A stretch of 64,000 bases of DNA, from positions 619,474 to 683,473 of the forward strand of contig JAWQFM010000011.1 of the NCBI GenBank assembly GCA_033442325.1, in the 5' to 3' direction. Positions 1 through 64,000 of the stretch are shown piece after piece (position 1 is the stretch's first letter; the number at the start of each line of letters is the position of its first letter). Below the pieces are notes generated by a model that was given only the letters and a program-made list of their open reading frames with translations, was not told the origin of the DNA and did not search any database. A program made the position numbers and the translations under genes. This stretch comes from Salpingoeca rosetta (taxonomy: Eukaryota > Protista > Choanoflagellata).

Positions 1-1116
1 TACAATCTTGTCTGCAGAGAACACCGTGGACAGGCGGTGCGCAATCATGATGGTGGTGCGGCCGGTCGATGCCCGGTCAAGCGCCTCCTTCACAATCGCC
101 TCGCTCTCGTTGTCCAGCGCGCTGGAGTGGGGGAGGTGGGAGAGGAAAGAGAGGGTGCGGGCGCGAATGAACAAGGTGAGTGGTTGTGGAAGGGGAAAGC
201 ACAAGCGCGTGTGGGCCCAATAAATACCCGTACAACAACAACAACAGCAACAGCAACACACACACTCATAAACACACACACGCGCGCACGCCACACACAC
301 CACACACACGCACACACACACGCACACACACACACACCTGGTTGCTTCGTCGAGGAGGAGGATGTTTGGGGCTTTGATGAGAGCGCGAGCAATGGCAATG
401 CGTTGCCGCTATCAGGCGCACCAGCAAATCAATAATGCACGCGTGTGTGCGTGTGTACAGCAGTGTGAGGGGAGGCGGAGAAGGAAACAAACGGCGCGTA
501 CACACCACAATGTCCGGACCCACCACCACCACTGCCACTACCACGATGATGGGTCCTGACCTGTCCGCCGGAGAGCTGTGTGCCGGAGTCGCCGACCATG
601 GTGTTGTATCCGTCAGGCAGCGCCATGATGAAGTCGTGCGCATTCGCCATCCTGGAGACACGTCGCCGCGCGACATGGCATGATGTGAGGGCGGCAGTGA
701 CAAGATTGGAGGAGGGGGCTGAATGGGAGCATACCGTACGCATGCGTCACTAACAGTGATACACCACCTTCAACACACACACACACACACACANNNNNNN
801 NNNNNNNNNNNNNNNNNNNNNNNNNNNNNNNNNNNNNNNNNNNNNNNNNNNNNNNNNNNNNNNNNNNNNNNNNNNNNNNNNNNNNNNNNNNNNCTAATAG
901 TTCTGTCCTGACAAAAAAAAAAAAAAAAAAGTTGTGCTGGTTTTCGCCGCCTGTTGTGCTACATTTCTACCAGGTTAAGGTGTGTTGCTTATTCGGCACT
1001 GGAAAAGCCTTGGAAGATTATAAGTAGATAGTGACTCTCGATATTGACGCACATTGTCCTATACATTACATAAAAGCATCAAGAAGAGAGGCATAATTAA
1101 CACTGATGTATCAACT

Positions 1117-1215
<99 letters not shown>

Positions 1216-2067
1216 ACACACACACACACACACGCACACACGCACACAAACCGTCACACATCCACTCGCGCGTTCCCCCTCCCCAACACAAGCAACAAAA
1301 CAAACACACCCGCCCTGCCCTGCCCACCTCACCTTGCGGCGCTGTGGACCTCGTGCTCTGTTGCATCGTCCTTGCCAAGCGCAATGTTGTCTGCGATGGT
1401 GGTGGGGAACAGCACCGGGGTCTGGCTCACCAGGCCAATCTGTGACCGCAGCCACTGGATGTTGAGCTTGCGGATGTCTGTTCCGTCGAGCTCAATGCTG
1501 CCTGCCGTCGGGTCGTAGAAGCGCTCCAGCATGGCGACGGTCGTGGACTTTCCGCAGCCGGACGCGCCGACCAGCGCCACCGTCTCCTGCGGCTTCACCT
1601 CGATGTTGAGCTTGTGCAGGATCTGCTCGTCAGGGCGGGTCGGGTAGGTGAAGTCGACGTCCTTGAAGCGGATGTGGCCCGTGAGTTTGGAGGGCACAGT
1701 GCCTTCCTCGGACAGCGAGTCAATCTCGGACGGGCGGTCGATGATGTCGAAGATGGCGCGCGCAGCACCGCGGCCAGCAGCCATCACCTTGATGTTGGGC
1801 GTTGCCTGGCCAATCGAGGTGGCTGCGATGATGACTGAGAAGAACACCGTCAACACCTGCCCAGCCGTCAAGTCGCCCTCCCCAACAAGGTATGACCCAA
1901 ACCAGAACGTCACGGCGTAGGTCAAGTAGATCATCATAAACGTGAAGCCCATGCCTGCCGTGGTTTTGTTGATGACGAGGAAGGATGTTGTCGGGAGTGA
2001 GTGGTGATTGTGATGGTGGTCGTGTGAGGACAGGAGAGGAAGAAACGATTCAGAGGCTCACTGCATG

Positions 2068-2110
<43 letters not shown>

Positions 2111-2815
2111 CTCTCTCTCTCTCTCATGCACTCCCACAAACACCCCCCCCCCAAATACGCACCACAGCCCTGGATGAGACCACCGCGCTCGCCGGCCTTG
2201 CGTGCGCCCTCGAGCTCCTTGTGGTAGCGCTCCACCTCGCGGTCCTGCGTGTCAAAGGCAATGACGGTGCGGATCATGCGAATCACTTCATCTGCAACGC
2301 TGCCCGCCGCTGCGTAGAAGCCCTGCCCGCCCGAGGACGCCTGTGCAATGTACTTGCCCATGATTGCCGAGCCTGTGGGTTGTGATGGTGGTGGTGATGG
2401 TGGTGGTGGTGGTGGTGGTGGCAGCGTGAATGGCATGAATAGCGCGGACGAGACGAAAAAAGAACAGAGCAATGCAATGGGGATGCGATGGAAATGCTGT
2501 GATGAAGGGATCACACACACATGCACAGACAACAGCAGATACATACGCACATACAAACACACGCACCAATGGCGATGAGAGGGACCATGCCCGTGGTGAC
2601 CAGCGTCAGTTTCCAGCCATACACAAAGCCTACAACGTATCCAGCTGCAGACGACAGAGTGGGAGGGGGAGGAGAGGAAGGAGAGGGAGGAGAGGGAGGA
2701 GAGGGAGGAGAGGGGGAGGTGTCATAAGGTGAGGTGAGCTGAATGCATACTGGCAAAGTGCATCCTGCATGATGCAACCATGCATGCACGAGCAAGCGCG
2801 ACACACGCACGCACG

Positions 2816-2899
<84 letters not shown>

Positions 2900-4026
2900 G
2901 CAAGCACGCAAGCACAGCGCGTTGCTTACCGAGGAACATGCCGAGGAACTGGAGGAAGCTGGCGACCTTGTCACCTAGCGCCTCTTGGATCTGGGGAACG
3001 TCGCTGGAGATGCGGGAGGAGAGGGCGCCGGTCTTCTGCTGGTCATACCAGGCCATCTCCTGGCGCACCAGGGCCTTGAAGTACAGCTTGCGGATGCGCA
3101 GGCTCTGGCGCTCAGCGGCCAGCGTGAACGCCGCCACTTGCACGTACGCCGTCACTGCGCCAGCACACGCCAGGTACAAAATGATCTTCGCTGTGTCGCC
3201 CACGCTGTCCAGCAGCTTGCTCTGATCTGCGGTTGCGCTGAAGCTGTCAATGACCTGGTTGGCGTGTGTATGCGGTTGGTAGTTCTGCAATGAGCATGCG
3301 CTACACATATGCGCGCACATTGATGCTGGCACGTTCATCCACACACCCGACATTCGCGCAAGCGTGACTTACATCGCCCATGAACACCACGAATGTCGGG
3401 GACAGGGCGCCGTGGATCAGTGCGCAAATGGATCCCGTGATAACAAGAAACCAGTCCTGGAGTGAGTAAGAGACACCGATGAACACGGAGAGCGTGTTGA
3501 GTGAGTAAATGGGCGTGGTGAACGTGTTGGGTGAGCGGGTGAGTGTGGTGAGTGGGTGAGTGAGCGGGTGTGTTGAGTGAGAGACAAGACGACGAAAAGA
3601 ACATCAGGTGGCGGATGCACGTGCTTAACTCACAAAGCCATCGGCGTAGCGATACAGGCTCAGGTATGGCACAGGAGGCAGGTCTTCGGCCTCCTTGGCT
3701 TGGTTCTTGTCAATTTCGCCGCCTTGGCTGTTCTCGCCATTCTTGGCAGCCTTCCTGGCATCTCTGCGCCCTGCAAATCCACCATCACCCATTCGGCTGT
3801 GTGAGATCCCAAGCACCGGCAAGCAAGCACTGCACGCACGTCTACGTGTGCACATGCGCGCATGCGTGGCGCACATCAATGCACACGCACACACGCACAC
3901 ACGCACACATGCACACGCACACATGCACACACGCACACACGCACACAGACATACAGACAAACACACACACACACACACACATAAACCAAACACACACACA
4001 CATCCATGCGACTCACGGCGACCCAT
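1..4026 (-). CDS. ABCB1: ABCB/P-glycoprotein (MDR1-like) ABC transporter, copy A; multi-exon, 3' part runs off the window's left edge
   Basis: Micro-exon ATG GGT CGC C|GTGAGT at 4026-4017, then [42 protein letters not shown]1 ([26 protein letters not shown]), NBD1 Walker [15 protein letters not shown] signature, Walker [22 protein letters not shown]. Confidence 0.93.
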
Positions 4027-4067
4027 GGTGATGTGCTCGCGTGCAACTGTTTGGTCTTGGCTTTTGG

Positions 4068-4172
<105 letters not shown>

Positions 4173-4763
4173 GGCTCCGAAGAAGAAGCAGGTGCACACG
4201 TGTGCATGAGCGATGGCAGGAGGTAAATGAACAGACGGCACACGCTCAGCAGCCAAACATCAACACCACACCTGTGTCCGGCATCATCTGACGCGTGCCG
4301 ATTGTTTACGCAAAACATTGTTCATTTTTCTGCATCGCTGGCTGCTCGCATCATCTTTGGGCATCATCACCATGCTGGCGTGGTGGCCGTTAGCGTTGCG
4401 TCGTGCGGCAGTGGTAGTGGGGCTGTGCAAAGCCGCAAGGCTGCAAGCGGGCGAGCCAACCATGCGTATGTCTCTGGTGCCTGGGAGAAAAAAAAACAAG
4501 CAGCAGCTCACCCCGTGCGTCTGTGGCTCTGCGCTTTGGTTGTCTGCGTCTCTTCTTGCTTGTTGCCAAGTCCGCTTCCGCCGGTGGAAAGTTGATTGAA
4601 AACATCAACAAACTCTCGGAGGCGAAGGACAGTTGCGGGTTTGGTTGTGTCACAGCAGAACTGCTGCTGCCATTGTTCCCTTGCTTGCTTGCTCGTCCTA
4701 CCTTCACTCTTGCACTTCTTCTTGCTTCTTGTGTGACTCCGCTTCAGCCAGTAGCAGCTCAAG

Positions 4764-6136
4764 ATGACAGACTTTGCGACGCGCATGACACAGGCAGCGC
4801 TTGATCTCAACACCCAGAAGCTGTTGCTGTCGGTGGCCGACAATTCCTGCGGCACTCTCGTCGCGTGCGTTGGCCCGTGCAAACAACCTGTAGTGCTGCA
4901 GAAGGAGATATGCTAGTGTTCGTGCGTCGTGTCACGAGTGCCGGATCTGCTCTGTCCGCTTGTGCTGCAGTGTGAACTGCTCTTCTCTTTTCTTCCGCCT
5001 TGTGGAGGGCGTTGTACCTCGTTCTCGTTGGAACCTTTATACAATTTCTTACTTGGCAGCCACCACCTTCCACTTCCACATTGCACTTCACTTCAAGGTT
5101 GAGCGGGAAAAAGCTCGGCGATGCGGGTATGGCATATGTGGCAGAGGCCCTTCAGAAGAACAAGGTCATCGACTGGCTGGAGTAAGCTATCCCGCATCTC
5201 TTCCTGCTCTTGCCAACAGTTCAAACCACAACAAGCGAACGAACCGTTGTTCTGCTTCCCCCAGCAGCCATACAATGTCATTGCACCACAGCATCGCTGC
5301 AGCGCTACCTCCATTACGCACTTAACTGCTGCATTGTACGCTTGCGGTGGTCATCCCGTCGCTGCTTCTTCCCGATCACAAGCGTTTGCTCACGCGTGAC
5401 ATGCGTTCTTTGTTCGTTCCTCTCTGTTCGTTCCTCTATGTGTTACTGTTGCGTCGTTCAGCTTGACAAACAACGCCATCACGTCCGACGGCGTTAAGGC
5501 GCTCGCTGACACGCTGACGGCCCACGAGACACTTTGCACGTTGACGTTCGTCTCCACATCCATCCTCCTGCTGTGCAATATCTGCGTGCTTCCATTTGTT
5601 TCCCAAGACCTATGGTGTTCCCCCTTGATGTTGCATATCGCCCTAGCACCACGAATCAGAGGCATTTCAAGCGCAGTGCTCACACTCTGTGATGCGACCA
5701 TGTCTTTTTCTCCTTTTGCATGACATCTTCGTCTTCGTCTCAGCCTCACTGACAATGACATTGACGACGAAGGCGCAAGGACTCTGGCAACGGTGGTGGG
5801 AAGCAACCCCAACATCAACACTCTCTCGTAAGTGCAAATGGCCTCAAAGTAAGGTAGCACTGAAATTATTGCTCTTGCATCCTAGCAACCTGCAGACTGG
5901 TATTGCCCACTCCTTCCTTGTTTCGGGCCACACCTCATTCCTTCTCTCCTCTCTTTATGCCATCCACACCACTTTTTTTTTTTTTTGCCACCACGCTTCC
6001 AATACCTCTGCGTCTCCATCACTTCCACAGGCTGCATGAGAATGAAAAAATCACGCCTGTTGGCATCAAGGCGATCCAGGATGCTGTGGCGGACAGACCA
6101 GACTTTACTCTTGCCATAGAGACTGGCTCACCATGA
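4764..6136 (+). CDS. Small LRR-only protein (RI-like/NLRC3-type 28-aa repeats), ~152 aa; exons 4764-4864, 5098-5181, 5462-5545, 5744-5827, 6031-6136
   Basis: Three 84-nt phase-2 exons, each one LRR (LSGKKLGDAGMAYVAEALQKNKVIDWL; LTNNAITSDGVKALADTLTAHETLCTL; LTDNDIDDEGARTLATVVGSNPNINTL); GT-AG junctions in frame; stop at 6134-6136. Confidence 0.85.
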
Positions 6137-6330
6137 TGCGTGGATGTGTACACGCGTGTGTGTGAGTGCGTGCGTGCGTGCGTGCGTGTGTGTATGTGTG
6201 TGTGTGTATGTGTGTGTGTGTATGTGTGTGTGTGTGTGTGTGTCACCGGTTTGCTCTCTTGTTTCCGCTCCTTTCCCAACAAGCAAACAAAAACCCCGTC
6301 AACAATGAAACCGCAAGTCAAAGGGGTTGT

Positions 6331-6495
6331 TTATTCTGAGCTGACAAGCTTCGCAAACGATGCACGCAAGTCTTCCTCAGGCAAGTTGCGACCTGCACAG
6401 GGCACACGAGCAGCGGCAAACGAAACAACGGGAGTGGGGTGAGTACAAGACAAAAGGAGGGTCGGTAGGGAACGCACGAAGAACAGCAACCAAAA

Positions 6496-6541
<46 letters not shown>

Positions 6542-7701
6542 ACACACCGATGAAGACGAGGCGGTTGACACGTTCGGCATCACCCCACTCGGTCGTCTCA
6601 GTCTGTCAATATAAAGTGAGGTGAGGTTGACGCAGTGGCAGCACACCAACAAGCGGGTGGCGACGTCGAAGGAGCACACGCGCACCCTCTGAGAAGCAAG
6701 TCAAGGACAATCACACGCACATGCACACAGACACAGACACAGACACAGACACACACACAGACACAGACACAAACACATAAATGCACATACGCACCCACAC
6801 CCACACCACACTCGCACCCACACACCCACAAACATGCATACAACACCTTATCGTAGAGCTCGCGCACGGCCTGAAGAATGTGTCTGTTGTCTGATCCACG
6901 AATGGAGAGGACACCCTTCATGCGCAGCACCTCGGCACCCTGATGGGCAGCATCCACGTGGCCATGACGCAATCAATGGAAACAGCACGTCATACAAGGT
7001 GGTCCGCATGCAGTTGACAACCACACAGACACACGTACACAGCTACACAGATACGCACACACACACAGACACACAAACACACAGACGCACACAGACGCAC
7101 ACAGACACACGGCGCTCACATCACCGCCTCCCTGTCTCCGCAGCACCCTCGTGCACGTACGCATGGCTTGTCGTCGAGTTGCTGTTCCCACAGCAGGTCC
7201 TGTATCCAGCGCTCCGCCTCCTCTTCGTCCACACAGCCGGGCAGCGCGATGGTCACCGTTCGTACCTGCAGTAGAAAGGGAAGGAGCAAAGGAAGCAAAG
7301 AGGGGGCGGGGGGCGGCACCGGTAGCGTCGAACGATGAGCCGTGAAGCAGAAACACACATACACACACACAGACACAGACACATGCAGACACACAGACAC
7401 ACACAGACACGCAGACACACACAGACACAGAAGCACAGACACAGGCACACGGAGTCACTACGCACGGATGAGTCCAGGTGCGGGGTGCTGGTGACAGCCT
7501 GCGCCTTGAGGTCCTCCAAGCGCTCGTCAGCGTCATACGCGTCGATGCCAAGCACAAACGAAAGGTCCACCCTGCAACGTCGTGACGCGCGCGGCGATGG
7601 AGGGAAGAGGGACGTGGGTGGTTGAGGTGGTACAGTCGCTTGAGGCATGGAAGGAGAACGAGCAACCTGCTCACTCTCTCCTTGCCTGCACACATACTTG
7701 C

Positions 7702-7793
<92 letters not shown>

Positions 7794-9792
7794 ACCCCAC
7801 CCTTAACATTTACTCACTTGCTGTAGTTTGTTTCGACGATGAGTGCGGTTGAGTTGATGGCCTGGATGCTCGCCTTGAGCTCTGCCAGCTCCTGAGACTT
7901 GGCAAGGTCGACCTTGTTCAGCACAATCCGGTCCGCCAACGCCACTTGCCTGCAAGCAAAAGCACGCCGAGCGCATGACAGCTCACAGCTTGAGTGTACC
8001 GTGGGAAGTACTGCTGCCAGCACCTCCGCAGCAGCCACTCACACAACTCACAGCATCCTCAGCCCCGTGCACATTTCTCCGCACATCCGCAGCAGCCACT
8101 CACACAACTCACAGCATCCTCAGCCCCGTGCACATTTCTCCGCACACATCCGCAGCAGCCACTCACACAACTCACAGCATCCACACCATCCAAGCCATCC
8201 ACAGCGTCCCCCCCCGCACAGCACACCCACCACACCCACACGTACCTGACAGCCTCGTTGAGGGACCCATCACTGCGCTCTTCGCCCAGCTGCTTCAAGC
8301 CGTACTTGCTGTCAATCACCGTCACAATCCCTGAACATGTTGACGTGGAATGAAGTGGCAGAGTTGGGGGCAAGATGAGAAGTGGAAGTTAGAGGCATGG
8401 TCAACACAGGTTCAATTTCAACACACGCACACACACGCACACACAAAAAAATGAAAACAAAAAAGAAAAAAGAACAAAGAAAAATAAAGGAAGTGCAGTG
8501 ACGCACCGTCGAGTTTGACGTCGCTACAGAGGGCGTCGTCCAGCCAGAACATGGACGCAATTGGACCTGCATGTACACAAGCATATGGTCAGGCAGCGCC
8601 CGTGAGGTGAATTGAAGACACGGACACACACAGGCACACAGACACACACACACACACAGACACACACACACACACACACACACGCGCGCGCGCGCACACA
8701 CAGACAGACACTCAGACAGACACACACAAAACCTCACACGCGCAGACCCACAGACTCACACACACGCCATGTTACCTGGGTCAGCGAGGCCAGTTGTTTC
8801 CAAGACAACATAGTCGAAGAGGCCCTTCTTCTTCATCATGTTCTCGATGGCCTTGACGCCCACGTCCCTGCACAATACGCACCGGCGAGATGGTGAACAG
8901 CGATGAGCGGTGCCGGAGGAAGAGGGGGGGGGGGTTGCGTTTTGACGAAAGGCACGCCCGCTGGAGCTTGCGTTTTGACGAATAGCATGACCACTCGACC
9001 GCAGCGCGGGCCATTGGAGTGTCATTGCACAGCAAGAGCACAGTGACTCACTTCACGCTGCAGCACAGGCACCCGTTGCGCAGCTCCAGCCACTCCTCGT
9101 ACATGGCACCGTCCTGGCCAATGGACATGCTCTTCTCCACGGCACTCCCTAGTCAAGGCGGGGCAGGTCAGCGAGCGAGTGCTGCATGAGTGAGCCGGCG
9201 AGCACAGACGCGAGCCTGCCAGCACATACATTTTTCTCCCCACGCCTTGCATCAACAAAAGCATACTCCAGCGTTTTCGGGCGCCTCAACACGCATGCGT
9301 CGCGCGTGCACACCTTCGCCAAATTCGTTCAGAATGACGGCAATCTTGAGGCCATGGTTCTCTGTGAGGATGTAGTTGAGGAGGGTGGTCTTGCCGGCAC
9401 CTGCAACGGACACCACACCGCAACCGACAGCGTGTGAATCACCCAGCGGCAGCCACAGCAGGGTGCGTGTGTGTTGAAGTGTGTTGAATGTGTGCGAGTG
9501 AAAGCTGAGACAAGCACGAGGAGATTCGTGCATGTGTGTATGTGTGTGTGTGTGAGGTCGAGTCGTTTTTGCAAGATCTGTATACCAAGATAGCCTGTAA
9601 GGATGGTCACGGGAACTGCCTTGGCCTTTTTCTCCTCAATCTCTTGCTGTGCAGTCTGTCAAGGAGAACATGTGGGCATGTGTGTGTGTGTAGGGTGTTT
9701 GTGTGTGCGTGTGTGTAGGGGTGTATGGTTGGGGGTGTTTGTGGGGGTGGGGTGGGGTGGGGTGGTGGTGAATGAGAGTCGATGACGGAGAC

Positions 9793-9823
<31 letters not shown>

Positions 9824-10054
9824 GACACACAGACAGACACACACAGACACACACACAGACAGACACGCTCCTGCTGTACCCACGCGCTCCAGCTGACGTT
9901 CTATTCCAGATTATATCACCACGAAAGAACGTCGGTAAGTGTAACACCTCACTGCACAAAATTTAAAAATCTTCAGATTATACCGCGCAGAAAACCACTA
10001 AAACACCGGTAAATTACTTTGTCCGCCTCGCACACACAACAACACAACAACACA

Positions 10055-10107
<53 letters not shown>

Positions 10108-10174
10108 CCTCGTCAACGACAGGCGCAGCGTCGTCGGCCTCCACCAGCTGTGGGACATCGTCGTCCTCCATCAT
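6331..10174 (-). CDS. ZNG1: COG0523/CobW-family Zn-metallochaperone GTPase (ZNG1/CBWD)
   Basis: Spliced motifs [13 protein letters not shown] (Walker A), [19 protein letters not shown] (GCxCC), [42 protein letters not shown]; stop at 6331. Confidence 0.93.
8026..8181. repeat. Intronic minisatellite, 61-63-bp unit, ~2.5 copies
   Basis: CCGCAGCAGCCACTCACACAACTCACAGCATCC... recurs at 8026, 8087 and 8150. Confidence 0.9.
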
Positions 10175-10304
10175 CACACTCGCACGTAGAACAGCACAGC
10201 AGAACCACAGCACTTTCTTCAAGTGATGGCGCAACAATCAGCGGTCGCAAGTCCTGAAAAATGGTAGACAATATCCATGAAATTTCGGACAGCAACAGAC
10301 GCTG
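10175..10304. promoter_or_regulatory. Putative bidirectional promoter between ZNG1 (-) and anmK (+)
   Basis: Divergent start codons only ~130 bp apart. Confidence 0.6.
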
Positions 10305-11041
10305 ATGAGCCGATTCAAAGAAGGAGGCAGCAACCATGGTGCTGTCAGCGATGGTGGTGCAGGAACCCTGTGTATTGGGTTGATGAGTGGGACGAGCTGC
10401 GATGCGATTGATGCTGCTCTCGTGGAGATTCGAGGCGCTGGGTTTGAGACCAGCGTGAGGTTGCTGAAATACATTGAGGTCGAGCTGGAGGCTGACGTGC
10501 GCCAGCGGCTGCTGCGGCTGGGAGCTGGTGATGCCACCACGGCCAGTGAGCTGACGCTGGCCTCCAACGCCCTCGGTGAAGCGTTTGCCGCTGCTGCCCA
10601 CGAGGTTGTGCGCCAAGCGGGGAAGCACATGAACGACGTGGCATTCATTGGATCGCACGGCCAGACCGTGTTCCATGACCCAGATCACAACGCAACCCTG
10701 CAGATTGGATCACCGTTCGTCATCGCTCAACGCACGGGGTGCTGGACCGTGGCAGACTTTCGGCCCGCAGACATGGCACTCGGTTCGTTGAAGCTTTGTC
10801 CTTACTTCTTCTCTTTGTTGTGTCATATCCACAACGAACAAGAAGAGGGAGTTGGAGGAAGTGTAGCTGATTGCTTGAACCCCCCCCCCGCGCATTGCAA
10901 ATCTACCACTGCCATGGCCTGCATGGCTTAGCTTGTTTGTATCGGTAACCGATACATCTTCCATGCACACACTCTGCCTGACGTCACGAACACACACACG
11001 CACACACGCACCCACACGTACACACACGCACACACACATAT

Positions 11042-11072
<31 letters not shown>

Positions 11073-12314
11073 CAGGTCTCATGCGTTAATGCTCACACGT
11101 TGACACTCGCGCATTGACATCTGGTTGTTGCTACCACGTCCATGTTTGTGTCCACGGGTTTGTTTCTGTGCTTCCCCATCTGCCACAGGTGGACAGGGTG
11201 CACCGCTTGTGCCGTACGTGGACCTCATCCTGCACCGTTCGGCAGTGGAGAGCCGGTTGCTGCTCAACATCGGTGGCATTGCCAACATCACCGTGCTCCC
11301 AGCCAACGCCACTGCAGCGGACGTCGTTGCGTTTGATACGGGCCCAGGCAACATGCTCATGGATATGGCGGCGGCCAGGTTCACTCACAATGAACAGCGG
11401 TGCGACAGGAATGGAGCAATAGCTGCTCGCGGGGTCGTGCACACCGCTCTGCTTGCGTGGCTGCTTGACCATCCGTTCCTGCACAAGGCGCCCCCAAAGT
11501 CGACAGGCCGCGATGAGTTTGGAGCCGCCTTTTTCGCGCGGCTCCTGGAGATGTTTCCAGACATCCCTGCTGACGATGTGCTTGCCACGCTCAATGCGTT
11601 TACGGCGCGCACAGTGTGCGATGCAGCCCTCCCCTTCATCAAACAGCACAGCATAGCAGAGGTGTGGGTGTCTGGCGGCGGCGCACACAACCCCGTGCTC
11701 ATCTCCAACTTGCAGCGCGAGCTCCCAGATGCATGCCGGGTTGTGCAGCGATCAGGTGCGTGCGTGTGTGTGTCTGTACGTGTGGACGTGTGTGTGTGTG
11801 TGTGTGTACGTGTGGACGTGTATGTGTGTGTGTGTCTGTACGTGTGAACATGTGTGTGTGTGTGTGTCTGTACGTGTGGACGTGTGTGTGTGTCTGTGCG
11901 TGTGTGTGTATTGTTTTGTTCATACACGCACACACAACACACACATGCAAGTACAACGTGATGTCGTGACTAACTGTGCTGTGCGCGGTTGTTTTATTCC
12001 ACGAGATCTGCCACCCTTCACATCCAATACAAACCCGTCACCCTCCTCTCACTGCCTCACGCTTGCACGCCGCCATCCCCACGACAACTCGACCACCACC
12101 ACGACCACCACAATCACCACCACCAGAGGATGCCTTTGACACGGATGCGCGGGAGGCGGTTGCGTTTGCGGTGCTTGCAAACGAGACCATGCACGGCAAC
12201 ACGGCGAACGTGCCCGCTGTGACAGGGGCGACAGCACCGGCCGTGCTGGGTGCAGTGTTTCCCGGCACGCGACGCGTGGACATGGCGACGGCTCTCCAGT
12301 CCAGCACGACATGA
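10305..12314 (+). CDS. anmK: Anhydro-N-acetylmuramic acid kinase (AnmK/levoglucosan kinase family); exons 10305-10782, 11189-11755, 12127-12314
   Basis: [92 protein letters not shown]; both introns GT-AG phase 1. Confidence 0.93.
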
Positions 12315-12631
12315 TCGACACTGATGGGCCGATTGCTTCAGGGGTTGGTTGGGTTGTTGGTTGGCTGGTCGGTTGAGGTGGGCGGAAGCTGGTCGTGCTG
12401 GTGGTGGTGGTGCACGCTTGATTGAAGATTGGCAAGTTTGGTGCGCACAGCAAGATGGTTGTCGATAGTGGTGGTGCGTGGTGCCCTGGCTCTGGGTTGT
12501 GGCTTTTATTTGTGTTTCTGTGGGTGTGGCTCACCGAAGGAAGAAAAGGCGGCACCACCCACCACGCACACAACTGGCAACCGTCATAACAGCCAATGAA
12601 AGGGTGACATGGGCAGGAGGAGAAAGAGAGT

Positions 12632-16561
<3,930 letters not shown>

Positions 16562-16656
16562 CGTCTCGTCGTCCTTCCTTTGTCTTCGCTGATGATTGTG
16601 GATAATTGGCTGAAGTATTCGTTAGATTTTCAGCAACCATCACCCACCAACCAACA
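16562..16656. promoter_or_regulatory. Putative bidirectional promoter between ERGIC2 (-) and TTC37 (+)
   Basis: Divergent ATGs ~95 bp apart. Confidence 0.6.
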
Positions 16657-18240
16657 ATGAGCAAGAAGTTGCTGAAGGCGGCCAAGGCGGCGATTCAGGC
16701 GCAGGAGTACGACAGGGCACTGGACGCAGCCAACGTGTGTTCTGCTGCCGTGTCGTGCATGGCGGAGTGGAATGGGTCGGAATGGAATTGGGGGTGTAGA
16801 GGTGTCGCGTGGCGATACCCTGCCCGTTGCACTGGGAAAAACAGTCTTCATGTCACGTGTGTGATGTGATGTGTGAACAGTGTGAACAGGGTGTGTGTGT
16901 GTACTCACTGAACTGTGTATTATTTACTCGACTGTGTATGGTTGTCTGATGTGAACGGCAGCAAATCCTGGACGATGAGCCGGACCATTTTCACGCACTG
17001 CTCTTCGCTGCTATTGCACACGCCAAGCTTGGCGACTTCACCAGCGCCCAACAGCGATACAAGGATGCACTGGCGGCAGATTCTACCCAGGCCGTCGTCC
17101 ACCAGGTGAGTGTGATGTGGATGTGTGGATGTGTGGATGTGTGGATGTGTGGATGTGTGGATGTGTGGATGTGTGGATGTGTGGATGTGTGGATGTGTGG
17201 ATGTGTGGATGTGTGCATGACCCTCTTTTGATGTGTGGATGTGGATGTGTGTGTGCGGGGGGAGGAGAAACTGCCAAGGTTTCAAGAACCAACAGCGGGC
17301 TAGAAGTCTGGCAAGCGATATCACCTTCCTTGTTGTCGTTCTTGCTAACCAGTGCCTCGGTCGGGGGGGGGGGGTTGCAGGGCCTGGCTGAGTTGTATGA
17401 GGCGCGGCTGCGCGACGATGAAGATGCCGAAGACGAGATGCTGTCGCTGCTCAAGGACACCTACAACACGCTGCTGACCATGCAGGGAAACAACGCCACC
17501 GTCAAGGGCGAGCTTGTTCTGAGCCGCCTCTCCCGCGTGGAGGACAAGCTGGAGCACTTCCAGGAGGCCGCGAATTTGGTGCGAAGGGCCGCCGATATTG
17601 CTAGCGAGCCTGCAGAGAAGCTGGACCTGTGGACACGTGCGTTGGAGCTGACGATGAAGCGAGAGGCTGGGCTTGACCGTGCCAAGAAGCTCAGCTATCC
17701 AGACCCCGTCGCCAGGGTGTGTGTGTGAATGAGTGAGTGAGTGAGTGTGTGTGTGTGAATGTGTGTGTGTGTGTGTGAATGTGTGAATGCGTGCATGTGT
17801 GAGTGAATGTTTGCGTGTGTGTGCGTGCGGGGGTGTAGTGAGTGAATGTGTGAATGAGTGCATGTGAGTGCAAATGTGCGTAAGTTTGCATGCGTGCGGA
17901 CAGATGCGTGATGTATCTATGTAGTCTTCATCACCGTTCATTCATGTCATGACATGCGTTGCTGCGCTTGCATGCACGTAGCGGCGGGCCATCATGGACG
18001 ACATTGAGAACGATCCGCAGTCCGCCACGGCGCCTGTCATCTCTGCCATGCTGCCACTTGTCGAGCAGGGCCACCCCGAAAAGGTGCGTGTTGTGAGAGA
18101 AGGCACCATGTATGAGTGCATGCATGTGTTCCTGTGAATGTGTTGTGATGGTTGTGTGTTCGTTTTGTGCAGGCAAAAGGACTGCCTCGCTACACCTTTG
18201 GTCGCATTGGCTGAGTGGCCATGACGGCTTCTGTTCATGG

Positions 18241-18276
<36 letters not shown>

Positions 18277-18633
18277 ACACACACAAAACAATACACACCA
18301 GGCGACGGTGCGGCTGTTGGTGAGGCGGATCCAGGCGCTGTGGAGCGTTGGCCGTATGGGTGAGTGGCATCGCTGCTGCCACGTGTCCAAAGATGACGGA
18401 ATTGGGATGGTGTTTGGGGGAGGGGGGACGATGGTGGTGTGACATGAAGGTGATTTGGCAACAAGTGTGATGGTGGCGCGATGCAATCAGGGGTGGGCAT
18501 TTTTTTTTTTTTTTTTGGGATCGCGTGCTGCGTCGTTGCCTGAAAACTCGTTCTCTCCGCTATCCCTGTTACCGACTTCATTGCACGACAGCCAGCCAGC
18601 CAGACACACACGCACAGACACACACACACACAG

Positions 18634-18665
<32 letters not shown>

Positions 18666-19650
18666 AGATACACGCTCGGTTTTGCTTACACAATCGCGCG
18701 CACACACACACATGCGCATTAACATGGTCAATCACATGTGCGTGTCCTGAATTCCACCAGATACGGCCGCGGCGGTGCGCGCGTTTCGACTCGGTGTCAG
18801 CGCCATCCAACCTGCCAGCACTGACGATGATGTTAGAGACGATGGAGGTGTTGATGATACTGCGACGAAGAAAGGTGTGTGGTGGGGGTTGTTTGTGTTG
18901 TCGTGTTGTTGTAGATTGCTCGTGGAATCGCATTCCGTGTCGTGTTGTGGCTGTGCTGTGTATGTGTTGCGCGTGCGTGTGGCAAATGGTTGTAGAAGCG
19001 TTGGGTTTCGATGCACGACGTGTTGGTTGCGCATTGCTCGCGTCTTACTCATCCGTCAGTGCACACACTCCACGTCTCATCGCCAGCTGCTGTGGAGACG
19101 GCACTGGCGCTGTACTCCAACCTGGCTTGCGATGATGAGGGTGCACAACTCATTCAAGACTGCAAGGTCAGGCCACGCTGCCTGTATTCGTCGCCCATGC
19201 ACACATACACACACACACACACTGCTTGCACATGCAATATAGATACCGCACCCCCAACTACTTGTTCACAGCTCGTTGTGTACGTGCGCGTGTGTGCGCG
19301 TGTACGTGTGCGTGGTGATGCAACAGGAGGTGGGTGTGATTGCTTCCCTCGCCGACTCCATCGAGGACTCGGACGTGGCCGTCGCTCTCAAAGGTGCGCG
19401 ATGACCCGCAGCTGCACACAGACAGACACAGACAGACACAGACAGACACAGACAGACAGACACACACACACACATACACACACACAGACACAGACAGACA
19501 GACACACACACACACATACACACACACAGACACACACACAGACACACAGACACACAGACACAGACACAGACACAGACACAGACACACAGACACACAGACA
19601 CAGACACAGACACAGACACAGACACAGACACAGACACAGACACAGACACA

Positions 19651-19687
<37 letters not shown>

Positions 19688-19994
19688 TGCTCACGGATGC
19701 TTTTAACCCCCGTCCCCACCACCACCACCGCCACTCTGTGCGCTCGTGCAGTGGAGCGAGCGCTCAACACTTCATCGCCGACGAGCGTCAATTGGGACGA
19801 ACTGCAGGCGGAGGTCGAGAAAACCGTGGACACACACGCAGACACGCGGGACCTCATTCTCCTCCGAAAGCACCTCGCCCTGGTGAGTTGCACAGTTGAT
19901 CACGCTGGCGAGCTAGCATTGGGCTGAGTCATGACTTACTGTGCACACACGTGCGTTGTCTCCTTTTTGTCGCACGCTCTGTTGGCCCTCACCC

Positions 19995-20033
<39 letters not shown>

Positions 20034-23000
20034 CAGCTGCTGTACAGCCGGGATGACTTTGCGGGCTGCGATCGCACGTGCCAAGCGGCTCTCGAACGCA
20101 TCAACGCGCTCAACGCAGAGGCGGCAGGACGAAAGCTCCGGCGCATGTGGGAATGGTTTACGGTGATGCACGCCGTGACGATGACCCACCTCGACACGCT
20201 GCACTTGAAGCAGCACCAAACCACGCTCGCTACACACGCGGAAAACGCCTTTGCACAAGCCGGTACGTGTATGCGATTGAGAGAGTGTGTGTGTTGTTGG
20301 ATGTGATCGTGTGTCGTCATGCGTACGGCTCACTCAATCCAATTCTATCGTTCGCTTTCACTGATACACGTGTCATCAACAACATGAAGAATGAGCATCC
20401 AACCCCCTTTTTTTTTTTTTGAGCTCACGTGTGTCGTATGTATGCATGTACGCATGTGCTGTCTCACACTCACACTCACACACTCACACTCACACTCACA
20501 CTCACACTCACACTCCCTGTCCTCTCCTCCTCCCTCACTCCCTCTCCACCTGTACATGTGTACATCAGGCCTGGCGCGGATCGCTGCCCGGTGGAACAAG
20601 CGCGATCTTGCCATGATGCACGCGGAGACTTCGGTTTCGCTCGACAACATGTGCGGTACTGCCCATGCGGCCCTTGCGGTGGCGCGGGGTATGGCGGGCG
20701 ATGTGGATGGCGCAGTGGCGGCGGCCAAAGCAGCCGTGGACGTCCAGCCGACGTGCGCTGACCACCACTACCAACACGGCAGATTCCTCACGCTGCAGCA
20801 CCAGCAGCGCTTACGACAACAACAGCAGCAACAGCAGCAGGACGGGAGAGACAGTGCCGGCGGCAGCAGCGTGGCCGGCACCACCACCACCACCACCACC
20901 ACCACCACATCCGAGGTGGAGATTGACGCTGCCCTTCCCATCCCACGGACAGCATTGCGTCCATGGCTCCTGTGTCTTCGCGTCAGCCGCGGCCACAGCA
21001 ACGCCCTGTACTACATTGGCTGCTACTACGCCGCCACCAACATGGACAAGGCTGTGCGCTGCTATGCAAAGGCACTTGAGGCTGAACCCCTGCATCCGAA
21101 GGCCGCCCATGCCCTTTGGCTCGCACACATGCGCGCGGGGCGAACGGAGAACGCGGATGCACTGGTGACGACACTGGCGGCGCACGCGGGCTCTGATCGG
21201 CTGTCGTGGGTGTGGATGCGCAAGGCGTTGCTTGAGCTCGGCAGCGGGGACGTGGGCACAGCCGTTGTCTCGCTGCAGACGGCCCTGCGTGCAGACACGG
21301 GCAGCGCGCTGCTGTGGCAGCTGCTTGGAGAGGCGTACCACCGGCGCGGTAGCTTCCTCGCCGCGCACAAGGCGTTTGACCAGTGCCTCGAGCGAGACCC
21401 AGCGTGCCTGCATGCAATGTACATGAAAGGACTGGCGCTGCTGCGGCTTGGGGACGAGGAAGAGGCCATGCACACGTTCCAGTCTGTTCTCGACATTGAC
21501 AACACGCACGCGCCCGCCATTGAAGGGCTTGCCTCGGCGCTGTACTCCAATGCGCGCACGTTCTATCGGAACAGACGTCCCGAACTCTGCCTTGACGCAA
21601 TCAACCACGCCCTCGCCGTCCTCCAGCCAGCCCTGCACTCCTCCAACCCATACGTGTGCCTGTGGAAGCTGTGCGGTGACGCGTATGAGCTGGCCACGCA
21701 GCTGCCGCCCACGACCATGGCCCGCGTGCAACCCATCATGTTCGCCTCCACAGCGGCTGCATCGAATGCTGCTGGCGAAGATGCTGGAGCTCAAGACACC
21801 TGCTTTGCGGTGCTCAACGCATGTGCTGCTGCTGCGTTCGCGCGTGTTGTGCGGTCGCATGCGACGGCCGGCGCCTATTGCGACCTCGCCGTTAACCGCT
21901 GGCGGCTGTACAGCAGCAAGCACGCGAAACGCGCCGGACCACGGGAAGACACCCTCTTGCATCAGGTTCAGCGCTTGTGCATGCAGGCACTGACCTTGGA
22001 TCGCGACTACACCGACGCGTGGAACATGCTCGGCATCGCCGCATTTGCACTCCAGGTATTGGTTGCGGCATGCGTGCTGCGATTGTCGTGGTAGCTGTTG
22101 TGCTCGCGGCTGGATGGCCGTGTGGCTGTGTGGCCGTGTGGCCGTGTGGCTGTCATGCTCTTTGTCGTTTGCTATCGTCGTCTCACACGCAATGGCCGCT
22201 CCCTTGCCCATTCTCTGCTCTACAACGCCAGGACGTGCGCCTTGCGTACAACAGCTTTGCGAACGCGGCCACGTCCTCCCCCAGCAGCGCATCCACGTGG
22301 GTGCACATTGGGGCGCTGTTTAAATCGCGCGGCAGAACACGCGAGGCGCACCGTGCGTTCACACAGGCGCAGATGCTGGACCCAGGCAAGTCGCGGGCGT
22401 GGATTGGGCAGGCGCTGGTGGCCGCGGAGGTGCAGCACGAAGAGACGCTTGATCTCTTCCGCCACGCGCTTGAGCTATATCCACACGGCAGTGCCGCCCG
22501 CGCGTTTGCATTCTACACGCTGGAGTCACTTCGCCCCAAGCGGCACTCCGCCACACCCAATAGCGGTGATGGTGATGGTGATGGTGGTGGCGATGATGGC
22601 GCCAGCGGTGCTGGTGATGGTGGTGATGCAGGGAGTGGTGCCGGCAGCAGCGGTCGTCGCGGACATGTGCCGACACCAACGGGCGACGTGCCGCGTGGAT
22701 GCGAGGAGCAGTACCTGCTGCAGGCGAGCACAGCGCTGATAGCGCTCACATCAACAGCAGGCGGCAGCGCAGACGTGTGTGTGCACAACATGTGCGGCGT
22801 CCTGTACGAGCGCCTGCGTCTGTACAAACGCGCGGAACAGCTCTACCGACAAGCGCTTGACCTCGCCCAGCAGCAACAGGCGCACGCTGCTTCCGACAGT
22901 GCTGATGACAGCGACAACAACGGCAACAGCAACAATGTCAACAACGGCGTGCATCTTGCTGTCATCAAGCACAACCTTGCGCGGTGCCTGGCGCTGCAGG

Positions 23001-25459
23001 GCAGTGCGGAGTGTCTGCCGCTGTTTGCACAAGAAGTGGAAGCTGGCACAGCAGACACGTCCACGCTCTGTCTTTACGCAAAGGCGCTCCTGGAACAGGG
23101 CGACATCGCTGCAGCATTTCAGGTGATTTATCCGATGGTGTGTGCTGTGGTGTGGACTTGTGTGTGCGTGTTTGTGTTTGTGCTTGTGTGCAGTATATGT
23201 CCGTGTGTATTCTGGTGTTGGTTGTTTGCGTGTGCTCTTGTGTAGGTCGCATAGCCGTTGTTTGCAAAGCGATCAGCCCCCAGTGGTCCTTGCTCCCTCA
23301 TGCTTGTTCCCCTTTCCTCCGCTTCTGTTCACCACGACGACCACGACGACCACCATCACAACTTCTTGTCAGGTGTACAAGCATGCACATGATGCATCAC
23401 CGGGCAGCGAGGACCGGGCGGAGATTGCTGCGAGTATGGCTGTTGTTGCTTTTGCCAACGACGAGGTGGACCTTGCCAAGCAGCTGTTGGCTGAGGCGAC
23501 ACGTGATCCGGCGGCCTGCCCGCCAGCCGTCTTCATCACCGCCGCTCTCGGTCTCTTTGCCGGCGATCTGCAGCTCGCAGAGCACGCGCTTGGTGAGACA
23601 GATGTTGAATGGCGGTTTGTTGTGTCCGTTGTGTTGCGTTGCTGTGTTGGATTGTGCCACGTGAACGCATGTGTAATGTGCTGGTGTCGAGTGACGTGTG
23701 GAGTCTTGTCTCACGTTTTCACACACACATACAAACACGCAAACGCACACACACACACACACATACATACATACAAACATGCAAACGCACACACACACAT
23801 ACATACATACAAACATGCAAACGCACACAAACATACATACATACACGCAAACGCACACAAACGCACGCACACACACATGCACACATACACACATCCGGTG
23901 CAGCGTATGGGCCGCAGCTGTGGACGGATGGCACAAATTCCAGCAAGCCGTTTGTGTCGGAGTACTTGCGTTTGTCGGCGTTTGCATATGCAATGGCGGG
24001 GGCGCCTAAAGTTGCTCAGTCCTTCCTCATGCAGGTGCGATTATCGACGCAGATGGCTGTTGCTAGCGCATGCTGTGTTTGTGTGCGCACGAGTGTGCGT
24101 GTGTGTATGACTGAGTGTGCGTGTGTGTATGACTGAGTGTGCGTGTGTGTATGACTGAGTGCGTGTATATGAGTGATGTGTGCATGCACGAGCAACACCA
24201 ATGGTCATTACTTGCCACCACTAGCCGCTGCCGCCGCCATCTCATTTAACTGTCGCCACCACACCACCATCATGTGTGGCTACCCAGCTGATCCATGTCT
24301 TCCCCGAGGACGCAAGCACGTGGACTCTGCTTGCACAGGTGTTGTGCGGCGGCAATCCAGCGCCAGCAGCGTACGTCGTGTGTCATCGCTGTTGCGCTTT
24401 GTTTGCTGTCTCAACTTTTCCGTTGCTTATGTTCCACCACACTATTGCACATCATATCTGCACACAACCCCAGCCCTCAATGAAGCCAGCATGCACACGC
24501 AGCATGGGCAGGGGGAGGGGATTCACGTCATTGCCCACTTCCACCTCTGCTTCCAGTGTCTCCTCACATCATTGTTCCGTTTTCTCGCTCTCTTCCAACC
24601 ACCGCCATCATCACCGTCATCACCTTGATCACCATCACTACAACCACCACCACCACCGTTGCCACGATCACGACAACCACCATCATCACCATCACCACCA
24701 CCAGCACATCAGCAGCGGTCGTTGCGCTCAAGGCCTCTGCTGCTGCGTCTGCAACCCACTCTGCACGCGAGATGGAGGCTGCTGCCCTCCTCGCCCGCGG
24801 CGCACACGACGCACGCGCCCGGCTCGAATACCCTGCCCCCACTCCCCGCAGCACGGCGCCACAGAGCAGCGAGGGCGGTGAGGATACACGTCAAGCATCG
24901 GCAGCGCGGGAACCTGACACAACATCACCACCATCATCATCATCGTTACCTAATGCAGCAGATGACAATGCAGGGGCACCGTCGTCAGCAGTGCCACCAC
25001 CATCATCATCAGTTCCATCGTCGTCGTCGTCGTCGTCGTCATCATCATCATCATCATCACCTCCGCTGCCGGCCCGGTCTGTGCTGGACCACGCCGTCTC
25101 GAGCGCCATGCGAGGTGTGCACGCAGCGCCAACGGCACCAGATGCGTGGTGCATGGCTGCGCTGGCCCACCTCGCTCGCGGCGTTGCTCGCGCGTGCGTG
25201 GACGACGTGCGGCGTGCGCGTGTGTGCTGTGAGCGCGGCATGGCGCTTGCAGAGGACGCGCTGCAGGCTCTTCCCACACTCGCACTCACCACGCCAAAGT
25301 AAGCACCGTGCGTATTGTGACTCTGTGTGTGTGTGTGTGCATGACTGTTTGTGTGCTTCCATCTGTGCGTGTGTGCATGACTGTTTGTGTGCTTCCATCT
25401 GTGCGTGTGCGCGCGTTTGATTCTTGTTGTCAGACTCAACACCACCCCCTCTCTCCCAT

Positions 25460-25503
<44 letters not shown>

Positions 25504-26679
25504 TTGCGCGTTGTGCAGGCGGTATCAGCTGCAAATGGTGTTGCGGTGGTGTCACCTCACGTGGTGCGAGTGCGGCCTTGCGCTGTATACGCACACAGCA
25601 CAGAATGCCGTCGAGACGGAGGTGTGGCCTCGAATGCTGATGCTCTGACTGCTGCTGCGTGTGTGCGTGTGTGTGTGTGTGCGTGTGTGTGTGCGTGCAT
25701 ATTGCAGGAGCATGTGGAAGAGAGTTTTGTGGCCGTGGCCGTTTCTTCGTTTCAGTCTTTGTTCTGTTGATGCGCCATGTTCACGTCTTCGAAACGCGGG
25801 CGGACACACAACTCACCTTGGTCGCAGGTCACTTTGTGCGAGCGCATGTTGCAAGAGGAAGGACAAGATTACCTGTACGTGGCACACACACACACCTACT
25901 CACACGCACATACACCAACTTACACACACCCACCAACTCATACACCCACACGATACAACGCAACACACGCACACACACACACCAACTCATACACGCACAC
26001 ACACACACACACACACGCACACACACACACACACACACGCGCGCGCACGAATGATAGGCGCTCGCATGTGGTGTTGTGTCTGGCAAAGTTGACGTCTGCA
26101 CTTGGGAATGTTGAAAGCGCAACAACTCTGCTTCTCTCCAACGAGCACGCCACCGCCAGCGACATTACGGTTGGTTTTCAAAGACACAGCAAACAAACAA
26201 ATACGCACACGTGTGCGCGTGTGCACGTTTAACAGCTACACCAACTCTGTTTCGCATCTACTAGACTTCCATGCTTACAGGCTTACACCCTTGATTGCTT
26301 GCCGCCTTTGACTTGGCTTCTTCATTTCGCTCACTGGCATCTCGTTTCTGCTGTTTTCTACCAACAGGTGTTTGCTGCGCACTTGCATGCCCTTGGGAAC
26401 ACGCGCGCGGCGCTCACCCTCGTTGAAGGCACGTTGTCACGCTTTCCAGCACCGGAAGCACCGTCCGGTGGTGACGCAGACACGGGTGCACAGGCACGTG
26501 CGAGGGCAACGATGCTGACGTGGGCAGCGCATCTCTCCCTTGCATGTGAAGATGCAACGAAGGCACTGCAATTTGCAACGGAAGCGGTGGCTTTGGGTCG
26601 CTGTGATGAGCGCAACATCTCGAGTGCCGCTGCCAGCGTGATTGTCAAACGAGCAAAGGCAGCAGGCGCACGCGGCTGA
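16657..26679 (+). CDS. TTC37: Superkiller complex TPR protein SKI3/TTC37; many exons, some internal boundaries approximate
   Basis: N-terminus [29 protein letters not shown] matches the SKI3 pattern; [64 protein letters not shown]; many TPRs. Confidence 0.88.
17113..17215. repeat. (GATGTGTG)n octamer tandem repeat in a TTC37 intron
   Basis: About 12 consecutive units read directly. Confidence 0.95.
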
Positions 26680-26700
26680 TGCTACCTTGCGCAACGTTGT

Positions 26701-26793
<93 letters not shown>

Positions 26794-27183
26794 GTTGCTT
26801 TGTTGGTTGGTTCGTATTGGTTGGTTGTGGAAAAAGTCATCATGTGTGGGCGTTTGCATTACAACAGCGAGCGCGTGCGTTGGTTCTGTAGTGGCACGTT
26901 GCCCATGACATCTTCAGTGTTTATCAGGGGTGCGAATCGACAGGAAATCACATCAGCGCAGTACAACCCCATGTACTTCTACATACAACAGCATGCCCCA
27001 CGCCAACGGTCACAAGAGCAAAACGAGCGAGAGCACGGTGTCCTTCAACCACAGACAGACAGACGAACAGAGAAGTGCAAGACACAAAGTGCAGTATCAC
27101 ACACACACACACACACACGCTCTATCTCTCTCTCTCTCTATCTCTCTCCAATCCATGCCATTCATTACGTGCGATGTGACAAA

Positions 27184-28303
27184 TTACGCGGACGACTCGC
27201 TGCTTGCAAGCAAGACGACGACGGCGGTGGTGTCATCAATCTTGTCCGGATCCATGCAGTACTCCTGCGCGTCCTTGCACAGCGTCTCTGCGGCGTCTGC
27301 GGCATCGCCCGCGCTGTTGGTGACGCGGTCAAGCATGTCAAAGGGCTGCAGCTCGTCTGTCACGCCGTCCGAGCAGACCACGACACCATATGTGGTGGCC
27401 GGGTCAAGGTCCTCGACGTGCACGTCTGGCGTGGCGATGATGCCCGCAACGCGCAGCAGCTTGTGGCCGAGGGAGCGCGTGAGTTGCAGCTCATATTGGC
27501 ACAGGACGGGGTCGGTTGGTGCAATGTATCCGTCCGGCGTGAAGATGGCGGCGCCGGGGAAGTCACGGTCGACGCGGTCAATCTCCAACTGCGATGACGC
27601 CGTGTGCTTGGAGGCGTGGGACACGGCCAGGTAGCCGTCCCTGCTGCTGGGGTCAGCGTCGCAGTTCTGCCGCATGACAATGGCGTCTGCGTCGCCGGCG
27701 TTGCCGATAGTGAGGCGGTCGCGGTGGATCACGGCAACAACAGCGGTGCAGCCAAAGTCGATGGGCCGTGGCGGCATGTAGTCGTGCTCGGGACACACGT
27801 ACATGGCGCCGAGGTCGGGGGATGCGTCCTGCTTCAGCTCGAAGGAGAGGGGCGTGCTGCCGCTCACGTACACATACGTGCTGGGCGGATTGTCGTGTGC
27901 GTCCAGGACAGCCAGGTTGAGCTGCTCAAAGAGGTCGACCATAAACGTGGCTGGGTCCGACTGCAACAGCGCGACGTTCAGGGAACCGCTTGCACACATG
28001 TCATCCAGCTCCTTCCTTGCGGTCTCTGCGGCCACCTCGCCAAGCAGGCCGTGGCCATCGAAGACGGCAGTCACGGTTATGGGCTCGCCGTTCAGCATGC
28101 CTTTGAAGGAGAATGGCACGTCCTGGTTCACGTCGCCGTCTGCGATTGGGCACACATGTCGTGATGCGCGTAAGGCTGAGTATGAATGGTGAAGGCCGTG
28201 ATCGGTTGCGATTCACACAACGCATGCAGAAAAGCAAAGCTTCACTCACAATCACACACACACACACACAGCCACATTTGCATAATTGCACACTCACACG
28301 ATC

Positions 28304-28377
<74 letters not shown>

Positions 28378-29463
28378 GCACGCACGTCGGGTTCCGTGGG
28401 TGGAATATGAGCCAATGGCTTTGACAGCAACAAGCGGTTGTGAAGGTGCGGGTGCTTCTGAAGATGAGGCCGCCTTGGGCGCACCGTCCACTTCTTCCTC
28501 TGTTGGCGTGCTGTCGAGTGTGGCACCTTGCACTTCGCGCGCGGCTGCGGTAACGGCGTCATCACCGCCATCGTTGTGCTCTTCATGCGCCTCTTCCTCT
28601 GCTGAAGTTGGTGCGTCTTCTTTCATTTGCTGTGGCGGTGCTTCCTGTTGTGGAGTGGCATTCGGCTCTGGCTGCTCAGCTGGCTTTGTTTCCGTCGGCT
28701 CCGGCTGATCTAGCGCTTCGCTTCTGGCCTCCGACGCAGGTGCAGGCGTTTCTGGTGTTGACAGCTGCGGGTGGTGTGGCTCTGCCGCCTCCTTGTCCAC
28801 CTCGTTGAGCTCACTCTTAATCTCTGCTTGTGCTGATTTTGCCGCTGGCTTCGGCGCCGGCGCTGGGGCTGCGGGCTTTGGCTGCGTTGTTGTTGGAGCT
28901 AGCTTGGGCTTGACAGCGGGGCGGTGGCTGGGCGTCGTTCGTCCGCCACGGCGCACAGTCAGCGTGAACGGCTCATGGAGGGCAGAGATTTGTTTGACAA
29001 CGGCCGCCAGCGGTACGCTGGAGGACACGTCGCTATCGTTGATCCTGATGACGCGATCATCAGCACAGAGGCCGCTCGCAGCTGCCACGCCATCTGCACG
29101 TCAACCCCAAATTCACGCACACGCACACACGCACACGCACGCGTATGGAAAAGTGGTGAGAAGTAAAGAGGGACAAGGGAGCCGCGTCAAGCGAGAGGAT
29201 GTACCCGTGTTGAGCAAAAACAAGCAACCGTGCACTGCGATCAATCTAGAGTGGACAGTGGTCATGTGCTGTGTTGTTGCGATGCCTCGCTTGCACATGC
29301 ACGGCGGATCAAGCAGCGATGCGTGATGATGATCTGCACCGATCTTACCTTGGCTGAGGCTGGAGATGATGTATGGAGCCCCTGCACCAGTGAGCTTCAT
29401 CCCAAGCTTCTTCCCTGCTGCGGGAGTGACGGTGCACTCCACAGTCTCGACTCCATCCGCCAT
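27184..29463 (-). CDS. PDZ domain + Pro/Glu/Ala-rich linker + PP2C (PPM) phosphatase; exons 29463-29349, 29093-28386, 28175-27184
   Basis: PDZ: KKLGMKL..YIISSL..VAAASGLCADDRVIRIND..FTLTVRR. PP2C: NQD, AVFDGHG, GCTAVVAVI, GNAGD, LQLTRSLG, CSDGVTD, DDTT. Both junctions phase 1 and in frame. Confidence 0.85.
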
Positions 29464-29574
29464 GGTTCCAAAGGTGTGGGTGGGGGTTGCGATGTGTGTT
29501 GGCTGGCTGGGTGGTGTTTGTGTGTTTGCGACACCAGCTTGCTTGGTTCTTGTTTTGGCAAAATTGCACACAAT

Positions 29575-29633
29575 GGTTGTTGTTGTTGTTGGTGTTGTTG
29601 TTGTTGGTGTTGTTGTTGTTGTTGTTGTCGTCG

Positions 29634-29677
<44 letters not shown>
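29575..29677. repeat. (TTG)n/(CAA)n microsatellite upstream of the PDZ-PP2C start
   Basis: Read directly. Confidence 0.95.
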
Positions 29678-30226
29678 GCCAGCGCATCATGTCATGTCAC
29701 AACACGTCGCACGTCTCCTCTCTCTCCATTTCACATCTCACATGGTGTCATCTCTTCATTGTGTACGTGTTGCTTCCTCCTTTGCGTGAAAATGAGAAGG
29801 GTGAGAGACAGACAGAGAAGACACACGGCAGCCAAGCAAGTGTGCGGTTCCACAATAGGGGGCTGAAACACTGTGATTACACGGTGGATAAACTGGTGGT
29901 ATGAAGAAGAAGAAGAAGAAGAAGAGCAAGCTGCTGCTGATGATGATGATGAGGTGACAGGATAAAGAGGACAAATCCAAAACCAAAAGGAAAGCAAGAA
30001 AGCAAGCAAGCAAGCAAGCAAGCAAGCAGGACCTGTGCAGCGATCTAATCGAGCGTGACTCCCGTCCCCCTCAACCCACACACAGTCACAAATACACCCG
30101 CCCACTCACACAGTCACAACCACACAACCACACAACCACACACATAAACACAGTCACAAACACACACACACACACACACAGAGTCACAAATACACACACA
30201 CATTCCCCACCCCTCTCTCCTTCCCT

Positions 30227-31509
30227 CTACACTTCGCTGTGATGAATCTCGGAGATAAAGTCGGAGTGGCTATCGTCGTCCTCGGAGGGCGGCGCGGGCG
30301 CGGGCTCAAACATAAACGCATCGTCGTCGTGCTTGCTGGAATCACTCGACACCATCGACGTGGCTGTAGCGGCGCTGCTGGTGCTCGCCATGGCAGGTCG
30401 ACTGCCGTTCGCTCCGCCCGGTGTGCTCGCTGCTGGCTCGTGCGGCGTTGTCATATCCACAATCTTCTCCAGGACCGCGTGTGAGCTGCTGCCGTTCGCG
30501 TGCGCACCCTTCTCAGTGGCGTTCGATGCCGTTGATGTTGACGTTGCTGGTGCGGTGGCTGCTGACGGTGCCTTGGCCGTCGCTGCCATTGCGTCTGCAT
30601 CAATCTCGACATCGTCGACAACGGAGGAGGACGAGAGGCCCGTATCCAGCACCAGCCGCGGTCGCGGCGTCGTCATCACTTCTTGCTTCTGCAAATCAAC
30701 CCTACATGTGCGTATGTTTGCGTGCGTGCGTGCGTGTGCGTGTGTGTATGTGTGTGCGTGTGTGATGAGAAGACACTCACGTCAAGAACAAGCGCTTTGA
30801 AATGGACTTGTGAGCACGCAAACCACGGCACCCCAAAGCATGGTGTCCACATGCGCGCAATGTATTTAACGCAGGGAGCAGCGAGTGCGTACCCAAACGC
30901 GGCTGGCTGCTGGCTGTGCTTGCGCGAGCCTGCCGCGGACGACGACCGTGACGACGGAACGGCCGGCGCACCCGCCTCAAGGTCGTGCAGCGTGCTCTGT
31001 TGTGTTGCGCGGGGAGAGGTGGTGGTGGTGGTGGTATTGAGTAGGTGCGGTGGGGGTGGTGGTGGTGGTGGTGGTATTGAGTAGGTGCGGTGGGGGTGGT
31101 GGTGGTGGTGGTGGTATTGAGTAGGTGCGGTGGGGGTGGATTGAACAAGTTGAAGAAAGCAAAAGATAACGGGGAGGGATCTATTGCAGCAAGGAGAGGC
31201 AAGAAAGAACCGCAGTGCTCACGGCCTTCATGGAACAACAATACATGCGTATGCACTGGCAGCAGGGACGCACACATGAAGGCGCATCCGTACACAACCA
31301 ACACATTGTAGCAGGGAGTATCACGCATCCCACCAGTCCGTTTGTGACGCGCTGGAGGCGGCGCTCAAGAATCAATCGCGAGCCCTGGAACATCAGCCTA
31401 AGAATGACACACGAGGGACAATCGGGTGATGGTGGTGTACATGGCGTGTGAGGAACGAGGGAGCGTTTTCACACACACTTGCACGTCAGCAAACACTTTC
31501 GACTGCAAG

Positions 31510-31564
<55 letters not shown>

Positions 31565-31885
31565 GCACGCACACGCGTACACAAGTGCTTTTGTGCGGAC
31601 CTCTCTGCCTGCCATGCTTGCTGGAGATCAAGGATGGCCTGTTTGAGATCATTGCTGGTCTTGCAGTGGGAAAGCACATCCGCTTCGGACAAGTGGACGC
31701 CATCGCCCACACACTGCCGCAGCCACAACTTGCTGTCCTCTGGTTTGCTCAAGCGTGGGCGCGAGGGTATGACGCGCGTGTGATGTCGAGTGGGAGCGCG
31801 TGCGTGTGTGGGTGCGTGAGAAAGATGACAGCGGAAGATTTCAATGAAAAAAGCACATTCACATTCACAAGTATAGTCACACACA

Positions 31886-31941
<56 letters not shown>

Positions 31942-32853
31942 GCCGACACACACGGCAGTACGTTACCCCGCCCACGGTGACTCACCCCTGTCCATGAGGT
32001 CATCTTCGCTGGAGGAGGCGGAGGGCGCCTGCTGCCACGACGACACCACGTCCAACACGGCCTTCTCCTTCTGCCGCTGCCGCAGCGCTTCCACCAGATC
32101 CGCCTCGCGCATGCGCAGACGCTGCAGCCGCTGTTGCTGCTCACGTAGGGCCGCCTGTTGGTCATGGTGGTGGTGGTGGTGGTTAGGCAGAGCGTGACGG
32201 GGTGAAGGGGGGGGGGGCGTGTGATGACGTGGAGGGCTGTGAGTGAAGTTGTTGTGACGGTCACGGTGGTTAAGAGCGTCGTGGCGGTGGTGATGATGAT
32301 GGTGGTGGTGGTGGTGTGACAGGAAGCAAGGGACGTGCAAATCAATGGCAGTGGCGCTGACCTGCGCCTGGACTTTCTTCTTGTGCAGAACAAGTCGTTT
32401 GTAGTCGGAGGAGAACCGAACGACGAGGGTGATGGTGCCTTCGTTGGCGTTGATGTGCTTCAGCACGTCGGCCACCCCACATTCGGTGCATTTCGCCCCA
32501 TCAACCTCCAGCACCTCGTCCCCTGGCACAGCAAAGGCACATGTAAGGGCGTGCGAGTGTGTATGCAGGTCAACATCACGACCAAGCGTGCAATGAACAA
32601 ACCTCCAAGCAAACAGGCGAGCAAGTAAGCAAACATGGAGAAGAGCCAATGACGTGCAGGAGCTTGTAATATATGTGTGTGTTTGTGTTTGTGTGTGTGT
32701 GCATGCGTACCAACTCGGACGCCTGCTTTGTCGGCGACGCTGTTGTCCTCGACCGCTGACACGAACGTGGCCGTTTTCGGCACCGCGGGCTGGTGGAGTG
32801 GAGCAGAGGTGGTGGTGGTGGTGGTGGTAGAATGGCAGCATGCACGTGAGAAC

Positions 32854-32922
<69 letters not shown>

Positions 32923-34195
32923 GTGTGTGTGTGTGCTGACCTGTGGGATGCGGCCGCGTGTGTTGCGCTGCGGGACGAGGAGCGTTGTCAGGTCCGCCCC
33001 AAGTGGCATGCCGGGCTCCGTGCGCACGAGGAAGAGCGTGCGTGTCGGCATTGCTGACGCGTGTACCTCACGGCGGCGGCGGGTCGTCTGCCGCCTGTGT
33101 TGTGTTTTTTTTTTTTTTTTTTTTTGGGGGGGGGGCAGTGAAGTGGAGGGGTGGGAAGAGATGTGAGAAGTGGTGGTGGTGAATACTACTAATGGTGGTG
33201 GTGGTCATGTTAGTGCTGGCAACAGAGATGCTTCTGGCTGGCAGGAATGTCATGTAATTGGTGGGGAGGGGAGAGAAATGGCACGTGGGTGACAGTGGGA
33301 GAAGTGGTTTGGTGCTTACCGGTGCCAGCGAACAGAGAGCGAGTGGTGGTTGCGCATATTCCCCACTGCCGCTCTATAGCAGCGCGATTTGTAGGGAGAC
33401 GGGGAGGGGGAGGCGACAAGCGGGAAGTGGGTGAGTCACACGTGTTTAGTAATACCGCTTTGCAAGTGCGGACATGCACACATACAGACACGCAGATACA
33501 CGCACACACACGCACACGCACACACACACACAGGTACACACAGACACACAAGATACAAGACAGACACACACGCAGACACAGACACAATCAGGACGCACGG
33601 CTTGATGGAGCTGTCGAGGGACATGGCGCGATCAGACCGCTGCTGCTCCGAGCCGGCAACGCCGTCAGATGTCAGCATGTCCAACACGGTGGACGGTGCA
33701 TCGTTGTCGCCGCCACCGCCGCTCTTGTCGTTGTTTGATGGCTCAGTTGCAGTTGCTGCGGCCTGGTCTGCTTGGTCTGCCTGGCTGTCCTCTGGCAACT
33801 GCGGCAGCGCTGCGCCATTGGTGCTGTTCTCGGCGGCCTCGTCCATGGCGTCCAACTCGGCATCCGGTGCCCACGCCTCCGCGTCCTCCTTGTGTTCCGT
33901 TGCCGCAAGATCTGCAAACGCCATGCGACACACGAGCACATTCTCGCGATCCTCCAGCTCCTGCTTCTTGGCGCGAAACCGCGACAGCTCGCTCTATGCA
34001 ACGAACGGCGAGGGGAGGTCAACTACGTGAGGTCCATTCGAAAGGTGTGATTGTACAACGGGGAGAGGCGCTGAGGCGCCCCGCGTGAACGCAATCTCAT
34101 GCCCATATATCAGGCAAGGTGAAACGACCAAACATACCCGCAGATACTGCAGGCGATCGAAGCTGGCCCGGGCTTGAGGATGGCTCTGTCACCAT

Positions 34196-34259
<64 letters not shown>

Positions 34260-34805
34260 GCACAGTGAGCGCTGACAAAGTGCATGACCAAACAACCCTG
34301 CAAAGTAGCGCATAGAAGACATACCGCGAGGCGTTCATTCAAACACCACAGCACTTACCGGCAGCGACTTGTCATCACTCCATGCTTCTGTTCAACCCAA
34401 CACACACCAGCATGCAGTGATGGCAAGGTCTGGTCAGCATCCACGCACATATGTACGCACGCACACACAAACACACACACACTCTGTGTGTGTCTCTCGT
34501 ACACGTACACACACGTACATGCACGCACACAAACACACACATGCGCGCACACGAACACACACACACACACATGCGCGCACACGAACACACACACACACAC
34601 ACGCACACACACACACGAACACACACACACGAACACACACACACGAACACATGCAGGAACACCACCCCACAAAACACGACTCACCGCGTTTCACTTTGAC
34701 AGGTACACTGAGGGTGCCCACCCTCTTGACTTCTGGCTGCTGCGTCTTGACATCCTTTGCTCGCGTGAACGTGCGACGCAACTTCTGCAGCGGCCGGTCC
34801 CCCAT
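30227..34805 (-). CDS. PDZ + coiled-coil scaffold, GRASP/tamalin/CYTIP-like; flanking exons approximate
   Basis: [19 protein letters not shown]|[34 protein letters not shown]|[21 protein letters not shown] is a PDZ directly followed by a heptad zipper; low-complexity last exon. Confidence 0.72.
31018..31139. repeat. Intronic tandem repeat, 3 copies of (GGT)n-ATTGAGTAGGTGCGGTGGG (39-42 bp)
   Basis: Read directly. Confidence 0.9.
34195..34258. repeat. (TTG)n microsatellite
   Basis: Read directly. Confidence 0.93.
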
Positions 34806-35246
34806 GGCGGTGTCAGATTGACGTGAAGAGAGCGCAGACGGCAAACAAGTGAACGAGACAGCAAGCGAGCGAGCGAGAGCGCGCGGGTGGTGCACACACA
34901 GGCAGGTGGGTGGTGGTGGGAAGAAAGGACAAGCGAACGACGCGACGACAGCAAGGCACAACACCGTCGAATAGTGGCTGTAGATATACCACAATTTTCT
35001 TCACTGCCTGTTTTGCGAAGCGCGAACCGCAGCCGTGCACCAACCAACCAACCGAGGACAGCAGAGACGCACTCTGTCCACCAACGAACGAACAAACGAG
35101 CTACACCAAGCCACCACCCAGTCAGGCCTTTCCCTGCTACTCTTGTTCTTGTTCTTGTTCTTGTTCTGGGTTCTGGGTTCTGGGTTGTCTTTCTGGTTCT
35201 TGTTCTGTTGTTCTTGGGCGAGCGCACGTCTCTGTGTTGCATCAAC

Positions 35247-36072
35247 ATGCCATACCAAAAGCGTGGCGGTGGCCGTGGAGGCGGGGATGGAAGGCAGCAA
35301 CAGCAGAAGCAGGATTCACAGCACCTCGGAGATGGCTTCGACCAGGGACCCGGCCCGCATGGCGGGCACGGCGGCGGTGGCCGATCTGGTGGCCACTTGA
35401 GCGAGCAAGCGCTAATCACGCTCATTCAAGACATCCAAGACTTGCGCAAGCGCGAAGACGCCATGGCCACCTTGAGGTATGTGGTATCAGGCGAGGTGGC
35501 GCGCGAAGGGACGGCTCATGCTGTACTTGTGGCTGTCCACGTATGATATGTGCTTGTTTGTTCTCTTGCTTGTGTGTGTGTGTGTGGTTGTTTGTCTCTT
35601 GCTTGTGTGTGCGCTTGTTTGTGCGTGCGTGTGTGACGTTTTTCGTCTTTGTATGAAGGTGTGTAGACGTGCATTTCTTCCAATACGGCCACTGCGCTTT
35701 TCCGGGTTCGCATCTGCTTGGTAACGTCTCGGCTCACACACCTATGAACATGTGGGTGACGCGCGTGTGTGGTTTGTGTGCTCTCGTTCAGCAAACACCG
35801 CGACTCTGTGAAGAAGCTTGCGGTGCTGCTGTGGCACTCGTTTGGCATTATTCCCATCCTGGTGGACGAAGTCATCTCTGTGTACGAGCACCTGTGCCCC
35901 GAAGAAGGGTTGCAGGTGCGTGAATGAATGCCTTGCATTGATGGCACTTATCACAGTGACAGCAGCAAGCACCACACAAGTGTGCTTGCACTTGCGTGCG
36001 TGTTTTCTGAACGCATACGGCTCCCGTCCCATCCCGCCCTCGCTTCATCTTGCTGCCCCTCTTGTCACTGTC

Positions 36073-36160
<88 letters not shown>

Positions 36161-37214
36161 GCACGCACACCACGTGCGTGCCCTGTCAGATCTGATTACG
36201 CACGCACACCACGTGCTTGCGGTGTCCAACCCGCGTGTGCAATGCGCTCGCACTCCTGCAGTGCACCGCCTCCAGTCCCCGAGACCCGCACTCCTGCAGT
36301 GCACCGCCTCCAGTCCCGAGACCCGCGGCCTTTTCCTTGCCGGTGAGCGTGCCATGCGCATGCCATGCCTCGTGTCTCCTTTTGAGCGCGGCGTCGTCGC
36401 AACTGCTTGCACTTGGTTGCGTGCGTGTGTGTTCTTCAGCTATGCTTTCAGGCATTATTGGCTCTTGCCACCAACATTCCGCGCGAACGCACGCACGGTC
36501 ACCCGCACGCACGCTGACACACTCCCACGCTTCCAAACATGTGCTCCCCCCCCCACTGCACAGCGCAACTGNNNNNNNNNNNNNNNNNNNNNNNNNNNNN
36601 NNNNNNNNNNNNNNNNNNNNNNNNNNNNNNNNNNNNNNNNNNNNNNNNNNNNNNNNNNNNNNNNNNNNNNNNNNNNNNNNNNNNNNNNNNNNNNNNNNNN
36701 NNNNNNNNNNNNNNNNNNNNNNNNNNNNNNNNNNNNNNNNNNNNNNNNNNNNNNNNNNNNNNNNNNNNNNNNNNNNNNNNNNNNNNNNNNNNNNNNNNNN
36801 NNNNNNNNNNNNNNNNNNNNNNNNNNNNNNNNNNNNNNNNNNNNNNNNNNNNNNNNNNNNNNNNNNNNNNNNNNNNNNNNNNNNNNNNNNNNNNNNNNNN
36901 NNNNNNNNNNNNNNNNNNNNNNNNNNNNNNNNNNNNNNNNNNCTCACGCGTGGACAACGAACCGTCCTCGCGCTTACCATGATTAATACCACACAACAAC
37001 ACACCACCACCACACCACCTTCTTCATCACGATTGCGCCATGCAGAGCCCGATGGTGCACGCGTTGGCACAGAGCCCCTCTGGTCGCCTCCTCAAGCACG
37101 TTGTCCGCTGCTACCACCGCCTCTCAGACAACCCAAGGTGTGACAAATGGATTTTTTTTTCGCGCACGTGTGTGTGTGTGTGTGTATATATGTGTGCTTA
37201 TATGTGTGACACAG

Positions 37215-37262
<48 letters not shown>

Positions 37263-37814
37263 TGTGTGTGTGTGTGTGTGTGGGTGTGTGTGTGGGTGTG
37301 TGTGGGTGTGGGTTTGTGTGCGATTAGTGATATGCTCTACACAGGCACAGCCAAAATCAGACACCAACACCGCCTGCGAAGTACATCTCTCCTCACCCAT
37401 ACTTCAACATCCACCGCCGCCACCGTCAACCACAGGGCGCGGGATGCGCTGCGCTCGTGTCTGCCCGACAAGCTCAGGGACGGGACCATCGAGAACACAC
37501 TCAGGGTGAGCTCCCCTGCGTGACGTGTGCGTGTATGTCTGCGGGTGACTGTTCTGTGTCACTTCTTTGCTCGTGTGCGCGCGTACACTGCACAATAGCC
37601 AGCCAAGTACGAACGCCCTCTTCTTCCCCAAGGCGCCCTCACCCACCCCCACCCCCACTTTGATGTTTTCCAAATGCCGTTGCTTGTCCCTCGCGATCAG
37701 TCCCAGAAGGATGAGCAGACGCTGGCTTTTCTGCAGAAGTTGCTTGTGAACCTTGGGCTTGCCAGCCCCTCAACGGTGCCCGCCCTCCCAACGCAGCAGC
37801 AACAGGCCCAGTAG
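35247..37814 (+). CDS. CNOT9: CCR4-NOT subunit 9 (RCD1/CAF40); middle exon(s) fall in the N-gap
   Basis: [29 protein letters not shown], (R)[56 protein letters not shown]. Confidence 0.9.
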
Positions 37815-38923
37815 AGTCGGGCATGAGTATGATCGAAGACAGTGAACTCGGTACACCTAGCAGCCCGTCAGCAGCATCCCTTCTTCCCCTTCCCTGTTCC
37901 TTCCTCCCCCCCTTCCCCTCTCTCTTCCTTCCTTCCTCCCTTCCTTGTTTCAACCACTTGTACTATGGGTTTGAGGCTTCCTTCTCCACCAGTAGTGCCT
38001 CTTCCACCCCTTGCACAACCAAACACACCCAATCCAGCGCCATTGACAGGAATAATGATCTCTCTCTTTTTGCTATGGTTTGAACGCAGCTTGTATGAAA
38101 AACGGTCTCTCTTCTCTTCCGTGTTTCCTGTCGTTGCTGATGCAACTTGTGTGTGTGTTTCATCTCTGTCCGTGTCCTTCTATCGGACTGCAGCTGCCAC
38201 GTACACTTCTTCACCACTCTTTTCCTTCTCTTCCCCTCTCGGTTTTGCCTCCCCCCCTCTCTCTTTCCTCTTTCCCTCTTCGTCTATTGTTGCTTCGCTT
38301 TGTAATGGGATTACACTAATTTGTCGCAGCGGTATGCTGCATCCATGCCGGTGCCCGCGCTGCTTGCATGCAACCCTGCTGCCTCCAGGCAGCGCTGTTA
38401 CCACCACATTGCCCGCTCGCTTGCATGGGCGTGTGTGTGTGTCTGCTGCGTATTTGTGCCTGTGTATGTATGTGTCTACAAATGTCTGCACCTGTTTCTG
38501 TGTGTATGTCTTGTTCTCTTTGCCCTGTTGTTGTCCCCTTTGCTGTGGCCCTGGCTCGTTCCCCGCCACAAGGGCCACCTCCCTCCCGCTGCCTTCCAGC
38601 GTGCTAACGATGGCTGCATGCACTCACACGCCGTGCGCGCGCGTGTGTGTGCGTGTGTGTGTGCCTTCGTGGTTTGAGGGGGACTTTGTTATTGGTCGTT
38701 GCCAATAAAGCAAACATAACGTCGTGTGATGGGACACACGTCGCGGTTGCGTCGGGCACATCCGTGCTTATGTGTGTGTGTGTGTGTGTGTGTGTGGGGG
38801 TGTGTGTGTGTGTGTGTGTGTGTGTCAAGTAGGGGGGGGGGAGGCATGGATAACGTGCGACGTACGCAATGCTTGTTAAGTGGGTGAGTGTGAGTGAGTG
38901 TGAGTGAGTGAGTGTGTCCGCAT

Positions 38924-41017
38924 TCAGGAGATGAGGACGGCAGCAGAGGCATAACTGACGCTGCTGTCACGGGTGGACTTGCACGGGTTGGACTGGGCAT
39001 AGTGCAGGAACTTGACCTCCTTCTGGCGATCCTTGAGCACTTGCAGCGCCTGACGAAGAAGATCAGGCAAGGTGGCAGCGACGTGGTGTGAGCTGCACTC
39101 ACACACACACACACACGCATCGATGCAAAGCAACAGGATCAAGCAACAGGCAAAGATGCACCGGGAGGACACAAGAGGGGCGGGGTGGGCAACAGAGCAG
39201 TCGTGCTTTGTCATACGCACATCACACCGCACGCAGCACAGCACAACATACGTTGAGGAGGATGGAGATTGGGTTACGGCCACAAATGGTGTTCTCGCAC
39301 TCCTGGAGGTATGCGCGGAACCCCTTGGCGTCCTGCTTCTCGATAATGTCCATCCCCTGAGCATGGGCAGTGGCGACGTGGAAAAGGACCAGCAACAGTG
39401 CGCATGAGACTCATCGCACATGCTTTGCACGCATGTGCGCATACTTTGACACACACACACACTCTCTCTCTCTCTCATTGGTACGCACAGACACACAGAC
39501 ACACACAGACACACACAGACACACACAGACACACACGCACGCACAAACTCGCCTGCTTGTCGAGGTGCTCGATGCCCTTGTAAATGGCGTCGTGCCCCGG
39601 CGGTACATATGTGTAGCCGAAGCGGCGGCCCCAGTGACAAAAGTCGGAGCTGATGACAAAGAGGTTGCTTGGATCCTCCAGATACGGTGCAAAGATCTTG
39701 CCGTACTCTTGCTCGAGCTTGCTGTCCAGGGCGCCAACAAGCACGGGCACAACCGTAAAGTCCTTGCCCTCCATCACCTGCGCATGAGAGAGAGAGAGAG
39801 TGTGTGTGTGTGTGTGTGCATACGTGTGTGTGTGTTCGGTTGCACTGTGTTGCGAGATGGTGTGTCACGCAGCTTTGAGGCACTCATGTGCACGCACACA
39901 GAAACACACGCATCCATGCCCTCATGCACGACCACAACCACAGCACCTTGGCAACGTATGGCAGGTGCATCTCAATGCTGTGCTCATCCTCATCAGTTTG
40001 AATGTCCATCTGCAAGGGGACAAGACAAGGAAGGAGCATCAGCAACTGCAAGCACACTGGAAGAGAGCACACGCACCATCAAGAACACACACGCACACGC
40101 GCAAACACCCACACCTACACATGGCGATACAGCCTGCAGCAGCTACACGCGTACGTGTTCAAACTGGCCGGTTGCCTCGAGGTCTTTGTTTGTGTCCCTG
40201 TCAATCTTGAGGTTGCCGATGGGCGTGTCGTATGTTGTGGTCGACGTCAGTGCACAGCCTTGGATGTACACATGATGCGACGGCCCGAGCACGAACACCC
40301 GGCGCACATTGTCTGGGACAATCTGCGTGCATGTCATGTGTGCATGCATCAGTGAGCGCACGTGATTGGTTCAGCGCGCAAGTGAGCGTCAGAAGAGGAG
40401 GCGGGATTATCCGCGAATGTGTCACAACGAGAACAGGGACAAAACTCGACTGTTTCCAAACCCTTGAGGTACGCGCCATGAACACTGCAGACAAGCAAAG
40501 CCGCTTTCAGGCACAAAGTGACTTATTCACCCAAGCACACACACACACACACTCTCTCTCTCACCCATGCACTCACGCAAGCCCAAGCACACACACACAC
40601 ACACACACCTGTTTGTAGGCGTAGGCTGCTGTTGGGCCGGAATAGGAGTAGCCGGCGTGAGGGGCGATGATGGCACGAGCGCCAGGCATGATGGCTTCTC
40701 CAACTTTTCCAAGCCAAGCGTCCAGTTGTCCAGACAGCTCTTTGCCTATCCTCCACCAACCGATCACCACATGAGTACAAGCGCAGCAATCACCCCCGTG
40801 AACGCACGGCTCATGTCCCAAATACAAACAAACGCAACAGTCGCAACAAACGAAGTGGCCACCAAACACAAACACAGCAATTGCCAACAAACCTCCACAC
40901 AACGACACCGTGCCACACATGCATTCAAAGGTACCACAGGTGAGAGGCCATGCATGTGCACATACCATCGTCTGTGTACCAGCTCCCAGCGTGCGTGGCA
41001 CGGCGGTGCGCGCTCAT
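38924..41017 (-). CDS. MEMO1: MEMO1 (AmmeMemo family)
   Basis: [74 protein letters not shown]. Confidence 0.95.
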
Positions 41018-41440
41018 CTTCGTGTGGTTGATGGTCTGGATTGGTCGGTTGGTTGGTGCGATTGCTTCTGGCGGCTGCTGCTGGTGATTGTTGGGTGTGT
41101 CAGCAAGTTCTTGATGTAGATAATTGAACAAAGACTTCATTGGAAATTCAAGCCAAACAAGAGGAAGGAGGACACCCGAATCGTCATCATGCCATGCAAG
41201 AGTGACGCCACAGCGTGTGTAACAGAACCACGAACCACAACAACCATCTCAAGAACGCCCGTTCACTCCACTGGCCACTGGTGGCTGTGAGCTTCCACAA
41301 CACGTAACCTATGCACACACACACACACACACCCGCCCCCGAAAACGTGTGCCACGCATGAAGGTGTACATTCATTTTCCCCACGTGCTGATGTGATACG
41401 GCCTTTCAAAGGAAGAAGGGAGCAACCCTTGCCAGCCAGC

Positions 41441-42489
41441 ATGAGTGACAAAGGTGAGTCAGGCAGTGCCACTGGCCTCAAGGTCGTGTTTTCGTGCATG
41501 TGCGTGCGTTTTGGTGCGTCTGTCTGAGCGGTGGAAATGCGATCGAGTTAAGTAAGAGAGGAGAGGCGGTGGGTTCGACTGCTTTTCATGATGCCCAAAC
41601 CACTGTGCGTCTGCGCAGACGCACGTGACGCTGAAGTCTCGCAGGTCCACGAGGACGACAGCAACAACGATGACTCCCAACAAGCACCGACTATGAAGCC
41701 CGTGGGCTACTTTGAGCTGTACCGTTTCGCTGACGCACTCGTGAGTCCACAACCCAAACCCTGTATGTGTGTATGTGTGTGTGTGTGTGTGGTTGGTGGA
41801 AGGCCCGTGACGTGATGCTCAATCAACTGGCTCGCTGGCTCACTTCCACTGGCATTGCTCGCTTACCACTCGTTAGGACTGGGTTTTCATCGTCGTTGGA
41901 TCCATTTGCGCACTCGTCCATGGCAGCCTCACCCCAGCATTTGTCGTGTTTTTTGGAGACGTACGTGCAGGGGTCGTGAGAGAGGACCAGTGCAAGCCCA
42001 GTTTCCTGAAACCACACACACGCACAAGGTTGTGCGCAAAACGCGCATGATCGAAACGCGCACTAACAAAGCATCACACACGGTCATCAAAACAAACATA
42101 CTGCACATGCGCAGGTCATTGACAGCTTCAGCGCCACCGCAGACCAGAGTAAGCTACTGGACAGCGTGGCAGACGCCAGTGTGATCATCATGTACTTGTC
42201 CTGCGGAGCTGCTGTGACCTCGTACGTGCAAGTGGCGGCGTTCACGCTGGCCGCTGAGCGCCAGAGCCTGCGCATCCGCAAGCTGTACTTCAAGGCCCTC
42301 GTGCGCCAGGAGATGGCCTGGTACGACCAGCAGAAGACCGGCGCCCTCTCCTCCCGCATCTCCAGCGACGTTCCCCAGATCCAAGAGGCGCTCGGCGACA
42401 AGGTCGCCAGCTTCCTCCAGTTCCTCGGCATGTTCCTCGGTAAGCAACGCGCTGTGCTTGCGTGCTTGCGGTGTGTGTGTGTGTGTGTC

Positions 42490-42559
<70 letters not shown>

Positions 42560-44161
42560 CGTGTGTGTGTGTGTGTGCTTGCGGTGTGTCTGCGTGTTTG
42601 TACGTGTGTGTGTCTCGCGCTTGATCGTGCATTCAGCTCACCTCACCTTATGACACCTCCCCCCTCTCCTCCCTCTCCTCCCTCTCCTTCCTCTCCTCCC
42701 CCTCCCTCTCTTTCGTCTGCAGCTGGATACGTTGTAGGCTTTGTGTATGGCTGGAAACTGACGCTGGTCACCACGGGCATGGTCCCTCTCATCGCCATTG
42801 GTGCGTGCGTGTGTATGTGCGTATGTATCTGCTGTTGTATGTACATGTGTGTGTGTGTGTGTGCGTGATCCCTTCATCACAGCATTCCATCGCATCGCCA
42901 TTGCATTGCTCTGTTCTGTTTTCGTCTCCTCCGCGCTATTCATGCCACTCACGCTGCCACCACCACCATCACCACCACCATCACAACCCACAGGCTCGGC
43001 AATCATGGGCAAGTACATTGCACAGGCGTCCTCGGGCGGGCAGGGCTTCTACGCAGCGGCGGGCAGCGTTGCAGACGAAGTGATTCGCATGATCCGCACC
43101 GTCATTGCCTTTGACACGCAGGACCGCGAGGTGGAGCGCTACCACAAGGAGCTCGAGGGCGCATGCAAGGCCGGCGAGCGCGGTGGTCTCATCCAGGGCT
43201 GTGGTGCGTTGCCTGAGATTGGGGGGGGGGGTTTGTGGGAGTGCATGAGAGAAAGAGAGTGTGTGTGTGCGTGTGTGTGTGTGCCATGCAGTGAGCATCT
43301 GTATCGTTTCTTCCTCTCCTGTCCTCACACGACCACCATCACAATCACCACTCACTCCCGACAACATCCTTCCTCGTCATCAACAAAACCACGGCAGGGG
43401 TGGGCTTCACGCTGATGCTCACCTTCCTCACCTACGCGGTGGCGTTCTGGTTTGGGTCCTACCTTGTTGGGGAGGAGGAGCTGACAACTGGGCAGGTGTT
43501 GACGGTGTTCTTCTCAGTCATCATCGCAGCCACATCGATTGGCCAGGCAACGCCCAACATCAAGGTGATGGCTGCTGGCCGCGGTGCTGCGCGCGCCATC
43601 TTCGACATCATTGACCGCCCGTCCGAGATTGACTCGCTGTCCGAGGAAGGCACTGTGCCCTCCAAACTCACGGGCCACATCCGCTTCAAGGACGTCGACT
43701 TCACCTACCCGACCCGCCCTGACGAGCAGATCCTGCACAAGCTCAACATCGAGGTGAAGCCGCAGGAGACGGTGGCGCTGGTCGGCGCGTCCGGCTGCGG
43801 AAAGTCCACGACCGTCGCCATGCTGGAGCGCTTCTACGACCCGACGGCAGGCAGCATTGAGCTCGACGGAACAGACATCCGCAAGCTCAACATCCAGTGG
43901 CTGCGGTCACAGATTGGCCTGGTGAGCCAGACCCCGGTGCTGTTCCCCACCACCATCGCAGACAACATTGCGCTTGGCAAGGACGATGCAACAGAGCACG
44001 AGGTCCACAGCGCCGCAAGGTGAGGTGGGCAGGGCAGGGCGGGTGTGTTTGTTTTGTTGCTTGTGTTGGGGAGGGGGAGGGAGGGAGGACGCGCGAGTGG
44101 ATGTGTGACGGTTTGTGTGTGTGTGTGTGTGCGTGTGTGTGTGTGTGTGTGCGTGTGCGTG

Positions 44162-44196
<35 letters not shown>

Positions 44197-47100
44197 GTTG
44201 AAGGTGGTGTATCACTGTTTGTGATGCATGCGTACGGTATGCTCCCATTGAGCCCCCTCCTCCAATCTTGTCACTGCCGCCCTCACATCATGCCATGTCG
44301 CGCGGCGTCGTGTCTCCAGGATGGCGAATGCGCACGACTTCATCATGGCGCTGCCAGACGGATACAACACCATGGTCGGCGACTCCGGCACACAGCTCTC
44401 CGGCGGACAGGTCAGGACCCATCATCGTGGTAGCGGCAGTGGTGGTGGTGGGTCCGGACATTGTGGTGGGTACGCGCCGTTTGTTTCCTTCTCCGCCTCC
44501 CCTCACGCTGCTGTACACACGCACACACGCGTGCATTATTGATTTGCTGGTGCGCCTGATAGCGGCAACGCATTGCCATTGCTCGCGCTCTCATCAAAGC
44601 CCCAAACATCCTCCTCCTCGACGAAGCAACCAGGTGTGTGTGTGTGTGCGTGTGTGTGTGCGTGTGTGTGGTGTGTGTGGCGTGCGCGCGTGTGTGTGTT
44701 TATGAGTGTGTGTGTTGCTGTTGCTGTTGTTGTTGTTGTACGGGTATTTATTGGGCCCACACGCGCTTGTGCTTTCCCCTTCCACAACCACTCACCTTGT
44801 TCATTCGCGCCCGCACCCTCTCTTTCCTCTCCCACCTCCCCCACTCCAGCGCGCTGGACAACGAGAGCGAGGCGATTGTGAAGGAGGCGCTTGACCGGGC
44901 ATCGACCGGCCGCACCACCATCATGATTGCGCACCGCCTGTCCACGGTGTTCTCTGCAGACAAGATTGTAGTGATTGACCACGGGCGTGTGGTGGAGGCT
45001 GGCTCGCCGCAGGAGCTGCTTGACCAGCAGGGCGCCTTCTACCGCATGGTGCAGGCACAGCACGGCCACAGCGGCGACGACAACGGCAGCAGCGCCAACA
45101 AGAACGCAAACCTGCGTGGTCGCATGTCCCTCGACGCGGGCAAGGCGGCCAGCAAGCTGCTGACAGAAGAGCTCGACATGAGCGACAGCAGCAAACCAGC
45201 GGCGCTGGCAAATGCGTCATCGTCGCTCTCCTCAGCACAGAACACCAAGGCGGTGGAGGTGAAGCTGACGGCGGACATGGACGAGTCCGGTGACAACGAC
45301 AGCGAGGAGGCGCCAAAGGTTGACCGCAGCATGGTGGGCTGGGCCTTTGAGCTGAACCGGAAGGAGCTGCCACAACTGCTGTCCGGGAGCACGTGCGCAG
45401 CGCTGGAGGGCCTGTTGTCCGCAGCCAACGCCGTGCTGCTGGCAGAGCTGGTTGGCGTGCTCAACGACGACAACAGTCAGAAGCGCGTGAATGCGTTTGC
45501 GGGCGCCTTTGTTGGCATGGCTGTGCTGATGTTCTTCGTGCAAGTGGGCAAGTTCCACTTTCTGGCGATTGCCGGTGAGCGGCTGACGATGCGGTTGCGC
45601 GACATGGTGTTCCGAGTGATGGTGAGCAAGTCTGCCGGGTGGTACGATGACCCGCGCCACTCCCGCGGCATTCTCACCACGCGCCTGTCGTCCGACGCCT
45701 CTGCTGTTCGCGGCGCTCTCGGCGACCAGCTCGGCGTTGCCGTCCGCATTGCATTCACAGGTGCGCACTCGCGTGTGTTTGCGTGTGTCTGTATGTGTGT
45801 TTTTGTGCGCGCATTGTGTGTGCGCGCGCGTGTTTGTATGTGTGTGTGTGTGTGTCTGTGTGTGTTGAATGTGTGTGTGTGTGTGTGTTTGCGTGTGTTT
45901 GCGTGTGTTTGCGTGTGTCTCTGTGTGTCTGTGTGTGTGTGTCTGTGTGTGCATGTTTGTGCGCGTGCTCCCCATTGCCGACTCATCATGTTTTATCACT
46001 CCTTCGTCTCTTCACCAGTGATTGGGTGCATGACGGCTGCCTGTATCTACTGCTGGCGCGTCGCACTCGTCGTCCTTGCCACATTTCCCATCATCATTCT
46101 CAGCGGTTGGTACATATGCTTGCTGTACGGTGCTGTGGCAGCACATGACACACTTAGCGACAACCACTCACGTGTTCAAACATGCACGACAATGACAGCA
46201 TCCATTGAATATAAGTTGATCAGCGGCTTCTCAACGGGCAAGGCCTTTGAGCGCTCTGGGAAGTTTGCCAGTCTCGCTGTCGAGGAAGTTCGCACCGTCG
46301 CCTCCCTTGGTGGGTAGATGTCACAAAGATCGCGCTGGTGTGTCTTGCTGTCTGTTTTTGCGCAGTGCGTGCATTCTCCAAACATACCGGTTCACTGGTT
46401 GCGCGCTTCTCACCCATGTTTCACCCAACTGCCATCCAGGTCGACTGGACACATTTGTTCAAGACTATGCTCACACGCTTGAGGCTCCTGCCGCCATCAT
46501 GCGAAGGAAGGCACACATTCAGGGCCTTGTTTTTGGCTTCTTTGAATTTAGGTATGCCGCAGCGGTGCTTGCATGTGTGTCTGTGTGCGTGTGCGCGCGC
46601 TTGTGAGTGTGTTTGTCTACATGTGTGGATTTGTGTGTGTGTGTGTGTGTGCGTGCGTGCGTGAATGCATGGTTTTGTGTTTGTGCGTGTGTATGGGTGT
46701 GTATGAATGTGTGCATGCGCGTGCGCGTGTCCACTTGCTGGTGCTTGTTTGCTATTTCCCTTTGAATAGTCTACCACTAGCCATTGCATCCAGCTTATCG
46801 GTCATTGCAATGTGCTTGCCTTGTTCAGTGTATTTTCCGTGTGGGCGCTCGGCTTCTGGTACGGTAGTCGGATTGTTGACAATGGCCACTGCACCTTCAA
46901 TCACATGTTTGCAGCACAAGGTACAGCCAACATGAGACTGGAGGTGTCCCTGCTTTCTTTTCGCCACATGCTTCTTTTCAGCTTCATGAGACGTTGCACG
47001 CTGACCGGGCTCTTGTCACGCCACTCGAATCCCAGTGTCCATTATCTTCATGGGAGTATTGACCGGACAAGCAAGCGCTCTCGCACCGAGTGCTGCCAAG

Positions 47101-47726
47101 GTGCACAACACATGTTCGCGTGTTTGCTCACATCAGCCTCGCATTGCCATCGTGCGCAGTCGTGTTTTCGACGTTCCAGCAATCATGCATCCACACTTTG
47201 TGCACTATCATCCACGCACTCACGCAGACACACGCACACGAACACGTTCACATGCTCTTCCCACTGTCGGGCGCTTGCTCACGTGGGCACGTGTCTGTGA
47301 CATCGCTTCCCTCCCAATATCCTTGCGAACACACGCACGCACTCAGGCAAAGCAAGCGGCTGGTCGCCTGTACACGATGATCGAGACACACAAGGAGGAA
47401 CAAGAGGCCGAGGCGGAGAAGAAGTACGTGCGGCCCGAGATTACGGGTCGCGTTGAGTTCAAGGACGTCGACTTTGTGTACCCGACGCGCCCCGATGCGC
47501 AGGTGCTGTCCAAGCTGAACCTGTCGGTGGAGGCCGGCAAGACGATTGCCCTGGTCGGCCAGAGCGGGTGTGGCAAGAGTACGATGATTTCGCTGATTGA
47601 GCGGTTCTACTCGCCCGTTGGCGGCAAGATCCTTGTGGACGGCGTGGACGCGGAGAAGATTGACCCGGGCCACCTCAGGAAACACATTGCCCTCGTCACC
47701 CAGCAGGTATTGTGTGACTGTGCGGT

Positions 47727-47789
<63 letters not shown>

Positions 47790-48521
47790 GTGTGTGTGTG
47801 CGTGTGTGTGTGTATCTATTTGCGTTGTGCGGGGACAGGTCGTGTCAGAAATTGAACTGCAGCAACCTGACAAGACACATTGACTCGTTGTGTTGTGACG
47901 TCTTGCAGCCTGAGCTGTTTGCGTCTTCCATCAAGGAGAACATTGCATACGGCATCCCCGAAGACGTGCCCATGGAGTGAGTCGCTGCAACTGCTGATGG
48001 TGAAGACGAATGTACATGCATGATGAGAGAAGAAGCACAACACTGGGTGGGGAGCGGCTGCTTGCATGACACGTTTTATTTGGGCGCAGAAACTGATGTG
48101 CGTGTGTTGCACGGCCTTCCTGTGTCATTCGTCAGGCGCATTGAGGATGCGGCGCGAAAGGCCAATGCCTATGATTTCATCCAGGAGTTTCAGGACAAGT
48201 TTGACACGCTCGTTGGCGAGAAGGGCGCGCAGCTCTCCGGTGGACAGGTTGGTTCTGTGGACTGTAGGGGCATTGCAGCAGTGTGCGATGCTCGGCCTTG
48301 GTCCTGCTTGTGGGCGGTGTTGGCTTGCATGTGATCACCAGATCCCAACCACCCCCCCCCCCACCTCATCTCACGCCACTGCCAACAACAACACAGCGCC
48401 AGCGCATTGCTGTTGCGCGTGCACTGGTGAGGGCAGACGACATCAAGATTTTGCTGCTGGACGAAGCTTCCGCTGCCCTGGACACCAAGAGCGAAATGCT
48501 CGTGCACGAGGCCTTGGACAG
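41441..48521 (+). CDS. ABCB1: ABCB/P-glycoprotein full transporter (TMD-NBD-TMD-NBD), copy B; final H-loop exon not found
   Basis: Micro-exon ATGAGTGACAAAG|GT; TMD1; NBD1; linker; TMD2 ([31 protein letters not shown]); NBD2 [28 protein letters not shown]. Confidence 0.93.
42115..44970. repeat. Inverted near-identical duplicate of window 1-~3255 (ABCB copy A), introns included
   Basis: Position 1 is the reverse complement of 44970; intronic ORFs in the track are identical or nearly so (e.g. 90..398 vs 44573..44881). Confidence 0.95.
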
Positions 48522-48691
48522 GTGTGTTTTGTTTAGTGTTTGTTGGGTGTGTGTTGAGGGTGTGTGTGTGTGTGTGTGTGTGTTTGGAGAAGTGGCAATC
48601 ACGATGTACCACGCATCGTACGTGCATGAAGGGACCCCATTGATATGTGGCTCATAATGTGATGATGCTTGAATCTCCCCCCGCCCGCCAC

Positions 48692-48722
<31 letters not shown>

Positions 48723-49411
48723 ACACACACACACATGTGCAGGACGATTGTGATATGAGCAGGCAGAATGTGAAAGGCTTGGTTGCTTCTGTTGTGTTGT
48801 GTACGTGTACTTGGTGGTGTGTTTGTGTGTGCACTTGTAAGGAACGATGGGTGCGTTGAGGGCGCAGCTGTCAATGCTGTAACTGTGGTCGCACTTGAAT
48901 TGAAGGACTTGGCGTTGATCTAGGCGCATTCGCATGCAACTCGTGCTGATTGGGTTTGCGTTGGCCACTTTGTGAAACTTGCAAGCAACAAAGGTGTGCT
49001 GTTCGTTTTGAGGCTGATGTTCGCTTCTGCTTCGTAAATTTGCTTGCTGATATGCAACAGAACACTCTGCTGGTACTTGGGGACTTGTCGAACGGAAACA
49101 CATTGTAATGTGGTGGCCAGTAACGGAAAATCAGAGAAAGGGTGTGCGCCTCAGCGGGTGACGCGACGATGGTGGTGTGATTGGTGTGATGGTTGTGTTG
49201 TTCGCAACAAATCAGCAGCGTTAGGCAGAAGAAGAACATCGGGACATGCAGAAGTCAAAGAGTGAGCGAACAGAACAAACAGAGGACGGTTGACATGCGT
49301 CACAAGTGGAGAAACAGAAACATCATGGACTGATGTGAAGAAGAAGAAGAAGGCGGGCGGAGAGGAACCAATCTTTCATGAGACTTGGCTGGAAGGGAAG
49401 CTGGCAACCCT

Positions 49412-50458
49412 TTAGCACGTCACGTCAATGTCGTGAACGACCGACGCTGCACCGGAGCACGCGATAAACTGGTAGGAGCCATCATGCCCTGGAGAACCGT
49501 TTTGTCCATCTGCACCAGACAGCCCAGTGGCCCCTTGAGAGCCAGGTTTGCCATCTCCACAACTGTGATCTTGGTTGCAGTGGCAGTGACAGCCGAGAAG
49601 GTCCAAGCAGCATGTGTGGATGAAGGCCAAGCCTCCTTTGCCTCCTTGTCCTCCAGCTCCGCCTGGGCCGCCTTTTCCGCCTTGTCCGCCATGACCACCA
49701 GAGACGCTGACAACGGTGCTGTTGGCGCTGATTGCCGTGATGCGAACTTGGCCTCCGTTGCCGCCTGCTCCGCCATTCGTTCCAGGTGTACCAGTACCGC
49801 CCTGCTTTCCGTCCTCTCCAGGAAAGCCGGGGTGGCAAGTATGATCACAGCCGTATCCTCGACCAGCATCAGCAGGATTGACTGGGGGCATTGCGCACGC
49901 GCCTTGCTTCCCGTTTGCGCCAGGAGCCCCAGGCTTCCCTTGATGTCCTGGCGTGCCACTGCCACCTGGTCCGCCCTGAGCGCTGATGGAGAGCGTACCT
50001 GACGTTTTCCGGGCGGAGATGACGATGTTGCCGGCATTGCCCCCTGGCTTATTGGTGCTACCGGCCTCTCCATTCACGTTGAACTGCACTGCGCCTTGCA
50101 CCTGGAGCACGTCATTGCACAGCAAAACAATGTTGCGGCCAGGTGATGTGTAGTTGCCACTGTTGATGATGCAGGTGTCAGCAACCACGATGAGGTCCTT
50201 GCCTGCTACGAGAGCTCCGGTCGTGACGGCCACCCTGGTTCCGTTGTAGATGACTGCGGTAGCGTTGGAGGACACCGTGGTAATGTTGGCGACGGGAAAG
50301 TGCCCGCAAGAGTCGTGCACTCGACGAGAAGTAACGACCGCACCGGTGGAGCGCCCGTGCTGCGCCACTGCCAGTGCTGCAAGCAGAAGCAGCCCCAGGT
50401 GAGCCTGCTGAAGAAGCCGAGAGAGTCCCAGGAGCATCTTGGGAGGCATCTTGAACAT
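49412..50458 (-). CDS. Intronless, probably secreted collagen-like/Gly-rich repeat protein (~348 aa)
   Basis: Hydrophobic N-terminus (LGLLLLAALAVAQ); interrupted Gly-X-Y runs (GTPGHQGKPGAPGANGKQG; PGFPGEDGKQGGTGTPGTNG; GKPGSQGATGLSGADGQNGSPGHDG); Cys-rich spacers. Confidence 0.75.
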   Translation of the reverse strand: MFKMPPKMLLGLSRLLQQAHLGLLLLAALAVAQHGRSTGAVVTSRRVHDSCGHFPVANITTVSSNATAVIYNGTRVAVTTGALVAGKDLIVVADTCIINSGNYTSPGRNIVLLCNDVLQVQGAVQFNVNGEAGSTNKPGGNAGNIVISARKTSGTLSISAQGGPGGSGTPGHQGKPGAPGANGKQGACAMPPVNPADAGRGYGCDHTCHPGFPGEDGKQGGTGTPGTNGGAGGNGGQVRITAISANSTVVSVSGGHGGQGGKGGPGGAGGQGGKGGLAFIHTCCLDLLGCHCHCNQDHSCGDGKPGSQGATGLSGADGQNGSPGHDGSYQFIACSGAASVVHDIDVTC

Positions 50459-51274
50459 CGTCGCACTTTCTTGGAAAGGGAGGAAGGTGCAAGTCGGTGA
50501 GTGCAAAGAAGAAGACCAGGTCTGTAGGCGAAGCTTGTACTTGTAATGCGCTGGCGTTGCTGATAGCGTGGAAAATGAGGCAGCTCGTTGACTTGAGCCA
50601 CCCGCCAATCTGGATCTGCTCATCAATGAGAGTCAAGCAAGAGAGTCAAGCAAGAGAGTCGATTTGTCACGGGTATCACCAAGTCTGTCCTTGCTTCCTT
50701 GTGCAACGGAAAGAACATCTGCGTTGCATGGTGCACACGCGTGTTCATGCGCATGTTTCTTCATGCCATCCTGCTCGGGAGAGGGTCGCCCAAAAGAGGT
50801 GAGGGGCACGTGACAAATGAACCACGGAGCTACGGAGGAATGACACCGCAGAAACAACAGTAAAGCAGTGGGCGCGCTAAATTGCTAGCTTGCTTGTCAA
50901 CGATTGTAGTGATGTGACATGACATGATCAACTAGATCAATCATGCTAGCACAACCAATATTGGAGCTGCTGCCACGACCAATCTTCAAATTATATCTTT
51001 GGTGCGAGCTAGGGCGGGGAGGAAAGGGAAGAACAGAAGAATGGAGGTCGAGTGACTGTGATACACTGTGCGAAGAGCATGCGGTGTTCAACCCGACTTT
51101 TGGTGAGTCACGAATTGGGCAAGGGAGGCTCAAGCCCAAAATCCATCGCTGGACTATGGACAGAAGCAAGAGGAAGCGCAACAAAGCACGACATCAGCAT
51201 TTTTCTCTGCGCGATATTGCTCATGCTTTTTTTTTTTTTTTTTGTTTTTGACAGGGACACGGAAAGGCGTGTTG

Positions 51275-54200
51275 CTATTGATCCGACTTGGCACTCGTGG
51301 ATGATGCTGAGCCAGGCCCGTCACCATGATGGGGCGTGCGTGGTGTTGTTTCGGCATCAAACACGAGAATGGCGCGCACCAGAACGCACGCGGGGTCGTC
51401 AATTGCAATCTCAGCCACGGGAATGTGGCCGGGCTCATCCCACTGCTTGAAGGTGCCAAACGGCTTGCCATCGTCGATGTCGCCTGAGGTGAAGTCGACG
51501 ACCGCGACGTGGGCGTCATGACCAGCGCGCAGCGGAAGCCCAGAGAGGTTGACGCCCAACACGGGGTAGGGGTTGGCGTACTGGATGTCGCAAACCAGCA
51601 CGACACGGTACTCCTTTCCTGAGCGGAGGTTCATGCACTTGAGGTCGTGGTGCTTGCTACTGCTGTATGTGCAAGGTCTTGTGTATGCAAGCGCGTAGTC
51701 AAGGTCTGGCGTGAAGTAGAAACCGGCGCCGTACCAGTCTGCAGGCACAAACCGTTGCTTGGTAATGAATGTGGCCAGAGCGGTGTCTGTGAGGCGGGCG
51801 AAATCGCCACCCAGAATATCAATCGCAGCTCCAAAGTTCTTGACGCCGTGAAACACGCGCTGCAGACGAATTTGAGGGTCTCTTGTCATCAACGACGTGT
51901 CAAGCAGGTCATAGTGGGATTGTCGAGTGACACGGGCGACCACATAGTCCTCTTCTCTGGTGAATTCTGGCCCGTGCCTGCCGTATTTGGGTGAAAACGT
52001 ATGGGTGATATCTGCCAGGTGGTTGCGGTAGCGGGCTTTACTGCCATCAATGGCGCCGTTGAAAGCGGCCAACTTCTGATCGCACCACGTGATGGCAGCA
52101 GCATGGACGTTATACCCAAACGGGATGAGGGGATCTGTCTCTGCAGCAGTGCGTCCGCCAGCCTGGCACAAGAGCTGTGTTGGTGTGTGTGTGTGTGTGT
52201 TAGAGGGGTGTGTTGCAGTAAATTATGTTTCAGGTAGGCATGGCTCTATAAACGACAGAAGTGCAAGTGGAGAACGTGTGTCATGCACACAAGGGAAGCA
52301 AGGCACAGTGACGCAACTCGATGCATACGCACACTCGCTTGGGCGCTCACCGTTTTGATGAGTTTGGTGTGGCTCGCTAGGTTGAGCGGAGCGATTTGCA
52401 CAGATGCACGCAAGGATAAGGTGGTTGCCACACGCTCCAAGGCATTCCGCAACTCTGGCTTGAACTTCCAGGCAGCGTCTGGTGGGCCTTGCAGCATCAG
52501 TTGCTGTTCTCGAAGCAACTGGTGCTGCCTCCGTTCCAATTCCAATCGTTGCTGTCGCTTCTTCTTGACCGCAGCATGTTGTTGCTTTGCATCCTCGTGC
52601 TGAACCCTCAAGGTCGCGTGAAGCTGCGCAAAGTTAATCCGGCTACCGCTGACAGCAAAGCAGAGACCGACCAGGGCCTCAAGAAGCTCTGGCATCGCCT
52701 GCCCGGTGACCGTGTGGTCCAGCGGCAAGTGGCGACCAGCGCGATAGCTGTCGGTCACATTGATGAAGGAAGCACCACCGTTCGCTGCGTATTCTCCGTG
52801 GTGCCAAGGGATGACGCCAAACCACACCTCCCACATCACACAGCCAAACGAGAAGACGTCCGTGTCAGCGCGCACCTTCGTTTCGAGAAGCTGCTCCGGG
52901 GATGCCCAATAAAGTGTTCCCCGAACAACAGAAACAGATGAACGATCGGCAGGCCTGATCGTGCTCAACCCAAAGTCTGTGACCTTGACCGTGCACGCTG
53001 CATCCAGCAATATGTTGGCCGACTTGAGGTCTCTGTGTACGATCTTGTGCGCGTGCAAAAACTCCATCGCGCCCGCTGTCTCGGTCAAGATGCGCATTTT
53101 GTCCACTTCCTGCAGTTGCTTCTTGTCGATGTGCAAGAAGTCGTACAAGGAGCCGTTGTCTGCCCAGCTCAGGACGACCGACATTGTCCTGCTCTTGTCA
53201 TCGTAACACAGGCCGAGAAACGTCACGATGTTCGGGTGCCGCATGGAAGCGAAGATAAGCAGCTCTCGTCGCACCCACTTCTCTTTGTCTTCGGCGGCAC
53301 CAAGATCGTCATCCAGCAATTCCTTGAGCCTCGGCTTGCGCGATAGATCCACCTCCTTCAGCGCCACTTTGTGCCCGGCGAGTCGAGCCTCAAAGAGCCG
53401 TCCGTAACCCCCAGAAACGGGCCTGTCTGCATTGTTTGTCGCCCGCTTCTTGTCCACAAAAAGGGAGGCGTCCATGTCCAAATTCAGCATAGTCTCTGAA
53501 CACATTGTTGTTGTTGCGACCCAAAAACATCCGTGAGACACGAATAAAGGCAAGCTGTGAGTAAATTGCGTTGGGAGGGGGGAACGCGTGTCTGCATGAG
53601 TGTGCATATGTGCATGTGTGCGTGTGCGTGTGCGTGTGCGTGTGCGTGTGCATGAATGCGCATGAATGTGCATGTGCGCACGTGCGTGTGCATGTGTGCA
53701 CGTGCGTGTGTGTGTACGTGGTGTCGTCGGGCGTTACCCCTCGTTGTTGGCGAACCAACTGAAAGACTGAGCATCGTGCAGCACTTACCGATGCGTTGTT
53801 CAAGCGCACGCTGGGCGTCTGAGACATGCCTGTCGGGGTCAGATTCCGATTGCTGTCCTGATGCGGCAAATGGCAAGCAACCGCGTGATCGATGTGCACA
53901 TTCACGTGAATGGACGCATCGTGGACTCTGCTGCCTCCCAGAACCAGCAGCAGCGAGCATGACACCGCCATGGGAAATACCTCTGAGCGCCTCTTCATCA
54001 GACCGGTCCCCGGCAACTGTTGCAGCTGGACACACGCCCTGGTCTGATGAAAGCAAAGGCACGGTGTGCAGTGTGGTTGATCCATGCAAGGATGAGTACT
54101 ACGAGGAGAACTGTGATGTAAAATTTGTTTTCACACTTAACGGTGGTTGCGGGCGCAAAACCGTGCAGCAGAGAGAGCCCTCGTGTCGTACTCAGGGCTT

Positions 54201-56414
54201 TGATGGCTTCTTGCAAGTCCTGCTTGTCTTTCTGTAACCTCTGAATCATCGCCTCTGACGTCGTCGACATGATGGACGAATTAAGCAAAATCAAGTGGTG
54301 AGAAACAGGGCCGAGGAGGGCTGCTCATAGGCACCAACACAATGCCTCAAACAGCGCAAGTGCACGGCGAGCAGGCAAGCACGCTTACCCTGTTTCTTGT
54401 TGATATCCTCCAGCTCTTGCTTGTCTTGCATCAGATTGTCCGTCGATACGCCTGAGTCACGAGCAATTCCATCACGCAGGCAAGTTACAAGATAGATAAA
54501 ATAAGCTGGCGTCACCACCGTCACCCTGACATATCCACAAAAGCTGCGTGGGCGCCCACAACTGGTGCAGCACATGTTCAAGTATTAATCGACCATCTTG
54601 CGCCTGCTGGGGCTCGGAGTTGGGTTTGGGCAAGGAAGCGGCGAGGTGCGGCGAAGGAGTGTCAGGTGCCAGCCTCGGCTGAGCCACCAAATCAATCGTG
54701 GCGCCCTTGCTGACTTGGTCCCTAAAAGCAGCAACCAAACACGCAGTGTCAGTGGGAAGGGGAAGAGAGGGAGGTGGGAGAAGAGGGAGGTGGGAGAAGT
54801 AGCAAGGTTGTAGCTGTGTGTTTCTAGTGGAAGGCAAAGACATGCGCGAGTGCACTGTTGTGAGCCGGTAAATGAGAGCGCACGTCACCAACGATCTTTG
54901 TTCGCGCTTTCAGCTTGCATGCAGGCAACGTACATGTCGAGGCTGACTTCCGAGCCGGAAGCCTCCACTTGACGCAACGCTTCGCGTCCACGGTGGGTGA
55001 TCTTTCGGTTGTGGTGCAGCCTGTGGTGGGCACGAAGAACACAGACGTTAGGATCGCATTTGCGTATGGGATGGGAGGTGCTGCGAGCATATATGCGCGT
55101 GTTTGTGTGTTTGACTCTGTTTGTATCCATTTCACACGCAGAGAGAGAGAGAGAGAGACAGTGAGAGAGACAGTGAGAGAGAGTGAGAGAGACAGTGAGA
55201 GAGAGACAGTGAGAAAGAGAGAGAGACAGTGAGAGAGAGAGAGAGATTTACACACACACACACACACAGATACAAGCATGCACACGCAAGAATACACACA
55301 GTGCCAGACGCACGAGATTATGGAGAGGCGAGGATTCTTCCGCAGTACATCTGCCAGGCAGAGAGCGCCGTCATCGTCGACATCATTGCTGGCCAGTCTG
55401 GAACAGAATGAAAGCGCAAGCAAGCGCGTCGGCAGGCACACGGGCAGCATGGTGAGCTTGCGGTACCCAGCACATGAAACAGAACGCACCACCACCACCA
55501 CCACCACAAGAGTACGAGCAGTGTTGACTCAACAAGAAGATACCCCCTGAACGCCTGCTTGCTTGAGCTGTACAACGTGCACTGCCGCACACCACTCACG
55601 AGAGGGTGGTGAGGCGGGGGTGGATTAACAGCACTCGTGCAAGGGCCTTGACGCCGGCTGTCGTGATGTTGTTGTTGGCCAAGCTGAGGGAGGTTACAGG
55701 GTTGTGCGTGCAGCAATAACAGAAGCAAACATATAGAGAGCCAGGATGAGTTGGTGAGTTGGCGAAGGATGGCGCGTGTTCGGAAAGTGGGAAGAGGCAC
55801 AGGGAAGGCGCATAAGGCACGACAGCAGCGAAATGCCCGCAAAATGACGTTGGGACGCTGAGACGTTGAGACATCGAGACCTTGCATCGGCAAGCGGCAC
55901 ACACACACACACACACACGCACGCACGCACGCACACACACACACACGCACACGCACACACACACACACACACAACACGCACACACGAATAAAACGCACTC
56001 CAGCCAAGTGATGCGATCGTTGTGTCGGAGGGCTTCTGCGATGACGTTGACACCTGCGTCATCAATGTTCATTCCACTCAGGCTGCAAACCATGTCACGG
56101 TGGGGAGAGCATACCAAAAACCAATCGGCAAGGTGCAAGGACGAGGTGAGGAGGTCACCGGAGCACCGGGTGGCTGTGACGTACTGCAGAAGCAAAACAA
56201 CGACACAAACAGAACAAAGGCGCAGACGGCTTGCTTGCCGGCTTGCCCCTACAAACCAGACCCAGCACTCCCTGTTTCCTTCCTTCCTTTGCTTCCCAAC
56301 ACGCACGCACATCACGTGGGTGTTGCTGCCGTTCGTGGCCATGTCTCGAACGGTCTTCTTTGCAGCATCCTTGAGGTTGCTGGCCTCCAGCTGCTTCGCC
56401 AGCGTCTGATCCAT
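51275..56414 (-). CDS. LRR - linker/coiled-coil - TKL-type Ser/Thr kinase - PARP-like ADP-ribosyltransferase fusion, ~957 aa; predicted exons 56414-56311, 56082-55999, 55683-55600, 55397-55314, 55020-54934, 54721-54594, 54451-54389, 54254-54192, 54043-53981, 53857-53789, 53495-52351, 52174-51275
   Basis: All 11 junctions GT-AG and phase-compatible (2874 nt in total). LRRs in 84-nt exons. Kinase VALK, RHPNIV, HRDLKSANIL, DFG, GTLYWASPE, DVFSFG. ART VFHG, WYGAGFYFT..YA..Y, VLVCDI, GHDAH, EIAI. Confidence 0.78.
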
Positions 56415-56650
56415 AGTGAGCTGGTGAGATGGTGGCGTGTCGATGCCTTTGTCTGTGTTGAGGTTGCTCGTTTGTCTTTGTGTGGGTTGTGTGCTTGTTG
56501 TGTGCTTCTTGGCCAAGTGCGCTTGTCGCCCCATCTCTCCCATCGCTGGACACATCGAAAACCAATCAGTTGCCTTGCTGGCTGGGAAGTGAGCCAAAGG
56601 TTCCTCTTCTTCGAGACCTCGAATGCATGGCGACAGCACGACAGACAGAG

Positions 56651-56727
56651 TCACACAAGCAGCGCATCGCCTTCATTCGCCTTGAGCTCTCGCAGCCCTG
56701 CACACAACCGCGCACTCGCCTCCTTGC

Positions 56728-56763
<36 letters not shown>

Positions 56764-58038
56764 TGTGAGGTACACTTTTACCTTGGCCATACAAGTTGCA
56801 CACAAGCACATACGCGCACACGCACGCACACACATGCATACACACACGCACACGCACACACGCGCGCGCGCACACACACACACACACCTTTGCTGGGGAG
56901 AGGTTGGCGAAAGCCACACGCACAAAGCCAGGCAGACCACAGGATGACCCGGGAATGACGGCGACATGGTGCTGGTGCGCAAGCCACTCGGCCACACGCT
57001 CATCCTCCTCGTGCGGCACCTGCATATGAAGGTAATAGAAGGGCACACGCATGTTTGTGAGCTCAGCGCTTACAGCAAAGCAAAAAGGCAACCTCAATCC
57101 ACACACTTGCCAATACGCAACATACGTGCACACACGCACACACACACGCGCACACCTTGACCATGGCGTAGATGGCGCCGTCGTGGCGTCCAACGAGTGC
57201 GTTGGGATCATACGAGCGAATCGCGTCAAACAAAATCTCTGCGTGCATGCACGGGACGACAACACGACATGAGTGACATCAGGTCACGCCCTGCGAGCAG
57301 ACGCAGGAAACACAAGGAGCGCACTCCCACCAACTCACACACACACACACACACCCACTCACACACACACACCCACTCACACATCCACTCACACTCACAC
57401 ACACCCACTCTCACACACACCCACTCACACACTCACTCACACACAAACAAACAAACAAACAAACACACACACACACACACAAACAAACACACACACACTC
57501 TGACCTCGGTTTGTGTCGAGTTTGCGGATGCGCTCAGCACACCACTCGTGCCCTGCAGCCACAGCACCCAACGCGACAACTTGGCTGACGCAATGGTGGT
57601 GCACACACAAAAGCAAGCAACAGGCACACGAGCACATCAAATGCTGGGTGACCATGCGTACGATTGCATGTGCTGCGAGTCTTGCCACCCCTCGAGCGCA
57701 CTTGAGGTGCAGGCCACCCACCTCAATCGAGCCGGGCAGATGACAACTGTGTCCTGTACTTTCATCAACTGTGGCGTCAGGGCCTGCAGAATCGCACACA
57801 CACACACGCGCGCGCGCATATTCACAAGGCATGAGTGGACATCCTGAGCACGCATGTCTTCAAGCACACGTTTCCTGGCACTGTACACACATCATTCTGC
57901 CATGCAATGTAGCCCACGCGCCAGCCCATGAGCCCATATGCTTTGGAGAAGGAGTACACGTTCAGCACGTGGTCGCCACCAATGGATCTGCATGGGATGC
58001 GGCAACAATGGTGAGGGGCCAGACGATGAAAGGAATGG

Positions 58039-58117
<79 letters not shown>

Positions 58118-58536
58118 GGCACCTGCGTGGATGGAAGGACAGCAAGAGGAAAGTACACTCACACACGCACACACACACGTAAACATGTGCATATTCACAC
58201 AGGCACACACACGTAACCATGTGCATATTCACACACGCACAACCCCCCTTCTCACACTGACTCACTCATGGTGTGCGCCGTCAAACACAAAGTATTCGTA
58301 TGTGTTGTCGACAATGAACCAGACACCATGCTGTGTGCAGAGCTTGCTCATTGCTTTCAGTTCCTCCTTGCTGGCCACCGTTCCCGTCGGGTTGCATGGG
58401 TTCACAAGCACCAGCATCTGCGCATGCAGACGAGTGTGCGTGTGTGCGCGCGTGCGTGTGTGTTTCAACACGTTGGCACGGGGGTGGGGCAATGCGACCA
58501 CACAAACGAAACACTCAGGCTATCGAAGAACGACAG

Positions 58537-58612
<76 letters not shown>

Positions 58613-59057
58613 TGCATGCAGGACTGCACCTTCTTTCCTGCAAGGTTGGCCTCGAGCCAGTCAAGATCTGAACCATGCATGCAGATGCATTGAGCATGCG
58701 TTGTTGCATCCGAACACGCACACACACGATGAACACGACCAAGAGCATAACCGAACACACACACACACGCACACACAAGCACACACACACACACACACGC
58801 ACACACAAGCACACACACACACACACACACACGAGCACTTTGGACCTGGCGCAAAGGTTGTGTGGTCGCGTGGGCAGTACGAAATGTTGCAGCCTGTCAT
58901 CTGCAGTGCCATGTGATGATTGAAATAGTATGGGCGGAAGAGAACGACTTCGTCGCCAGCGTCGCAGAGTGCAAGCACAATGTTGGCAAAGGCCTGGTTT
59001 GCGCCCGCAGTCACCATCACCTCGCACCCATCCAAGCCGTTCTCCTTCACGAGCTTG
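56651..59057 (-). CDS. PLP-dependent class I/II aminotransferase, similar to plant ISS1/VAS1; 5' end lost in the N-gap
   Basis: VMVTAGANQAF, LCDAGDEVVLFRPYYFNHHMALQMTG, VNPCNPTG, IVDNTYEYF, SFSKAYGLMGWRVGY (PLP Lys), GAIY, VAVIPG..PGFVRVAF. Confidence 0.9.
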
Positions 59058-59538
59058 CTGTGTGGGAGAATATGTGTGTGTGTGTGCGTGCGTGTGTGTG
59101 TGTGTGTAAAGTGAACACGGATGCATGGGGACGCCTTGCGGATATGCATAATGCACATGAAACCATACACACACACACACACACACACAACAACACACAC
59201 ACACACACACACACACGACACACACGACACACACACACACACACACACGANNNNNNNNNNNNNNNNNNNNNNNNNNNNNNNNNNNNNNNNNNNNNNNNNN
59301 NNNNNNNNNNNNNNNNNNNNNNNNNNNNNNNNNNNNNNNNNNNNNNNNNNNNNNNNNNNNNNNNNNNNNNNNNNNNNNNNNNNNNNNNNNNNNNNNNNNN
59401 NNNNNNNNNNNNNNNNNNNNNNNNNNNNNNNNNNNNNNNNNNNNNNNNNNNNNNNNNNNNNNNNNNNNNNNNNNNNNNNNNNNNNNNNNNNNNNNNNNNN
59501 NNNNNNNNNNNNNNNNNNNNNNNNNNNNNNNNNNNNNN

Positions 59539-59589
<51 letters not shown>

Positions 59590-59838
59590 CGTGTGTGTGT
59601 GTGTGTGTGTGGTCTGTGTGTGTGTGTGTGTGGTCTGTGTATCTGCGCCTGTGTCTGTGTCTGTGTCTGTGTGTGTGCACGTTCTTGTGTGTGATTCTCT
59701 GTCTCTGTGCTTGCGTGCGAGGCTGCGTGTCTGAACTAGTCACCTGTTCGTCGTGCCCATTCCAGTCTCCCTCTTGCTCCCTTGTCCGTGCCTCTCATCC
59801 CCCCCCCCACACACACGCACATGCACACATACACACAG

Positions 59839-60333
59839 GCTCGCAAGCACACGCAGGAGCCCTTCAACGCAGAGATTGGCAAGGTCATCTTTGACTTTGC
59901 ATCCAAGGTCAAGCTGACAACCAGCGAAGCACTGCGCAGGTCAGCTTCCTGCAGTGCACTGTTCTACTGAGCCGGCCTTGTCACACGTACAGTTGCCGCG
60001 TTGTAACAAACAACACTCACGCACCACACAATGTCTACTGTCCAGTTTGCTGGTTGCATACGTGTTCAGGACCGATGCAGAGAAGCTGGCCACGCCAGAA
60101 CAGCTCTCTGGTATGCATCACACACACACACACACAAAAAGAAGCATGCTTTCTTTCTCCTGGTTTGCCTCCTGCCATCGTCATGACACGCACAAATGCA
60201 AACATGCACACATGCACACACACACACACGCACGCACGCATACACGTTCATGCACTTACACTTCCCAACTTCTACATTCAATTGCACACACTACAGCGGC
60301 CATCAAGTTTGTCAACTCCAAGCCGGCCGATGC
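59839..60333 (+). CDS. QARS1: Fragment (3 exons) of glutaminyl-tRNA synthetase eukaryotic N-terminal domain
   Basis: PFNAEIGKVIFDFASKV..|SLLVAYVFRTDAEKLATPEQLS|AAIKFVNSKPAD resembles the recalled GlnRS N-domain (LYGLASRL..FLVSYI..QLSAALEYV); in-phase GT-AG junctions. Confidence 0.6.
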
Positions 60334-60421
60334 GGTACTTGGAGCCTGCGTGTGCGTTTTGACCATCTTGCGTTCTCGTGTGCAATGGCACCATGACTCG
60401 CCTGCCCCACTTCGCTCACGC

Positions 60422-60471
<50 letters not shown>

Positions 60472-60607
60472 ACACAGGCAGGCAGGCAGTTGATTTCACG
60501 CAAGGAACATGAACGCTCGCTTCAATGGCAGTATGGCAGCGAGTGTACACCACGATACGAACACACACACACACACACACACACGCACAAGCGCATGCGC
60601 GTGGACG

Positions 60608-61095
60608 TACGGGACGTGATGGCCTTGTCTGTGGTTGTAGTTGAGGTTCTGTCGTACTGGCCCGTCTTCTTGGTGATCTGATACAGCGAAAGGCGGTGCG
60701 ATGTTGCGACGACAAACGTGTCCCACCTGCGATTGCGCGAGGAAGGAGAGCAACAGGCCAAGCATGGGCGAAAGCAGGCGTTCACTGTGACAAGGCATAC
60801 CAACAAAGCAGTGGGTACACACACGCATGAACGCATCCACAAGCATAAATACACACGCACACACACACAGCAGACACACGCATACACATACAGCACACAC
60901 AGCACACACACAACACACCATTCGATGGCCTTGTCGGCAAAGTTGCCCGGGTTGAAGAGGAGCTCAACAATGGTGTCGTCTGCATCCTCCTGAATCACTT
61001 GCTTGGGCGTGGCCTCTGCTGGCGTGTTCCACAGCGCGGCCGTGTCAAAGATGTACACGCTGCCGCCAACCGCGCACGCGAGCACGCGCCCGTCA
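60608..61095 (-). CDS. Fragment of a beta-propeller/WD-like protein (possibly Nup214/Nup159 N-domain)
   Basis: DGRVLACAVGGSVYIFDT..IVELLFNP..|WDTFVVATSHRLSLYQI shows a beta-blade pattern. Confidence 0.4.
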
Positions 61096-61184
61096 CTTCA
61101 TGCAATACCAAAGCGCCGCAGTGGTAAGGAGGCACACAGGGTGAGATGAGCACAGGTTGAAAAACATGCGCAGACGCACAGGTG

Positions 61185-61230
<46 letters not shown>

Positions 61231-62019
61231 NNNNNNNNNNNNNNNNNNNNNNNNNNNNNNNNNNNNNNNNNNNNNNNNNNNNNNNNNNNNNNNNNNNNNN
61301 NNNNNNNNNNNNNNNNNNNNNNNNNNNNNNNNNNNNNNNNNNNNNNNNNNNNNNNNNNNNNNNNNNNNNNNNNNNNNNNNNNNNNNNNNNNNNNNNNNNN
61401 NNNNNNNNNNNNNNNNNNNNNNNNNNNNNNNNNNNNNNNNNNNNNNNNNNNNNNNNNNNNNNNNNNNNNNNNNNNNNNNNNNNNNNNNNNNNNNNNNNNN
61501 NNNNNNNNNNNNNNNNNNNNNNNNNNNNNNNNNNNNNNNNNNNNNNNNNNNNNNNNNNNNNNNNNNNNNNNNNNNNNNNNNNNNNNNNNNNNNNNNNNNN
61601 NNNNNNNNNNNNNNNNNNNNNNNNNNNNNNNNNNNNNNNNNNNNNNNNNNNNNNNNNNNNNNNNNNNNNNNNNNNNNNNNNNNNNNNNNNNNNNNNNNNN
61701 NNNNNNNNNNNNNNNNNNNNNNNNNNNNNNNNNNNNNNNNNNNNNNNNNNNNNNNNNNNNNNNNNNNNNNNNNNNNNNNNNNNNNNNNNNNNNNNNNNNN
61801 NNNNNNNNNNNNNNNNNNNNNNNNNNNNNNNNNNNNNNNNNNNNNNNNNNNNNNNNNNNNNNNNNNNNNNNNNNNNNNNNNNNNNNNNNNNNNNNNNNNN
61901 NNNNNNNNNNNNNNNNNNNNNNNNNNNNNNNNNNNNNNNNNNNNNNNNNNNNNNNNNNNNNNNNNNNNNNNNNNNNNNNNNNNNNNNNNNNNNNNNNNNN
62001 NNNNNNNNNNNNNNNNNNN

Positions 62020-62946
62020 ACGCACACACACACGCGCACACCTTGACCATGGCGTAGATGGCGCCGTCGTGGCGTCCAACGAGTGCGTTGGGATCATACG
62101 AGCGAATCGCGTCAAACAAAATCTCTGCGTGCATGCACGGGACGACAACACGACATGAGTGACATCAGGTCACGCCCTGCGAGCAGACGCAGGAAACACA
62201 AGGAGCGCACTCCCACCAACTCACACACACACACACACACCCACTCACACACACACACCCACTCACACATCCACTCACACTCACACACACCCACTCTCAC
62301 ACACACCCACTCACACACTCACTCACACACAAACAAACAAACAAACAAACACACACACACACACACAAACAAACACACACACACTCTGACCTCGGTTTGT
62401 GTCGAGTTTGCGGATGCGCTCAGCACACCACTCGTGCCCTGCAGCCACAGCACCCAACGCGACAACTTGGCTGACGCAATGGTGGTGCACACACAAAAGC
62501 AAGCAACAGGCACACGAGCACATCAAATGCTGGGTGACCATGCGTACGATTGCATGTGCTGCGAGTCTTGCCACCCCTCGAGCGCACTTGAGGTGCAGGC
62601 CACCCACCTCAATCGAGCCGGGCAGATGACAACTGTGTCCTGTACTTTCATCAACTGTGGCGTCAGGGCCTGCAGAATCGCACACACACACACGCGCGCG
62701 CGCATATTCACAAGGCATGAGTGGACATCCTGAGCACGCATGTCTTCAAGCACACGTTTCCTGGCACTGTACACACATCATTCTGCCATGCAATGTAGCC
62801 CACGCGCCAGCCCATGAGCCCATATGCTTTGGAGAAGGAGTACACGTTCAGCACGTGGTCGCCACCAATGGATCTGCATGGGATGCGGCAACAATGGTGA
62901 GGGGCCAGACGATGAAAGGAATGGTCACACACACACACACACACAC

Positions 62947-63004
<58 letters not shown>

Positions 63005-63423
63005 GGCACCTGCGTGGATGGAAGGACAGCAAGAGGAAAGTACACTCACACACGCACACACACACGTAAACATGTGCATATTCACACAGGCACACACACG
63101 TAACCATGTGCATATTCACACACGCACAACCCCCCTTCTCACACTGACTCACTCATGGTGTGCGCCGTCAAACACAAAGTATTCGTATGTGTTGTCGACA
63201 ATGAACCAGACACCATGCTGTGTGCAGAGCTTGCTCATTGCTTTCAGTTCCTCCTTGCTGGCCACCGTTCCCGTCGGGTTGCATGGGTTCACAAGCACCA
63301 GCATCTGCGCATGCAGACGAGTGTGCGTGTGTGCGCGCGTGCGTGTGTGTTTCAACACGTTGGCACGGGGGTGGGGCAATGCGACCACACAAACGAAACA
63401 CTCAGGCTATCGAAGAACGACAG

Positions 63424-63499
<76 letters not shown>

Positions 63500-64000
63500 T
63501 GCATGCAGGACTGCACCTTCTTTCCTGCAAGGTTGGCCTCGAGCCAGTCAAGATCTGAACCATGCATGCAGATGCATTGAGCATGCGTTGTTGCATCCGA
63601 ACACGCACACACACGATGAACACGACCAAGAGCATAACCGAACACACACACACACGCACACACAAGCACACACACACACACACACGCACACACAAGCACA
63701 CACACACACACACACACACAAGCACTTTTGGACCTGGCGCAAAGGTTGTGTGGTCGCGTGGGCAGTACGAAATGTTGCAGCCTGTCATCTGCAGTGCCAT
63801 GTGATGATTGAAATAGTATGGGCGGAAGAGAACGACTTCGTCGCCAGCGTCGCAGAGTGCAAGCACAATGTTGTGAAAGGCCTGTGTTTGTGCCCGCACT
63901 CACCATCACCTCGCACCCCTATCAGCTCGTTCTCCTTCTCGAGATTTGCTGTGTGGGGAGAATATATGTGTGTGTGTGCGTGCGTGTGTGTGTGTGTGTA
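62020..64000 (-). repeat. Direct duplicate of ~57135-59107 (aminotransferase exons and introns); probable assembly duplication
   Basis: Identical ORFs offset by 4886-4887 bp; indels appear in the last ~280 bp and cluster near the end. Confidence 0.93.

Follow-up and report, generated by a model that had tools for sequence, protein, structure and literature searches.

A probable TKL-type kinase joined to a divergent PARP-like domain in a Salpingoeca rosetta gene family, with a plausible leucine-rich repeat head in the copy studied

Overview of the locus

In the choanoflagellate Salpingoeca rosetta, a protein kinase and a PARP-type domain are fused and share a single reading frame, which is interrupted by a conserved phase-0 intron. 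The copy studied here lies on the minus strand of a 64,000-nt stretch of genomic DNA (the window), between positions 56414 and 51275. It is one member of an S. rosetta multigene family whose common product consists of a short N-terminal cap, ribonuclease inhibitor (RI)-type leucine-rich repeats (LRRs), a low-complexity linker, a coiled coil, a Ser/Thr kinase of probable TKL type, a second coil and a divergent PARP-family domain; in this copy the LRR exons probably belong to the same mRNA, and the last domain would transfer ADP-ribose from NAD+. GenBank annotates the locus as two genes, one encoding a 225-aa LRR protein and the other an 808-aa "serine/threonine protein kinase" (XP_004994539.1, P0004), and we reproduced both models exactly from the genomic sequence.

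Gene model

The original prediction joined 12 exons through GT-AG junctions into one ORF of ~957 aa. When this chain was rebuilt, it gave 2874 nt (957 aa plus a stop codon) with no internal stops and GT...AG at all introns, and 9 of its 11 junctions are also present in the GenBank models. The parts described (LRRs, Pro-rich segment, kinase, Gln/Arg-rich segment and C-terminal domain) and the motif coordinates were all recovered as predicted. Exon 1 (56414-56311, 104 nt) begins with the ATG at 56414 (MDQTLAKQLEASNL...) and ends in phase 2. Starting at Met1, it lines up with the N-terminal ends of the paralogs P0151, P0001 and P0008, in which its size and phase are identical, and its junction also occurs in the GenBank 225-aa model, the start of which was placed at 56555, in frame and 47 codons upstream.

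The LRR exons follow at 56082-55999 (84 nt, phase 2-2, encoding a single RI-type repeat of 28 aa), 55683-55600 and 55397-55314 (84 nt each, both found in the paralog exon plan and in the GenBank 225-aa model), and 55020-54934 (87 nt, the last repeat plus a cap, with the donor GTACGT at 9.7 bits). Read directly, the sequence contains four tandem repeats of 28/29 aa with the pattern LxxLxLxxNxI..G...LA..L, one per 84/87-nt exon, in agreement with the predicted number of about four. The region is 45% identical to the LRR region of P0009 over 108 aa (E 4e-28), and 84-nt phase 2-2 exons were found in all five mapped paralogs. Paralog LRRs match PF13516 (LRR_6) with E values down to 2.6e-11, and the LRR matches recorded for the GenBank 225-aa product are weak or faint; the LRRs are the part that diverges most between paralogs.

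A Pro-rich transition exon (54721-54594, 16% Pro), which changes the phase from 2 to 1 and has an uncertain 3' end, is followed by four phase 1-1 coiled-coil cassette exons at 54451-54389, 54254-54192 and 54043-53981 (63 nt each) and at 53857-53789 (69 nt). All four are contained in P0004, 49% of their residues are E, K, R, Q or D, and the number of such exons varies among paralogs. The kinase exon (53495-52351, 1145 nt) encodes the kinase and the Gln/Arg-rich second coil, and the last exon (52174-51275) encodes 299 aa comprising the PARP-like domain and a 25-aa tail, with the stop codon. No signal peptide or transmembrane segment was seen in the 957-aa model, as had been claimed: the highest Kyte-Doolittle 19-mer value was 1.63, within strands of the PARP-like domain.

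The kinase and its fusion to the C-terminal domain

The kinase matches the Pfam families PF00069 (Pkinase, E 1.5e-42) and PF07714 (E 8.6e-40). The motifs VALK (residues 320-323), HRDLKSAN (430), DFG (450) and SPE (475) are present, with K323 encoded at 53358-53356, the HRD Asp (D432) at 53031-53029 and the DFG Asp at 52977-52975. Judged from the sequence, all catalytic motifs are intact; in the Gly-rich loop, the first Gly alone is replaced. The best solved relatives are a mixture of TKL kinases (CTR1, RAF and MAP3K12) and tyrosine kinases (EGFR and JAK2), HRDLKSAN is the Ser/Thr form of the motif, and NCBI names the paralogs "TKL protein kinase". The predicted fusion of an intact kinase, probably of the TKL type, to an ADP-ribosyltransferase (ART)-type domain is supported.

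The S. rosetta genome contains at least 22 copies that combine a kinase with a divergent PARP-type domain, usually with an LRR head, and these copies are partly clustered (contigs C4, C23, C11, C21 and C26). In 16 of 20 paralogous loci, the kinase and PARP-like parts are collinear and are separated by an intron at the same place; the C-terminal exon begins in phase 0 with LL..AGGR in all five mapped paralogs, and the GenBank model carries the same junction between the kinase and C-terminal exons. Over the kinase, coil and C-terminal exons, P0004 is a 100% match. The combination also appears in single transcriptome ORFs of other choanoflagellates, namely Microstomoeca roanoka (P0015 and P0023, with ankyrin repeats, kinase and C-terminal domain) and Didymoeca costata (e.g., P0027, with kinase and C-terminal domain). 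The N-terminal heads of the family are interchangeable and include LRR, ankyrin, TPR, WD40 and Roc-COR types; in the paralog P0006, LRR, Roc, COR and TIR domains precede the PARP-like domain. A distant relative from Paulinella (P0026) joins a SidE_PDE domain (E 1e-29) to a kinase and a PARP domain.

The C-terminal domain as a member of the PARP fold

No Pfam PARP match was obtained for the C-terminal domain of this copy even at E <= 1. It does not reach the gathering threshold of PF00644 (26.7 bits); paralogs score 14-25 bits, and the threshold is exceeded in distant relatives, by P0026 with 34 bits and by P0025 with 28 bits. Because this copy has no Pfam-level score, its homology to PARPs is demonstrated only via profiles and intermediates (E 1e-8). 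A family profile (A1) matched only PARPs in the PDB, and with a wider profile (A2) all 40 matches were PARPs, including PARP13 (E 1e-8) and PARP12 (7e-6). The nearest protein-language-model neighbours of the domain are likewise PARP clusters. Comparison with PARP folds, which had been proposed as a check, gave a consistent picture: the AlphaFold2 model (pLDDT 76, pTM 0.79) has an ART fold, and PARPs were the top matches in both structural searches. In VIA-align, the top 17 matches were all PARP-type domains (Z 9.7-13.2; PARP10 13.2, PARP15 13.1 and PARP13 12.1), followed by diphtheria-toxin-type domains at Z <= 7; Foldseek returned 234 PDB matches at E <= 1e-3, with PARPs making up all of the 50 matches listed.

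The predicted FHG His and the candidate catalytic Glu were confirmed at 51850-51848 (His767) and 51412-51410 (Glu913) and, together with Tyr811 (51718-51716), occupy the canonical H-Y-E places. In the paralog alignment, H767, G768, Y811 and the F are invariant, and E913 is kept in 13 of 14 paralogs. HMMER alignments pair the family His with the PARP12 His, and GxGxYF with GKG(I/S)YF; the family Glu aligns opposite the third triad position, which is Ile in PARP12 and Val in PARP13. Among the best 150 family representatives, the triad residues are retained in 108/122 (H), 128/128 (Y) and 81/85 (E) cases. The modelled C-terminal domain is thus assigned to the PARP/ARTD fold, with H-Y-E at the catalytic-triad positions and kept across the family.

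The domain may alternatively be a pseudo-PARP that serves as a binding or scaffold module, as in PARP13, TASOR and plant RCD1/SRO, with the kinase as the only catalytic unit; we regard this as unlikely. PARP13, which is inactive, is the best sequence match, and the structural matches include, by their PDB titles, the pseudo-PARP of TASOR and the PARP domains of RCD1/SRO1. Eight residues after the triad Tyr, canonical PARPs have the Ser that hydrogen-bonds nicotinamide (Ser904 of PARP1). The alignments show Ser there in PARP13 and PARP12, but Ala in this copy and in 111 of 127 family members among the best 150 representatives. This copy also has a 12-aa insertion in a long, low-confidence loop adjoining the NAD+ site, and the lack of a Pfam match is in keeping with a pseudo-PARP as well. 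However, the known pseudo-PARPs lack His, Glu or both, whereas this copy and about 90-100% of the family, distant protists included, keep H-Y-E, a retention that indicates purifying selection on catalysis. Furthermore, Paulinella P0026 joins the domain to a phosphodiesterase domain of the SidE type, which in Legionella acts on ADP-ribosylated ubiquitin.

The probable link between the LRR head and the kinase

The predicted joining of the LRRs to the kinase and ART domain in one product is likely. The exon-phase plan of the fused model is identical to that of five mapped full-length paralogs (P0151, P0008, P0001, P0010 and P0005), each with a transition exon that likewise shifts the phase from 2 to 1, and the fused model aligns from Met1 with P0151, P0008, P0001 and P0010. 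Against it stand the GenBank split and the donor after 54594 (GTCGAT), which scores -0.5 bits (family mean 7.6, minimum 3.0) and is absent from the GenBank models. The acceptor at 54721 (6.8 bits) is stronger than the acceptor at 54678 used by GenBank, from which the 225-aa model runs to a stop at TAA 54587-54585. Alternative in-phase ends of the transition exon occur at 54531 (GTCAGG, 3.8 bits, 79-nt intron) and at 54525/54516 (GTGACG), and the linker exon offers no strong in-phase donor. With such a weak donor and no strong in-phase substitute, this copy could be losing its LRR link.

The locus might accordingly yield two separate products (225-aa LRR-only and 808-aa kinase-PARP-like), or be a decaying copy in which a weakened donor has cost the LRR link and the fused protein is not made. 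The exactly reproducible GenBank models and a linking donor far below the family range point in that direction, and protein searches of a 5.8-billion-protein collection found no transcript-derived form of greater length. Yet the two GenBank coding sequences are on the same strand and are separated by 9 nt, too short a gap to hold a terminator and a promoter. Two segments, residues 1-42 of the 808-aa model and the final 30 residues of the 225-aa model, are rich in Cys, Arg and Trp and lack a counterpart in any paralog; they lie in the same frame, with one TAA between them. The phase plan shared with the five paralogs also speaks against separate products, and GTATTT at 53980, a donor accepted in the GenBank model, is equally weak (-0.6 bits). 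On balance, we think that separation or decay is probably not the explanation, and that the LRR exons plausibly belong, on the exon and phase evidence, to the same mRNA as the kinase and PARP-like exons in this copy.

Comparison with known systems

The domain shares with PARP/ARTD proteins (PF00644, above all the mono-ART clade PARP12/PARP13 and PARP10/14/15) the ART fold with H-Y-E on the canonical strands and, in the window gene, the FHG, GxGxYF and Y-x-x-x-Y motifs; as in mono-ART PARPs, the helical regulatory domain is absent. It differs from them in falling under Pfam detection in this copy, in the replacement of the pocket Ser by Ala, in a conserved N-terminal extension (AGGRT, H.F.PKY) specific to this family, and in its fusion to a protein kinase. 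A survey of PARPs makes no mention of a kinase-PARP architecture (PMC4245714).

LRRK/ROCO proteins are similar in being cytosolic, in beginning with a repeat head, in carrying a kinase of the TKL group (a probable one here) and in ending with another domain, and the paralog P0006 has LRRs with Roc-COR. P0004, however, had no match to a Roc or COR domain, and only about 128 linker/coil residues separate the LRRs from the kinase; the window gene has coiled coils instead of Roc-COR, and a C-terminal ART rather than WD40. The logic of NLR/TIR-NLR proteins and vertebrate antiviral PARPs is comparable in that variable repeat heads are joined to putatively NAD+-using effector domains; the present family is expanded in one lineage, and TIR occurs in one paralog. 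The family has no NACHT/NB-ARC ATPase, and the likeness is one of architecture only. Paulinella P0026, with SidE_PDE, kinase and PARP domains, recalls the Legionella SidE-type combination of ART and phosphodiesterase. A PDE domain is missing from the window gene, and the ART of SidE belongs to the R-S-E-type mARTs rather than to the H-Y-E PARPs.

Possible function and significance

The C-terminal domain is expected to transfer ADP-ribose from NAD+, as a single unit or as a chain. By binding ligands or partners and by oligomerising, the LRR head and coiled coils may control both enzyme domains, and phosphorylation and ADP-ribosylation would then be coupled outputs. For the predicted immune or stress switch, the arguments are analogy and hints from the family, namely its expanded copy number, the exchange of repeat heads and a paralog that bears a TIR domain; a defence or stress-sensing role is the most attractive reading of the expansion and modular heads and is speculative.

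It is nearly an even question whether the protein is instead an ordinary intracellular signalling enzyme acting in cell-state, cytoskeletal or DNA-damage/stress pathways, with the expansion reflecting growth of the choanoflagellate kinome rather than defence. Large lineage-specific kinase expansions are generally known in choanoflagellates, and heads made of LRRs or ankyrin repeats are general-purpose modules for protein binding. PARPs, moreover, work in many non-immune pathways (PMC4245714). The partly clustered set of at least 22 copies, the exchange of N-terminal heads, the TIR domain adjoining a PARP-like domain in one paralog and the marked divergence of the LRRs fit this less well; such features are typical of conflict systems, although they are no proof of one. 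At its most ambitious, the defence reading would define a novel class, found in choanoflagellates and more sparsely in other protists, of cytosolic single-chain receptors in which a TKL kinase and an active PARP-type domain with H-Y-E are under the control of a variable repeat head (LRR, ankyrin, TPR, WD40 or Roc-COR). The S. rosetta family would then be an innate defence repertoire that acts through ADP-ribosylation gated by phosphorylation, or by consuming NAD+, and would form a counterpart, older than animals, to the logic of NLR/TIR proteins and antiviral PARPs; we hold this full version to be quite improbable.

PARPs and LRR-linked kinases are both central in animal stress and antiviral signalling, and we know of no case in which the two are joined in one chain. 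For the closest relatives of animals, we found no published description of an LRR/kinase/PARP-type layout, and the family would have escaped domain-based surveys, since this copy is not recognised by Pfam and the scanned paralogs are below threshold. Among these relatives, S. rosetta serves as the principal genetic model, and the family of at least 22 genes therefore offers a candidate for defence or stress sensing before the metazoans that can be tested directly. If the domain is inactive, or the family serves ordinary signalling, the finding shrinks to an improvement of annotation. The kinase-PARP family provides a natural system for cross-talk between phosphorylation and ADP-ribosylation inside one protein, and for enzymology it constitutes a new PARP subfamily in which the pocket Ser is replaced by Ala and the triad looks intact.

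Predicted exon structure of the gene

The DNA of the window is G+C-rich and eukaryotic in character, with introns that carry CA/GT microsatellites, one of them at 53588-53626 within the intron preceding the kinase exon. On the minus strand (56414-51275), we rebuilt the 12-exon chain that the original prediction had joined into a single ORF, and it held together: 2874 nt encode 957 aa with zero internal stops, and all introns are GT...AG. The product has a 34-aa N-terminal cap, four RI-type LRRs of 28/29 aa each (one per 84/87-nt phase 2-2 exon), a Pro-rich linker exon (54721-54594), four charged-residue-rich coil exons (63/69 nt, phase 1-1), a 1145-nt exon encoding the protein kinase and a Gln/Arg-rich segment, and a 900-nt last exon encoding the PARP-like domain. 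Neither a signal peptide nor a membrane segment was found in the 957-aa model, as had been anticipated. Exon chains of 1069-1134 aa, produced by an ab initio dynamic program on codon usage, retained spurious intronic ORFs, and the paralog-guided model was preferred.

The LRR gene annotated in GenBank begins at ATG 56555, also on the minus strand and 47 in-frame codons 5' of ATG 56414. The shorter start at 56414 is more likely, because the gene's three closest LRR paralogs (P0151, P0001 and P0008) start at the equivalent position. The downstream neighbor on the same strand (49412-50626) is an ORF rich in Gly, with runs of collagen-like GxxG; its hydrophobic leader (MFKMPPKMLLGLSRLL...) is internal to the listed 404-aa ORF, and a nearby GenBank gene encodes 287 aa with no Pfam match.

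The kinase and its fusion to the PARP-like domain

The kinase was predicted to be intact, and this was confirmed by a Pkinase match at E 1.5e-42 and by the presence of all four motifs, namely VALK (K323), HRDLKSAN (D432), DFG and SPE. Its closest solved relatives are EGFR, CTR1, RAF, JAK2 and MAP3K12. The predicted kinase-PARP fusion is solid, because 16 of the 20 paralogous loci have the two parts collinear and an intron at the same position, because the GenBank model also uses the junction between them (52351 to 52174), and because single ORFs in transcriptome assemblies of the choanoflagellates Microstomoeca roanoka and Didymoeca costata contain both.

The C-terminal PARP-like domain

Searched alone, the last exon gave no Pfam match and, as a single sequence, no PDB match; the PARP assignment came instead from a profile built on the paralogs and from a fold search. 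In an alignment of 14 S. rosetta copies, FHG and GxGxYFT are invariant and an AE(I/V)(V/I) strand is near-invariant. An AlphaFold2 model built from this alignment (pLDDT 76, pTM 0.79) gave 234 Foldseek matches in the PDB at E <= 1e-3, and all 50 of those listed are PARP catalytic domains, so that the domain models as the ART fold for which this check had been proposed. With a second, all-against-all structure aligner, the top 17 matches were PARP-type domains (Z 9.7-13.2), including PARP10, 15, tankyrase, 13, 3, 1, 4, 2, 16, RCD1, SRO1 and TASOR, and diphtheria-toxin-type enzymes ranked after them (Z <= 7). The 14-copy profile matched only PARP13, PARP4 and PARP16 in the PDB, and weakly, and a 49-sequence profile that included distant relatives returned 40 matches, all PARPs, with a best E of 1e-8. 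Neighbors identified by a protein language model were also PARP clusters. In the profile-PDB alignments, the family His is aligned with the catalytic His of PARP12, and GxGxYF with GKG(I/S)YF; the family Glu lies opposite Ile in PARP12 and Val in PARP13, the residues at the third position of their triads. The fold, the PARP-only profile matches, the aligned positions and the language-model neighbors together support the proposed assignment of a PARP fold with an H-Y-E triad (His767, Tyr811 and Glu913 in the model), and the codons for His and Glu are at precisely the predicted coordinates (51848-51850 and 51410-51412).

Among the best 150 representatives, the triad is retained almost everywhere it is covered (H in 108/122, Y in 128/128 and E in 81/85), which favors an active enzyme over a pseudo-PARP. 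The PARP assignment has two caveats. The nicotinamide-contacting Ser of canonical PARPs is replaced by Ala in 111 of 127 family members. The studied copy also has a 12-aa insertion (region TDTALATFITKQRFVPA; minus strand, ~51725-51775, model residues ~786-802) in the loop before GAGFYF, beside the NAD+ site; it is missing from 13 paralogs and falls in a low-confidence, poorly modelled stretch. An unspliced mini-intron was rejected as its origin, there being no donor at a workable distance.

One gene or two

Whether the LRRs belong to the same gene is the part of the prediction that was upheld with reservations: the exon-phase plan matches five paralogs, but GenBank splits the locus and the linking donor is very weak. 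In GenBank GCA_000188695.1 the locus is annotated as two genes, one for an LRR protein of 225 aa and one for XP_004994539.1 (P0004) of 808 aa, with CDSs 9 nt apart on the same strand. We reproduced both models exactly; jointly they contain 9 of the 11 predicted junctions, and their differences from the 12-exon model are confined to the surroundings of the linker exon. There, GenBank uses an acceptor at 54678 (4.7 bits, vs. 6.8 for 54721) that shifts the frame. The 225-aa gene then stops at TAA 54587-54585, and the kinase gene restarts in the same frame at an ATG 9 nt on, so that the two segments (54585-54678 and 54389-54575, minus strand) form one frame with a single TAA and 9 nt between the genes. 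The residues created in this way are rich in Cys, Arg and Trp and correspond to nothing in any of the paralogs, and the split looks like a single gene model broken at an unrecognized intron. An assembly error in the linker was considered and rejected, since GenBank GL832964.1 is identical to the window on both sides of the 39 nt (53588-53626) that were left out of the comparison.

The 957-aa model is collinear from its first Met with the paralogs P0151, P0008, P0001 and P0010. The five exon-mapped paralogs (these four and P0005) follow a common scheme. Exon 1 ends in phase 2, the LRRs are on 84-nt exons of phase 2-2, and a single transition exon changes the phase from 2 to 1; coil exons of phase 1-1 then lead to a kinase exon that is entered in phase 1 and left in phase 0, and the last exon, of phase 0, opens with LL..AGGR. 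It is this homology of the whole exon-phase plan that supports the LRR link. The link is weakest at the linker-exon donor of the 12-exon model, GTCGAT: it scores -0.5 bits, whereas 69 donors across the family average 7.6 bits and none falls below 3.0. Of 74 family donors, 3 have C at +3 and 4 lack G at +5. Other in-phase donors are available at 54530 (GTCAGG, 3.8 bits, giving a 79-nt intron) and, as GTGACG, at 54524 and 54515, and one donor accepted within the GenBank model is as weak as GTCGAT; the fused frame is therefore reachable in several ways. The locus almost certainly descends from a gene in which LRR, kinase and PARP domains were fused. The studied copy probably still yields a fused mRNA, although it may be losing its LRR-kinase link.

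In a collection of 5.8 billion proteins, queries with P0004 residues 43-135, the linker-exon ORF and the kinase N-terminus returned P0004 only, or nothing, in place of longer or fragmentary transcript-derived forms. The linker/coil junction and the control kinase/PARP junction were both without a match in metagenome contigs, which says nothing about either junction, as this collection contains no S. rosetta cDNA. Sequencing runs whose RNA status was guessed shared 0.50-0.57 of sampled words, near the exon share of the 12-exon model (~0.58) and higher than that of kinase-PARP alone (~0.44), a weak comparison on which the conclusion about the LRR link does not rest.

Paralogs in S. rosetta and relatives elsewhere

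The S. rosetta genome contains at least 22 paralogous copies of the C-terminal exon, and LRR, kinase and PARP-like domains occur together in at least eight annotated S. rosetta proteins, whose names go no further than "TKL protein kinase" or "serine/threonine protein kinase". The gene models of the studied locus are already public, and UniRef already labels one standalone paralog "PARP catalytic domain-containing protein". We found no description of a kinase-PARP or LRR-kinase-PARP architecture in the literature, and a eukaryote-wide PARP survey makes no mention of either (PMC4245714).

The LRR is the most divergent part among paralogs (34-45% identity, vs. 42-55% for the kinase). The most similar LRR paralog (P0151/P0009, XP_004994525/4) lies on the same contig at C11:606000-615500, ~5 kb before the window start and ~55 kb from the studied gene, and a third copy on that contig, P0008, is at C11:829300-838700. 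Two loci on another contig, L015 (C21:1036400-1045800) and L019 (C21:969000-978500), each contain the coil segment twice, and in L015 the end of the kinase C-lobe is duplicated as well; given their near-identical C-terminal domains, the two loci appear to be recent segmental duplicates. The paralog P0006 (XP_004996163.1, 1728 aa; L014, C4:885000-894500) has an LRR-Roc-COR-TIR-PARP-like order and no kinase, and from its domain matches is a ROCO-type protein with two predicted NAD+-using domains in one chain.

Of 1.84 billion representatives, 564 matched in a profile search at E <= 1e-3. Among the matches listed, 28 of the 56 proteins of at least 450 aa have a kinase; other domains N-terminal to the PARP-like domain include ankyrin, TPR, WD40, MORN, thioredoxin, COR and SidE-type phosphodiesterase, in organisms such as other choanoflagellates, Paulinella and Apiculatamorpha. 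In P0026, a 1267-aa protein from a Paulinella chromatophora transcriptome, a SidE-type phosphodiesterase (E 1e-29) is joined to a kinase and to a PARP domain scoring 34 bits, a pairing of phosphodiesterase and ART that recalls the phosphoribosyl-ubiquitination chemistry of Legionella SidE.

Possible function

In the 957-aa model, a single cytosolic chain contains two catalytic domains that look intact, with flanking coils and a short N-terminal LRR head. The LRRs and coils may bind a partner or ligand and thereby drive oligomerization, and the outputs of the kinase and ART would then be coupled, or one of the two would regulate the other. The ART would use NAD+, and an H-Y-E triad alone is compatible with both mono- and poly-ADP-ribosylation. 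A role in defence or stress is suggested by analogy and is not a result; it draws on the copy number and clustering of the family, its exchangeable heads, the TIR domain of one paralog and the divergence of the LRRs.

A second PARP expansion

S. rosetta also has a second PARP expansion of ~10 loci, distinct from the kinase-linked family, at C13:1698708-1699184, C32:33875-34354, C20:1226891-1227358, C24:1202293-1202766, C2:37708-38178 and others. Their open frames are 367-405 aa long, and the stretch that matches PF00644 (positions 38-190, scoring above the cut-off) contains no stops.
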